A stretch of 63,727 nt of DNA, the filler included, from Hyphochytrium catenoides (lineage: Eukaryota; Protista; Hyphochytriomycota), in assembly GCA_900088475.1 (NCBI GenBank). It is 10 parts of 10 records of this genome, joined end to end, with 100 filler letters (N's around TTAATTAATTAA, not from the genome) between each part and the next. Parts side by side here need not be neighbours in the genome. Positions count along the whole stretch, not along the records: positions 16,775 to 25,204 come from FLMG01003962.1; 9 more parts are not named here. The stretch is one strand, 5' to 3'. The notes below the pieces were generated by a model. That model searched no databases and had not been told where the DNA came from. It saw nothing but the letters and a program-made list of their open reading frames with translations. Below, piece after piece: positions 1-63,727 of the stretch (its first letter is position 1; every line of letters begins with the position of its first letter). Both the position numbers and the translations under genes were made by a program.

Positions 1-19
1 CTCTCTCTCTCTCTTCTGT

Positions 20-141
20 CTATTTCTCTCTATTGAGCGGATCCTGTCCGTCATGAATGATCTGGACGAGCTGCCTCGTGTTATTCTGTTTGATCGCCTG
101 CCGACAGCACGACACCACACGAGTCTTCGCCTTCCCAACTG

Positions 142-175
<34 letters not shown>

Positions 176-1061
176 CAGTAAGGAATTAGGTCAAAGAGAG
201 AGGGGGTAAGGAATAGGGCAAAGAGAGAGAGAGAGAGTAAAAGAGAGAGAGAGGGGTAAGGAATCAGGGCAAAGAGAGAGAGAGAGGGAGGGTAAGGAAT
301 CAGGGCAAAGAGAGAGAGAGAATAAGATAGAGAGAGCGAGGGTCAGGAATCAGGGCAAACAGAGAGAGAGTAAGAGAGAGAGAGAGAGAGGGTAAGGAAT
401 CAGGACAAACAGAGAGAGAGAGGTAAGGAATCAGGTCAAAAAGAGAGAGAAGGAGGAAAGAGGGTAAGGAATCAGGTCAAAAAGAGAGAGAGAGAGATCA
501 TTTGATAACTCTCCACCATTGGGAGAGAGAGAGAGAGGGAGTACAAGAAAGAGACGAAAACGGTAATCAAAAGAAGGAAACTGCAGTCAAAAAGACAGAG
601 AGAGAGAGAGAAAACTGAACTCAACAGACAACCATATCCATGGCAATCAAAGAAAAGAAGACGGTTTTGAAAAAAGAAAGAGGAAGAATGCAGGAAAGAA
701 TAAGAGAGAGAGAACGAGAGAAGAGAGAGAACGAGAGAGACAGAAGGAGGAAAGTCGACAGCAATTCGGATAGTTGACTTGAGAAGAGAGAGACAGAAAA
801 TGAAATCAGAAGACCAGAGAGACGGATGAACAGAGAGAGGGAGAAAGTGAAACAAAAAGAGAGAAAGAAGAGAGAGAAAGAAGAGAGAGAGAAAGAGAGA
901 GAGAGAGAGCACCTCTGAGTCTGGAAGCCTTCTGCACGACGGTGTTGACCTCTTTGAGTGCGTCGAGGAGCGCTTTGTGGTTGGTCGCCCGCTTCTTATA
1001 ATCGCCCACCAACTCATTGTTCAGAGAGAAGAGCTGAGAGTACATCCCACGCATGTTGCGC

Positions 1062-1104
<43 letters not shown>

Positions 1105-1889
1105 GCGCGGAGGAGAAAGCGAGAGAGAGGGAGAGAGAAAAAAAGAAGAAAGGCGAGCGGGAGGGGGCAGTAAGGAGAAGAGAGAGGGTGCACGGAAGAG
1201 AAAGAGAGAGAGGGTGAGAGAGAGAGAGAGAGAAAAGAGAGGGAGCAAAAAAGACGAGAGAGGGAGAAAGAAAGACGAGAGAGAGAGACAGAGAGACAGA
1301 GAGGAGCTGGAGGCAAATTAAAGAGGAATGGGGGTAATCGGAAGAGAGAAAAGACACACATGGAGAAGGGAGAGAAAAGGCGAGAGGGAAGGAGAAGAGA
1401 CAGAGAGGAGAGAGAGAGAGAAAGAGGTTGAGAGCTCCTCTCCCGAGGGCTATAAGGAAAGATAGACAGAGAAACAGTGGACGGGCTGGATATATATGGA
1501 GAAGAAAGGGGGGAGAGAGAGAGGCAGAAGAGTAGAGGGGGAAGAGCAGAAAGAGTCAGAGAAGGAGAGACTTTGTATGTTATTGTGAGAGAGAGAAAGA
1601 GAGAGACACTTTACATGTCTCCGAGTATTCTGGAGTCTTCTGCTTTNNNNNNNNNNNNNNNNNNNNNNNNNNNNNNNNNNNNNNNNNNNNNNNNNNNNNN
1701 NNNNNNNNNNNNNNNNNNNNNNNNNNNNNNNNNNNNNNNNNNNNNNACAGAGTCAGACAGAGAGAGAGAGATAACAAGAGATCGAAGAGTAAGAAGAAGT
1801 AGAAACGGTTAGGCGAAAGAGAGGAGAACCTTTGCGTCCACAACTGAGAACCGTTTGAGAGAGAGAAGAGATAGTTATCTATTCTATTC

Positions 1890-1929
<40 letters not shown>

Positions 1930-2033
1930 GTCCAGTATCTCCTCTACTTTCTTCCAGCGCTCACCCTCATCAGCAGCTCCTCCAGCGCCTGCATCTCTTT
2001 CGGGAAGTCAGCGAGGGATTCAAGTTCTTGAAC
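20..2033 (-). CDS. BBS2: Bardet-Biedl syndrome 2 protein (BBSome subunit), 3' part; exons ~2033-1965, ~1646-1615 (5' side in N gap), 1061-913, 138-20
   Basis: Spliced GT-AG translation VQELESLADFPKEMQALEELLMR / KAEDSRILGDM / RNMRGMYSQLFSLNNELVGDYKKRATNHKALLDALKEVNTVVQKASRLR / VGKAKTRVVSCCRQAIKQNN matches the BBS2 C-terminus; phases are consistent; TAG at 22-20. Confidence 0.9.
175..482. repeat. Intronic minisatellite: about 8 copies of GGTAAGGAATCAGGGCAAA separated by variable (GA)n
   Basis: The unit is visible repeatedly between 177 and 480 in the last BBS2 intron. Confidence 0.85.
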
Positions 2034-2412
2034 CTAGACAAGCCACGAGAGAGACACCAAAGGCGTTTAGAAGAGAGAAAGGGAGAGAGAAAAAAAGAGA
2101 AAGTAAAAGGAACCTGTCAGATGGCAGGGATAAGGAAGCTGCTCTAAGAGAGAGAGAGCAACACCCCCAAGAGAAAGGCTTAAAGGCGAGACTAGTGAAG
2201 AGAGAGAGAGAGAGAGAGAAAGAGAGAGGCGGCCTAGAGAGCAGAGAAGAGAAGAGGTAATTACATAGCAAAAGAGAGAAAAGAGCAAGTGAGAACCACT
2301 CTAGAGAACTCANNNNNNNNNNNNNNNNNNNNNNNNNNNNNNNNNNNNNNNNNNNNTTAATTAATTAANNNNNNNNNNNNNNNNNNNNNNNNNNNNNNNN
2401 NNNNNNNNNNNN

Positions 2413-5387
2413 TGACAGAACAGCAGTTGAAAGTAGCTGGCACAGCCTGGGAATATACTGCAGCCTTCCAAGGATCTCTGACTTCAGTCGCTTCTCTCTC
2501 AAGACCGTTTGGCTAGCAGTGGGTGGCGAAGTGCTTCGCTGATGGCTACACTGCGCCGCCAGAAAGGAAGGAGGAAGCTGCAGGAAGGAACCGATTAGAC
2601 TGTTCATGACGTGCAAGACTTCACTTCTGTCACAGTCTCGGTTGTTTGCGGCAGCGCTGAGCTGAGAAACAATCAGCTTGAACTTCTCAATGGCACCTGC
2701 ATTCTTAAGGGGAAAAGGCCCTAATCTGACTCCCTTCACGGAGGATGAGAATGCCTCATGGAGGCACTTGATGAAGAGCCCTGACCGCCGTCCAGCATCA
2801 CTCTGATGGCGAGGAATGACACTTTGCTGAGCCTGGGAGAGCTCGTCTCTATCTCGAGCGGTGTGGGCGCCATCGTGAGAATTTGATGAGGGGTCCAACC
2901 CCAGAGCATCGAACACCATGAAGCAGCCGAGCCACCGCATTTCACGCACCATCACAGCAAACTGCGAGGTGACTCGCTGTAAAATGGCAGTCCAGACCGC
3001 GGGTGAAAGAGAAGAAGGGATAATTAGGCTAGGCCGAGTCTCATAAGGCGCCGCTGGCTGTGCCTGGCTAAGATCCTGTGCGACCAGGATCTCCACAATC
3101 TTCAATAGTAGAAAGGGGCTCTCAAGCGCATCAGGACGCTCGCGAGGCTCGTGGCAACTCTTAGATGCCGTCTTACCTTCCCTCTTTTCGGGCTTGACGT
3201 CTTGTCCAGAGTCAATGATCTTCTTCGGCCCTGTCTCAATGCGTCTCACCTGGCTTTCAGACGTAAGGTGAATGAGCTCCAATGCAACGCTGCCAAAGTG
3301 TTGGCCTTGAGGGCTTAACGCAGGTGAAGGACCGTATAGAATGAGAGAAAGCGTCTTCTCTCGATTGTCTCTCAGAAGCTGACCTACAGTGATCGAGTAG
3401 AAGGCCTTTCTAGAATTTGAGTGACCGACAGGAGGAGCGTTGCCCCACCGATCGCCTAATAAAGACCATAAGAATAAAATCTGCGTCTCTTCGAGCTCGT
3501 CCACCCAGCCGCGGCTACTGAGAGCGCGGTAGGCCAAAAGTAAGCTACTCGTGATTCTTGACTCTACTGCTGCGAGCTTTGTGCTCTTAAGCCTGTCTCT
3601 GGAGCGCTTTCCTTGTGTTACTCCCGTACCAACTTCACCTTGCTCAGGCTTCTCTGTTGGCGCTATCAGGGTACCTTCCCGAGATGGTTGCAGCCAATTG
3701 AGAGAGGAGTCAATCTCGAGCCCTTCGGAACGGCCTGTGCCCTGGCCCTGCAGTGCTCCGCTGCTGCTCCTTTCATTGAGGGAGCTCGAAACTGCCTTCA
3801 TTTTCTCCAGAATGAACGTCACAAGCTCAATGCTCCTTGAGGTAGCCGCTGCGGTTAGCGCGGTAGCGACTCCGAAGTGTAGGCGCTTCTTCGCAGCTTT
3901 AGGATGATCAGGTGCAATCAAGCCGCTGGGTACGTCCTGGGGTGGAGTGACACTGCAGGACAGCAGTATTGTCAATGGATCTTTTCCAGTCTGCGTCAAT
4001 GGCACGTCATTCGCAGTGGAAACTACAAGCTCTTTTACTGTCTTGAAAGACCCTCTTTGGCAGAGAACATGAAGGAAGGTAAGTCCATTCAGGTCAAAGC
4101 GTTCCCCGCACTCCTTGAAGAGCTCAATGACCCCTGGCCGATAAGCGGAGTCCTCAATGAATCCTCCTTCCGCTAAAAGATGCAAGGGAGTCTTTCCCAG
4201 CTCATCGGGGCCGCAGAGCTGGCTCTTAAAGGGCAAAAGCAGGCGGATAAGTGGGAGCTTACCCTTGGCACAGGCCCAATGAAGAACATTTCTTCCAAGG
4301 TTGTCAGGGATAGAAAGATTGACCAGGCCACTAATTAAGCTCCGAAGAAGCTTCTCATCGTTGCCAGATGGAGCGAGAACTGCATAGTGGGCCGCTGTTC
4401 TGCCCATAACGTCTGCTCGATCCAGAAAGCCGAGATTGCCTGCGTCTGTTCTAATCTGAAGGAAACTAGACACCCAGAGATGATTGCCTTGATGAACTTG
4501 GTCTCTGAACACCATCTCAATGACAGAGCAATGTTCAATATCTCTCCGGCCTCCTCCCCTTTGCCTTATTTGCCTTAGTTCGTGAGCAGGCTCAACTATA
4601 AAAGGCCTCTCCGCCTGAGCCCCGTCCGGATCTTCTGGTATTGAGAGCTGTGTGGCCCGGATAAGCACCTCGATTGAGAAATTTGGCATGAGGAAGAGCG
4701 ACTCATAGAGATCCCTATGCTGACGCCAGCTGCTGTGAGCCAAAGCGAGATTGCCGTGCTGGTCCCTCAGCGTCAGGGTGATGACTTCAGCGGCTTCCTG
4801 AAGGATAGTGAACGCCACTTTATGTCGGTGGAATTCTATAGCGGAGTGGAGCGCTGTCCGTCCCGAATTGTCCTGATGGTTGACGAGCTCTCCTAAGCGG
4901 CGATGCTTTCGGGCATATTGTAAGAGATCTCTGACTAGCACCTCAGCTCCCTTGATGGCAGCTCTCTGAAGTAGAGATTGTCCACCAAAGTCCACCAAGT
5001 AGGCCGGATAGAATGAAGAGTACAGCGCATCCCTTCCAGGAGTTGTCGTAAGAGTTGTGTCCGCCTGAGAATCAATCGCCGCCATAGGTATAGCCACCGG
5101 AGGCTGCATAGATTGAAGCTCCAAGGCCGCTCTCACAGAGCTGAAGAGTCCTTGGGGACCAAGGAATATTATGGGAAGGCATATAGAAGCGCCCTCAGCA
5201 ATGAACCTTGCATGGAGACTGTCATCGGTAAACTTTCGGGTGAGATCGAACACTTCATTTAAGCCCGGGAAGCCCTTCCGCCGTTGGAAGAAGTAGCTTG
5301 ATACTCTCACTCGCCCTTCTCTCTTGGTGTCAAGTGGCACTCCATTCCTGATGAACTGAAAGTTAGAGGGCAGCGACTGCAACAATG
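2413..5387 (-). CDS. Ankyrin-repeat protein, partial at both ends, about 990 codons uninterrupted
   Basis: The ORF spans the whole scaffold; ankyrin motifs GQSLLQRAA, DNSGRTALHSA, DVMGRTAAHYAV, DNLGRNVLHWACAKG, DELGKTPLHLLA, DLNGLTFLHVLC. Confidence 0.88.
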
Positions 5388-5843
5388 NNNNNNNNNNNNN
5401 NNNNNNNNNNNNNNNNNNNNNNNNNNNNNNNTTAATTAATTAANNNNNNNNNNNNNNNNNNNNNNNNNNNNNNNNNNNNNNNNNNNNTTTTTGACAAACG
5501 TTGAGATGGCCCACTCCTATAGGTAGTTCGCCAAATCGGAGGGGGTTTGTCAAGTTTATGGATTCAGAATCAACCGAGAAGTGAACGGTGAGTGCCATTT
5601 ATCGGTAATGGAGTCAGTAGATTTACTATTGTGGATCGTGACGTGAAGATTAGAGAAAAGACTACTTGCCTTGAAACGAAGAGTTGAAGCTGATTATTCA
5701 TAGAAGCGGGGCGGATAGTGTGATTGAGCTGAATCGATATGATGTCATGTATTGGGTGACACTATGCAATAGATTCAGGAGATGCACCACTGAAGACGAT
5801 CGGCGTGTGAGCCGCACTGAAATAGGGTGTCTGACTCTCTGGT

Positions 5844-5874
<31 letters not shown>

Positions 5875-6089
5875 GGCAAAGCTCTCTCTCTCTGGCAAGC
5901 TGTCTCTCTGGCAAGCTGACGCAGACGGTATTAGTTCTTCTTTGGATTATGCGAGAAAATGGCTTAATCTCTAATCGACCGAGGACGAATACGTTGTTGC
6001 TTGCTTTTCCTCATCAGAAATTTGCTAGGATGTCTGGGGAAAGGGTTTCCAAAGAAGTAAAAAGACGATTCTCGGACAATACACAGAAC

Positions 6090-6640
6090 TGCATTCTACC
6101 ATCTCTTGGGTGGTCTGGAAAGTTGCGGTAAATGAGTCCCACGCTTCGATAACGAGGTGACGCTACGAGATGACTTCAAGATATTATCCTCTTGGAGATG
6201 CAGAAAGCTTGCTTTCGCGTGATGACTAAGGAGGAGACTAACCACCTTCTACCGGGTAGTCAGCAACGGCCTGGTGACGTCGTTGTGTCGGGCTTCTCTT
6301 TGCCTTACTTTCCTATCACTTGCTTTGACATTTCATTTCAGTTACGGCTACGCTGCAGCAAGATCTTTAACCTATGCAGCGTGTCGTTCCGGTTATCAAA
6401 CTTTTGTAAGAGAGAAGGCGAAAATCAGGAAGTTCCTGCAGAAAGGTCGGCCTGTCCGGATCGACTTTATTCCGTTGGTTTGGGAATCTTTTGGTGGTGC
6501 TGTGCAGCCTGTGCATGACACCACCATTACGAGGATTGTGAAGCGGCAAGGAGAGCGGCGTTTATTTGCTGCTTCTTCTTCATGCGCATGTTTAGCAGTG
6601 AAGCAGAGCGTCTATGCTCGACTTTCCACGGTTCTTCATA
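6090..6640 (+). mobile_element. Decayed non-LTR retrotransposon 3' end (restriction-like endonuclease domain, CRE-like clade)
   Basis: EETNHLLPGSQQRPGDVVV...CFDIS followed after a frameshift by EKAKIRKF...FIPLVWESFGG matches the RPxD...D...K..KY...FxPxxxESxGG RLE pattern; stop codon and frameshift present. Confidence 0.72.
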
Positions 6641-6740
6641 NNNNNNNNNNNNNNNNNNNNNNNNNNNNNNNNNNNNNNNNNNNNTTAATTAATTAANNNN
6701 NNNNNNNNNNNNNNNNNNNNNNNNNNNNNNNNNNNNNNNN

Positions 6741-7509
6741 GGTGAATGACGACAGTGTGGTCCGCACTGTGTATTATAAGTATCTTCACCCGAAAGAAGT
6801 CTTCATCTCCAGCGGAATACTGAACAAAGGCATAACCGCAGCGGTAAGACCTCAACCAGTCTCTCTCCTCTCCTCTCCTTCTTTCTCTCTTTCTCTTTCT
6901 CTCTCTCGCCCTGTTCCCTTGACTCTGTCTCTTGTTCTCTCCCTTCGTCTAGCTCTCTCTCAACTTCCTCTAAGCGGGTAAGTCTCCGCTCCTTCATCGC
7001 TGTTCTGTCTCTCTCGTGCATCGTTATTCTCTCTCTCTCTCTCTCTCTGTCTTTCTTTCTCCCTCTTTCTCTCTCCCTTTAGCTTCTTCTTCTTACCTTC
7101 TCTATCTCGCAGGCGCAGGCGCTAGGATCAAAGGGACACAGGGAGAAGTCTGCAATTTCCAGAATGTCGGAGCTCATGAACAATAACAATGACGAAAAGT
7201 AAGAAAGAGAGAAAAGAGAGAAAGGAGTACAAACATTCGCTTTGAGAGTTTCTCCTCAGTCAAAAAAAGCTACAACCTCTTATCGCATGGGGCTTTCGCC
7301 TTTCTCCGTTGAAAGTTGGTCTCTCTCTCTCTCTCTCTCGTTCTCTCTCCTTCTCTCCTATCCCTCCTGTCCTCTCTCTTTCAACCAACGCTCTTTTTCT
7401 TCGTTGCTCTCTCTCTCCCCTCACCCTCTTCTCTAATCTCATCTCTCAGCCTTCTACTTTGTCACTCACTAATGTGTCTTCCTCTCCTTGTATCTTCCTT
7501 TCTCTCTCT

Positions 7510-7556
<47 letters not shown>

Positions 7557-8317
7557 CCTAGTGGAGTACACTCCACGGCGGGCGGTCTCTCCTTTGTCTA
7601 TCCTTACGGCGCCAGTCTCGAGGTGGAGAAGCCGGCCTCGCCCATTCTCTCTTCCGGTTTTATCGCCTATCCTCTCAATAGACCCGTGGGAGCAGTGTGG
7701 GAAGGCTCTCTCTCTCTCTCTCTCTCCCCTGAAGAAGAAGATGATATGGACAGTCTAAAGCCGTCTGTTCCTTCCACTCCGTCGACCTCTTCCTTCCTTG
7801 ATCCTAAGAAACAAGGGGGAGAAGGAGGAAAAGAGAGAGCTCCTCTCTCTCCTCCTCCCCCGGGAAGACTCGTCGTCCTGGGCTCTGCTGATATCTTTGG
7901 GGACGATTGGCTGAGCAAGGAAGAGAACACGAAGCTTCAGCAGGTTAGAAGCTGGAAAGAGGAGAGAGAGAGTAGGAGAGGGAGAAGGAGAAAAGAGAGA
8001 GAAAGTGGGGGAGAGTAAACATTTACTGGAAGAGAGAAACTAGGAGAGAGACGCAGGGAGAGAGGAAGAAGCTCACCGCAGGAGGGCCCGGGGGTTGGCT
8101 CATCCAGGAAAAAGAGGCAAAGAGAGAGAGAGAACTAGAGAGAGTGAGAGAGAGAGAGAGAGACAAAATGGGTGGACGGCTAAAAGAGAACAAGAGGAGC
8201 CGTCTTCAAGAGCTGAGAGTATGCACAGAGAGAGAAAAGTACACTGGACACATTTCTCCTTCAAAGGACTGGCTTCTCTCTTCTGTTTCAATTCATGACG
8301 ACAGTGAACCTCTCCTC

Positions 8318-8357
<40 letters not shown>

Positions 8358-9640
8358 CAATTTGTAAGGTTCTCTTCAAGTGGCTACTCCGAGAAAAGGA
8401 AGTGTCTCTCGAGATGATTGACGTGGATGACTTGGATCTTGCGGAGCACCACAAGCTGCCTGACACCGAGGCTCTTAGTGAGAAGCTGAGGTCCTGTCTG
8501 CAGGTAAAATGGACCGTGTCTTTCTCTCTCTCTCTCTCTTTCTTCGCTCTCTCTGTCTCTCTTTTCCACCTCTCTTCTGCGCTCTCGATCCCTCTCCCCT
8601 CTAGCTGTCTATCGCTTTTTCTTCTTCTCCTCCGTCTCTCTCTCTCTCTCCTCTGTTGCCCTCTCTCTTTTGTTCTCTGTCTCTGTTAGTCCTTCTCTCA
8701 CTCTCCCCGCTCTCTGGTGTGTGTCTCTCTCCTCTTCTCCGACCCCCTTCTCTCTCTCTCTCACTCTCTCACTCTCACTCTCTCTCTCTCTCTCTCCCTT
8801 TCACCCTCTCCGTGCCTCGCCCCTTCAGGAGTCGGAGGAGCTGCCAAAGGATTTTACGAAGCTGTTCGACGAGACTCTCTTCCGCTTCGACACGCGTCTT
8901 ATCCCTGAAGTTCTGAAGCTTTATAGAGATCTTGGAGTCAAGCATGAACCTCTCTCTCTCATCCCTCCACAGGTATTTAGATGAAAATAAAGAGTGTCGG
9001 AAGGGGGAGAGAGAGAGAGAGAGAGTAGATAGCGGACAGAGAGAGAGAGAGAAAGAGAGAGAAAGACAGAGAGAGAGACGGAGAGAGAGAGAGGGAGCCA
9101 CCTAGTGGAGAGCGAGAGTCCATGAGGAGAAGGAGAGAGAGAAGGAGAAAGAGAGAGAAGAGAAGTGAGAGAGAGAAAAGGAGCAGGAGGTGGTGAGAGG
9201 AAAGAGAGAGGACTACAGAGAAAGGAAAGGAGAGAGGTAAGAGAGAGATAGAGCGCGTGAGTGAACAAGAAGGAAAAGATTGTTTGGAATGCAACGGAGC
9301 ACTGATCCAACTTGTCACTCTTCTCTATTCCCCGGGGACTCTCTCTCTCTCTCTCTCTCTCTGTCCCTTGTCCCAATCTCTCTCTCTTTCTCTCTCTCTC
9401 TCTCTGTTCCTTCAGTTTGAGATTCCCCATCCTCCTTTGATCCCAGCTGTCTTTCCTCCCTCTTTCCGGGAGCCTCCTCCTCCCTCTCTCGACCAGTTCG
9501 ACCTCGACGAACAATTTGCCTCGGAGAAGCTTCGCCTGGCGCAGCTGACGAATAAGTGTAGCGAGGAAGACCTAGAATACTATATAAAAGAGAGCGGAGA
9601 GATATTGGGGGTAAGTAGAAGAGGAGACAACGGGCGAGAG

Positions 9641-9671
<31 letters not shown>

Positions 9672-10032
9672 TAAGGGATCAAGACAACAGAGAGACAAGA
9701 TGGTATATGGAAAGTGAGCGAAGGGTGAGAAATAGGCGGCAGTCGAGGAAGAAAGCCAAAGAGAGAGAGAGAGAGGGAAAGAGAAGTAGAAAGAGGTAGA
9801 AGGTTGTGGGGGCAGCGGTGGGGAAGAGAGAGAGAAGGGACCGGGGCGAAAGAGACAAACAAAGGGAGAAGGAGAGCGAGAGGACTAGAGATCTGCTTCA
9901 AATATCTTCTCTCTGTCTCTCTCCTCTCCTTTTCTTCTCCTTTGCCTTTCTGGTTGTCTTCTCTCTCTTTGTATACTCGTTAGCGGTGCTGACTTCACAT
10001 GGTTTTACCTTGCCTCGCGTCTAACTGCTTGC

Positions 10033-10083
<51 letters not shown>

Positions 10084-10777
10084 GGTCACTGCCCGTCTGC
10101 CGGAGGGTAAGAAAGAAGCGCGGCACGTGTTGGACTTCATCTTCCGCCAGGTTCTCAACTTTAAGAAGCTGAATCAAGATCCCACCGTCACCGCTGAGGT
10201 CCTGAAGCCAGTAGAGAAGCCAGTCCTCAAAGATGTAAGCCATCTCCCTCTCTCTCTCTCTCGTCTCTCTCTCTCGTTTTGCACACCTTCTCTTTCTCTG
10301 TCCCTCCGCCCTCTCCCTCTCTCCATCTTTCTCTCTCTCTCGTCTCCTACCTCCTCCTTCCGTGATTATTTTATTAGGTTTCACATTGACCGCCATAGCC
10401 CCAATCCTTCCGAATTTGGCAATCTGACTCTCCTCTCTTCTTTCTGTTTCTCTCTCTCTCTCTCTCTTTTATCTCTCTTCTGTCTGTTCAAGAAACCTTC
10501 TCCTGAGAAAAATAACACCATCGGCCGCCGTGGCTCTGGATTCAAAAGTGAGCCAAAGAAGGGCGAAGAAGGAGAAGATGAGACCAAAGGAGAGACAGGA
10601 AAAGAGAGCAAGGGAAGTCTGGGCACAATGCAGAGAAAAGGAAGCGACTCCAAGCTTTCTCTCTCCTCAGAGGAGAAGCAAGAGGGGAAAAGAGAAGAAG
10701 GCGCTAAGGCAGAAGACAAAGAGACGAAGAGAGAGAGGGACAATGACACTAAAACCTCGTCCAAAGAGGATAAGTGA
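6741..10777 (+). CDS. IFT52: Intraflagellar transport protein 52, 5'-partial; exons 6741-6843, 7113-7198, 7562-7943, 8369-8503, 8829-8972, 9416-9610, 10085-10234, 10493-10777
   Basis: VNDDSVVRTVYYKYLHPKEVFISSGILNK, FVYPYGASL, GVKHEPLSLIPPQFEIPHPPLIPAVFPPSFRE, FDLDEQFASEKLRLAQLTNKC and FKKLNQ are IFT52 hallmarks; all introns GT-AG and in phase. The last exon is less certain. Confidence 0.95.
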
Positions 10778-11373
10778 GAACGAGAGAAAGGGAGAGAGAG
10801 AAACGAGGATATCTCACTGTTATCTCAGACTGAGGGAGAGGGGGAGAAAGCTGTTCCTCTCTCTCTCGCTGTCTACTTTTTCATGTTTTAACTAATAAAC
10901 ATCATAGGTCCACCGTTCTAAAGTATACTAAGAATAAAGAGACAGCTGCTTTGCAGGATAGAGAGAGAGATAAAGTGACAGAGCTTGCTATATCAACCGT
11001 AAAGAAAGGGGAGGAGATAACACATATCTACAAGAGACAATGCTAGGCGTACGATGGAAACACTTTGAGCGGGAAGGGGAGAGAGAGAGAGAAGGGAGAC
11101 GATCGAAAAGAAAAGGGGAAATTATCACGAGTAAGGAGTGACGGCACAAGGCGGAAGCAAGACTCTCGGGGAAGGGGAAAGAGAGAGAGAGAGGATGCAT
11201 CCAACGTTGGTCTGTTGACGCTGCGGAGCTGAGTTTCATGCATAAATAGTAAATACGTACAGAAAACAGAAGTCTGTCTCTTTCTCTCTTTCTTTCTCTC
11301 TCTTCCCTGTCTATTTCCCTGTTGGTTCTCTCCCCTCAGTTCTCCTACAGGAAGAGCTCTCCCTTAGCGTGTC

Positions 11374-13741
11374 TTATCCCTTGGGAACGATCCTCATCAC
11401 GAAGAAGGTAAAGAGAAAGAGAGAGACGACGAGAAGAGTGAGAAGGATTGTCTTCCAAAGGCCTATCCCCGCGCCCATGGCCACATTCAGTCTTCCCTGC
11501 TGCACTGCAACCTTGCCCCGGTTACTCTCCACCAACTCCGCAGCTTGGTCTAAGACCTGAGAGGAGAGAGAGAGAGAGAGTGGACATGGGAGAGAGAGAG
11601 AGAAGGAGAGCGTGACACCCAGTGGAGGAGAGAGCAGGAAATGCGAGAGAGAGAGCCGTAAGGTTATCTTTCTTTCTAAAACATTCTCTCACTGAAGGAC
11701 ACCATCCTCTCGTCTGCTAGGCTGACTTCTCAGTTCATGTTCTTCATCCCTCAATTCTCTCTCTCTCTCTCTCTCTCCCTCTCTCTCCCCCCTTCTCTCT
11801 GTCCCTCTCACTCTCTTTCCTCCTTCCTTCCTCTTTACGTACCCTGTTATCGGCCTGCAGCCTGGAGGTTAATCCTCGTGTTCCAGCAAGTAGCGCCTTG
11901 GTCATCTCTTTCATCTCATCCTTGAGCTTCTCTTGCTGTCTCTTCTCCAGCGCCAACAGCTTCTCTTCCATCGTCTCTCCGCCTTCTCTCTCTCTTCTTC
12001 CCGAGCTTTCCGTCTCTCCCAGGGAGAGGCTGCATGGGAAGAAGAAGGGAGAGAGAGAGAGAGAAAGAGAGAGAAAGAGAGAGATGGAGGGGGAGAGGGG
12101 CGGATGGAGAAGCAAGCGGAGGGTAGGAGAGAGAGAGAAAGAGAGAGAATGAAGAAGGAGGAGACATTAAGGAGGGAGCACGAGAGATCAGAAGAGAATA
12201 AAGGAGAATAAAGGCTGAATTTGGGAAGAAAGACAGAAGACGACGACATTGGACTTGGAGGGAAAGAGAGAAAAGAGAAGCGATACCGAGAGAGAGCGAG
12301 AGGGAGAGAGGGAGAGAAAGAGATGGATTGGTCTGGCAAGATAACCAACGGAGAGGGAGAATCAGAGAAGAGAGAGAGGAGAGGAGCGCGAGAGAGAGGA
12401 GAGGAGCGAGAGAGAGAGAAAGAGAGAGAGAGAGACTCCTACCCTAATCTTCTTCTGATGTCGCTGGAGGTGAGTTTGGTCCTCACGGAGCGAGCGACCT
12501 CGAATGTCTTCCCTTCACCAAAATCCGAGGGAGAGAAAGCTTCCTCCTTCTCTTTCTAGGTGGATGGATGCGAAGGGAAGCCAGAAAGAGAGGAGACAAG
12601 AGACGAAGCAAAGGAGAGAGAGAGAGAAAGTGAGAAAGAGAGAGAGGATGCAGAGCGAAGAGAGAGAATGTTTCGACAGACCCCACCAAAGGACTTCAAG
12701 CTAAAAGGTAGGGAGAGGAGACAATCGAGAAAGAGAAGGAGAGAGACGGAAGAACAACAAGAAAGAGAGACAATCAGAGAGAGACACACACAATCATATA
12801 GACAGAGACCCGACAGATAGACGGGGGGAAGAGAGAGAAAGAGAGTAGGTGACCGTCCTTTGCTTACTTCTTCTATAGCTTCTCCTTCAACATGTTGTTC
12901 TCCTTCTTCCTTCTTTTCCTCGTCTTTCTCCTCTCTCAGTTTGGAGCTTCGTCTCTCTGTCCTCGCCTGCTCCTGCAGCTCTCTCCTGGTGGGGAAGTGG
13001 AATTCTTTGGTTGCGATGGAGGTGGGAGAGAGAGAGAGAGAAGAAGACAGATCATTCTTCATCGTGTCATCCTGCAAGGAAAAAAGAAGTCAGAAAAGAG
13101 AGAGAGAAAGAGAAATAGAGAGACAGCTCTAGGAGGAACGTCAATAAAGATACCACAAGAGGGACCAAACCAAAGAGAGAGAGAAAGAGAGACAGAGAGA
13201 CACAAAGGGGGAGAGAGAGAGAAAGAGAGAGAGAGAATGAATGACCTTGCTTCTAAACTCCATGAGCTGGTTGATCCTCTTCGAATAAAGCTTCAACTCC
13301 TCCAAAGCAGAGTTTCTTTTCTGCAGGATATCAACACGAGGATGAGGGAGAGACAATACAAGGAGAGAGAGAGAAAGCAAACTAGGTTACTTATATAGAA
13401 ATAGAGAAGAAAGAGAGAGAGAGAGAGAGACAAGGAGAGAGAGCAAAGGAGAGAAAAGGTTGACGATACACTTTAAAGGGAAGCAAGGTAAGACACAGAG
13501 AGGGAAGAGATAGAGAGAGGGAGTAGGATGAGAGAGATTAGAAAGAGGTTCCGGGTCACAAAGAGCGATGGCAAGAGAGAAAGAGAGATAAGATAGAAGA
13601 GGAGAGTCTGTCTTTCCTCGTCATCTTCTCCTGTTTCTCCTCTGTGCACTTGCAGAGCTTCTTCTGCTTGGAGCTGCTGCAGTTGTACATGCAGATGCGA
13701 CACGTACTAAGGAGGTAGGGAGATGAAGGAAGAGAGAGAGC

Positions 13742-13772
<31 letters not shown>

Positions 13773-14319
13773 AGGAGTGGAAAGAGGCCAGTAAGAGGAC
13801 GAGAGAGAGAGAAGAGAGAGGAAGAGGAAGAAGAGAATTGAACCAGGGAGAGGGATATGTAGGCGGTATATACGGGAGGAAAGAGAGCGAAGGAAGGAGA
13901 GACAAGAAAGGACGGTCAGAATGTGACAGAAAAGACCAAAAGTTCGGGAGAGAAAGTCAACACTCCTTGCCGCAGAATAGAGAGAAGGAAGAAGACGATA
14001 AAGAGAGCAGAAAGAGAGAGAGAGAGAGAGAGAGAGAAAGAGGCAAAGAGAGAGGGAAGAGCGAGGTTTTGGGACTATCTGGAGAAGGACAAAGTCGTAG
14101 AAGGAGGGGAGGGAGGGAGTAGCTTAGGCGAAAGGAGAAAATAAACTCTAAAGAAAAGAGAGAGAAAGACAGAGAGAAAGAGAGGTGGCATAAGGAGAGA
14201 GGGAAAACATAAACAGAGAGAGAGAGAGAGAACAAGAAAGGGCAATTGGCCGGCGGGAACAAACAGGGGATTTATATGAAAGCGAGGGAAAACGATCCAT
14301 GCGACAGGGTAGCGGATGA

Positions 14320-14369
<50 letters not shown>

Positions 14370-14710
14370 AAGAGAGAGAGAGAGGGAGAGCGAGAGACAG
14401 CGTGCGCGCGCGCGAGAGAGAGAGACCAGAAGCCGCCTCCCCTTCCAACTCTAAACCCTCGTCTCCCCTTCCTTCCCACCTGCTGAAATCTCCGACGATC
14501 TTCAGAATCTTCAAAATAAACTTGTCTGGAGCTTCGAATGTCATTGCCATCGCGGATGCGCAGCACATCTTCCACTGTCTTTATGTTAGCGATGAGGTTG
14601 TTGTCCAGGCCGCTCTCTCCTCTCCAGCTCCGCTGTGCCGCCAGCACCAGGAGACGCTCCGTGGAGAAGAGAAGACGACGGAAGCTGATGAGCTCTTTAG
14701 AGCGCGCCAT
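11374..14710 (-). CDS. USE1: ER Qc-SNARE USE1-like protein (multi-exon, C-terminal transmembrane anchor)
   Basis: N-terminal ELISFRRLL, LKLYSKRINQL, SNARE helix QQEKLKDEMKEMTKALLAGTRGLTSRLQADNR-VLDQAAELVESN, then TM LWKTILLTLLVVSLFLFTFFVMRIVPKG*. Internal exon borders are approximate. Confidence 0.78.
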
Positions 14711-14814
14711 CGGGGCCGAGAGAGAGAGAGGGCGAGAGAGAGAGAGAGAGAGAAAGAAAGAAAAAGAGAGAGAGAAGCTGGGAGAAGGAGGAGCACAGAG
14801 ATGGAAGATACCGC

Positions 14815-14865
<51 letters not shown>

Positions 14866-15285
14866 GCCCGTCACATCCCTGGCATTGCAGGGCTAGGGGC
14901 ACGCAGATGAGGGTGACTGGAAGGAGAGAGAGAGAGAGGTTCTTATTCGAGGAATGAGGAAGACTTGCGCCAATTGGAACAGGTGGGGAAATAAAGAAGG
15001 CAGGAAGACTGTGATGAGGAGGACCAGGGAGAGAGACCAGAGTCAGAGAAAGAGGAATGAGAAGGAGAGAGTGAGGGAAAGAGCAAATGAGAGAGAGGGA
15101 GAGAGAGAGAGAGAGAGAGAGAAAGAGGGATGAGAAGGAGAGAGTGAGAAAAAGAGCAAATGAGAGAGAGAGAGAGAGAGAGAGANNNNNNNNNNNNNNN
15201 NNNNNNNNNNNNNNNNNNNNNNNNNNNNNTTAATTAATTAANNNNNNNNNNNNNNNNNNNNNNNNNNNNNNNNNNNNNNNNNNNN

Positions 15286-16532
15286 TGGCTTTCGAATGGT
15301 CTCAGATGCAGAAAAGAGCGGGAGGATCAAGCCAGGAGACACGCTGATCGAGCCAACCTCAGGGAACACAGGTAACAGCATGCTTACCTTCGGAAAGCTC
15401 GAGGTAGTCTCTCAATAGGGCTCTCTATCCAGGCATCGGTTTGGCCCTGGCCGCCGCGATAAAGGGTTATCGTATGATTATCACGCTGCCTGAGAAGATG
15501 AGTCAGGAGAAGGTGAGCCTCTCTGTGGGAGGTGGTGGACTCACCGAGCACTCAAGCGAGTCAACACAGGTAGACGTTTTGAAGGCCCTCGGAGCTGAGA
15601 TCATTAGGACGCCCACAGAAGCAGCGTGGGACTCGCCCGAAAGCCACATTGGAGTGGCTAAGCGCCTGAATGAAGAGATACCGAATTCTCACATCCTAGA
15701 CCAGGTATGCACTTTATCGGCTTCCGAATCCTTTTGGACCGAGGCATGGTCCTTCTCTTGATCGCCTGCTCACATCTCACTTGGACGATGGCCATTTGCA
15801 GTATTCGAACCCTTCAAATCCACTGGCGCACTACGACCAGACGGCAGAGGAGATCCTGGATGCTTGTGACGGGCGGTTAGATATGGCGGTCATCAGGTGA
15901 CGAGTAGAACCTCTCTTTCCAGTTGCTAATGCCTCTAAGTTTTGATGTTCAGTGCTGGAACGGGAGGTACAATTACTGGCATAGCGCGGAAACTAAAAGA
16001 GCGCTTGCCTAACGTCACGATCGTCGGGGTTGATCCGAAGGGTTCTATCCTTGCTGAGCCCGAGGCGCTGAACCAGGAGGACCGGCTGGAGCCGTACAAG
16101 GTGGACTCCGGCAATTCGCTGACGGTTAAGCTTAACTCTCACGCCGTATCACGCAGGTGGAAGGCATTGGGTATGATTTTATTCCCGCGGTGCTAGACCG
16201 GTCAATAGTTGACCGATGGATCAAAACCGAAGACAAAGAATCCTTTATCATGGCAAGGCGGCTGATCAGAGAGGAAGGGCTTCTTTGTGGTTGGCGATTT
16301 ACGGCTCTGATGACGTTCCTGGCCTGTCGATTCTGACCTCTTTGGCTTCCAGGTGGCTCCTCCGGCTCCGCTATGGTAGCTGCGGTCCGCGCCTGTGCCG
16401 AGCTCAAGCCCGGCCAGCGGTGCGTGGTGATTCTACCGGACTCTACCCGGAACTATATGTCGAAGTTCCTGAATGATGCGTGGATGGTCGACAACGCGTT
16501 TGTCCAGAGCAAGACACACTCAGCAGACAATT
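15286..16532 (+). CDS. CBS: Cystathionine beta-synthase, internal fragment with short introns
   Basis: [92 protein letters not shown]; GT-AG introns of roughly 55-100 nt. Confidence 0.95.
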
Positions 16533-16774
16533 GTAAGCTTATAAGACTGAATTGTTGCGAGGGGGGAGGGGGAGACTCTCCTTTCCTTGAGAGTGCTAGG
16601 TCTCTCTTTCTTAGGCTCGGTTGCCTTTTTCAAAGCTTCTATTGCTCATATGCTCTTGCAGACCAGAAATTTAANNNNNNNNNNNNNNNNNNNNNNNNNN
16701 NNNNNNNNNNNNNNNNNNTTAATTAATTAANNNNNNNNNNNNNNNNNNNNNNNNNNNNNNNNNNNNNNNNNNNN

Positions 16775-17294
16775 GATCTGACTAGGCTTTGGGCTACTTC
16801 TGGCATCGGCTGTTGCGCAACCGGCCCCACTCGAGTCATTCTAGGATGGCGTTGACACATACTAAGTAAGATACACTGAGGACGACGATACCTTCAGACA
16901 AACAGACAGACAACGAGAGCGACACAAGGAGGAGAGATGAGCTACGCTTCCGAGAGAAAAAAAAAATAAAAATAGGTGGACACAGAGAGAGAAGGCTGGA
17001 TCGCTACTGCCTTGTCGACGCTAGATGGGGCAGACGGGGAAAACGGACACGAATTTTCAAAGGCAAAAATGCCAACGACGACGCAGTGGGGAAGCTTCTG
17101 TTAGGATTGCCTGTTACCTGGACCCAATCCTCTATCACAAGCTTTGGGAGAACCGCGTCAATAATGGCGAGGCCGTCCTGCTCCTCATTTGCTGACACCT
17201 CATCTCCTACAAGGACCCATTCCTCAGAGCTCTCACCTCCGCCAGTTGTTGCACCCTTTATTTTGCTACGAGAGTCTTCCGCGTGGGACATCAT
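16775..17294 (-). CDS. Possible 5' end of an unknown protein (exon 17294-17118; probable further exon running into the gap)
   Basis: MMSHAEDSRSKIKGATTGGGESSEEWVLVGDEVSANEEQDGLAIIDAVLPKLVIEDWVQ ends at CAG|GTAACA; the sequence is protein-like, with no family recognised. Confidence 0.4.
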
Positions 17295-18301
17295 CCTTAG
17301 AGAGTGGGATAGCGAGCCCGTTGGTGATAGGCTAGCAAAGGATGGGGCAATTGGAGGGGCAAGTGGCAGATATTTCGACGAAGGTTGCAGATTCTCCGGA
17401 TCCGCCTGAATAACGACTAAGTTGTCTAAGGGATTGTGCCGTAGCGATAGGCTAGAGAGCGCTTGGAGAAAGGGACACCGACGCCAGCTAGGCAGACAGA
17501 TTGTAGAGGGCGAGGGCGACAGGGACAAGCGCCGCCGAGAGCAAGACAGTAGGTCGACAAAGCCTACGGACGCCGGGGATGAGCCTTTCCAGCAGACAAG
17601 GGAAGACGAGAGACACAATTTGATGTCGGCAGTGGCTATAAAACTAAGATCAACAAAAGAACCGAGCGTTGGCGAAGTAAAGAGCCAACTAATATCCGTT
17701 GTTCCCCGTCTGTTGAGCTCCGAGCAAGCTGTCCTTCCGTGTCCCGATGACAAGTCTCTTCCCAATCTTCAACTGCAGATGCCGACCGACATTTTATAAA
17801 CGCGACTTCGAAAAGAAATGAACCAAAGTCGTTCTTTTCGGTTTTTTAATTTCGTACCGTCAGTGCTAGTGCACTGTTCTTTGCTTACCTCTACCGTTTA
17901 GAATCCGATGGGTTGAGGAGGCTTAAGATTGGACTCTGTCTCGACTTTATTTCCTCGTACGTGAACTTTGGGTCTAGGACACCGTTACACAAGCTTGTAC
18001 ACTCTGTAATGTAGTTTGTTAAGAGTTGTAGCTCTCATTGTGTTGGTTCTTTATCTGCAGCACTTCTTTTTTTATCTTTTTTATCTCGCGCTCCCATTGT
18101 CTCCCCTCTCTTCGGCTACAGTTCTACTCTCTGTCTCTGTCTTTCTCCGGTCTCTGTCTCTGTCTTTCTCCGGTCTCTGTCTCTGTCTCTCTCTCTGTAT
18201 TTATATTGTTGACGTGCCATTCGCAGATTCTTCGAGCTTTAGAAAGCTAGGATAGCGCGATCCGTCAGGAAAGGGCATTGCGATGCTGAAGGCCATCGCG
18301 T

Positions 18302-18557
18302 GTGTGCGCGGAGTGTAGAGATTGTGCCATAAGTATCTTCTTCATGTCCCGGCGCGAACTGTGTGGCAAGCAAGTTGTTGGAGAATACGTCGTACGCTGA
18401 AGATAGCGACGACTATCCGTCCGCAAGCAAGTCCCTCATCACAGACCCCTCGAAGCGTACGACGTATGCTTCTCCACCAGCCTGCTGGTCACACAGTCCC
18501 CGGCGGGACATGAAGATACCTTTCAAAAGATGGCACAAGTCTACACCCCACTCACAC
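18302..18557. repeat. Imperfect inverted repeat (arms ~18302-18398 and ~18454-18557)
   Basis: The reverse complement of the right arm aligns with the left arm (ttcatgtcccg / cgggacatgaa; tacgtcgtacgct / agcgtacgacgta). Confidence 0.9.
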
Positions 18558-18705
18558 TAAGCTTCTTATGTCCTTAATCTTGGCATCGCAATAGTGTGCA
18601 GCACGATTGCCCCCTGTCGAGAAGAGACTGTGGGAGCGGATGTGAGCATATGGTGGCTGCATGGGTGAAGGTTTCTGGCCTAGTGCATTGTCGTGCCACC
18701 GATGT

Positions 18706-20670
18706 TGAGAGACAGGCACTGGCTTCTCTAAGTCGAGGAAAGCGCCCACTCATGGTCTCGACGACAGCGCATGCTTTCTAAAGACGGAGGCACCGATGCT
18801 CATATAGACGGTATGTCCTTGTGTTTGTGCGCTATTAGCAGCTATTCTTTGCTGGGCAAACAAAGGCTGGGAACGGACGCACGGTAGCTGCTTAAAGTCA
18901 CCCGCGAAGAGTATGTGATGGCCGGCAAAGAGTCTTTCAGAAGCGCATGCGAAGGTTCTAGTTGCTTCCTCAAAGTATCCCAAGAGTTGAGCTGGCACTA
19001 TTGATATGTCATCAATAATGTGCAGCACAATTTCCGCTTGCTGTTGCTTTTGAGAGACTGTGCGAGCGGATGTGACCATGTGTGGCTGCATGGGTGAAGA
19101 TTCCTGGCCGAGTGCATTGTCGTGCCACCGATGTTGAGCACAGCGGTGGTTAGATATGCAGTTGCTTCTACGGCCTGGGCTCTTCCCATCTTTCTGCTAG
19201 AGCCTTACGGATAGCCGTTGACTTTCCTCTGCAGGGCCCTCCTCCAAGAAAAAATTATCGCCTGCTTGTCGAGAGGCGCGTGCTACTGCTGAGGGAGTGC
19301 TTGGTCTGCTTCCTCCTTATGTCCAGGTAGGGTCACAAAGAAACCGATACATGAGAGGTTTGCCTATGAAAACTATCGCTCGATGCTGCGTCTCGTCGGC
19401 ACGGAAAGCCTCCTGGGAGCTCTGCGGATAGTCGCACAGAGAGGGGAAGAGTCTCTGGATCTTGAGGTGGGGTGTCCGGTGACATTTGCCCTGCTGACGT
19501 TGACGCTGTTGACTGTTCACTTGTCACCATTCGAGATATTATTCATTAGTTCTTGGTGGTGTGAAGGTCGGAGCAGCAGCGTGTGTGAGCAGGGTAGTAT
19601 AGAATTGTGCCATTTTTGGAAAAAGGTATCTTTATTACGCTGAAGAGAGCATCTACAACGATCCGTCCGCAAGCAAGCCCCTCACATACCCCTCGAAGCG
19701 TACAACGTATTCTCCAACAACCTGCTGGCCACACAGTTTCGGCCGGGACATGAAGATACCTTTAAAAAAATGGCATAATTCTACACCCTCCCGCTCACAC
19801 ACGCTGCTCCAACCTTCATCACCACCAAGAACAAATGAATAATATCTCGAATAGAAGTGAACAATCAACAGCGTCAACGCCAGCATGCCGCAATACGTCC
19901 TACGCGCCTTAATGGAGTTCGCTATCTACAGCAGCCAGCACCATGGCAAATGCCGCCAGACACTCCACCTCAAGATCCAGAGACTCGTCCTCTATATGCG
20001 GCTATCTCACAGATCTCCCAGGGGTTTCCGTGCCGACGACACGCAGCATTGAGCGATAGTTTTCATAGGCAAACCTCTCATGTATCGGTCTCTATGTGAC
20101 CCTGGACATAAGGAGGAAGCAGACCAAGCACTCACTCAGCAGCAGCACGCGCCTCTCAACAAGCAGGCTATAATGTTTCTTGGGGGAGGGCTTGGTTGGC
20201 AGAGGCGAGTCAGCCGGTATTCACGCATTAAAGGCTCTAGCAGAATGATGGGGAAGACCCCAAGCCGTAGAAGCAAGTGCATATCTAACCACCGCTGCGC
20301 TCGAGATCGGTGGCACGACAATGCACTCGGCCAGAAACCTTCACCCATGCAGCCACCACATGCTCACATTTGCTCCCACATTCTCTCAAAGCCAACAGGA
20401 AGAAGCAGCCATCGTGCTGCACATTATTGATGAGATATCAATAGTGCCAGCTCAACTCTTGGGAAACTTTGAGGAAGCAAGTAGAACCTTTGCATGCGCT
20501 TCTGACAGACTCTTTGCCGGACATCACATACTCTTCGCGGGTTACTTTTAGCAACTACCGTGCGTCCGTTAGCATCGTGCCTCCGTCTTCTTAGAAGAAA
20601 ACATGCGCGGTCGTGGTGACCCTGAGTGGGCGCTTCCTCGAGTTAGAGAAGCCACCAGTGCCTCTCTCTC
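18706..20670. repeat. Large imperfect palindrome (arms ~18706-19632 and ~19753-20670)
   Basis: Collinear reverse-complement matches along about 0.9 kb, e.g. ttcgagatattattcatt / aatgaataatatctcgaa, tggatcttgaggtgg / ccacctcaagatcca, caagagttgagctggcactattgatat / atatcaatagtgccagctcaactcttg. Confidence 0.93.
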
Positions 20671-20671
20671 A

Positions 20672-21870
20672 GCAACACTGAGATATATCAACGCGACACG
20701 AATCCAGTTACCTTAGGATAGCGCGCCAAGATTCATTCTTCCAATTGCTATTACCCTCCACAAGGTATCCCTTGCATATTTCGTTGAAAATAGCCGCTCA
20801 TTCGTGTCTGCCCTAGGTCGTTGCGCAGTCAACTTCCAGTTAACAGCTTTGTTATTCTACAATTGCCACCAGCCAAGAAGCCCACTGTCTATCAATGGGA
20901 CGCGGAGATAACGTCAAGAGAAGACTATCCCATCATCAGCTCACTTCGCCATCTTCCAGACTACGTTACTGGGAGAGTCTGCATGTCACTCGAGACCTAC
21001 TCAGGTAAACTCTATACTGCCCATATGCATTGCCCCTTGCATTCACAAAGCGAGAAGGCGTGCACATCCAAATAGTACCAAACATTTTCTGGGGCGCTCG
21101 GTGTGGGCAACGGAGACAAAGTGTAGCTTGTGGAAGTACGGGGTTGTGGTCTTACTTCTATTATGTGTTTTGCTGGAGGTACGAGAAGATAGCCACTCGG
21201 AAGTCCAGGGTAGTGGGGTTGTTCTGCTCTTGATTCGCAGGGTTTGATAGGACATAGTCTGCCACCTTTCACCAAGAGCGACCTTCCACCAAGGGCGAGA
21301 ACTAGCCCCAAGCCACACAGTGCAGCAGCTACGGAAGGTGGTGCCAGACTATATTCTGATCAAACTCTGCGAACCAAGAGCAGAACAACCCCACTACCCT
21401 GGACTTCCGAGTGGCTATCTGCTCCTACCTCCAGCAAAACAGAAGATAGAAATAAAGTCACAACCCCCGCCATAGCGCCTTCCGCATAAGTGTCTTCCAG
21501 CATGTTATCAGACCGGCCTTCGCTCTCACACCTGAGAACTTACAGGGAGGCACATACGTCGGTGTCGTCGGAGATGATGCAGTCTCTCCCAGTAACGTAG
21601 TCGAGAAGATGGCGGAGTGAGCTAATGTGATAGGCTGCTCTTGACCTTATCTCCGCGTCCCACTGATAGGCAGTAGGTCTCCTGGTCTGCTGGCAGTTGT
21701 TGAATGACGAAGCGTGTTACCTGGACGATGACTGCACAACGCACCTAGGGGAAACATGAATTAGGGGTTAGATGCTAGCGATAGTATGTTGAGGGTGATA
21801 GCGATGGGAATATATTTTGAGACGCCCTGAGGAAGTGGATCCGTCTCGCGTTAAGATATCATAGATGTTG
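20672..21870. repeat. Imperfect palindrome centred ~21300 (inner arms ~21139-21270 and ~21333-21468; outer arms ~20672-21007 and ~21530-21870)
   Basis: Perfect 46-bp stem 21187-21232 vs 21375-21420; outer matches gactacgttactgggagag / ctctcccagtaacgtagtc and tgggacgcggagataa / ttatctccgcgtccca. Confidence 0.93.
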
Positions 21871-24800
21871 GATCTGCAACAGTTAACGGAACTCAGATAA
21901 AATCGGTTCGTCCTTCTTTACAGCTCATGAGGATCTGCTGCACAGGTCACCCGAGGAGGCAGGAAGTTTATGGTCTCACCTACCAGCTGTGTCCTCTTTC
22001 TTTTTCACCGCTTCTTTCTTTGCCTTCGTTGATGATGTCCTTGAACTCCTGAATAAAGAGGATGGACTTTACCAACCGTATTGTTCTCATCATCATCTGC
22101 ATCCGGCTCAAAGGTTGGCAGATTGTGATGCCGCCGTACAGTCTAGTCTGGTCTGTACGGTGGTCTGATGGCTGCTGATTAGCTTGGTTTAGCTTCTCTT
22201 GTAAGCCTTGGTTTCGGCTCTCATCTGCTCGACAAGAAGGTCAGTGAACTGGCAGACTGTTTTCATCTAAGCCAGGATTTGCTAAAGGGTGTTGTGATTC
22301 TCTCGCTGCAGCATATGGATTCCAGGGTTGCGGGTGCTTGTGCGGCTGCAGTTAGGCGGGCTGTTGGTTTCAGCGTCGACTGGTGGGCTTGTGTCCTCAG
22401 GTTGCGGGGTGTTTGGCCCCACGCACTCCCTCCATCAGTGTTGTTGGGGTGCTCCTCTTATTGTTGAGCTTCATTAGGATTGCGGGTGGTTGCTCCTCTT
22501 TTGGAAGGCATCCTCGCTTTAGATTGACGGGAACTGAGAGGTAAGGAGGAACGCAGAGGTCAGTGGTCTCAGCAGAGTTCTGCGCGCACGGCGGCGATGC
22601 GCCATCCATGTAAGGTCAGAATGGCTGGAGAAAAGTCAGAATCGCATTATGTTAGGGCGCTCTTCTTCCAGTAGTTAATGCGAAGTGGGAAAGATCTCAT
22701 TCTGGGTCCCGGGACTTGGAGGATGCCTGACGTGGGGCCTCACACCCCTGACACTACTATTTGCCTGGAAGGCGTTAGCGAAACAAGAGGATTAGCCCAC
22801 TTCTTGGAGTCTGGAAGAGCCAAGAACAGAGAAGCAATGCATAGCGAAGCCAGACAAAGACAACAAGGAAGGAAGCAGCACAAACACGCAAAGAAACATG
22901 TGAAGGCCTTACAACTCTGGATACTCATGAGAAGAAGAACACTAGAAGTAGGTTCAAGCAAGGTGTAGGAGCAAGCAGCAGATGGTTCAGAAGCAAGACA
23001 ACTATAATATAAGAACAACGGCATTTGCCCCATGATCTGGTACAACTACTTGTAGGAGATCCTAGGCGGTTGGCACTTCAAGCGACATTCCTAGGAGACA
23101 CTGGTTTGACAGATAGAACAGAAGCACTGGACTAGATACTCTGGGTTAAACCTAGTGATCACTTCTTTGGACAAGAACATTGAGGCAGCCCACCAACACC
23201 GAAGCCACAAGAAGTCCAGGTTTGAGCTCAGCAGCTTCCCACACACATCTTTTGTTTCTCCATTGTGGAAGCAGAGAGGCAAAGCTGGCTGGCCCTTCCC
23301 GTCTCCTCCATTATCGCTGTGGCAGGATGTGGGGTTTCATCCTCTTTTCTGCACCAAAGTTCTGCTTTTATCGGTACCTGTCAGTGGAAAGGTTAGAGGG
23401 CTAAATAATAGTGGAAAGGATTTTGTTGAAGCAGCAGCAGCAGCACCGCGCGCAGACAGGATCTAGAAGAAGAAAGTCTTGAGGGAGAAACGAGGTAGGC
23501 GCCACTGTTGGGGCGGCATTGCTGCCAACATCATCATGGCTGCAAGAAGGGACGCTACAGAATAATAACAAAGAAGGCAGTGTGTCTGAGAAGAAGGCAT
23601 ACTACGATGATGATGGTAGTAATGTGGAATAGCAGCTTTAGCAGAGCAGTGCACGCCGCCTGAAAAGAATGAAGAATCAGCGAACCCTTCCTCCTGAGTG
23701 ATGGCGCCGGGGAGGTAGTGAGGGGGAGGAGGATCCACACAGCCAGTCATGATCAAAAAGGAGGAGTCCAATGGATTAGGGAAGAGGAAGCCGCAGCATT
23801 ACATAGAGCAGCATACTTTACAATGTATGGTGCCGTAGAGGGCGAAGCATGACATACAAATCATACTAAGATAGGCAGAAGAAGGAGGCAAATGCAAGCA
23901 AAACAGCCGAGCACCAAAGCAAGCAGCAGTCACCAGAGGAGACTCGAGAAAGACCCACAGCCGTACAAAAGAGAGGAGAAGAAAGCACGCCAAGACAGAC
24001 GAGGTTGTCGTGGCGTCTCTCCTCCTCGGCGATAAGCAGCAGCAGCCCCCGCACAACGACCTATCCACTAGTACTATATATATTACAATGCGGCCACCAG
24101 CAGCAGCCGAGCAATGGTGAGCAACGCACTCCAACTCCACGAGAAGACGTGTGTTGCTCAGTAGGCAATGACTAATAGACGCTTGTGATAATGGAATATT
24201 ATAGGTGATGAAATAGAAGAGGCTTACTATTCTCTGGTCAAGGAAGGAAGAGATCCAAGACACGACGGCGTAGAGAGAAAAAAAGAACTAGAGAGGGAAA
24301 GAGGGAGAGAGAAAGAGAAAGAGAGATTGAAAGGGAGAGCCATTGCGGAGCGAGACAGAGACGACAGGTAGACAGGCAAGCGAATATGAAGCCAAAGAAG
24401 AAGAACTTCACCTTCTTCAATCCTCTGCGCTCCCCGCCGCCATGTCCTCCTCCTCCGCAGCAGACAGTGAATGGATCCCTTACCTCGAGGAAGAGTGAGG
24501 AAGAGAGCAGATCTTCGCGGTGGACTTGTGATAGATTGAGAAGAGACAGAGGAGAGGATGACATACGGATGGTGATGATATGGGGCTGCTGGGCGATGGC
24601 GCTGTATACTTCTTCTTCTTATCTTCTTCTTCTCTCTCCTCTCTCTTTTGGTTTCGGTGTCTATCATCTTCGGTGTCTCCACCATAACTCCTTTTGTCCT
24701 GCTAAGCTCTCTTCTCTCTCTCCTTGTCATGCTCTCTCTCTCTCCTTGTCATGTTCTGTCTCTCTCTCTCTCTCCTCTCTCTCTCCTTCTCTCTCTCTTT

Positions 24801-25574
24801 AGTCTATCGTTTCACTAGTCATGCCTCTAATTGTAGACGCGTAGAGAAGAAGAATATCTTTCTCTAATATCCAGGAGGGCAAAGACAGAAGAAAGAGAGA
24901 GAGAAGAAGAAGGAGGCCATCTTGTTAGACACAAGGACAGGAAGGGAGCAGAGGGTGATGGCGAGGACAGGGAAAGAGCCAGAAAGATTCTGAGAAGACT
25001 GGGCGGAGAAGATGTGTTGCCGGTTCACAGAAGAGAAGGGCAAAATAGGGAGTCTTGGGCTGAAGAAAAGTAGAAGAAACAAAGAGGGAAGGGGAAGAAG
25101 AAGATGGATCGTAAGAAAGATAAGAGAAGAAAAGAGAGGAGAGGAGAGGCTCGAGGCTGAGGATGATGCGAGGAGCTAGAGAGAGAGAGAGAGAAAGAGA
25201 GAGANNNNNNNNNNNNNNNNNNNNNNNNNNNNNNNNNNNNNNNNNNNNTTAATTAATTAANNNNNNNNNNNNNNNNNNNNNNNNNNNNNNNNNNNNNNNN
25301 NNNNTCTCTCTCCCCCTCTCTCCCTCTAATTCTTTCTTTTTCTCCCTGCCTCTCTCTCTGTCTATTATCGTCATCCTCCCCTCCAGACTGCTCCTTTCTT
25401 CCCTTCCTCTAGTTTTTGGCTTCTCTCGACAAGCAGTAAAATCTCCATCGTGTCCTTGCCCTCTGAAGGCTTCTCTCTCTTTTGCACCCCTCTTCTTCTC
25501 CTCCCTTCTCCTCCCTGTCTTGATATTGTCGCTCAAACATATTTTCCGGCCTCCTCTCTATCTACATCGCACAG

Positions 25575-28413
25575 ACGCCGACGCATCCGGAGGGCCGTCT
25601 CACTTTCACAGAGGTGGGCCAGGTAGATCCTTCGCTTTTAACGCATGGAAACCAGATCAGCGAGCAGGACCTTGAAGTCCTAGAGCATGTGGCTTCTTTC
25701 TCTTTCAAAGAGAAATATGCCTGGTTCCTGCAGCAGGTAGACGAGAAAAGAAAAGGAGGAGGACAGCGAGAGAAGACAGGGAAAAAGATGTGAAGGATAA
25801 AGGAGTAAAAGAGTTATTAGCCAAAGCCAGAAAGGAGATCATCTTCCAGGACAGTGATGTGCAGAATATTTCTCTCCTGATTCCTTGTCTCTCTCTTGTC
25901 GCTTTGAGGGTTTGCTATCTTCCGCTTCGTTCTCCCTTTGCACTTGGGATCGGAAGAGCGGGGGCGGCGCAAGACCTTAAGTCTCACTCTCTCTCTCTCT
26001 CTCTCTCTCCTCTTCTCCGTGTACCGTGTAGACTGCTGCACTGATGAAGCCATGGGAAGAGGGTCACCTGAAAATGCGTGTGAATCGTTCGAATATCTTG
26101 GTAGAGTCCATGGAGCAACTTCTCGGAGTTCAGCCTGAGCACATTCACATGCCTCTGCGGATAGAGTTTATAGGTACCTCCGACTCTCCCTTGCAGCTCT
26201 CCCCATTAGTCTCTCCCCATGTCTCCTACCCTTTTAAGAAGCGGGAGACTTTTATCTCCTCTTCTGCCTCTCGCTCTGTCCTTCTCCCAGTCAGCGATTA
26301 TTTCTGTCTGGCTGTTTTCTTTCCCCCTTGTAGCCCGATTCCTCTTGTCGCTTCACTGCTAGTAGTGCTAACTATATCTCTCTTCTGCTCTCTACTCTCC
26401 TTTTGCCCACAGGGGAGGCCGGCATAGATGCGGGAGGAGTGGAGCGGGAATGGTTCGAGCTGCTGACAGAAAGTCTGTTCGATGAGTCTATTGGACTCTT
26501 CCGCTGTGCGCACGTGGAAAACCTTAGCTACGTCATCAATCCATCGTCCGCTGATGCCAGCGTCGATCACTTGCTGTACTTTAGAGGAGCAGGTGAGAGA
26601 GAGTAGTAACTGGGAAGAGAGAGGGCGATGTTAGCGATAAAAGAGAGAGAGAGAGATACAGAGAGAGAGAGAGAGAGAGAAATAGAGAAATTAGACGGTT
26701 AGAGTAGACAAGAGAAGTGAGTACCACGCAGAGAGAAAGAGATAGGAAGATACCTTCAAAATCTGATTGGGAACAGGAAGAGATTTGTGTTACTCTGGTC
26801 TCCAACCTTTCTCCTTCATAACCTCATTCTCCATCTTCTCTCCTTCTTATAGGACGGCTGATCGGCCGGGCCTTGCTCGAGGGCCAGCTGATGAAAGCCC
26901 ATCTGGCGCTGCCAATGCTGAAGCATCTGTTAGGTGTTCCCATCTCTTTCTTCGATTTGGAGTTCGTGGACGGAGAAGTGTTCAGAAATCTGAAGTGGCT
27001 CAAGGAGAACGCGGGCGTCGAGGCGCTTTGTTTGGACTTTTCCGTCACGCAGGAGCACGCGGGAGGAGAGGCGCAGGTGGTTGACCTTAAGCCAAACGGA
27101 AGGAATATCGAGGTAAGCAGAATGCGTTGCGGGCGAGAAAGGAAGAGTGCAGCTTTCAAGGCTATCATGTCGCTTCTCTTTCAGTTTGAGGCTTCTTCTC
27201 GAAAGGGCTAGCTGTTCATTCTGCCTCCTTCCAGATACCTCGCTCTTCTCTCTCTCTCTCTCTTTCACTCACTCTCTCTCTCTCTTCTCTCCCTAAAAGG
27301 TGACCGATGAGAACAAACAGGAGTACGTCTATCTCAGACTCCGCTGGATGATGTTGGACTCCATCTCCGAACAGCTCAAGAACCTCCTCACCGGCATCTT
27401 CGATGTAAGGGCAAACGGATTCAATCAAATGAATCAAATGGGGGTTTATGTTCCTTTTTAGTTTTTCTTCCCCCCCTGTGAATAGCATCTCTCGCATCGA
27501 GCGAGTCCGTAGGGGAACGCACGCCTCATTCACGTCCTATGGCCTTGCACATCTCCTCATCTCTCTCTTTTTCTCTCTCTCTCTCTCTGTCTCTCTGTCT
27601 GTCTGTCTGTCTCTCTCTCTTTCTCTGTCTTTGGCTCTCTCGCTGTCTCTCTCTCTCTCCTCCTCTGTTATCAACCACTTCAGAAACTTGTCTAATCTCC
27701 TCACCTTTCCTCTTTATCCCTGCGCGTTAGGTCATACCGCAGGAGCTGTTGCTGGTGTTTGACTATCAGGAGCTGGAGCTCGTTCTTTGTGGCGTACCCG
27801 AGATTGATGTGGACGACTGGGAGAAATTCACTATCGCCAGTGATGATTTCCCTCCAGACCTGCTCAAGTGGTAAGAGCAGCAGGAAAGACACGAAGAGAG
27901 AGAGTGAGGGAGAGAATGACTAGTGTGGAAGGCTTCTCTTTTCCTCTGCCTTGGGTGGCTATCTATACACCTATCTTTTATTACTTGTGGAATCTCTCTC
28001 TCTTTCGAACCTGTTTGCTCTTCTCTCTCTCTCTCTCTCTCGCCCGCCGCTCTCTCTCTCGCTCTCTGTCTTGGAGTTGTTCCCTTTAGCACAACATTGA
28101 CACATGCTGCTCTTGCTTTTAAAGGTACTGGGAGGTAGTGCGCTCATTTTCTTATGAAGAGAGAGCGAAGCTTCTACAGTTCGCCACTGGAAGCTCCCGC
28201 GTCCCTGTCCAGGGCTTCAAGGCCCTGACTTCTTATGACGGGAGAGTCTGCCAGTTCACCCTCAGAGCGATTCCTTACGACAGTCACTCCTTCCCAAGGG
28301 CACACACGTGCTTCAACAGGATAGATCTGCCTCTCTATACTACGAAAGAGGAGCTAGAGACGCACATGTCCCTGGTGATCAACCTTGAAGTGACGGGCTT
28401 CACGGATGAGTAA
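25575..28413 (+). CDS. HECT-domain E3 ubiquitin ligase (NEDD4-like HECT), 5'-partial, at least 7 exons
   Basis: LRIEFIGEAGIDAGGVEREWF, LKPNGRNIEVTDENKQEYV, FDYQELELVLCGVPEIDVDDW, LLQFATGSSRVPVQGFKAL and catalytic FPRAHTCFNRIDLP; GT-AG introns. Confidence 0.95.
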
Positions 28414-29050
28414 GAGTGAGGCAAGGAGAAGCAAGGAGCTGGTAGACGGTGGTTATTATATGTTTTATCAAGCTAACTGCGCATTGTCGATGACAGAGGA
28501 GGAAGGAGACCCTGACGCTTCCCTGGAGAACCAGTTCCCATCTTTAAAGCATATGCTGGCAATGCACCTAGTTCAAAAAGGGAGACGCACCGAGAGAGAG
28601 AGCAAGAGAGAAAGAGAGAGAGACCTTACTCTTCTATAAAGAAAAAAGAGAATGAACCTTCACTAAGGCAGCAATTGCTACGTATGGGTCCATCCTAGTA
28701 CAAGCAGTGTATCCGAGCAGGAAGAAAGAGGGAGGAAAATGAGGATGGGGAGGGCCCATTGCCAACCGTAGGAGATGGGAAAGGCGAGAGAGAGAGAAAG
28801 AGAAGAAGAAAAAGCTTCATCACGCAAGCGTCCCACCGCGCTTTATTGCCCTGTTGTAGTTGTTAGTTTGGTGTCAGTGGCCGTTAGCGGCAACGGAGAT
28901 GGGAGCACCAAAGGACACAGGAGACGGAGGGAAAAGGAAAACAAAGAACAGAGAGAAGAGAGAGAGAGGGAGAGAGAGAGACAGAGACAGCGAGAGAGAG
29001 GGAGGGAGAGAGANNNNNNNNNNNNNNNNNNNNNNNNNNNNNNNNNNNNN

Positions 29051-29081
<31 letters not shown>

Positions 29082-29554
29082 AAAGGTTCTCATCTTGTCC
29101 CTGTCTTCCATGCGCCATGGTGGGAGATGAACCATGCATTTAGCACGAGATGATCGTCACTGCAAGACGGAGGCGGGCAAGGGAGAGAAGAGAGAGAGAG
29201 ACTAAGGATAGCTGCTTGCCTCTTACCCTCACCCGTGCGGGAAAGAAGCTGAGGGAGAGAGAGACTGACACGGGAACGAGGAACACTTTGCACCGGCATC
29301 CTCTCTTCTTCTGGGAATCTCTCTCCTCTGGACCCTCACGTCTGCTGGCATCTTCACAGGCGTCTTGCATTCTCAACTCCGTGCTTCCTGGGTAGTCCAA
29401 GCTCGTTGTCTCTCCCTTTCTCTGTTTCTCTCTCTGTCTGGCTGTCTCTCTTCTCTTTCCTCTACCTTCCCTTCTTCTCTCTTCTGGCTCTTCTGGCTCT
29501 CTCCCCCTTCCTTTCCCCCTTCTCTCTCTCTCTTTTCCCCTGCTGTCCTCCATC

Positions 29555-29893
29555 ATGTTTGAGAGTATAAACAACGCTATTTCCTCTCTCTTCGGCTTCT
29601 ACGGCCTGGCGTACGTCGCTCTCTTCTACCTCGTGGTCTATCTCTTTCTCGCAGGAACCTTCCTCCTGCTGCACGATATGTTCCTTAAAGACCCAGAGTC
29701 GTCTCTCTCTCTCTCTCCCTCTTCTTCTCCTCTCTCTCCGGAAGATAAGGAGACATCCACGTTCCGCTGGCTAACACACAGAGCGAAGATTGTCAATGAG
29801 AAGTTCCAGAGAGCGATGGAAGAAAAGTTTGAGCATCTTCCCGGAGACGACGAGGAAGATGACGAGGATGCACTCCCTTACAAGGAAGACTAA
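29555..29893 (+). CDS. Small single-pass membrane protein of unknown function (112 aa)
   Basis: ATG after a CT-rich leader; hydrophobic FYGLAYVALFYLVVYLFLAGTFLLL, acidic tail; mostly non-repeat coding-like sequence between microsatellite tracts. Confidence 0.6.
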   Translation: MFESINNAISSLFGFYGLAYVALFYLVVYLFLAGTFLLLHDMFLKDPESSLSLSPSSSPLSPEDKETSTFRWLTHRAKIVNEKFQRAMEEKFEHLPGDDEEDDEDALPYKED

Positions 29894-30258
29894 TAACCAA
29901 GGGGGAGAGAGAGAGAGAAAGAGAGAAGAAAAGAGAGAAAGAGAAGGCAGCGAAAGAGAGGCAGACACACGACCGAGAGGCTTACTATCCTGGTACAACG
30001 GAGCAAGGCCAAAGGTTGAATGAAGGCACATCAGGGAGGAAGTGAGGAAACGTATGAGAAGAAAGGACTATCTCATCTCCAGTTCGGCTAATCCAAGCTC
30101 CTTTCTCTCTCTCTCTCTCTCTCTCGTGTGCGGTGTTCAATCCCTGACGGGTTTGGGACTGCAGACTCCAAACAAAGTGCAGCTAAAAGAGCTCTGAATT
30201 ATAGTTTACGGCGTCCGTACACCACACCTCTCCTTCTGTTCCACAGGCTTCTTCTTCT

Positions 30259-30301
<43 letters not shown>

Positions 30302-30330
30302 CCACGCATTCTTCCCCACGGCACGAGGAA

Positions 30331-33300
30331 CTAGAAGAACTCCTTAAAGTCATACACATCGCTCTCCTCCTTCTTCCCTGACTTGGTGGCTGCTTTGCTC
30401 TTCACCGGCTTTGACGGCTTCTTGGCAAGCTTCTTCTCTTCTTTTTTTGTTCCTCTCTTGCCAATCGTCTTCTCTTCTTTTCTCCTTCCTTTCTCCTCCT
30501 CTTTCTTGTTCTTCTCAGCTTCTGGTGCTGCTAAACGGGCCGAACGTCTCCTCTTCGCTGCAGGAACGACGGGCTCTTCCTCTTCTTCTTCTTCCTCCTC
30601 ACTCTCTTCTTCTGCCTCCTCTTCTTCGCCTTCTTCACTGTCTTCTTCGTCTTCGCCCTCAATTTCCGCCTCTGACACTTCTTCTTCCTCTTCCTCGTCG
30701 CTTCCTTCCCTGTCTTCTCTCTCCTGTCTCTCTCTTGGCTCCATGAGGCTGTCATACTCGTCGGTAGAAGCGCTGATATTGCTCTTTACTATGGGCCGAA
30801 GTGCAATCGCCTCATCAAACTTCTTTGCACTTTTTGCTCTCTCTCTAAAGAGCTTCTGCTGCACCTCTTCCACCTGTCCGAGGAGAGAGATATAGAGAAG
30901 AAAGAAGAGGAGAGAGAGAGAGAGAGAAAGGCGAGGAACAGAGAGACAGAGAAGCGTTAACTTCTAGAAGACGTCGACAGAGCAAGGAAGAAAGAGAAAT
31001 AGACCAAGTTTATCGCTCGCCCTCTTCACTCGCAGCTTCCGACTTTTTTCCTCATGGTCTCTCCTGCCTCCTGCATGGGTCTCATTCTCTCTCTTTTTCT
31101 TTCTCGCTCTCTCCCCGTTCTGTCTGTCTCTCTCTTTCTCTCTCTCTCTCTTTTTCCTCTTTTATTCCTCTCACCTCCTCGGCAGCCGCTTCTGTGTACC
31201 ACTCTGGCATCTCAAACTTGTCTGCACTGGGCGCTGGAGGCTTTACATAGAAGGCGCGACGTCCGGAGCCCCACTCAGAGAAGAGAAATCGCGCCGCTCC
31301 CATGAGGTCCGGCTCCCCGCCTGACCGCAAGATACCTTTGGAGACGAGAATGAGGCCAAGCAAAACAAAAGAGAGAGATATAAAGATCGGAGAGAGAGAG
31401 AGAGAGACAGAAAAAGAGAAGGAGGATGAACACTTGGGGACTGGGAGTGGTCTGGATGGATAGAGTGAGATACGAGGAAGAATGGGAGAAGACGAGAAAA
31501 TCGTGATCCGTTATGTCTCTGTCTGTCTCTCTCTTTCTGTCTTCCCCTTTCTCTCCCTCTCTCCCATAGTGACTCCCTCTTTTTCAAGGCAACCCTTTTC
31601 CCGGTACCGTTGCTCTCACTGTCAACTCTTTTACCTTTCTTCTTAGCCACGAGAGAGAGAAACTCCTCTCCCGACTTGAAGTTGGGAAGCTTGTACGCCG
31701 TCATGATGTCCAGCTTTTCGCATCTCTCCAGCACCGGGACAAAGCTGCTGACAGCCTCTCCTGCGTGCTCTCCAGCGATGGAAAAGAGAAGGAGAGAGGC
31801 TTGCGGATCTGCTGCATGGAGAGGCAGAGGCGGCGTGTCTATCAGAGTGATGTTCCCTTCGATCTGAGCAGAGAGGCGGGTGCTTGTGGTCTTGGCTGCA
31901 GGAGAGAACATCAGATGGGAGAGAGATTAGTCCACGCAGCGATGGGGCAGAGGACAGCAGTCATTCAGTCAGAAAAGAGAGAGAGAGAGAGAGAAAGAAA
32001 GTGAAAGTACTTATGAGGCTCAAGAAAGTAGCAGGAGAAGAGAAAACGCGCCGAAAGGAACGAGAGACGAGGACAAGGGAGATGGTGATAAGCAGGGTGA
32101 GAGAGATGAGCTAATCTGAGAGCATGAGAATGGGAAAGAGAGAGAGAGTGAGTGCGAGCGAGCGGGAGAGAGAGAGAGAGTGCGAGAGAGCGCGCGAGAG
32201 AGAGAGGAGTAGAGAGATCTTACCCGCTCTAGCGACCGTAGCAACGTTAGCGCGGTGGAGAGAGTTGAAGAGACTNNNNNNNNNNNNNNNNNNNNNNNNN
32301 NNNNNNNNNNNNNNNNNNNNNNNNNNNNNNNNNNNNNNNNNNNNNNNNNNNNNNNNNNNGAGGTACTTCAGCCACTGGAGAAGGGAAGACGTCAATTTCT
32401 GTGTCACTTCTTCTCTCCCTCTCTCTCTCTCTCCGTCTGCCCTTCTTTCTCTCGTTCTCTGTCAGCATCTCTCACTCTTCGTTTTGTCCCTCTTTCTCCT
32501 CTTCTTCTTTTCTCTCTCTCTTCTTCCTTCGACTGCCCTTTTCCTTTTTCTCTCTATGCCAGCTGGTTATCTATCCACTCTACGTATCTCTCTCCGTGTC
32601 TTCTCTCTCTTTCTCTTCCCATCTCTCAGCCTGCTTCATCTCTAAACGTCTTTACAATTCGCACTCTCTCTCTCCCCCTCTCTCTCTCTCTTGCTTTCTT
32701 TTTTTTCTCGGTCTCCGTTCTTTCTCTCTCTCTCTCTCTGCCTCTCCCTCTCTTGTCGCCATCCCTTACCTTTTCTGCGACGGAGGTGGGGACCAAATCC
32801 ACCTTGTTCAGCACCAAGATGACCTTCTTCTTTCCCTTCAAGAGCAGCCCGTTCTCAAGAGAGAGAGGTCGACATCCCAAGGGATCGCGGGCATCCAGGA
32901 CCACGAGGACCAGATCTGAGTCATTCACTGCTGTCCGGAGCTCAAGCTCCATCAGCTGCTCGCGGCTAAGAGAAGGAGAGAGACTCTGTTCAACTCTCTC
33001 TCTCTCCTGCTTTCGCTCTTTCTTGGACTGTAGCTTTAGTTTGGCTTTCTCTTTCTTCTTTCTCTCTTTCTCAGCGGCCTTAGCTGCCTCTTGGGCCTGC
33101 TTGGTAGCCTCGATCTGCTTGAGAAGCTCCTCTTTGAAGGGCCAGGAGTTGGGAATGCCTGGATCCTTAGGCTTCTTCTTCTTCAGCGCGTCTTTCCTTG
33201 CATTCTTCCGTGCTTTACGGTTGTGCTCTCTCACCTTCTTGGCGATCTTATATTTCTGGTGCAAGGTAACACGCTTGCTCTTACTCTTCTTCCGCACCAT
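30331..33300 (-). CDS. GNL3: Nucleostemin/GNL3/NUG1-like circularly permuted GTPase (G1 region falls in the N gap)
   Basis: Grn1-type N-terminus MVRKKSKSKRVTLHQKYKIAKKVREH...KDPGIPNSWPFKEELL; VLDARDPLGCR, VLNKVDLVP (G4), WLKYL, SLFNSL, KKGILRSGGEPD; acidic C-terminal tail. Confidence 0.9.
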
Positions 33301-34066
33301 TTTGCCTCACTGTAGGGCGAGATGAGCCACAGAGGGGAAGAAGACAGAGAGAGAGAGAGAGAAAGGGAGAGAGAGAAAAAGAGACTACGAATGAGGCAGG
33401 GGAAGAGCGAGGGGAAGAGAGAGAGAGAGAGAAGGAGAGAGGGAGACACAACTACGATTAGACTTCAGTATGAAGAAGAGCAGCGGCTGATGCTGGCGGA
33501 GCTCAAGAGCTAACTCAGGCACAATGAAAAGGATGCCCTTCCCTTCCCTTTCTCCTCGCAGTCTTCAGATTAATAAAGCTCAGACTCTGATGGAGCAAAG
33601 CGGCGCACAAAGAGATTTTAAGAGAGAAAAAGAGAGAGAAGAGAGGGGCAGAGAAAGAGAGGAAAGGAGGAGGCAAGGGAGAGACAGCGAGAGAGAGGAG
33701 AGAGAAAGAGAGAGAGCGGTCGGGGGTGGAGAGACATAGAGAGAGAGAGAGAGAGAGAGGGAGGAGGTTCGCATCGCTTCTCAAAGCTCCTGACAGACGT
33801 TATTGGTTGGAGGAGCCCAGGTCATCTATGTTCTGAATAAATAACAATGCTCATTCGGAACAGTTACCTTCAGAGTGTGGGAATTCGCAATTGGAATCAT
33901 TGTTAGTAAATACATGCTACAGTGTGCGGTATGCAGTAAGTCATTCGACATGTATTGTGTTTTCTCTCAGTATTCTCGGATATTCCAAATAGATCGATTC
34001 TGATGCTGGTCTCTATTCTCAAAAGGACAACCTTTCTTCCACTCCATCAGAGGGAGAGAGGAAGAG

Positions 34067-34099
<33 letters not shown>

Positions 34100-34569
34100 N
34101 NNNNNNNNNNNNNNNNNNNNNNNNNNNNNNNNNNNNNNNNNNNNNNNNNNNNNNNNNNNNNNNNNNNNNNNNNNNNNNNNNNNNNNNNNNNNNNNNNNNN
34201 NNNNNNNNNNNNNNNNNNNNNNNGAGAGAGAGAGAGAGCGAGAGAGAAAGAGAGAGAAAAAGAGAGAGAGAAAGAGGGAGTGAGAGGGAGGGCGAAGACG
34301 ATTGAGAGAACGGAGGAAGGAAAGACTACAAGATAATCAAAGAAAGAGAGGAGAGACGAAGCGAGAAGGGAGAGGGGAACAGTTTTTGAGACAGAAAGTC
34401 TAGGAAGATGAGCTCTCCTCTTCATAAGCAACAAGGACGAGGGAGAGGACGTCCTCAAGCCGAGAGATAAGAAGAGACAGCCCAGATAAGTCGGACAGTT
34501 GGAGCGTGTCCATCCACAGCGGAGAGCAGAAGGCAGACGGACGGAGTCTCTTCCCAGAAGCTGCCACAG

Positions 34570-35427
34570 ATGGCGCCTCGTCTCCTTCTCTCTTTAGGGA
34601 GACGCCTCTCCCGACCTCCCTCTCTTCCTTTCTCCTCTCTTTCTCTTCAGCAGATCGCTACCTTCGCCTCTTCCTCCACTGTCTCTCCCTCGAGGAAGAG
34701 AGGAAGAGACGCTGCCGGGAAAGTTGAGAAGGAGAGAATCGCGCCGAGAGGCAGAAGAGAAGAGAGAAAGCCAGAGCTACGAAGAGATGACGGGAAAGGC
34801 GCGTTCACTCTCTTCTCTGATGGCTCTGCCTCTCCCAACCCAGGCCACGGAGGGCTAGGCTTCCTTCTGATCAATGAGAAAGGGGACGTAGTGCGAGCCA
34901 GAGCGGAGTACGCGGGGGAGCAGATCTCTAACAATGAAGCGGAGTACCGGGCGCTGATCTTGGGGATGAGAGAGGCGCTGGAGGCGGGCGCCAACAGACT
35001 GCAAGTCTATCTGGACTCCCAGCTTGTCTGCAGGCAGGTCAAGAGAGAGTACGAGGTAGAAGAAAATCTTCCTCTGTCTCTGGTCTTCCCTATTCCTTGT
35101 CTCTCTCTCTCTCTCCTTCTAGAAGGAATCCTCATCTCGCCTCTTCTTTCTAGTTCGTCTGTCTCATCGTCCTCTTCTCTCTCTCTCTCTTCGGTCTAGG
35201 TCAAGGCTCCTAACATGGCTAGTCTATTGAAAGAGGCAATGGCACTTCAAGGCCGCTTTCAATACTTCTCCATCTCTTACATCGACAGAGGAAGGAACCA
35301 GGTCGCCAATGACCTCGCCAATGCGGGGAGAAAGGGAGGAAAGACCAGACAGGGTACAGAGGAAGCTGTGGCATCGATCGTTAAGCGCGTGAAGACGGAA
35401 GTTCAGACCAGTGAACAGGCAATATGA
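34570..35427 (+). CDS. Ribonuclease HI, archaeal/bacterial (plant-like) type, with putative mitochondrial presequence; exons 34570-35055, 35200-35427
   Basis: FSDGSASPNPG, SNNEAEYRALILG, YLDSQLVCRQVKREYE|VK, IDRGRNQVANDLAN; R/L/S-rich, acid-free N-terminus. Confidence 0.9.
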
Positions 35428-35741
35428 GGGAGAGAAGGAGAGAGACAAAGCGAGTCTCTCTGCTCTCGCCGTGCTTGCTCTAAACCTCTCGATACCCTCT
35501 CACATCTAAGCTTCGGTCTCTCCTACGCTATCATCGTCTCTCCTTTTGGTCGAGACAGCTCCCTCTCCCTATTGTCTCTCTCTTCCTCTCTCTCTCTCTA
35601 TCTCTCTGCTATCGGCCACCTGTAGGAGAGGCATCGTATCCCATCTCTCTCCCTTACAAGCAACGTCCCTGGAGCAACGCCGCCAGCAGAGAAAGGTGTA
35701 TCGCTAAGGAATGTTGTCAATTATATTACTGCTCCTCCTCC

Positions 35742-37396
35742 TCAAGGCTGGACCTTGGCTGGAGAGTTGAACACTTCCGAGAGAGCAGACTTGAAGGTGT
35801 CGATGTTATAATCAATGAGCCCTGGGCAAGAGAGAGAGTCAGCGTTGGCGCCAAACAGAGAGCGCTTGCCACGCAGAGAGAGGAAAGCATAGTGACTCTC
35901 CATGGCAGAGCTCAAGGCACTTTGAAGAGAGTGAAGGGCCTATCATTACCTTGCTTGTGGAAGTTCTCGTCGCGGATGAGGCCGACCAGTGCCAGATAGC
36001 TGAGTGGTTGCAAGGGAAACAAGGTGGTTTGTTGGTTAGAATGAGTGAGAGACAGGTGGATGGCACGTTAACCTCCATTGCGGAGTGAAAGCGCGCTCAG
36101 GTCACATACTTGCTGACTTCTCTCAAGTAGAGGATAAGCCCATTGTTTAACCTGATAAACAGATGACGATGGTCAGAGATGCGAAGCTCTTGTCCTTTGT
36201 GTCAGGACTTTCTTTCCCTTCGAGGGCCGTTCCCTGGATCGCTTACCGGATGACAGAGCTCGATTTGGAGTCATAGGCAAGTCCTTCTCCTTCGTTATCA
36301 TCCTTCAGTCTGAGGCAGAGAAGGAAAGGGTTACATCTCTCACAAAGCCACAGAACGAAGGAAGTAAATCTTTGGCAAGGACAGACTCTGAGATGAGGAC
36401 AAAGGACTTAATTCAGAAGAACAGTCAGCTGACAGCTGGGCAGAACAGAATAGAGAGAAGAGGATAGGGATGGAGGGAGGAAGGAGACGGTGTACCCATA
36501 TATGCAGGACACATCGATCACAACGTCAATCATATCGCTACAGAGTTCATAAGACTGCATGTCCACGGGGTTGCTGTCTGTGGCGATATAGATCTTGCTG
36601 ACGACATCAAAAATGAAGGACTTTTCCATGTTGCAGTGCTAAGAACAGAAGAGAGCAAAAGAGCAACCAAAAGAGTCAGAGCGATAGGAAGAGAGCCGAT
36701 GTGATGAGAATAGAATGTAAGGCAGAGCAACAGAGAGAATGACGGCCTGGTCAGACTATGGAGGCCTTGACAACCCTCACTGCTGGCCGAGGAGACCCAC
36801 TCATGATTCCCCGTTCGTTGATTTTCCTCGACCGTTAGGAACTTTCTACTTTATCCCGGTCTAATGTTGCGTAGCTTGGCACACCCTACGCTCTCCAGCT
36901 CAACACCTTCACAGCCGACACTCCATCTAGGGCGCTACGTACCGAAATGAGTGTGTTAAGAAGATTCTCAAGCGTTGGGAGCTGTGGGATGAGCTTCTGG
37001 ACAACCTTACTGAACGCCTCAAATATGCTGTGGTCGTAAATGCTGCGATCCAACAACAGCCGATGAAGAGGGTGAGAGAGAGAGAGAGAGATTAGAAGCC
37101 ACTTGGAAGCAGGGCAGGTGGATCAGTTCAGGCTGGATTGGAACTTTAGAGCACAGCCACGAAGAACGCTCTAGGGGACAACCTCTACAGCCGTTTGAGA
37201 AGAGCTACGTGTGAGAAGAGCAGAGTATGAAAAATGGAGAAGTGGCGACATGCTAAGATCAAAACCGAAGTTACACTTTTGCTGCTATACTGGGTTTCCA
37301 TTGCCCTTGTGACAGCTTCCTCCTTTCTCATAATGTTACCTCGTCAAGCTATAGCCGATGCTGAGGTCCACGTTCTCCTCTTGCAACTCCTCCGTG
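35742..37396 (-). CDS. RRAGC: Rag GTPase C/D (Gtr2), 3' part, 7 exons visible
   Basis: [88 protein letters not shown]; all GT-AG and in phase. RagC vs RagD cannot be distinguished. Confidence 0.93.
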
Positions 37397-37496
37397 NNNN
37401 NNNNNNNNNNNNNNNNNNNNNNNNNNNNNNNNNNNNNNNNTTAATTAATTAANNNNNNNNNNNNNNNNNNNNNNNNNNNNNNNNNNNNNNNNNNNN

Positions 37497-37527
<31 letters not shown>

Positions 37528-37673
37528 AAATGGTCATTAAAAGGTCAAGAGAGGAAGAGAGCGAGGTGATGGGGAAGGAGAGAGAGAAATACTGCCAGCA
37601 TGGAGAGGGAGAGAGAGAGAGAAAAAGGAAATGGCAGAGAAAGGAAGGGACACAGGAGTGACGAGAGAGAAAG

Positions 37674-37710
<37 letters not shown>

Positions 37711-37714
37711 TTAC

Positions 37715-38570
37715 CTAGTCATTGCAAAAGGCTCAACATTTTCTAGACCAAACCCTGAGCAGAGGGCCGCTGCCCGAGCGAGACGTTTAAGAGAAAGAGG
37801 GAGAGAAGAGAGAGAGAGGGAAAGATACGAAGAAGAAGAGAAAGGAGTGGACGAGGCTTCGACTCTTTCTCTGTAGAGTTCAAAGAGAGAAGCGATCTCT
37901 CTCTCACTGAAAATGACAGGGGGGGGGAGGAACAAGAGAAGAGAGAGAGACAGAAAGAGAGAGAAAGAGAGAGAGAAAGAGAAAAGTAAGAGACACTCAC
38001 ACAGTTGTCGGCCGGCGCTTATTAGTAAGACCGGCAGAGGAAAGAAAGAGAGGAAAGAGTGAAAGAAGAAGAGGAGAGACAGAGGGAGAGAGAGGATAAC
38101 GGAACGAAAGAAGAGACAGCAAGAGAGAGATAGAGGGAAAAGAGAGAGACAGAGGGAGACGGAGAGAGAGAGAGAGAAGAAAGCAAAGAGGAGGACAACG
38201 CAGAAGGACGGAGACGAAAGCAAAGAGAGAGAGAGAGTGTGTGTGAGAGAGAGAGAGAGAGCCACCACGAAGAGTAAACAGCGAGAAAGAGAAGGAGAGA
38301 AGAGAGAGGAACAAACCTGAGGATGTCCTTGAAGCGAAAGACGGTAGGTCGCGAGGAGAGAAGCTCCGCGGAAGAGAGGAAAGGGCAGGCGCTGGGGAGA
38401 GAAGAAAAGAGAGAAGGAGGAGAAGACGAGGAGAGAGAGAGCGTGTCTACTTTCTCTCTCTCTTCTCTCTCTCTTTCTCCGTTGCTGCTCTTGCTGAAAA
38501 GGAAGAAGGAGAGGAAGAGGAGACCGAAAGAGAGAAAGATGCTGCGCTCTCTCCCTTTGCCCTCTCCCAT
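37715..38570 (-). CDS. Prolyl 4-hydroxylase-like 2OG-Fe(II) oxygenase, 5' part; exons 38570-38317, 37906-37715
   Basis: N-terminal TM (SIFLSFGLLFLSFFLF), ELLSSRPTVFRFKDILS|EREIASL resembles LSxxPxxFxxxxFLSxxE, and LKRLARAAALCSGFGLENVEPFAMTR resembles the segment before the catalytic HxD, which lies beyond the scaffold end. Confidence 0.62.
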
Positions 38571-38711
38571 AGCGTCGCCCACCAGAGAACAAACTGAAGG
38601 AGAGAAACGGAAAGAGAGAGGCGATAAAGAACGAGAGATTTATTTTTGTGGAAGAAGAAAATGATAGGGAGATAAGAGACACACACAGAGACAGAGACAG
38701 AGAGAGAGAGC

Positions 38712-38761
<50 letters not shown>

Positions 38762-39174
38762 GGTAGAAGAGAAGAGAGCGCAGATGAAGCAAAAGCTTTG
38801 TCACTGTTTTGTGGGAGGAGAGAGATAATACTATTTCTAATAATAAGGGAGAGAAGAAGAACGCGTGATTAGTCTGCGCGAGCGCGAGAGAGAGGCGCTA
38901 AGTTGGGGAGGAATTTGGTCGATGAGTTGAGGAAGATGCAGCAAAGGAAGAGGAGGAGCGAGACGACGATGATGAAGCTTCTTGAGCAGTGAGAGGCAGA
39001 GAGAGAGAGAGAGAGAGAGACAGAGACAGAGAGAGAGCGAGAGAGAGAGAGAGAGAGAGAGCAAGGGAGAGACGAGACGACGATGATGAAGCTTCTTGAG
39101 CAGAACAGAAGGAGAGCGAGAGGAGGGAGAGAGAGAGGAGAGAGCGAGAGAGAGAGCGAGAGAGCGAGCGAGCG

Positions 39175-39212
<38 letters not shown>

Positions 39213-39349
39213 AGAGAGAGANNNNNNNNNNNNNNNNNNNNNNNNNNNNNNNNNNNNNNNNNNNNTTAATTAATTAANNNNNNNNNNNNNNNNNNNNNNN
39301 NNNNNNNNNNNNNNNNNNNNNCTCTCTCTTTTCTCCCTCTCTCTCACTC

Positions 39350-39384
<35 letters not shown>

Positions 39385-39711
39385 TGCCCTCTCTCTCACT
39401 CGTCCCTTTCCGTCTCTCCACTTTTCAATCTTTCCCCCTCCTGCCTTCCTCTCCCTCCAACCACTCACGCTCCAATCTCTCTCCCCAGCATCTCACACCA
39501 TTCCTTCCTCATTCTATCATAACCCTCCTTTTCCTTCTTCTCATCAGCTTCTGCACTTCCCCCTCTGAAGAAGGATGATGTCATTGGTCTCTCTTCTCAG
39601 TGCCATCTCGTCTTCTGTTCCGGTTCTTCCTTCATCCGATGGCAGATCTCTTTCTGATTCCGATCCTGTCCCCGGGAATCGTCTCTTTGTCTCTTTTGGG
39701 CAGCTTCGGGG

Positions 39712-39747
<36 letters not shown>

Positions 39748-40434
39748 AAAACTCTCTTGGTCTCTCTCTCTCTGACGCTTATCCTATCTCTCCCTTCTCC
39801 ATCAGGTCAGATGGCGTCAAGAGGGATGACATTCCTATCATATGGGCGGTTTCTTTGCTCAGCATTCTTTCTCTTCTCTCTCTTCTCTCTTCCCTCTTCC
39901 CATTCTTTTCTCTTTCTCTCTCTTACATGGTTGACGGGGGCAGTTTCTCCTTCTGTTGACCCCTTTCTCTGTCACTAGCGGCGCGTGCTTCATTAGCCGA
40001 TGGCGGGGGAGAGGATCATAGGAAGGGAGGGAAGCCTGCTATAGTTTAACTTCCCTTAGATTATTCCATCTAATAAGAGGCGCATAATGCATTTAACTAT
40101 ATCAGTCTTTCAAGCTCAGCTTGTCCTCATTTCGCATACTATTCTCCCGGCTGACCCTTCCTCTCCCTGGCTGCGCTGTCTTACTCTCTCCTCTTCTTTC
40201 TTTCTCCTTCTCCCTTTCTCTCTCTCTCCTTCTCCCTTTCTCTCTCTCTCTCCTTTGTAGTCTCTCTCTCCCTCTTCTTTTCACCCCTCCCCATCAATCC
40301 TGGCCGGGAGGACACACTTTCGAATCTTCCTCCACAGCAGGAAGACGATGCTTTTCCATAGCTAGAGGGAAAGAGATCCAACCTCTACCCTCTTTTCTAT
40401 TGCTTCCTGCTTTGTATCATCAAGCAGAAGAAAG

Positions 40435-40844
40435 ATGCGGACTCTACCTTCCTTGTTCTCTCTTCTTTGGCTTGTATCTCTGCTCTCTCTCTCTCTTCTA
40501 TCAGCAGTTGGGCACGCTCACTCGTCCTCTCACTATGGAGAAGACGACCTTATCTTAGGTGAAGAGGCCCTGCAGCATCACCTCGATGGCTGCACTTGTG
40601 CCTCTTTTGCTACGGAGGAGAAAGACCAAGAAGGAGAGAGAGAGAGAGAAAGAGAGGTCACTTGCTGCACTCTTGTCTGCACTATCTCCTACGGTTATAA
40701 AGACGGGCAATGTAGGAAAGACCAACGATTTGGAGGCGGACGAGTCTGTCAGTGCTTCAATGCGCTCCCTCCTCCAATCACAAGCCAGACTCCTACTTCT
40801 CAGCCAATCCCAAGCTCCTCGATAACCTCTCAGCCAATAGCAAG
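40435..40844 (+). CDS. Secreted cysteine-rich defensin-like protein with P/S/T-rich tail, 3'-partial
   Basis: Signal-peptide-like N-terminus, 8 Cys arranged CTC...CCTLVC...GQC...CQC, then PPPITSQTPTSQPIPSSSITSQPI. Confidence 0.65.
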
Positions 40845-41038
40845 NNNNNNNNNNNNNNNNNNNNNNNNNNNNNNNNNNNNNNNNNNNNTTAATTAATTAA
40901 NNNNNNNNNNNNNNNNNNNNNNNNNNNNNNNNNNNNNNNNNNNNCCCCCCCCTCTCTCTATCTCGCCCCTTTCTCTCTCTCGCCGCTCTCTCCTCTCTCT
41001 ATCTCCATCTCTCTCTCTATCTCTCTCTCTTTCTCTAG

Positions 41039-41241
41039 TCATCACCCATCTCGCCGTCTTGGAGTTCCTGGTGACAACCTTCCGAGAGCCGCGGCGTCTC
41101 TTCGACCAGCCGATCGGTTCTCTCCCGATCGGGAGCTTTCAAGGTCTGAAGGTGGCGAGAGAGAGCACGCCGCTGATCGAAGTGCTTCATATGATTGTAG
41201 AGAATAATCTCTCCTCCATTCCCATCGTTAATGAACAAGGT

Positions 41242-41273
<32 letters not shown>

Positions 41274-41879
41274 AAGTGTGTGCGCAAGAGAGATAGAGTG
41301 TATTTTGGACAGAGATAAATGGGGAGGGGGGGAAGGGAATAGGGAGAGAGAGGGGAAGAGAGAGGCCCCAGGAGCAAGGAAAGAGAGAAGAGACAGAGAG
41401 ACGGAAGGCGAGGGAGCACGTGAAGAGAGAGGGAGACAGAGAAGGGGGGGGGAAGAGAAGAGAGATTGAGAGAGAGAAGGGGGAAGCGAGAGAGAGAAGG
41501 GGAGAGATTGAGAGAGAGAAGGGGGAAGCGAGAGAGAGAAGGGGAGAGAAAGAGAGAGAGAGAAAAAGAGAGAGGTAAGAGGTTATTAGTAGAGCAAAGA
41601 GCAAGGTTGCTGTCTCTCTCTGAGGTACTCGCGTAGAGGAGATATAAAGGAGGCGTCACAGGAACACAGAAAGAGAGAGTAAACGGCAGAGCCCGGGAGA
41701 GTGTGGGGAAGGACGAAAGGGCGCGAGAAAGAGAGCAAGCACCTGACAAAGGAGAGAAACAGACAGAGGATGAGGGAAGAAAGAGAGATGACTTCTATCG
41801 AAGTGAAAAGTGCACAGAGAGAGACGCTTATACTCAACAAAAGGGAGAGAGTCGTCTAATAGCGAGACTGGCTCTAACT

Positions 41880-41925
<46 letters not shown>

Positions 41926-42379
41926 TCTCTCCCTAGGCTGCGTAACACACATGTACAGCTGTGGCGACGTGACGGTAAGCCCACTCTTTAATCTACTTGT
42001 CTCTTCCAAAGACCCATCTCTCTCTATTTGCCTCTCTCTTTCTCTCTCTCTCTCTCTCTCCGTGTCTCTCACGTTGGCCTCTCTTTCCTGCTTTGTTCTA
42101 ATAGTTATGGAAGCACTAGAAGAGAGGCACTAATCGATTCCCTCCTCTCTGTTTCCCACATTCTCTCTTCCGGATCTATTCCTTCCCTTCTTCTTCTCTC
42201 TCTCTCGCTCTGTCGTTCTCTCTTTCCCATTCTCTCTCTCTCTCTGTCTCTTTCTTCTGTTCCCAGGGACTAGCCCGGGATGCCGCTCTTACTCAGTTAG
42301 ATCTACCGGTAGCAGAAGTCCTTAGACAACAGGAAGCAGAGGCATGTTTATCTATCTCCTTTCTTCCTCTCTCTCTCTT

Positions 42380-42439
<60 letters not shown>

Positions 42440-43015
42440 GCTTTTCGTAGATCTTTTTTGTTTTTCAAGTCTTATCTTCCCTGTCACGTCCTCTCATTTA
42501 TTTTATCTCCTCAGCCTTCTCGTTCTTTCACATAGCTAGCCGTCTCTCTTCTCCTCCTACATCTATTTCCTCTTCTTGCTCTCTCTCTTTTTCTCTCTCT
42601 CTTTTTCTCTCTCTCTGTCTATACATCTTACCGCCTTCCGCTCTGTCTATATCTAGGGCATTGCCATTGAAGGGCTGCACACCTGCTCGCCAGACGAGAC
42701 TCTGCATCATATGTTCGAGCGCTTCGCTTCTCTAAAGGTAAGACCCTAGGTTGACGGACCTTGAGAGAGAAAAAGAGAGAGAGGGAAGAGAGAAAAACAG
42801 AGAGAGAGGCAGATAGGGAGAGAGAGGGAAAGAGAGAGGGAAAAGAAGAGAGAAGGAACAGTGACGTAGGCACCCAGGGTTTGTTGAAGGGAGTAGTGCC
42901 ATAGGCAGGAAACGAGGTCAAAAAACAGAGAAAGAAAGAGAGACGAGCCGCAAACATTTCTCCTTCTCACCTTCTTTCTCCTTTCTCGTTCACCTCCACT
43001 CCTCCCTGTCACCTT

Positions 43016-43085
<70 letters not shown>

Positions 43086-43208
43086 TCTCTCTCCTCTCTC
43101 TCACTGTTTCTCTCTTCTCAGGTGCACCGGTTGGTCTGTGTGGACACATCGAACAGGCCACTTGGCATTGTCTCCCTGAGTGACCTCTTCAACTACTTTC
43201 TTGACTAG
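41039..43208 (+). CDS. SNF4: AMP-activated kinase gamma subunit (SNF4/PRKAG-like, CBS domains), 3' part, 5 exons
   Basis: ITHLAVLEFL, LPIGSF, TPLIEVLHMIVENNLSSIPIVNEQG, EGLHTCSPDETL, KVHRLVCVD...GIVSLSDLFNYF*. Confidence 0.88.
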
Positions 43209-43216
43209 GACCAACC

Positions 43217-43248
<32 letters not shown>

Positions 43249-43472
43249 CTCTCTCTTTTCGGTGTTTCCTTCTCCCTTCTCTCCCTACGCCTGCTCAGCA
43301 CCTTACCTATATAGCCCCTTTCTGTTAAACCCTACCATTCTCTTCTCTTCTCTCTCTTTCTCTCCGCTGATCTCTTGTCTTCACGTGCCGATCTCTCCTT
43401 CTCTCTGCTCCCTTATCCCCGTCATGGCATTCGACTACCTTCTGTTCCAGCCTCTCCCCTTTTCCCTTTCTC

Positions 43473-43527
<55 letters not shown>

Positions 43528-43690
43528 CTGTCTTTCTGAGGGCCTAGTTATGTAGGAAGAGAGTGGGAGGCATGAGTGTCCGTCATAAGGCTAATATTAT
43601 ATTTATATTACTCCCTCCATCCTGTTCGACTTACCGAGAAGACAAAAAGCAATCTCCTCTCTCTCTCTCTTTCTCTGTCTCCATTGTAAG

Positions 43691-45906
43691 CTACTTCTTC
43701 CTACAGCAGCGGAAGAGACTTGTGCATCGTGTCCAGCATGTCCCACACCAAGAGAGAGGAGAGAGCGTACATCCTTTTCTTTCACCTTCTTCTTCTTCCT
43801 TTTTCTGAAAAGAAGATTCCTCTTCCTCCCCTTCTCTCTCTCCCTCGTCCCTGCTCGTGTTTGCTGTGTAGGAAGAGCGCTGAGGTCCTAAACTTAAGGC
43901 TGCCGAGAGAGAGACAGCGTTCTCTCCCTTTTGAGGAAGAGATTCTTTCTTAAGAGACACTCCAGCTTTCTCTTCTTTCTGTTCCTTGCGCTGTCTCTCC
44001 TGCTCTTCAAAATCTTCCTTGCCAACCTTCCCTCTCTCTTTCTCTTCTACGACGACTGGCTGCAGTATCGCCGGGGAAGAGAGAGACGGAGGCGGTGGCG
44101 GGAGAGTGATAACGATGGGAGAGGAAAGAGAAGAGGGCTGCTCAACTCCTTTCTCTCTCTGATCTTCTCTCCGTCTCTCTTCTATCGCTGTAAGTCCTGG
44201 GAGGAGAGAGAGGGAAGGAAGAGAAGAAGAGGAAGAAGAAAGAGAATGTGTCTCTCCTAAGTGCAGGTCAGGCAAAGAAGAAGGCGCCTCAGTGCTCCGC
44301 GAGGGAGAGCTGTTCGGCGTACTCTGTCTCTCTCCTAAATGGCTCCGAGCCCTCGCCAACTGTGGAGATGAGAGAGAGAGAGACCGACAGACAGCAAAAA
44401 ACCGAAAGAGAGAGGGAGAGAAGGGGGAGAGAAAAAAAAAGAGCGAGCGAGAGCAAGAGAGAGACGAACGAAGAAAGACAGAAGAGAGAAAGGCAAGAAA
44501 GGTTGATGTGAGCATTCCTGTTGAGGCAAGACACAGAGCGGCGGGCGTGTCGAGGGACTAGAGGCGAGGCCAATGGAAGACGTTTGCAAAGACTTCCGGT
44601 GTAGATTAGAGGGGAAGGAGAGAGACAGAAGGGTTGACGCAGAAGAGGAAGGGAATACTGAAGAGACGAAAAGAGAACAGGCGACTGAAACATAGAACCG
44701 GCTAAAACAAGAGACAGAAGAGAAGGGGAACGCGAAAGAAGAGAAAGAGAGAGTGGAACAGGGGAAAGGAGAGAGAGAGAGAGACGGAAGAAGACAGAGT
44801 AAAAAGTTCAGGGATTACCTGTTTTGCCATCCTAACTTTCAGCTTAGCCATGAAGAAAATATTTCTCACAGGCGTGAAAGCTCTGGATATCTCCTCTTTC
44901 GAGACAGAGACCATCTCAGGCTCTTTCAAAGATCTGCCAGAGCTTTCCACATACTCTGCAATCTTCAAGAAAGAGTCATTCTTGAGCTCTTGAATGGAGA
45001 TCCGCGTCTTCGGATCTCTGTCTAGCATCCTCAACAACAATGTGCGGCATCCCTCAGATATTTCTTCTGGAAAGGTTATCTCTTGCGTCCTGATGGCCTC
45101 GATCAGTCCTTCCATTCCTCCTGCTTGGGGAGGAGAAGGGAAGGGAACTCGATGGAAGAGAAGAGAGAAGAAAGTGATGCCCAGAGCCCATACATCGGCA
45201 GCATAAGCGTTGAACTCTTCTCCTGTCGTACACTCTGGGGCCATAAAGTGCAGAGTTCCCTCTGTATGCTTGAGAATCCCCGTCTTTCTCCCTTTCATCT
45301 CTCTCTCTCTCTCTTTCTCTCCCTCTCTCTCTTCTCCTTTCTCTTCCGAAAAGAGATGCGCCACGCCAAAGTCGGCTATCTTATGCTCTCCCGACGGAAG
45401 AACCAGGATATTTTCGGGCTTGATGTCTCTGTGCGCAATGTTATTTGTATGGAGATACTCCAAGCCCATAATAACATCACAGAGCACGTTTGCCGCCGCT
45501 CTCTCTCTCGATATTCCTGATCCTGGCGGCTGCAGCCTCGGATTTGGTACATATCTGAAATGTTCGTCGTCCCAGTCCATGATTTGTCCAAGCTCCACAT
45601 ATTCCAGGACCAGGACGAGCTTATCCTCGTTAGGATCGTCGATAACTTCGTAAAGACGGACTAGATTCGGATGATCCAGCTTCTTCATGATGGCGATCTC
45701 CATCTCCACCTTGGATAATGCATTCGTAACCACCATTTTGCCGTCCACGAACTTAAAGTCTCTCTTTCGCTTAAGGAGAGACTTGTTCACGATTTTAAGG
45801 GCGAATTTGTTCTTGACCTGGGTGGTGAGGTCGAGCTGCTCTGCGAGGTAGACCTTTGGTAGAGAATAAGAAAGAGAGACAGAGAGAGAGAGAGAGAGAC
45901 AGAGAC

Positions 45907-45961
<55 letters not shown>

Positions 45962-46073
45962 AAGAGAGAGCGAGTGATTAATAACGAAGACGGGGGGCAA
46001 AATGGGAAGAGAAAAGAAACGTGGTGAACTAGGACAAATAAGGACAAGAGATACTATAGAAAACGGAAGAGAA

Positions 46074-46119
<46 letters not shown>

Positions 46120-46868
46120 AAAAAAGGAGCTGGAGACTTGAAGAGGAAGGAAATGAAGAAGGTAGAAGGTCAACAGCGAGAGCGAAGCTGGGAACGTGAT
46201 GGTATGACGGAAGGCGAGCGAGATCCTGAGAGACAGAGTGAACGACGGGAGGTGGTGAAGAAGGGAAAGCGGGTCAAAGAAGAGAGAGAGACACAAAGAA
46301 AGAGACACATACAGAGAGGGAGAAAGAGACAGACACACAAAGAGAGAGACACAGACTAACAGAGACAGAGAGGAGAGAGAGACCCAAGTCAAAGAGAGAG
46401 AGCTAGGGAGACGTGAGAGAGAGAGAGTGAGAGAGTGAGAGAGAGAGAGAGAGAAGTGAGAGAGAGAGAAAGAAAGACAGATCAAACCTGTGAGAAGGAC
46501 CCTTTCCCTATGGGCCTGGTGATGATATAATCATTGATTTGAATCGTGTTTCCATCTTCGTCCATCTCTACCTCAGCCCGAGGAGTCTCTCTCACGGGAG
46601 AGGAGCTGCCACTTCTCTGGAGAGAGCGAGAGGAAGTAGAAGAACAGAGGTCCAACACAAAGCCTTCTCTTCCTTTCTCTTTCTCTCCTTGTTTCCTTTC
46701 TCCTCTCTCCTCTTCTCTCTCTTTAGGAGTCTCTCCTTCTTCTAATGCTCCCTCGGTACTGGCAGCATGGGAAGGGGGAGGAGGAGGAAGAAAGGAAAGA
46801 GGAGAAGGAGCGAGAGAAGAGGAGAGAGGCGCTGTTGCCGTGGCTGAAGTCTGTTCCTCCTGCGCCAT
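43691..46868 (-). CDS. CaMKK/GRIK/Sak1-family Ser/Thr kinase; exons 46868-46488, 45853-44819, 44359-43691
   Basis: INDYIITRPIGKGSFSQV, ALKIVNKSLL, EIAIMKKLDHPNLVRLYEVIDDP, HRDIKPENIL, DFGV, GTLHFMAPE, DVWALG; the EIAIMKKLDHPN/EVIDDP signature is CaMKK-type. Confidence 0.9.
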
Positions 46869-47001
46869 CGTACTGAAGAGTATTTCTCTCTCTCTTCTCT
46901 CCCCGGGAGTGTTTTTGTCTCAGGACTTCCTTCTCTCTTCTACGATTGCCACAGGTGCAGAAGACATACACCGTCCTATGCGTGTGAGAATAGAAAAGAA
47001 A

Positions 47002-47056
<55 letters not shown>

Positions 47057-47466
47057 GAAGAAGGATACAACTCTACAAAAAGCTTCTCGCTTATGGACAA
47101 GGAGGGAGAAGAAAGATTCAGAGCCCTTGACAAGATTGAAGAAGAAACGCTATTGCAACGGAGGAGAGAGGGAGAGAGAGACTCTCGGAAGATGAAGCCA
47201 GGGGAGAAAGAGAGAAGAGAGAGAAAGAGAGAAGGGGAAGATGGAAAAAAAGAGACTTTGCCAGAGCTAGCGCATCCCACAGAAGAGACAATCGCCTGAG
47301 GAAAAGATTGTGAGAAATTGTGAGCTGGGGCGCGGGAGAGAGAGTGGGAGAGGCTCCTGTAGTAGTGTTGAAGGGGAAGTGAAAAAGGGAATCTCCGGCA
47401 AGGGACACCAGTGAGACACCGAGAGGAAGGCAGAAGAGGAAGGGAGGTGAGGGAGGTAGGTGAGAA

Positions 47467-47535
<69 letters not shown>

Positions 47536-47562
47536 AGAGAGAGAAAGGGAGGAAGGAGGGAG

Positions 47563-47597
<35 letters not shown>

Positions 47598-48272
47598 TTT
47601 ATTGAGAGACAGAGAGAGAGAGAGAGATAGAGAGAGAGAAGGGATATTTAGAGACAGCGAGAGAGAGGCCGATTGAAAGACAGCAAGAGAGAGAGCAGGA
47701 GAGCGAGGAAGAGGAGAGAAACAGAGAGGAGGAGGAGGATTGAGAAGAGGTAGAGCCAAACCTCCATCTCAGTTCCAACTGGCTCTATCCTCTTCTTCCT
47801 TGCTCTGTCTCTTCCGCTTTCTCTTTGTCTCTCTCTCTCTTTCTTTCGTCTCTCTCTTTGCTTCTCTCTTCCTCCCATTTACTCTGTGATCTGTCTCTCT
47901 CTGTCTCGGGGTCATCTCTCTCTCTCCTCCTCTCTGTCTTCTCTTTTTTCTACCTTACCCTGATCCTACCTGCAGATATTCCGCCTAACCACATCACAAG
48001 GGAAGGATACTAGCCATGTAACCCCCACTCTACCTGATCGTACGCCGAAAGATCAGAAGGCCTCGTAACACTTTTTGTGCCAGAAGAGTGATCTATCAGG
48101 CTCCGCATAGTAATCAATAAAGAAACTAGCAACATTCATTCCATGATTATCACAGGATGTGGAGCTGGGACGACCGGTAACGCTATTTCCATGCGAAGAG
48201 GTGCAGACAGACGCAAATCTTCGTCACTTTCTAAAAAAGGCTCTCCTCTCTCCTCTCTCTCTTCCCTCTTCA

Positions 48273-48313
<41 letters not shown>

Positions 48314-48673
48314 CTCTCTCTCTCTTTTGCTCTCTCTCCCTATTTTCTCGCTCTGTAGTAATGCTCTCTCTCACGCTCTCTCCCCTTGCTGTCGCAGTGG
48401 TGCTGGGGGCGCTGGTGGCTCTTTCTTCTCGGCCTCTCTTATTCCATTCTTATCTCCTATCAACTACTGTTTCCGCCCCGCTCCTCCTCTTCGCGGCGGG
48501 CAAAAGTGGTAAGTGGGGCCAGAGCAGCACCTTTGTTGAAGGACAGCTAAACAAATCTCAACCACACGCAAAGGACAAGAGAGATCATTGTTGTTAGACG
48601 AAAAGAGAGCAGAAGAAGAGGAAGAGACAAGAGAGAGAAAGGAAGAGATACACGGCCCCGGAGAGGAAGTAAG

Positions 48674-50508
48674 ATGCAGAGGCCAAAGGTCCTTCTTTCG
48701 ACTGACAGAGTTGCAGGTAAGTAACGAGCCGAGAGATGTGGAGCGGCCTGTTCCTCTACCTCCTCTTCTCCGGGCTCCTGCTCTTTCCTGTCTCTCTGTC
48801 TCTCTCCCTATCTGTCTGTCTGTCTGTCTGTGTCTCTCTCTCTGTCTCTCTCCCTCTTTGCCTTCCCTCTCTTCCTCACAAAACCATCTTGTTTTCCTCT
48901 TCTGTAGCTCGCCCTTCTAAATGCATTCTCATTTTTCTGTAGAAACGCTCCGATCTTCATAACTCATCTACTGACAAAAACTCTCCCCCTCTCTTCCTTC
49001 GTTTTTACACCTCTCTCTCTCTTTCTCTCTCTCTCTCCCTCTATCTCTCTCTCCCCACCTCTGTCTCTCGGTTCTCTTCTTCCCTGTTGCCCTCTCTCTC
49101 TCTCTCTCTCCTTCCTCAATCTCACAATTAGGAAGGAAAGCTGATCCAGAGCAGTATAATATCTTAGAGTTCGAGTATGCAGTTCACACAGCGCGATCGC
49201 ACCCCGCAGAGAGAGAAAGACCCCCCCGCCTGGGCTCTGTAGATGCTGGAAGAGGGAGAGAGGGCACTGGGAAAGGGCGAGAGAGGGAAAGACTCGAAAC
49301 AAAGAAAGAAGAGGGAAAGAGAGAAAGTGAGTTCCCTCTCCCCCGTTCTTCCCACTTCGCAGCCAGTCGCTCCCATGAGCTTACGGCTCAGTATATGACG
49401 GAGTTCGAGGCAGGATTTGAGGCCCTTCGACTCCAGGCAGGAGGAGAGAAAAGAGAGAAGGAGGGAGAGAGAGAAAGAGAAGAGAATAGGAAAGAAAGAG
49501 TATCATCATCCGCCCATGAAGCAGGTGAGCGTCTTGTGTCTTAATGCCTCTCTTGAAAATGTATTGTCAGCGTGCCTTCCTATTGCCTATCTCCCTACAC
49601 TCGCGATACGCCTCAACTCTGTCCCTCTTTTCTTCGTCTTTCTCTCTCTCTCTTTTTCTTCATTTGTGCCTTCGTGGTTCCTCTTCCATTGTCTTCTTTT
49701 TTTTTGTTTATAATATTCAGTCTCTTGTACTCTCCTCCCTGTCATCGCGTCTGTGGAGCGCTGCTCTCTTTTCCTTTCTCTCTCCTTTTCTCTGTTTCTC
49801 TTTCTCGGTCCCTATCTGTATTATTGCCCTTTCTCCTTCATCCTCACTTCTCTCTCCCTTTCTCTCTTTCCTTGTGCTGTTAGAGAGCGTGAAAGGCCAT
49901 CAGGGAACCTCCTCCAGCAATGGAAAGAGAGAGAAAGTGAGCCGAGGAGACGAGAAGAAGAAGGAGAAGATTTCCACGTCTTCTTCTTCGGTCTCTTCTC
50001 TCCCTTCGCCCGCTTCTCCTGCCCAATGGCTCAAAGGCCCACGGAACCCAGAGGGAACCGTCTTCCAAGCCTCTTCCTCTCCTCTTCTCTGTCTCTCTCT
50101 CTCTCTCTCTCTCTCGCCTCCACTGGCCGTTACCGGTAGCACGGACCACTGTCTGTACGAATATAACCTTAGGGATAAGAAGCCCATACGAACACTGTAT
50201 GACAAAAAGGCTGGTAACGGCGAGTGGGTGACGGCTGTCCGTTACCAGCCCGATGGCCGCGTCCTGAGTGGATCCATGGCCGGGAAATTGTCTCTCTGGG
50301 AGAGAGGAAGAGCCTCCACCTGCAGGGACTTTGTGGGACACACAGGATCCGTCTCTCTCCTCGAGGGCAATCGTGATGGTAAGAGAGACAGAGAGAGAGA
50401 GAGAAGATTGGAGAGGGAATCTGTCCATTAAGGATGAGGGGGATAGGACAAGCGACAGAGAGAGAGAAGGAAGAGGAGAGGCAAAGAGGAAAGAGAGAGA
50501 GAAAAAAA

Positions 50509-50559
<51 letters not shown>

Positions 50560-51591
50560 AGAGAGAAAGTGGAGGAGAGAACAGGTTTAGAAAATGGTCA
50601 CGACAACGGCTTTGGGAAGCCTGGCCCCAGGGAAAGTTAAGACGAAGTAGAGCTTTCTTCTGATGCTATCTGTCAATATCATAGTTTCTTGCTGTTCTCT
50701 TCTTATGGCCTCACGTGTCTCTCTCTGGTCTCTCTCTCTCTATCGTTTTCTCTTTTCCTCCTTTTTCCAGGCACCATGGCCATAAGCGGTAGCTACGACA
50801 AGACAGTTCGCCTGTGGGACATGGAGAAGAAGAGAGAGAAGCTCTGCTTGACTGGAGCGAAAGCCCCAATTCTCTCTCTCTCTCTTTCCTCTGACGAGAA
50901 TTCTCTTCTCTCTGGCGACAGGGACGGAAAGGCTCTTCTCTTTGACGTTAACACTGGGAAACTTCTTAGAAAACACGAAGCGCACAGTGGGCATGTGACC
51001 TGCGTCTCTTCTCTCTCTCTTTCTTCTTCCTCTCTCTTTCTGACTGGAGGTCAAGACGGCGTACTAAGAGTCTGGGATCCAAGAACAGGAGAGAGAGACG
51101 GATGCATTAAGGTTCTCTCCCTTCACAGAAAGGGCGAGAAAGGAGAGAAAGAGGCAGGAGTTGGTGCTCTTTCTCTTCTCTCCACGGAAATAGACCCTCG
51201 GAGCGGGAGAACCGTCATAGTGACAGCAGGGGCGGACAGAGGAATCAATGTGGTGGACGCTCTCTCTCTCTTATCGTCAGAGTCTTTCTCTTCCTCTTCC
51301 CTTCCTCCTCTCTCTTTCAGACTTGACCACCATAGAGACTTCATCTACTCTCTCTTTCTTCTCCCCATCAATGACAATCTTCTCTGCTTCTCAGGAGGAG
51401 GAGACGGAATGCTGCTTGTGCATAACCTCAGTGGAGGGGAGAGAGAGGGAGAGAGCTCAAGAACGAGAGAGAGATTGCTCTACGGCTTAGGCGCAGGAAG
51501 GAATGCAATTAGAGCTATTGCAGGAGGAGGAGATCACCTCGTCGTTGCTGGGGACGATGGGGCGCTTGTAGTCTATGACTTTGGGCTGTAG
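48674..51591 (+). CDS. WD40-repeat protein; exons 48674-48716, 49132-49524, 49884-50378, 50771-51591
   Basis: GHTGSVS, SGSYDKTVRLWD, AHSGHVTCV, TGGQDGVLRVWD, SGGGDG repeats; all three introns are phase-1 GT-AG and join into one open frame. Exons 1-2 are not in the ORF track; the start is tentative. Confidence 0.85.
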
Positions 51592-52231
51592 AGCAAAATG
51601 AAGAGAGAGAGAGAGAGAGAGAGAGAGACGACAAAGAGTGGTCGAGAGAAGCGAAAAGGAGAAGAGAGAGGGAGAGTGGCATAGACAGAGTAATGCCCGT
51701 GCTGGGTAGAATCAGCGTTAAATTAGAGTTGAGAGTGGGAATGGCGAGAGCAAGAGGCGGGGAGAGAGGAAGAGAGAGTGACGCAAAGGCAGAGGGAGAG
51801 AGAGAAGTCGCAGAGGAAAAAGCCATGTCGGACAAGAAAGAGAGAAAGAGAGAGAGAGCTTCGTCTCTTTTGAAGTCTCTTCTCTTTGCACCTCTTCACA
51901 AGAGCCAGGCTATCCTCTTGCTATACATAATGTACTACTATTGTGACGGTCCCTCTTGACAGATCAGAATTCTGGCTGGTTGGGCGTTACACAAAAAGTT
52001 TACGCATCTTCACAGCACGCTTTTCCGTCACTTTTTGGGAGTAGTGTGTTTGAGAACAGCTTGGGTTCGGATAATGAGTTTGCGGTAATCTTATAGTAAA
52101 AGCATGATAGTATTGTGGTTGTGGCTTTTCAATAAAATGTGTGAGTTTGATAAGAAGGCTGAGTTTGGTATCTGAGGGTTGCTGATCAATCCAGGTGCAC
52201 TGTGAAGATCGCAGCGGAAAAGGGGAGCAAC

Positions 52232-52288
<57 letters not shown>

Positions 52289-52444
52289 GGGGGGAAGGGA
52301 GATTAGAGGGAAAAGGACGAAAGGGGCGAAGTCGGGGAGGCATCGATACAAGTGCAAAAGGAGAAGAAAGAAAAGAGAATCACTTCCTCTTGAGCCACTA
52401 GAAGTTCATCTCCGAAGACGGCTATCCCGTCTTTCGAAGCAAAG

Positions 52445-53635
52445 ATGCCGCCAGATAGCGACATCGGAGAAGGAAGAGAGAGACTCGAGAAGCGGTTTTC
52501 TCTCTCGGAGGTTAAGAGGAAGGTGGAAAGAGAGAATAGGAAAGAAGAGGAGGAGGAGAGCAAGAGAAAGAGAGAAGATGATGATGCCGGTAGGCGTCGA
52601 TCTTTGATAGTTCCTGAGTTGTTGACTCATTACCAGCAGGCACAGACGCCATTTGCCCCTTCCTCGTCTCTCTCCCCGTCTCTTCCCCGATTAGGGGTTT
52701 CTTCTCCTTCTCCATCTCTCTCCCGGAGACTCAGCTCTCCCTCTAGACACGTAGCCACCAAGAAGACAGCCCTAACAACAATAGCTAGGCCAGGAGAGAG
52801 AGAAAAAGAAGAAGAGAGACATGAGGCACCAGGAAAATGGAAAGACTTATGGGAAGAGGCGAAGCGTTGGGTCAAGGCCCAGTCTCCTCTTTCTCTCTCT
52901 CTTTTCATCATCCTCTCTCTCTTGGTCGTCATCCCGGGGGCACTCCTCTTTCTTTGTATGACAGGCATGTTGAGTCGGGTTCTCTCCAAGAGAGAAAGAG
53001 ACGCCGTGATTGAAGTCTCTTCCCAGATATTAACAGCGGTGTTTACCTTTGGTGTGGCCTGGGAGCAGAGAGAGAGAGCGAGAAACTCTCTCTCCTGGAC
53101 AAACGTCACTCTGTTCCATAGAAATGCTCTGCAGTTGGACACAGAGTGTTTCTTTTCTCCGTCTCCTTCTTCTGCTCCTTCTTTGGGAAGAGAGAAGAAA
53201 GAAAGAGACACAGCAGCTTTCTCTCTTCTTCTCTCCAAATATCCCTACTGCTATGTACCTCAACCCTCTGCTGGCCTAAGCGAAGAAGCAGGAGCAGCAG
53301 TCGAGGAAGAGGAGAGAGCCATCATCGATCCCGCGTGGTATTTCTCCTCCGTCTCTCTCTCTTCGTCTCTTCTCTTCTCTCTTCGAAGAAAACGCTGGCT
53401 CCTGCTCGGTCTTCTTCTCTCTCTTCAGCTTGTCCATAGCTTTATACAGTACTCTGTCGCGTTCCTTATGTGGCGCTACGGCCCGGCCGCCCGCCCAGGG
53501 ACGCTAACGACAAGTCTGGTGGCCGCGGCTATAATCTTAGGGATTGGGACAGGCATCGGAGAGGGGAGAATGAAGAAGAGAGAGAGACTGTCGTCCACGT
53601 CTCTCTCTTCTCCTTCTTCTCTTTCTCATACTTGA
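52445..53635 (+). CDS. DUF2985-like multi-pass membrane protein, intronless (paralogue A)
   Basis: PGALLFLCMTGML...RDAVIEVSSQILTAVFT and HSFIQY...Y...RP match my recollection of the plant/fungal DUF2985 motifs GAILFLVMTGML...EVNNQILNALFT and NCFAQY...RP. Confidence 0.75.
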   Translation: MPPDSDIGEGRERLEKRFSLSEVKRKVERENRKEEEEESKRKREDDDAGRRRSLIVPELLTHYQQAQTPFAPSSSLSPSLPRLGVSSPSPSLSRRLSSPSRHVATKKTALTTIARPGEREKEEERHEAPGKWKDLWEEAKRWVKAQSPLSLSLFIILSLLVVIPGALLFLCMTGMLSRVLSKRERDAVIEVSSQILTAVFTFGVAWEQRERARNSLSWTNVTLFHRNALQLDTECFFSPSPSSAPSLGREKKERDTAAFSLLLSKYPYCYVPQPSAGLSEEAGAAVEEEERAIIDPAWYFSSVSLSSSLLFSLRRKRWLLLGLLLSLQLVHSFIQYSVAFLMWRYGPAARPGTLTTSLVAAAIILGIGTGIGEGRMKKRERLSSTSLSSPSSLSHT

Positions 53636-54111
53636 CGGCTTCATCTGGAGGAGAAGGTAGAAAGAAGAGAGACTGAGAGTTCTATGAGGAGGGAACGTAT
53701 ATTGACATCCCGTGGGAGAGACAGACAATAAAAGGAAAAAGAGAGAGAGAGAGAGAGAGACTGGAGAAAAAAGTAGGAGAGAGACTAAAAGTCAAGAGAG
53801 AAGAGACTATACCCAGCAAATGGGATGCTCCGTGTTAAATGTCTGAGGGCAAAGAGAAAGAAAGGGAAGAGAGAGAGAGACTATATCAAGAAAGGGAAGA
53901 GAGAGAGAGAGAGACTATATCACCTAAAGGAGAGACAGACTGTGAGAGAGAGAACAAAAAGGGAATGAGATTTTGATACCGAGCACATCGTTATGGGACA
54001 GTAGCTAGCGACTGACCGGCGGAAGAAGGTTAGTAGGAGAGAGAGAGAGAAGAGCGTGAGAGTGAATGAGGAAGAGAGAAAAGAGAGAGAAAAGAGAGAG
54101 AGAGATGTCGT

Positions 54112-54467
54112 TTATTTCTCTTCTACAACCTGCGCTACAATGACAGTGATATCGTCAGGCTTGAGATTGTGCTCTAGCGCTGTCTTTATAATAGAAACAG
54201 CCCCAGCACGGAGCTCACTCTCCTCATAGAATCTTCTCTCTTCTCTCTCTCCCTTTCTCTCTCTCTCTAACCCTTCCAACGTAGCGCCAAGGAGAGACTT
54301 AAGAGGAGGAAGAGCGTAGCGATTCCAGGGGAGACGGCGTGTTCTCTCTCTCTCTCTCCCCGGAGGATTATATGCACTTAGATCGCCATGGAAGTTGTCC
54401 CAGACACCGTCAGTCGCCGTAATAATGAGATCTCCAGCTTCAACCTTGACCACGCCACAGTCAGCCT

Positions 54468-54500
<33 letters not shown>

Positions 54501-54812
54501 GAGACAGAGAGAGAGTCATGAGACAGAGAGAAAGGGATTGAGAGCGACACTGTAGAGCGGACGGAATCCGGTTAAGAGAGAAAAAGCATGATGTTATGAC
54601 AAGAAGAAGAAGAGAGAGTTTGCAGAAAAGCGTCATCTCTTTTCTGCAACCGCCAACATATGTACGCAGAGAGAGAAAGAAGAGAATGAGAGAAAATGAG
54701 AGAGAAACGGGTATAGAGAGAGAACGAGAAATGGGTAAATAGCTTGTAGGAGGAATCGGCGTCAATGTTGTCTGATGCAAGCCCCTTTCCTGTCCGTCAT
54801 CCTTCTTATTCT

Positions 54813-54859
<47 letters not shown>

Positions 54860-55031
54860 CTACTTTTCTTTCTCTCTTTCGTTTACCTCTTCAGGCTGTG
54901 TTTGGATGTTCCCAGGCTGATAATATTTCCGAGGAATCTTCGCGAGTTGGAACGGCGCCGTGTTCGGATAACTCTGAAGGCCAATGGCAAGGAGAAAGAG
55001 ACAAGAGAGAGAGAGAAAGAAAGAGAGAAAG

Positions 55032-55069
<38 letters not shown>

Positions 55070-55328
55070 NNNNNNNNNNNNNNNNNNNNNNNNNNNNNNN
55101 NNNNNNNNNNNNNNNNNNNNNNNNNNNNNNNNGAGAGAGAGAAAGAGAGAGAGAGAGAGAAACAACAGGTAGACCGATAGATGAGGGGAGAGAGGGGAAA
55201 AGGACGACCAGGTGGAAAAGATATTAGTCCGGGAAAGGCCAGGACGTGAGAGAGAACGTAAATTGAATCGCTAGCTGGGACTTCGAGGGGAAAAGGGAAA
55301 AAATGGACAAAAGAGACAGAAGGAGAGG

Positions 55329-55380
<52 letters not shown>

Positions 55381-55642
55381 CACAGAGAGAGACAGTCACA
55401 CTGAGAGAGTGCCTACCTGAAACTTTGACCTGTAGACAATCTTTCCCCTTCGATAGACCACAAACCCTGAATCTCCTACATTGGCATAGTGGAGAAGAGG
55501 AGAGAGAGAGGATGGTTGCTCCTCTTCTTTATGGGTCTCTTTCTTCTCTTCTGGTAGGACATGGAGAAAGCTGTTATCAGCCCAAATGAAGCAGATGGGA
55601 GGTATAGAAGAGACGGGAGAGACAGAGAGAGAGAAAGAAAAT

Positions 55643-55693
<51 letters not shown>

Positions 55694-56739
55694 CAAGAAG
55701 AGAGGCAAAAACCAGGATGCAAAGGTGAAGGGAGAGAAGTGATAGAGAGATACCCAGAGCGAGAACAAAAAAGTGTGAGAGAGAGAGAAAGTGACGGAGA
55801 CAGAAGGGAGCGACTGCAAAAAGAGAGAGGAGAGAAAGAGTGCGAGAGAAGAGAGAAGCTACCTTGGCTGCTCTCTCTCTCTTTGGGTAGGAAGGAGAGG
55901 ATGCAGGCGGTAGTGCTCCCCACGATGACCTCAGGATCGGAGAGAACATTAAGATAAGCAGCGCGAAGGATCTCCAGAGGATGCACATTCTCTCCTCTCT
56001 GATCTGCAAAAAAAGAGGAAGAGAAGAGGAGAAGAGAGAGAGGGAAAGAGAGAGAGAGAAAAGAGAGAGAAGGCGGCGTCTCAGGTGCTTGAGGGGAGAC
56101 CCTCTCATTTTGGGCTATCGCTTCGGTTTCCGTGTCTCTCCTCTCTCAGTCCTGTCCCAGCTCTCTCTCCCTACATTGCATCCTCTGCATGCCTCTCTCT
56201 CTCTCTCTCTCTCACTCTCTCTCTCTCTCTTTCTTACCTCCAATCTCTCTAGCATATCTCATGAGGGCTCGAGAGACAGCGGAAGGGTCGACTCCGACCT
56301 CATTCCATCCTCCCACACCGTCAGCCACTCCCACGCTCAAGACAGAGGGAGAGAGAGAGAGAGAGGGAGAGAGAGAAGGAGAGAGAGAGTCATTCCTATT
56401 GTAAGCTATAAAATAAGAGTCTTCCCCACAAGAGCTCTCTGGCGGGTTGAGAGAGAGAGAAGGCTCCCATCTTCTCCCTTCACTTTTGTCTCTGCACGCC
56501 GCGGCTGCACGGAGAGAGAGTCTCTTTCCTGTTCTCTCTTCAGAGAGCGATGAAGGAGCGTTGGCGAGAGAGAAAGAGCGAGAGAGAGAGACACGAAAGA
56601 GAGATGATGAAGAACTCCCGCGGTGTCTTCTTATTGCAGAGGGAGAGAGAAGGAGAGAAAGAGGTCGCGAGAAAGAGAGAGAACGAGGCGGTCGAGGGAA
56701 GAGCCGTCCTCCAGAGAGAGAGAGACCTGTTCCTACCAT
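54112..56739 (-). CDS. PPTC7: PTC7-type PP2C phosphatase with putative mitochondrial presequence, 5 exons
   Basis: CGEDSYF, GVADGVGGW...GVDPS, GSTTACI, ANVGDSGF, PFQL, GDLIITATDGVWDN, KPDDITVIV. Confidence 0.92.
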
Positions 56740-56755
56740 TGTACAGCAGGGACAG

Positions 56756-56793
<38 letters not shown>

Positions 56794-56959
56794 CTCTCTG
56801 GAGAGTGGAAGGGCTTGTCCTTGATGGAACTAGTTGTCTCCTCTTCCAGATCGTGCTCTCTTTCTCTCTCCTCTCGTCTTCCAACCCTTGCCTCCTTCTC
56901 TTTTGCTACTGCTAGCGCGCTATCTCCTTGAGGTTGTCTTTTCTCGACTTCCCATCCTC

Positions 56960-57042
56960 TCTTTCCCTTTCCCTTTCTCTTTCTCTTTCTCTTTCTCTTT
57001 CTCTTTCTCTTTCTCTTTCTCTTTCTCTTTCTCTTTCTCTTT
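56960..57042. repeat. (TTCTCT)n hexamer tandem repeat
   Basis: Directly visible; runs into an N gap. Confidence 0.85.
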
Positions 57043-57080
57043 NNNNNNNNNNNNNNNNNNNNNNNNNNNNNNNNNNNNNN

Positions 57081-57119
<39 letters not shown>

Positions 57120-57338
57120 TCTATAGATGAAATCTTAGGAGTCAAAAAGATTGTCTCTCAAATTTGTTGGTTTCCAAAGATAGGGGCTTCACGATTTTAC
57201 TGTGGTGTAGCAACCTCTGTTTTATAGATTAGCCTCTGTAAAACCGAAAACAGCGATATTGCCTCCGAAGTCCGAGATTAGTGTCATAAACGTAGAAAGG
57301 AAAAAGTTGGGAGAGAAAGAGAATGAGAGAGAGAGAGG

Positions 57339-57380
<42 letters not shown>

Positions 57381-57813
57381 AGACAGAGAGCGAAAGAGAG
57401 AGAAAGTGAGACAAGAGACAGAGAGGAAACACAGAGAGAGAGAGAGAGAGAGAGAGACAGAAAAGGGAGAAAGACACAGAGGATTATGGCACCCTTTTCT
57501 TCCCAGAAAAATCTTCTTCCGTCGCAGGAGCCGCTCGCTGCTGCAGACTTGTAGACCCCACTAGGGAGACACGACTCCGTCAAAACATCCTTTCTATGTC
57601 TCTTCTCTCTCTCTCTCTCTCTCTTGCTCTCTCTCTCTCTCCTAAGAAAGCTCCGCACCGCTTTAGTCCCTTCTCTTCTGCTAGATCTCTCTTGCTGGGC
57701 ATTCGTCTGTCTCTCTCTCTCTCCTGCTATTCAACGGATCACACGATCTTGAAAGTCTTCTCTTCTCTCTTATCCTGTCTATCCCTCACTTTCAGTTCTC
57801 TCTTTCTCTTTCT

Positions 57814-57856
<43 letters not shown>

Positions 57857-57880
57857 CTTCCTCCCTGATAGTTTGACTCC

Positions 57881-58395
57881 ATGGAAAGCGCAGAAGAGAA
57901 GCCTGAAGAGAGGCCAAGAGGCTCCTCTCATCCTCCCTCCCGCCTTCTTCTCACAGAGAATCTTCTCCTCGATCCAGCTGAGGGAGAGAGAGAAGAAGAG
58001 AAAGAGAGAGAAGAAGAGAGAAGAGAGAGAGAAAGAGAGAGAGAAGACCCTGAGCTTTGGAGCTGCTGCCCCACTGTCTCTGCTCTCTCTGAGAAGCCTT
58101 CTCTCCATGACGAAGCAGGCTCTTCCATCGCTTTCTCCTGCTCTTCCTCGGATGTCAATGAGCAGCTGGTGGCTGCTGCAGGAGAGGGAGAAGAAGAAGA
58201 GGAGAGAGATGAAGAGAGAGAAGAAGAAGAGAGAAAAGAGAGAGAAGCGCTTTCGAGGATGGAGGCAGGCGCTCTCTCCCCGTCTCTCTCTTCTTCTCCC
58301 CCACCGCGCCTTCAGTTGGAGAGAGTGGAGAGCGGAGACAACGACGAGGAAAACCCAATGTTACGAAGATTTTTATGTAAGTCAACTATGTATAG

Positions 58396-58441
<46 letters not shown>

Positions 58442-58597
58442 TTTCTGTGTGTGTGCCTCTCTCTGGTTAGCTATCTCGATCTCTCTTGGCGGCGCGGCTC
58501 TCCCTTCTCTCTTAGCTTTCTGGGCTTCCATCGTTAGGTTGTTTTCTCTCTTCTTTCTTTCCTTTGGGCTTCTTCTTGGTATCAGACTTTCTCTCGC

Positions 58598-58645
<48 letters not shown>

Positions 58646-58801
58646 TCCCCTCCGCTTCAAAGCTCTGTTTCGTCTCTCGAGCCTTCATCTGTTCTGTGTG
58701 GCTCCCGCCTTCCGGTGTGCTGAGGTCACCTCGTCTTTTCCCCTCTCTTTCCGTTCTTCTCTGCTAGCTCTTTTTCTTCTTTTTCTCTCTCCCTCCCCCC
58801 T

Positions 58802-58836
<35 letters not shown>

Positions 58837-59043
58837 CTCCTCTCTCTTCTTTTGTGTGTGTGTGTCACTCTCTCTCTCTCTGTCTGCGTTCGGTGCCCGC
58901 TTCTCCCGCTTTCCTTATCGTCTCTCTTCTTTTTGGCTCTGTCTCTATTTCTTTGACTCTCTGTTCCCTGTCTGTTACTCTCTCTCTCTGACAATTTACT
59001 CCCACTCTCGCCATCAACTTCTCTTCCTTCCTTCCTTCCTTCC

Positions 59044-59106
<63 letters not shown>

Positions 59107-59334
59107 CCCTCTCTCTCTCTGTTTTTTCTCTCTCTCTCTTTCTCTTTCTCTCTCTCTCTCTCTCTCTCAGCTCAGATGACACTGCAGCGCGAGTGGAATG
59201 AGCTGGAGTTGGAGCTGAAAAACAATGAGGAAGCGAGGGCCGACGCCCTCAGATCAGCAGCCAAAATCAGACTCAAGAATCTTTTGAATGATCTTCGGAC
59301 TGATTCCAAAGTGGCAGCCTTCTGGGACCTCTGA
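57881..59334 (+). CDS. Acidic, coiled-coil protein of unknown function; exons 57881-58376, 59171-59334
   Basis: ATG ORF ends at T|GTAAGT; in-phase acceptor CAG|CTCAG gives SQMTLQREWNELELELKNNEEARADALRSAAKIRLKNLLNDLRTDSKVAAFWDL*. Confidence 0.65.
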
Positions 59335-59643
59335 CGCATCGGCGAAGTATGCCTCAGACTCACAAGTCGGAGAGAGAGAGAGAGAGAGAGGGAGAGAGAG
59401 GGAGAGAAAGAGAGAGAGAGGGAGAGAAAGATGAGGGCGAGCTCTGCACAAGAGAGAGAGGGAGAAAGAGAGAGCGATGTGAGGACGAGGAGGCTGGGAG
59501 AGTATTTTTTTCTTAGTGCTCTTTTTAATCTTGTTTCTCTCTCTTCCCTCGGTGTCCCCATGTCTCTCTCTTCCTGGTCGATGGCCCTGTCATCATACTC
59601 ATTTCCAGCGACGCTAACCTCTTTTCTTGTTTTCTTGTCGAGG

Positions 59644-59694
<51 letters not shown>

Positions 59695-59896
59695 TAGTAA
59701 TTTTGTTTTTATCCTTACGGCTCATTCAATCCCTTTTGGGTGCACGGAGAGAGAGGGAGAGAGACCGAGTGATGATGAAGATTTAACGGCCTCATGTGCT
59801 TTTATATATTTATTTTTTATGCAATGTGCTTTAAAGCTCTTCCCTTCTTTCTCGTCTTGACTCCCATTCCTTCTCTCTTACTTCTCTTTTTCTCTC

Positions 59897-59942
<46 letters not shown>

Positions 59943-59958
59943 TGTCTCTCTCTCTCTG

Positions 59959-59998
<40 letters not shown>

Positions 59999-60269
59999 GT
60001 GTCTCTCTTCTCTCGCTTGTGTCTCTTTTCCCCATCGCTAACCCTTTCTACAAGGCCTTACAGCACTCCTAGGTTGTACAATCTTAAGTTCACTGCACAT
60101 GTTTCATCTCTCTCTCTTCTCTCTCTCCCTCTCTCTCTTGCCCTCTCTCCCGCTCTTGCTGTCTCCTATACACCACCATAAGGGCTTACTAACCTAGTCA
60201 TATATCAGCCAGTAGTCAGTGACAAGCAATAGAAAAGAGAGAAGAGAAAAAGAGACCTAGAAGGGATAT

Positions 60270-60336
<67 letters not shown>

Positions 60337-60693
60337 CTTCATTGAGGAAAGAGCTAAACCACGACAGAGCTGGGCGAAGGAGGACAAGAAGAAAGAAGAT
60401 GAACCCATCACTTCTTCAAGAGAGAGAAGAAAGGGCAGAGAGAACCAGGCTGAAAGACCACCAATCTAACTGGCAGAGCAAGGGAGAGACAAGAGATGAA
60501 GCAATTGAAAGGGAGAGAAACGAAAGAGAAGAGAGAGACATCAAAGCAAGAGAAAGCGGGACAACTGAGAGACATGTCAGAGGAAGAGAGAGAGAAAGAG
60601 AGATAACACGCAAAGTATATCCTTCCCTCTCCTTCCAAACATTTCCTATTTATAACAAACTCAACTCTTTGATTTTTTACATTATGTATCTTC

Positions 60694-62076
60694 TCAGGCA
60701 GGGGAGAGAGAGAACCTCTCTCCTGTGCCTCTTTCTCTCTCTCTCTCTCTCTTCAATTTCTTCCCCAGCACAGCCTCCGCAATCCCTGTTGCACAGCCTA
60801 AACCTATGGCAATCCCGACCAGCGCCATCGCAGGCGCCTGCGGTCTCTTCTCTCTCTCATAGTAAAACCACATCATAAAGGCCACGGCGTACTGTATAAA
60901 ACAATGGAGATTCTGAAAAAAGAGAAGCCATCCAAGGTAGTTCCATCGTCTCTCTCTCTCTCGGGAGAGATCAGCCGCAGGAGAGAGAGAGAGGGGGGAA
61001 GAGAGAGAGAAAGAAGGAAGAGAGAGGAGAGAATTGTCTCCTGGGAGAGTGTTTCGTTTCTCGTCTCTCTCTCTTTCTCTCTCTTCTTCTGCATCTTCCA
61101 TGTCTTCATCAAGAATGCTCCACGAGTATCTCTTCTTCAAGGCTTTTCTATAGTGATCCTGCCAGGAGAGAGACGTCGCCTCTCTCTCTCTTTCTCTCTC
61201 TCTCTTCTCTCCTTTCTCTCTCTGTATCCGATGCACAGCAACAGGAGAAGAGGACGAGAGAGAGAGACGTGACCAATAGAAGAAGAGCCTGGCTCTTTCT
61301 GGTTGAAGAAAGAGACAAGAGAGAGTGAAGACAGCAGTGAGGATCTGCGCGCAAACTTCAATGATGAACTCTCCTTGCTCTTTTGAGACAGACAGAGCGC
61401 CCACCAAGGCTAAGAAAAGTACTGCCCCTGGAACCACGATAGAGAGAGAGAGCAAGAGATAAAAGAGAAGAAGAGAGAGAGGCTGCTCTCTCGCCCAGGA
61501 GAGACCTTCTTTATAGAGTTTGTCCCATGACTCTCGCAGAGGAGAAGGAGAGATTGCTTTCTCTTTCTTCAGAGAGAGAGAAGGAAGAGCGCCAAGCGTG
61601 CTACCCGAGAGAGAGACCTTGTGCACGGGGAGATTGCTGTCTCTCTCTTTCTCTCTCTCTTCTCTCTCCTGATGATAATCCTCTCTCCGTCTTGGACTAT
61701 GAAGCGCGTCTCCTCTGTGAATCAGGCTCAATGTTCCTCTTCTGGGAGTCTCTCCCAAAGTCTCTCCTCTCTCTGTTACCCGAAGGAACTCAACGTTTCT
61801 CTCTCCTTTCTCTCTCTCTCCTTTCCGTCTCTCCTCTTCCGATGTCTCTTCCTCATAATAGACATCAAACGTAGAGAGTTCTCCCCCTTCTCCTGGTCCT
61901 GTGGGCGTAGAAGAGAGAACGTAGCGGTAGAGACTGTCTCTCTCTTTCTCTCTTTCTCTCCCCAGTCTCTCTGGGGAAGAGAGAGAGGTTGCGGTGTAGA
62001 AACTATCTGCCGCGGAAGTGGAGGAGAGGATTGACTCTCTCCTCCTGGCACTTTCTCTCTCTATGTCACTTGTCAT
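60694..62076 (-). CDS. DUF2985-like multi-pass membrane protein, intronless (paralogue B)
   Basis: VPGAVLFLALVGAL...IIEVCAQILTAVFT and HCFIQYAVAFMMWFY...RP align with paralogue A; first ATG at 62076. Confidence 0.75.
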   Translation of the reverse strand: MTSDIERESARRRESILSSTSAADSFYTATSLSSPERLGREREKERDSLYRYVLSSTPTGPGEGGELSTFDVYYEEETSEEERRKGEREKGERNVEFLRVTERGETLGETPRRGTLSLIHRGDALHSPRRREDYHQEREEREKERDSNLPVHKVSLSGSTLGALPSLSLKKEKAISPSPLRESWDKLYKEGLSWAREQPLSLLLFYLLLSLSIVVPGAVLFLALVGALSVSKEQGEFIIEVCAQILTAVFTLSCLFLQPERARLFFYWSRLSLSSSSPVAVHRIQREKGEKREREREREATSLSWQDHYRKALKKRYSWSILDEDMEDAEEERERERDEKRNTLPGDNSLLSLPSFSLSSPLSLSPAADLSRERERRWNYLGWLLFFQNLHCFIQYAVAFMMWFYYEREKRPQAPAMALVGIAIGLGCATGIAEAVLGKKLKRERERERGTGERFSLSPA

Positions 62077-62635
62077 CCTTGTTCCTCTTCTTTCGCGTCT
62101 TCTCTCTCTGTGTATATGTCTCTCTCTCCTTTGGTCCTTTTCTCTCTTTCTCTCGCTCCTTTTGTTTCCAAAGGACAAAGAATTGAAGAGGAGAGAGAGA
62201 GACCTTTCCGCAGTTCTCTTCCTCTCTCTCGGGCTTTGGCTTCTTCTTGATCGGAGCTCCTCTTCAGAAACAACAGAATTATATAAAAAGAAGATCGATC
62301 AAAAAGGAGAAGAAATACGGAGAGAAAAGAGAGAAAGAGAGAGAGAGACGGAGAGAGAGGGAGAAGAAAGGAAGAGAGAGAGAAGAACCAACTTGCTGCT
62401 TCTCTCCCGCGGTTCACCAGCAAAAAGTATAAAGAGTAACGTAATCTGTGAGAGAGAGAGAGAGATTGTGAGCCGGCAACTCTGTTCTTCCTACTCTCAG
62501 CCCGCAGAACGGCGCCGCCAAGACAACGACGGCTGACAAGAAAGAAGACACTGGGACGGAACACGCACAGAGAGAGAGAGAGAGAGAGAGAGGTGGGGNN
62601 NNNNNNNNNNNNNNNNNNNNNNNNNNNNNNNNNNN

Positions 62636-62672
<37 letters not shown>

Positions 62673-62892
62673 GGAGAGACCTGGAAAGAGAGGAGGAAGA
62701 AAGCTAGCTTTCAAGAGAAAGAGAAGGGCTTCATTTGTGAAGACATACAGACGAAAGGTCAACGCGTGCGAGAGGCGGCGCAAGCCAAGAATAAACAGCA
62801 AGGGAGGAAAAAGAGAGAGAGAAAAGAGGAACAGAAAGAGAGACAGTGAGAGAGAGAGAGAGAGAATGAGAGAGTGAGAAGGAGAGAGAGAG

Positions 62893-62929
<37 letters not shown>

Positions 62930-63200
62930 GGAGAGAGCAGCTGATGACAAAGCAGCGGTCCTTCAGAAGAAGACAGGGATGAGAGGAGAATGTGACTTTG
63001 GGAGCATCGAGAGAGAAAGAGACAGAGGAAAGAACAGCAGCATCTGCAGTAGAAAGAGACAGAAAAGAGAGAGAACCATAATTCTATGATGGTTGGACTA
63101 AGACAGAGAGAAAGAGAGAAAAGCGAGAGGGAAGAGCATGGATGGAAAAGAGGGAGAGAGAGAAAGAGAGAGAGGGAGAGAGAGAGACAGAAAGAGGTAG

Positions 63201-63232
<32 letters not shown>

Positions 63233-63727
63233 AGGAAGAGAGAGAGGGAGGGAGAGCGAGAGAGAGCGAGAGAGAGTCGTAGGGAGGAAGAGAGGGAGAG
63301 AGTACATGAAAGAGAGAGGCAGAGACACAGAGATAGAGAGAGAAAGAGCAAGAGAGAGAGAGAGAGAGAGAGAGAAGAAAAAGAAAGACCAGGAACTTGT
63401 CTCTTTTGCAGGTGCTGTGCCTTCTATCAGTAGCCGTTACTGGCCAGCACACATACACCTAACGCTGCAAACTACACGAACACAAGCCCAACGGCCTAAC
63501 ATCGACAACGCACACCTCAGCAACCATAATAAACGAAGCATCCCGTTTCCACCTCCAGACGTGGACCAGGGTACCCACCACACCATTGTGAGTAAGGACT
63601 ATTTACTATAAATAATGTGACATGTGGCCCGCTCCCCTTAGACAGGTAGTCTGTTGCTTGGGGAAGTGGTTGCAAGTACAGTAACGACCTGATTGTCTCC
63701 TTTCTCTTTCTCTCTCTCTCTCTCTCT

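What the first reader, a model, noticed from the sequence alone, without database searches (positions are those of the whole stretch)
18302..21870. Three back-to-back fold-back palindromes around a dead PIF1/Helitron helicase: candidate hairpin-RNA silencing locus
Seen: about 3.6 kb is almost fully self-complementary as three consecutive hairpins (~0.25, ~2.0 and ~1.2 kb). Nearly every segment of a decayed plus-strand helicase (~19950-21470) has an antisense copy placed so that one transcript would fold on itself. The arms differ by many substitutions and indels (roughly 80-85% identity by eye), so this is old and not an amplification chimera. Established: long imperfect hairpin transcripts feed Dicer to make endo-siRNAs in flies, plants and fungi. 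Inference: a transposon-derived hairpin array that silences Helitron-like elements, or a fossil of repeated template switching during rolling-circle/hairpin replication.
Basis: partly seen in the sequence, partly recalled or inferred. Interest (0 to 1): 0.8.

Follow-up and report, generated by a model that had tools for sequence, protein, structure and literature searches.

The report
Fold-back duplications of dead Helitron helicase
A broken piece of a jumping-gene (Helitron-type) helicase has been copied back-to-front onto itself several times, so 3.6 kb of DNA could fold into long hairpins; the copies look like decaying by-products of copying errors at short inverted repeats, not a demonstrated RNA-silencing gene.

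Summary
Window 18298-21870 is strongly self-complementary: self-blastn gives E=0, 1.5e-66 and 8e-51. An RNA of either strand would fold at about -2300 kcal/mol, against about -1170 for shuffles.

The anatomy is more complex than three hairpins. A single plus-strand PIF1/Helitron-type helicase pseudogene (H, 19697-21576) is surrounded and interrupted by five inverted copies and one direct copy of its own parts. The small hairpin is a direct duplicate of the big hairpin's apex. The third hairpin is two nested inverted duplications with unrelated spacers.

Three segment ends (H ~20432, 20673, 20674) fall in the loops of the only two short inverted repeats with stems of at least 6 bp in H. One junction has 7 nt of microhomology. 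This points to fold-back priming or template switching.

- Both helicase copies are dead, through different lesions.
- Arm mismatches show no G:U bias (37 vs 38).
- There is no significant codon-phase bias.
- Arm divergence is 9-20% with many indels.

So the best reading is a neutral fossil of repeated fold-back duplication. Any read-through transcript would be a plausible Dicer substrate, as with maize Mu killer. Expression, small RNAs, targets and even the host organism could not be tested.

The parts
18298..18398 (-). S1: inverted copy of the start of the helicase fragment (H 19697-19804). It is the left arm of the small hairpin.
   Evidence: 78% identity to 19697-19804, inverted. (94.8% in ungapped columns).
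18393..18566 (+). S2: direct duplicate of the big hairpin's apex spacer plus the start of H (19636-19808). It contains the 55-nt loop of the small hairpin (18399-18453) and its right arm.
   Evidence: 81-82% identity, direct orientation. One search gives K2P 0.14.
18589..18709 (-). S3: extra inverted copy of H 20300-~20432 (helicase motif Ia region). Its left end lies in the loop of the short inverted repeat at 20425-20443. Its right end joins S4 through a 7-nt microhomology.
   Evidence: 82-92% identity. (junction sequences).
18703..19635 (-). S4: left arm of the big hairpin, an inverted copy of H 19750-20674. It encodes the N-terminal half of a PIF1-type helicase on the minus strand. It keeps the Walker A GKST motif, the IIDDIS motif and the GDFKQLP motif, and it keeps 71 nt (18801-18871) that H has lost. 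It has 2-3 frameshifts.
   Evidence: Pfam PIF1, E 1.9e-5. (custom HMM, E 2e-22)..
19636..19696 (.). Spacer (loop) at the apex of the big hairpin. The left arm has lost about 55 nt next to it, relative to the small hairpin.
19697..21139 (+). S5: main plus-strand helicase pseudogene, first part. It runs from the upstream linker through Walker A (GKS changed to GES), motif II and motif III (interrupted by a stop). It has two further in-frame stops and a 71-nt deletion. It then continues through segment X (20673-20984) and spacer s1 (20985-21139).
   Evidence: tblastn, E 7e-21 to relative P0013. (HMM, E 8e-16)..
21140..21303 (-). S6: inverted duplicate of the adjacent segment Y (21304-21467), inserted into the helicase reading direction. 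The paired cores are 21140-21248 and 21359-21467, with about 110 nt of loop that contains a 17-nt tandem repeat.
   Evidence: I3: 109 nt, 90%.. (K2P 0.12)..
21304..21576 (+). S7: continuation of the plus-strand helicase, made of Y plus spacer s2. It holds the C-terminal helicase region (UvrD_C_2 / motif V-VI region) at 21341-21569, with a frameshift.
   Evidence: L001 product residues 229-303, E 3e-4. (P0023 and P0021, weak but collinear). (HMM, E 0.007).
21577..21870 (-). S8: inverted copy of X (H 20673-20984), the right outer arm of the third hairpin. Its right end (H 20673) abuts unrelated flank and coincides with the left end of S4 (H 20674).
   Evidence: 75% identity, E 8e-51. (K2P 0.20)..
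20667..20683 (.). Short inverted repeat 'p' (6-bp stem, 5-nt loop). Both S4 and S8 end in its loop.
20425..20443 (.). Short inverted repeat (7-bp stem, 5-nt loop). S3 ends in its loop.

Best explanation
The locus is a non-functional fossil. A 5'-truncated fragment of a Helitron-type Rep-helicase gene, with only the PIF1-like helicase part left, underwent several local fold-back (inverted) duplications. These were started where a DNA 3' end or nascent strand folded back or switched template at short inverted repeats. Small direct duplications, a templated filler insertion and deletions at the unstable new palindrome centres followed. All copies have since decayed neutrally.

Shown directly: the segment map; the coincidence of breakpoints with short inverted repeats; the microhomology; the independent inactivating lesions; the lack of any pairing-preserving bias.

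Inferred: the mechanism (fold-back or ODIRA-like template switching followed by centre deletions); at least two rounds of events; neutrality.

Because of its shape, any transcript crossing the locus on either strand would form long double-stranded RNA. It could incidentally feed an RNAi pathway if the host has one.
For: - One collinear helicase copy (H) lies on the + strand. Five inverted copies and one direct copy of parts of H lie around and inside it.
- The spacers of the third hairpin are unrelated, so it arose from separate inverted duplications rather than one fold.
- H (1880 nt) contains only two short inverted repeats with a stem of at least 6 bp and a loop of 3-10 nt. Positions within 2 nt of their loops make up 1.1% of H. 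Three of about 10-12 segment ends fall there: S3 at ~20432, S4 at 20674, S8 at 20673. My own rough binomial estimate for this is about 1e-3.
- The S3/S4 junction shows 7-nt microhomology.
- The lesions differ between the arms. The + copy has Walker A Lys changed to Glu, three in-frame stops and a 71-nt deletion. The - copy has frameshifts.
- No Rep domain is present anywhere in the piece.
- G:U versus A:C mismatches are 37 vs 38. The transition/transversion ratio is about 1. Indels are frequent.
- Mismatches by codon position over the whole helicase N-half are 11/8/16, p=0.09.
- The longest perfect stem (49 bp) is within what random mismatch spacing would give (my calculation).
- Divergence differs between repeat pairs: K2P 0.09 for the big arms against 0.20 for X/S8. 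This indicates more than one event.
Against: - At all three breakpoints that lie in short inverted repeats, the expected partner arm is missing. Extra deletions therefore have to be assumed. Cleavage at hairpin loops, rather than template switching, would explain the coincidence equally well.
- In the best ungapped 274 nt of the helicase, mismatches cluster at third codon positions (5/4/12, p=0.02; 8 synonymous against 11 non-synonymous codons). That would fit two once-functional source copies. The signal fades over the full region.
- Neutrality is argued from one sequence only. No orthologous or paralogous loci could be found.
- Lack of function cannot be shown without expression data.
Confidence: 0.6

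Rival explanations
1. A working hairpin-RNA (endo-siRNA) locus of the Mu killer or Drosophila hpRNA type. Read-through transcription of the inverted helicase copies would give long dsRNA. Dicer would cut it into siRNAs that silence active Helitrons of the same family. The fold-back origin would be the same as in the best explanation, but the locus would be retained for this function.
For: - Either strand would fold into about 0.8 paired fraction, with 13-15 perfect helices of 19-54 bp.
- About 77% of the helicase fragment has an antisense partner in cis.
- The precedent is well established. [quoted passage not shown]
- Ac/Ds inverted duplications made by alternative transposition start siRNA silencing (bioRxiv 10.1101/2020.01.07.897926).
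- Drosophila hpRNAs suppress selfish genes (PMC10317233).
Against: - There is no G:U wobble bias on either strand (37 vs 38).
- The arms have diverged 9-20% with dense indels, and there is no sign of arm-to-arm gene conversion.
- No flanking gene or promoter could be recognised.
- No possible target is known. The closest helicases in 1.8 billion representative proteins are only 35-47% identical. Searches for close relatives found nothing.
- Helitron relatives examined elsewhere carry no such inverted repeats.
- The host, and so its RNAi capacity, is unknown.
Confidence: 0.2
2. The large palindrome was not made in place. Two different, once-active copies of the same Helitron family inserted head-to-head. 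A symmetric central deletion typical of unstable palindromes then removed both Rep parts. The smaller pieces are later debris.
For: - Third-codon-position excess and about 40% synonymous codon changes between the arms in the best-aligned 274 nt.
- In-frame length differences around Walker A.
- No inactivating lesion is shared by the two arms.
Against: - The codon-phase signal is not significant over the whole coding overlap.
- Both arms stop at the same internal point of the gene, next to the same spacer. That spacer-plus-junction exists a second time as a direct duplicate.
- The breakpoints at short inverted repeats and the small inverted pieces S3, S6 and S8 are not explained by insertions.
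Confidence: 0.1
3. An artefact of sequencing or assembly: an amplification chimera, a long-read fold-back read, or mis-joined repeat copies.
For: Fold-back chimeras are a known artefact. The piece could not be found in any searchable collection for an independent copy.
Against: - Chimeric artefacts give near-identical arms. Here the arms differ by 9-20% substitutions and by indels of up to 71 nt that are consistent with the coding frame.
- The lesions are independent. The indels are mostly 2-6 nt rather than single-base.
- Eight differently bounded segments with nested order would need many independent mis-joins.
Confidence: 0.05

Closest known systems
Maize Mu killer (Muk): natural inverted duplication of a partial MuDR transposase gene
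   Same: Both are a truncated transposon gene fragment duplicated in inverted orientation, so a read-through transcript is a kilobase-scale hairpin. Neither has a functional protein. Both are potentially trans-acting on intact family members (PMC3440606).
   Different: Muk is genetically proven to silence MuDR, has near-identical arms and has a known flanking promoter. Here the arms are 9-20% diverged, the structure is a mosaic of eight segments, the transposon is a Helitron-type element, and there are no expression, target or host data.
Fold-back inversions and ODIRA inverted triplications (yeast, human CNVs)
   Same: Inverted duplications whose junctions sit at short, closely spaced inverted repeats. 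Orientation alternates forward-inverted-forward. Secondary rearrangements widen the gap between arms (PMC10766183; PMC7467729 and PMC3907307).
   Different: Those events span kilobases to megabases and are caught fresh. Here the segments are 0.1-1 kb and old, and the partner arm at each short-inverted-repeat junction is missing. No origin of replication or selective amplification is evident.
Drosophila hpRNA loci and plant inverted-duplication proto-miRNA or siRNA loci
   Same: A long imperfect inverted repeat derived from the target gene family, which is a predicted Dicer substrate (PMC10317233 and PMC3237417).
   Different: Those are defined by small-RNA evidence and by conserved or recently born, highly complementary arms. 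None of that is available here.
Helitron Rep-helicase (RepHel) proteins, PIF1-like helicase family PF05970
   Same: The best relatives carry Helitron_like_N plus PIF1 domains (P0021, P0033, and the L001 contig). Walker A, motif II and motif III are recognisable.
   Different: Only the helicase part is present. There is no Rep, no recognisable termini, many stops and frameshifts, and at most 47% identity to anything known.

Membership tests
PIF1-like helicase (Pfam PF05970) | Significant match to the family profile | tested here: met
   The single 113-aa ORF scores 24.8 bits, E 1.9e-5, just under the 25.9-bit gathering cut-off. An HMM built from five relatives gives E 2e-22 for the - copy and 8e-16 for the + copy. 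tblastn with P0013 gives E 7e-21. PDB PIF1 helicases match at E 0.004.
PIF1-like helicase (Pfam PF05970) | Intact catalytic motifs and an open reading frame (a working enzyme) | tested here: not met
   The + copy has Walker A GKS changed to GES, stops at three in-frame positions, a 71-nt deletion and a frameshift before the C-terminal part. The - copy has 2-3 frameshifts and lacks the C-terminal half.
Helitron (autonomous element) | HUH Rep endonuclease domain N-terminal to the helicase | tested here: not met
   tblastn with the Rep-containing products of L001, P0021 and P0033 finds no Rep-like stretch in 16775-25204.
Helitron (autonomous element) | Helicase most similar to the RepHel helicases of Helitrons | tested here: met
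   The best tblastn relative, P0013, lies in a contig directly downstream of a Helitron_like_N gene. P0021 and P0033 combine Helitron_like_N and PIF1. Cellular PIF1 structures match far more weakly.
Helitron (autonomous element) | 5'-TC and CTRR-3' termini with a subterminal 3' hairpin, inserted at an AT site | not tested
   The fragment is truncated at both ends by the rearrangements, and no family consensus is available to locate termini.
Hairpin-RNA / endo-siRNA locus (Mu killer or hpRNA type) | Long inverted repeat able to form dsRNA with helices of at least 21 bp | tested here: met
   minimum free energy about twice that of shuffles, with 8-14 helices of at least 21 bp, up to 49-54 bp.
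Hairpin-RNA / endo-siRNA locus (Mu killer or hpRNA type) | Transcription through the repeat and Dicer-sized small RNAs from the stems | not testable with these tools
   There are no expression data, and the source organism is unknown.
Hairpin-RNA / endo-siRNA locus (Mu killer or hpRNA type) | Existence of near-identical target genes or elements | tested here: inconclusive
   No relative above ~47% amino-acid identity in the protein libraries, and no close locus in the metagenome collection. The source genome itself could not be searched.
Hairpin-RNA / endo-siRNA locus (Mu killer or hpRNA type) | Signs that pairing is preserved (G:U bias, compensatory change, arm homogenisation). This is supportive evidence, not strictly a defining feature. 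| tested here: not met
   G:U 37 against A:C 38 on the + strand. Arm divergence 9-20%, with 25 gap events per 741 aligned nt.
Fold-back inversion / ODIRA-type inverted duplication | Inverted-duplication junctions located at short, closely spaced inverted repeats | tested here: met
   Three segment ends lie in the loops of the only two short inverted repeats with stems of at least 6 bp in H.
Fold-back inversion / ODIRA-type inverted duplication | Both arms present and meeting at the short inverted repeat; forward-inverted-forward triplication | tested here: inconclusive
   Orientation alternates along the locus (S1 to S8). At each short-inverted-repeat junction, however, the partner arm is absent, so secondary deletions must be assumed.

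The most novel reading that the evidence does not exclude
A naturally arisen, Mu killer-like 'Helitron killer'. In an unidentified, probably protist, eukaryote, this multi-hairpin array of helicase fragments would be transcribed and diced into siRNAs that keep a lineage-specific Helitron family silent. That would give a first natural example of hairpin-based Helitron control. It would also link replication fold-back errors at short inverted repeats directly to the birth of a genome-defence locus.
Probability: 0.1. Interest if true: 0.55.

Novelty: new member of a known kind. Interest (0 to 1): 0.27.

Why it matters
If the locus is only a fossil, it is still a compact natural record. It shows how short inverted repeats inside a transposon fragment seed successive fold-back duplications at a sub-kilobase scale. 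Such events are normally studied fresh and at much larger scale in yeast and human copy-number variants.

If it is transcribed, it would be another example of the principle behind Mu killer: a rearranged transposon copy becomes the trigger for silencing its own family. Here that would apply to Helitrons, in a lineage without any close database relative.

Neither reading changes current concepts.

Tried and rejected
Identifying the organism or finding other copies (all failed):
- Exact look-up of ten ORF products in the 15-billion-protein collection found none.
- Word-indexed homology searches with a flank ORF and with the helicase ORF found none.
- The search for related loci in the metagenome collection found no confirmed relative.
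- An exact scan for a 21-mer conserved in all three helicase copies found nothing in metagenome, viral or prokaryotic genome contigs.
- The nearest helicase relatives all come from unnamed metagenome contigs.

Other negative searches:
- Rfam: no family matched at gathering score.
- Pfam on ten flank ORFs: nothing meaningful.

Ideas considered and dropped:
- RIP-like mutation is rejected, because the transition/transversion ratio is about 0.8-1.0.
- A single palindrome for the third hairpin is rejected, because its spacers are unrelated.
- Origin from a single event, such as one circular inverted dimer opened at H 20673/4, is disfavoured. X/S8 is about twice as diverged as the big arms: 17.6% against 8.5% mismatches.
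- Purifying selection between the arms was suggestive in 274 nt but is not significant over the full overlap.
- P0001, the top hit of the representative search, is a spurious match to a low-complexity tandem-repeat protein.
- Bacterial promoter and terminator scans were not run, because the sequence looks eukaryotic.
Full report
**Scope.** Only window 16775-25204 is real sequence. All work was confined to it. It is about 50% G+C, has no long ORFs, and carries CT/GA microsatellites at 18128-18198, 24273-24333, 24707-24798 and at the right end. It looks like non-coding eukaryotic DNA, but the organism could not be identified.

- 18872-19635 against 19750-20570: 80% identity over 835 columns including gaps, 754 bits, E=0. 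It continues as 18703-18800 against 20571-20674.
- 21140-21467 is self-complementary (E 1.5e-66).
- 20673-20984 against 21577-21870 (E 8e-51).
- 18298-18398 against 18454-18557 (E 3e-12).

The repeat finder independently reports ungapped arms of up to 168 nt at 92%. Folding 18290-21880 as RNA gives -2284 kcal/mol (+ strand) and -2332 (- strand). Five shuffles give about -1166, and the neighbouring flank gives -0.34 kcal/mol per nt against -0.64 here. Each strand has 13-15 uninterrupted helices of at least 19 bp, the longest 49-54 bp.

**What the repeated sequence is.**
- The 113-aa ORF at 18750-19091 (-) matches Pfam PIF1 at E 1.9e-5. It matches solved PIF1 helicases weakly.
- An exhaustive phmmer search of 1.8 billion representative proteins found 35 hits at E up to 0.001; the real helicase relatives among them are 26-47% identical (the top hit, P0001, is spurious).
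- The longer hits combine Helitron_like_N and PIF1 domains (P0021 and P0033). The best tblastn relative, P0013, sits in a metagenome contig (L001) directly downstream of a Helitron_like_N gene.
- tblastn and a small home-made HMM place the helicase N-terminal half (Walker A to motif III) on the + strand at 20177-20695 and on the - strand at 19159-18771. They place a C-terminal piece (UvrD_C_2 region) on the + strand only, at 21341-21569.
- No Rep domain is present anywhere in the piece.

Both copies are dead, by different lesions. The + copy has Walker A GKS changed to GES, three in-frame stops, a 71-nt deletion and a frameshift. The - copy keeps GKST, IIDDIS and GDFKQLP but needs 2-3 frameshifts and lacks the C-terminal half. 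'Dead PIF1/Helitron helicase' is therefore correct. Membership of an autonomous Helitron fails on the Rep criterion.

**Refined anatomy.** The reference is H, the + strand copy at 19697-21576. H is collinear with relatives once 21140-~21340 is taken out. The locus reads as follows:

| Segment | Window coordinates | Content |
|---|---|---|
| S1 | 18298-18398 | inverted H 19697-19804 |
| loop | 18399-18453 | loop of the small hairpin |
| S2 | 18393-18566 | direct copy of 19636-19808 (overlaps the loop row above) |
| S3 | 18589-18709 | inverted H 20300-~20432 |
| S4 | 18703-19635 | inverted H 19750-20674 |
| spacer | 19636-19696 | apex of the big hairpin |
| S5 | 19697-21139 | forward H, including X (20673-20984) and s1 (20985-21139) |
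| S6 | 21140-21303 | inverted Y |
| S7 | 21304-21576 | forward Y plus s2 |
| S8 | 21577-21870 | inverted X |

- The small hairpin is a direct duplicate of the apex of the big hairpin, spacer included and in the same orientation. The apex of the big hairpin has since lost about 55 nt from its left arm.
- The third hairpin is not a single palindrome. Spacers s1 and s2 are unrelated: local alignment score 9 against a shuffle mean of 8.8. It is two nested inverted duplications: X...S8 and S6.Y.

**Junctions.**
- S4's left end maps to H 20674 and S8's right end to H 20673. S8 plus S4 would therefore form one continuous inverted copy of H 19750-20984.
- That point lies in the 5-nt loop of a 6-bp-stem inverted repeat at 20667-20683.
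- S3's left end lies in the loop of the other short inverted repeat, at 20425-20443.
- These two are the only inverted repeats in the 1880-nt H with a stem of at least 6 bp and a loop of 3-10 nt. Positions within 2 nt of their loops make up 1.1% of H. Three of roughly a dozen segment ends falling there is unlikely by chance (about 1e-3 by my rough binomial estimate).
- The S3/S4 junction overlaps by a 7-nt microhomology.

[quoted passage not shown] This is documented for yeast and human inverted duplications and triplications. Secondary rearrangements that enlarge the gap between the arms are also documented (PMC10766183; PMC7467729 and PMC3907307).

There is a weakness. At each of the three junctions the partner arm is absent, so later deletions from the unstable palindrome centres must be assumed. 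Breakage at hairpin loops is an alternative reading of the same coincidence.

**Age and selection.** Kimura distances in aligned columns:

| Pair | K2P | Aligned nt |
|---|---|---|
| S4/S5 | 0.09 | 741 |
| S6/S7 | 0.12 | 122 |
| S1/S2 | 0.14 | 93 |
| S2/S5 | 0.14 | 167 |
| X/S8 | 0.20 | 290 |

- So there was more than one event, and a single circular intermediate is disfavoured.
- The transition/transversion ratio is about 0.8-1.0, so there is no RIP-like signature.
- Transition mismatches that would be G:U in a + strand RNA number 16+21. Those that would be A:C number 18+20 (binomial p about 1).
- Mismatches in the two best ungapped helicase blocks favour third codon positions (5/4/12, p=0.02). 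Over the whole coding overlap the counts are 11/8/16 (p=0.09). I treat this as unresolved, not as evidence for selection.
- The longest perfect stems are within what random spacing of differences would produce.

**Function.** The structure would certainly give double-stranded RNA if transcribed from either strand. [quoted passage not shown] It is also how Ac/Ds inverted duplications and Drosophila hpRNA loci work (PMC10317233).

Nothing here shows that this locus does so.
- No promoter or flanking gene could be recognised.
- No candidate target exists in any searchable collection.
- The two Helitron relatives with enough sequence carry no such inverted repeats.
- The pairing is decaying at the same pace as the dead coding sequence.

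I therefore rate a neutral fold-back fossil at about 0.6 and a retained silencing locus at about 0.2. Head-to-head insertion of two family members followed by a central deletion is about 0.1. An artefact is about 0.05. The arms are too divergent, with coding-consistent indels of up to 71 nt and independent lesions, for a chimeric read or amplification artefact.

**Novelty and score.** Inverted duplications of transposon fragments, and their potential to seed small RNAs, are well known. What is specific here is the Helitron-type source, the density of eight segments from one 1.9-kb fragment, and the clean coincidence of breakpoints with the only two short inverted repeats. I file it as a new member of a known kind, with interest of about 0.27. 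The most novel reading not excluded is a natural 'Helitron killer' hairpin locus in an uncharacterised eukaryote. I put that at about 0.1 probability, and at about 0.55 interest if true.

Noticed in passing
window 18128-18198, 24273-24333, 24707-24798, 25176-25204: CT/GA-rich microsatellites and short tandem repeats (23-nt and 22-nt units) flank the locus on both sides. They give weak spurious inverted matches between the two flanks.
   Followed up: partly
window 22600-24600: The + strand is strongly purine- and A-rich (AT skew up to +0.48, GC skew up to +0.3) over about 2 kb. There is no long ORF and no Pfam or homology hit. It might be an untranslated region or an intron of an unrecognised gene on one strand.
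   Followed up: no
window 21264-21298: A 17-nt unit repeated 2.1 times lies in the loop of the inner palindrome (S6/S7). This is a small slippage duplication at the palindrome centre.
   Followed up: no
window 21858-21885: Just after S8 ends in the loop sequence of the short inverted repeat, the flank carries that loop's 5-nt complement 6 nt further on, inside a 9-nt near-match (8 of 9) to forward H around 20669-20677. This could be a vestige of a lost forward partner arm, but it is too short to call.
   Followed up: partly
L001-L004 (JGI metagenome contigs; P0013 found on 12 contigs): The same Helitron-like element occurs in several independent metagenome samples. Its gene order is Helitron_like_N gene, 479-aa ORF, PIF1 N-half, then helicase C-half, split into separate called genes. 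It appears to be an abundant, fairly intact Helitron of an uncultured eukaryote. It is about 40% identical to the window's helicase.
   Followed up: partly
P0001 (3021 aa), top hit of the representative search: This is a protein made of about 107-residue tandem repeats. It matched the query in 15 stretches through low-complexity similarity only. It is not a helicase relative.
   Followed up: yes
window 16775-16778: The piece begins with GATC (an MboI/Sau3AI site). This may simply be chance, or it may reflect how the source fragment was generated.
   Followed up: no
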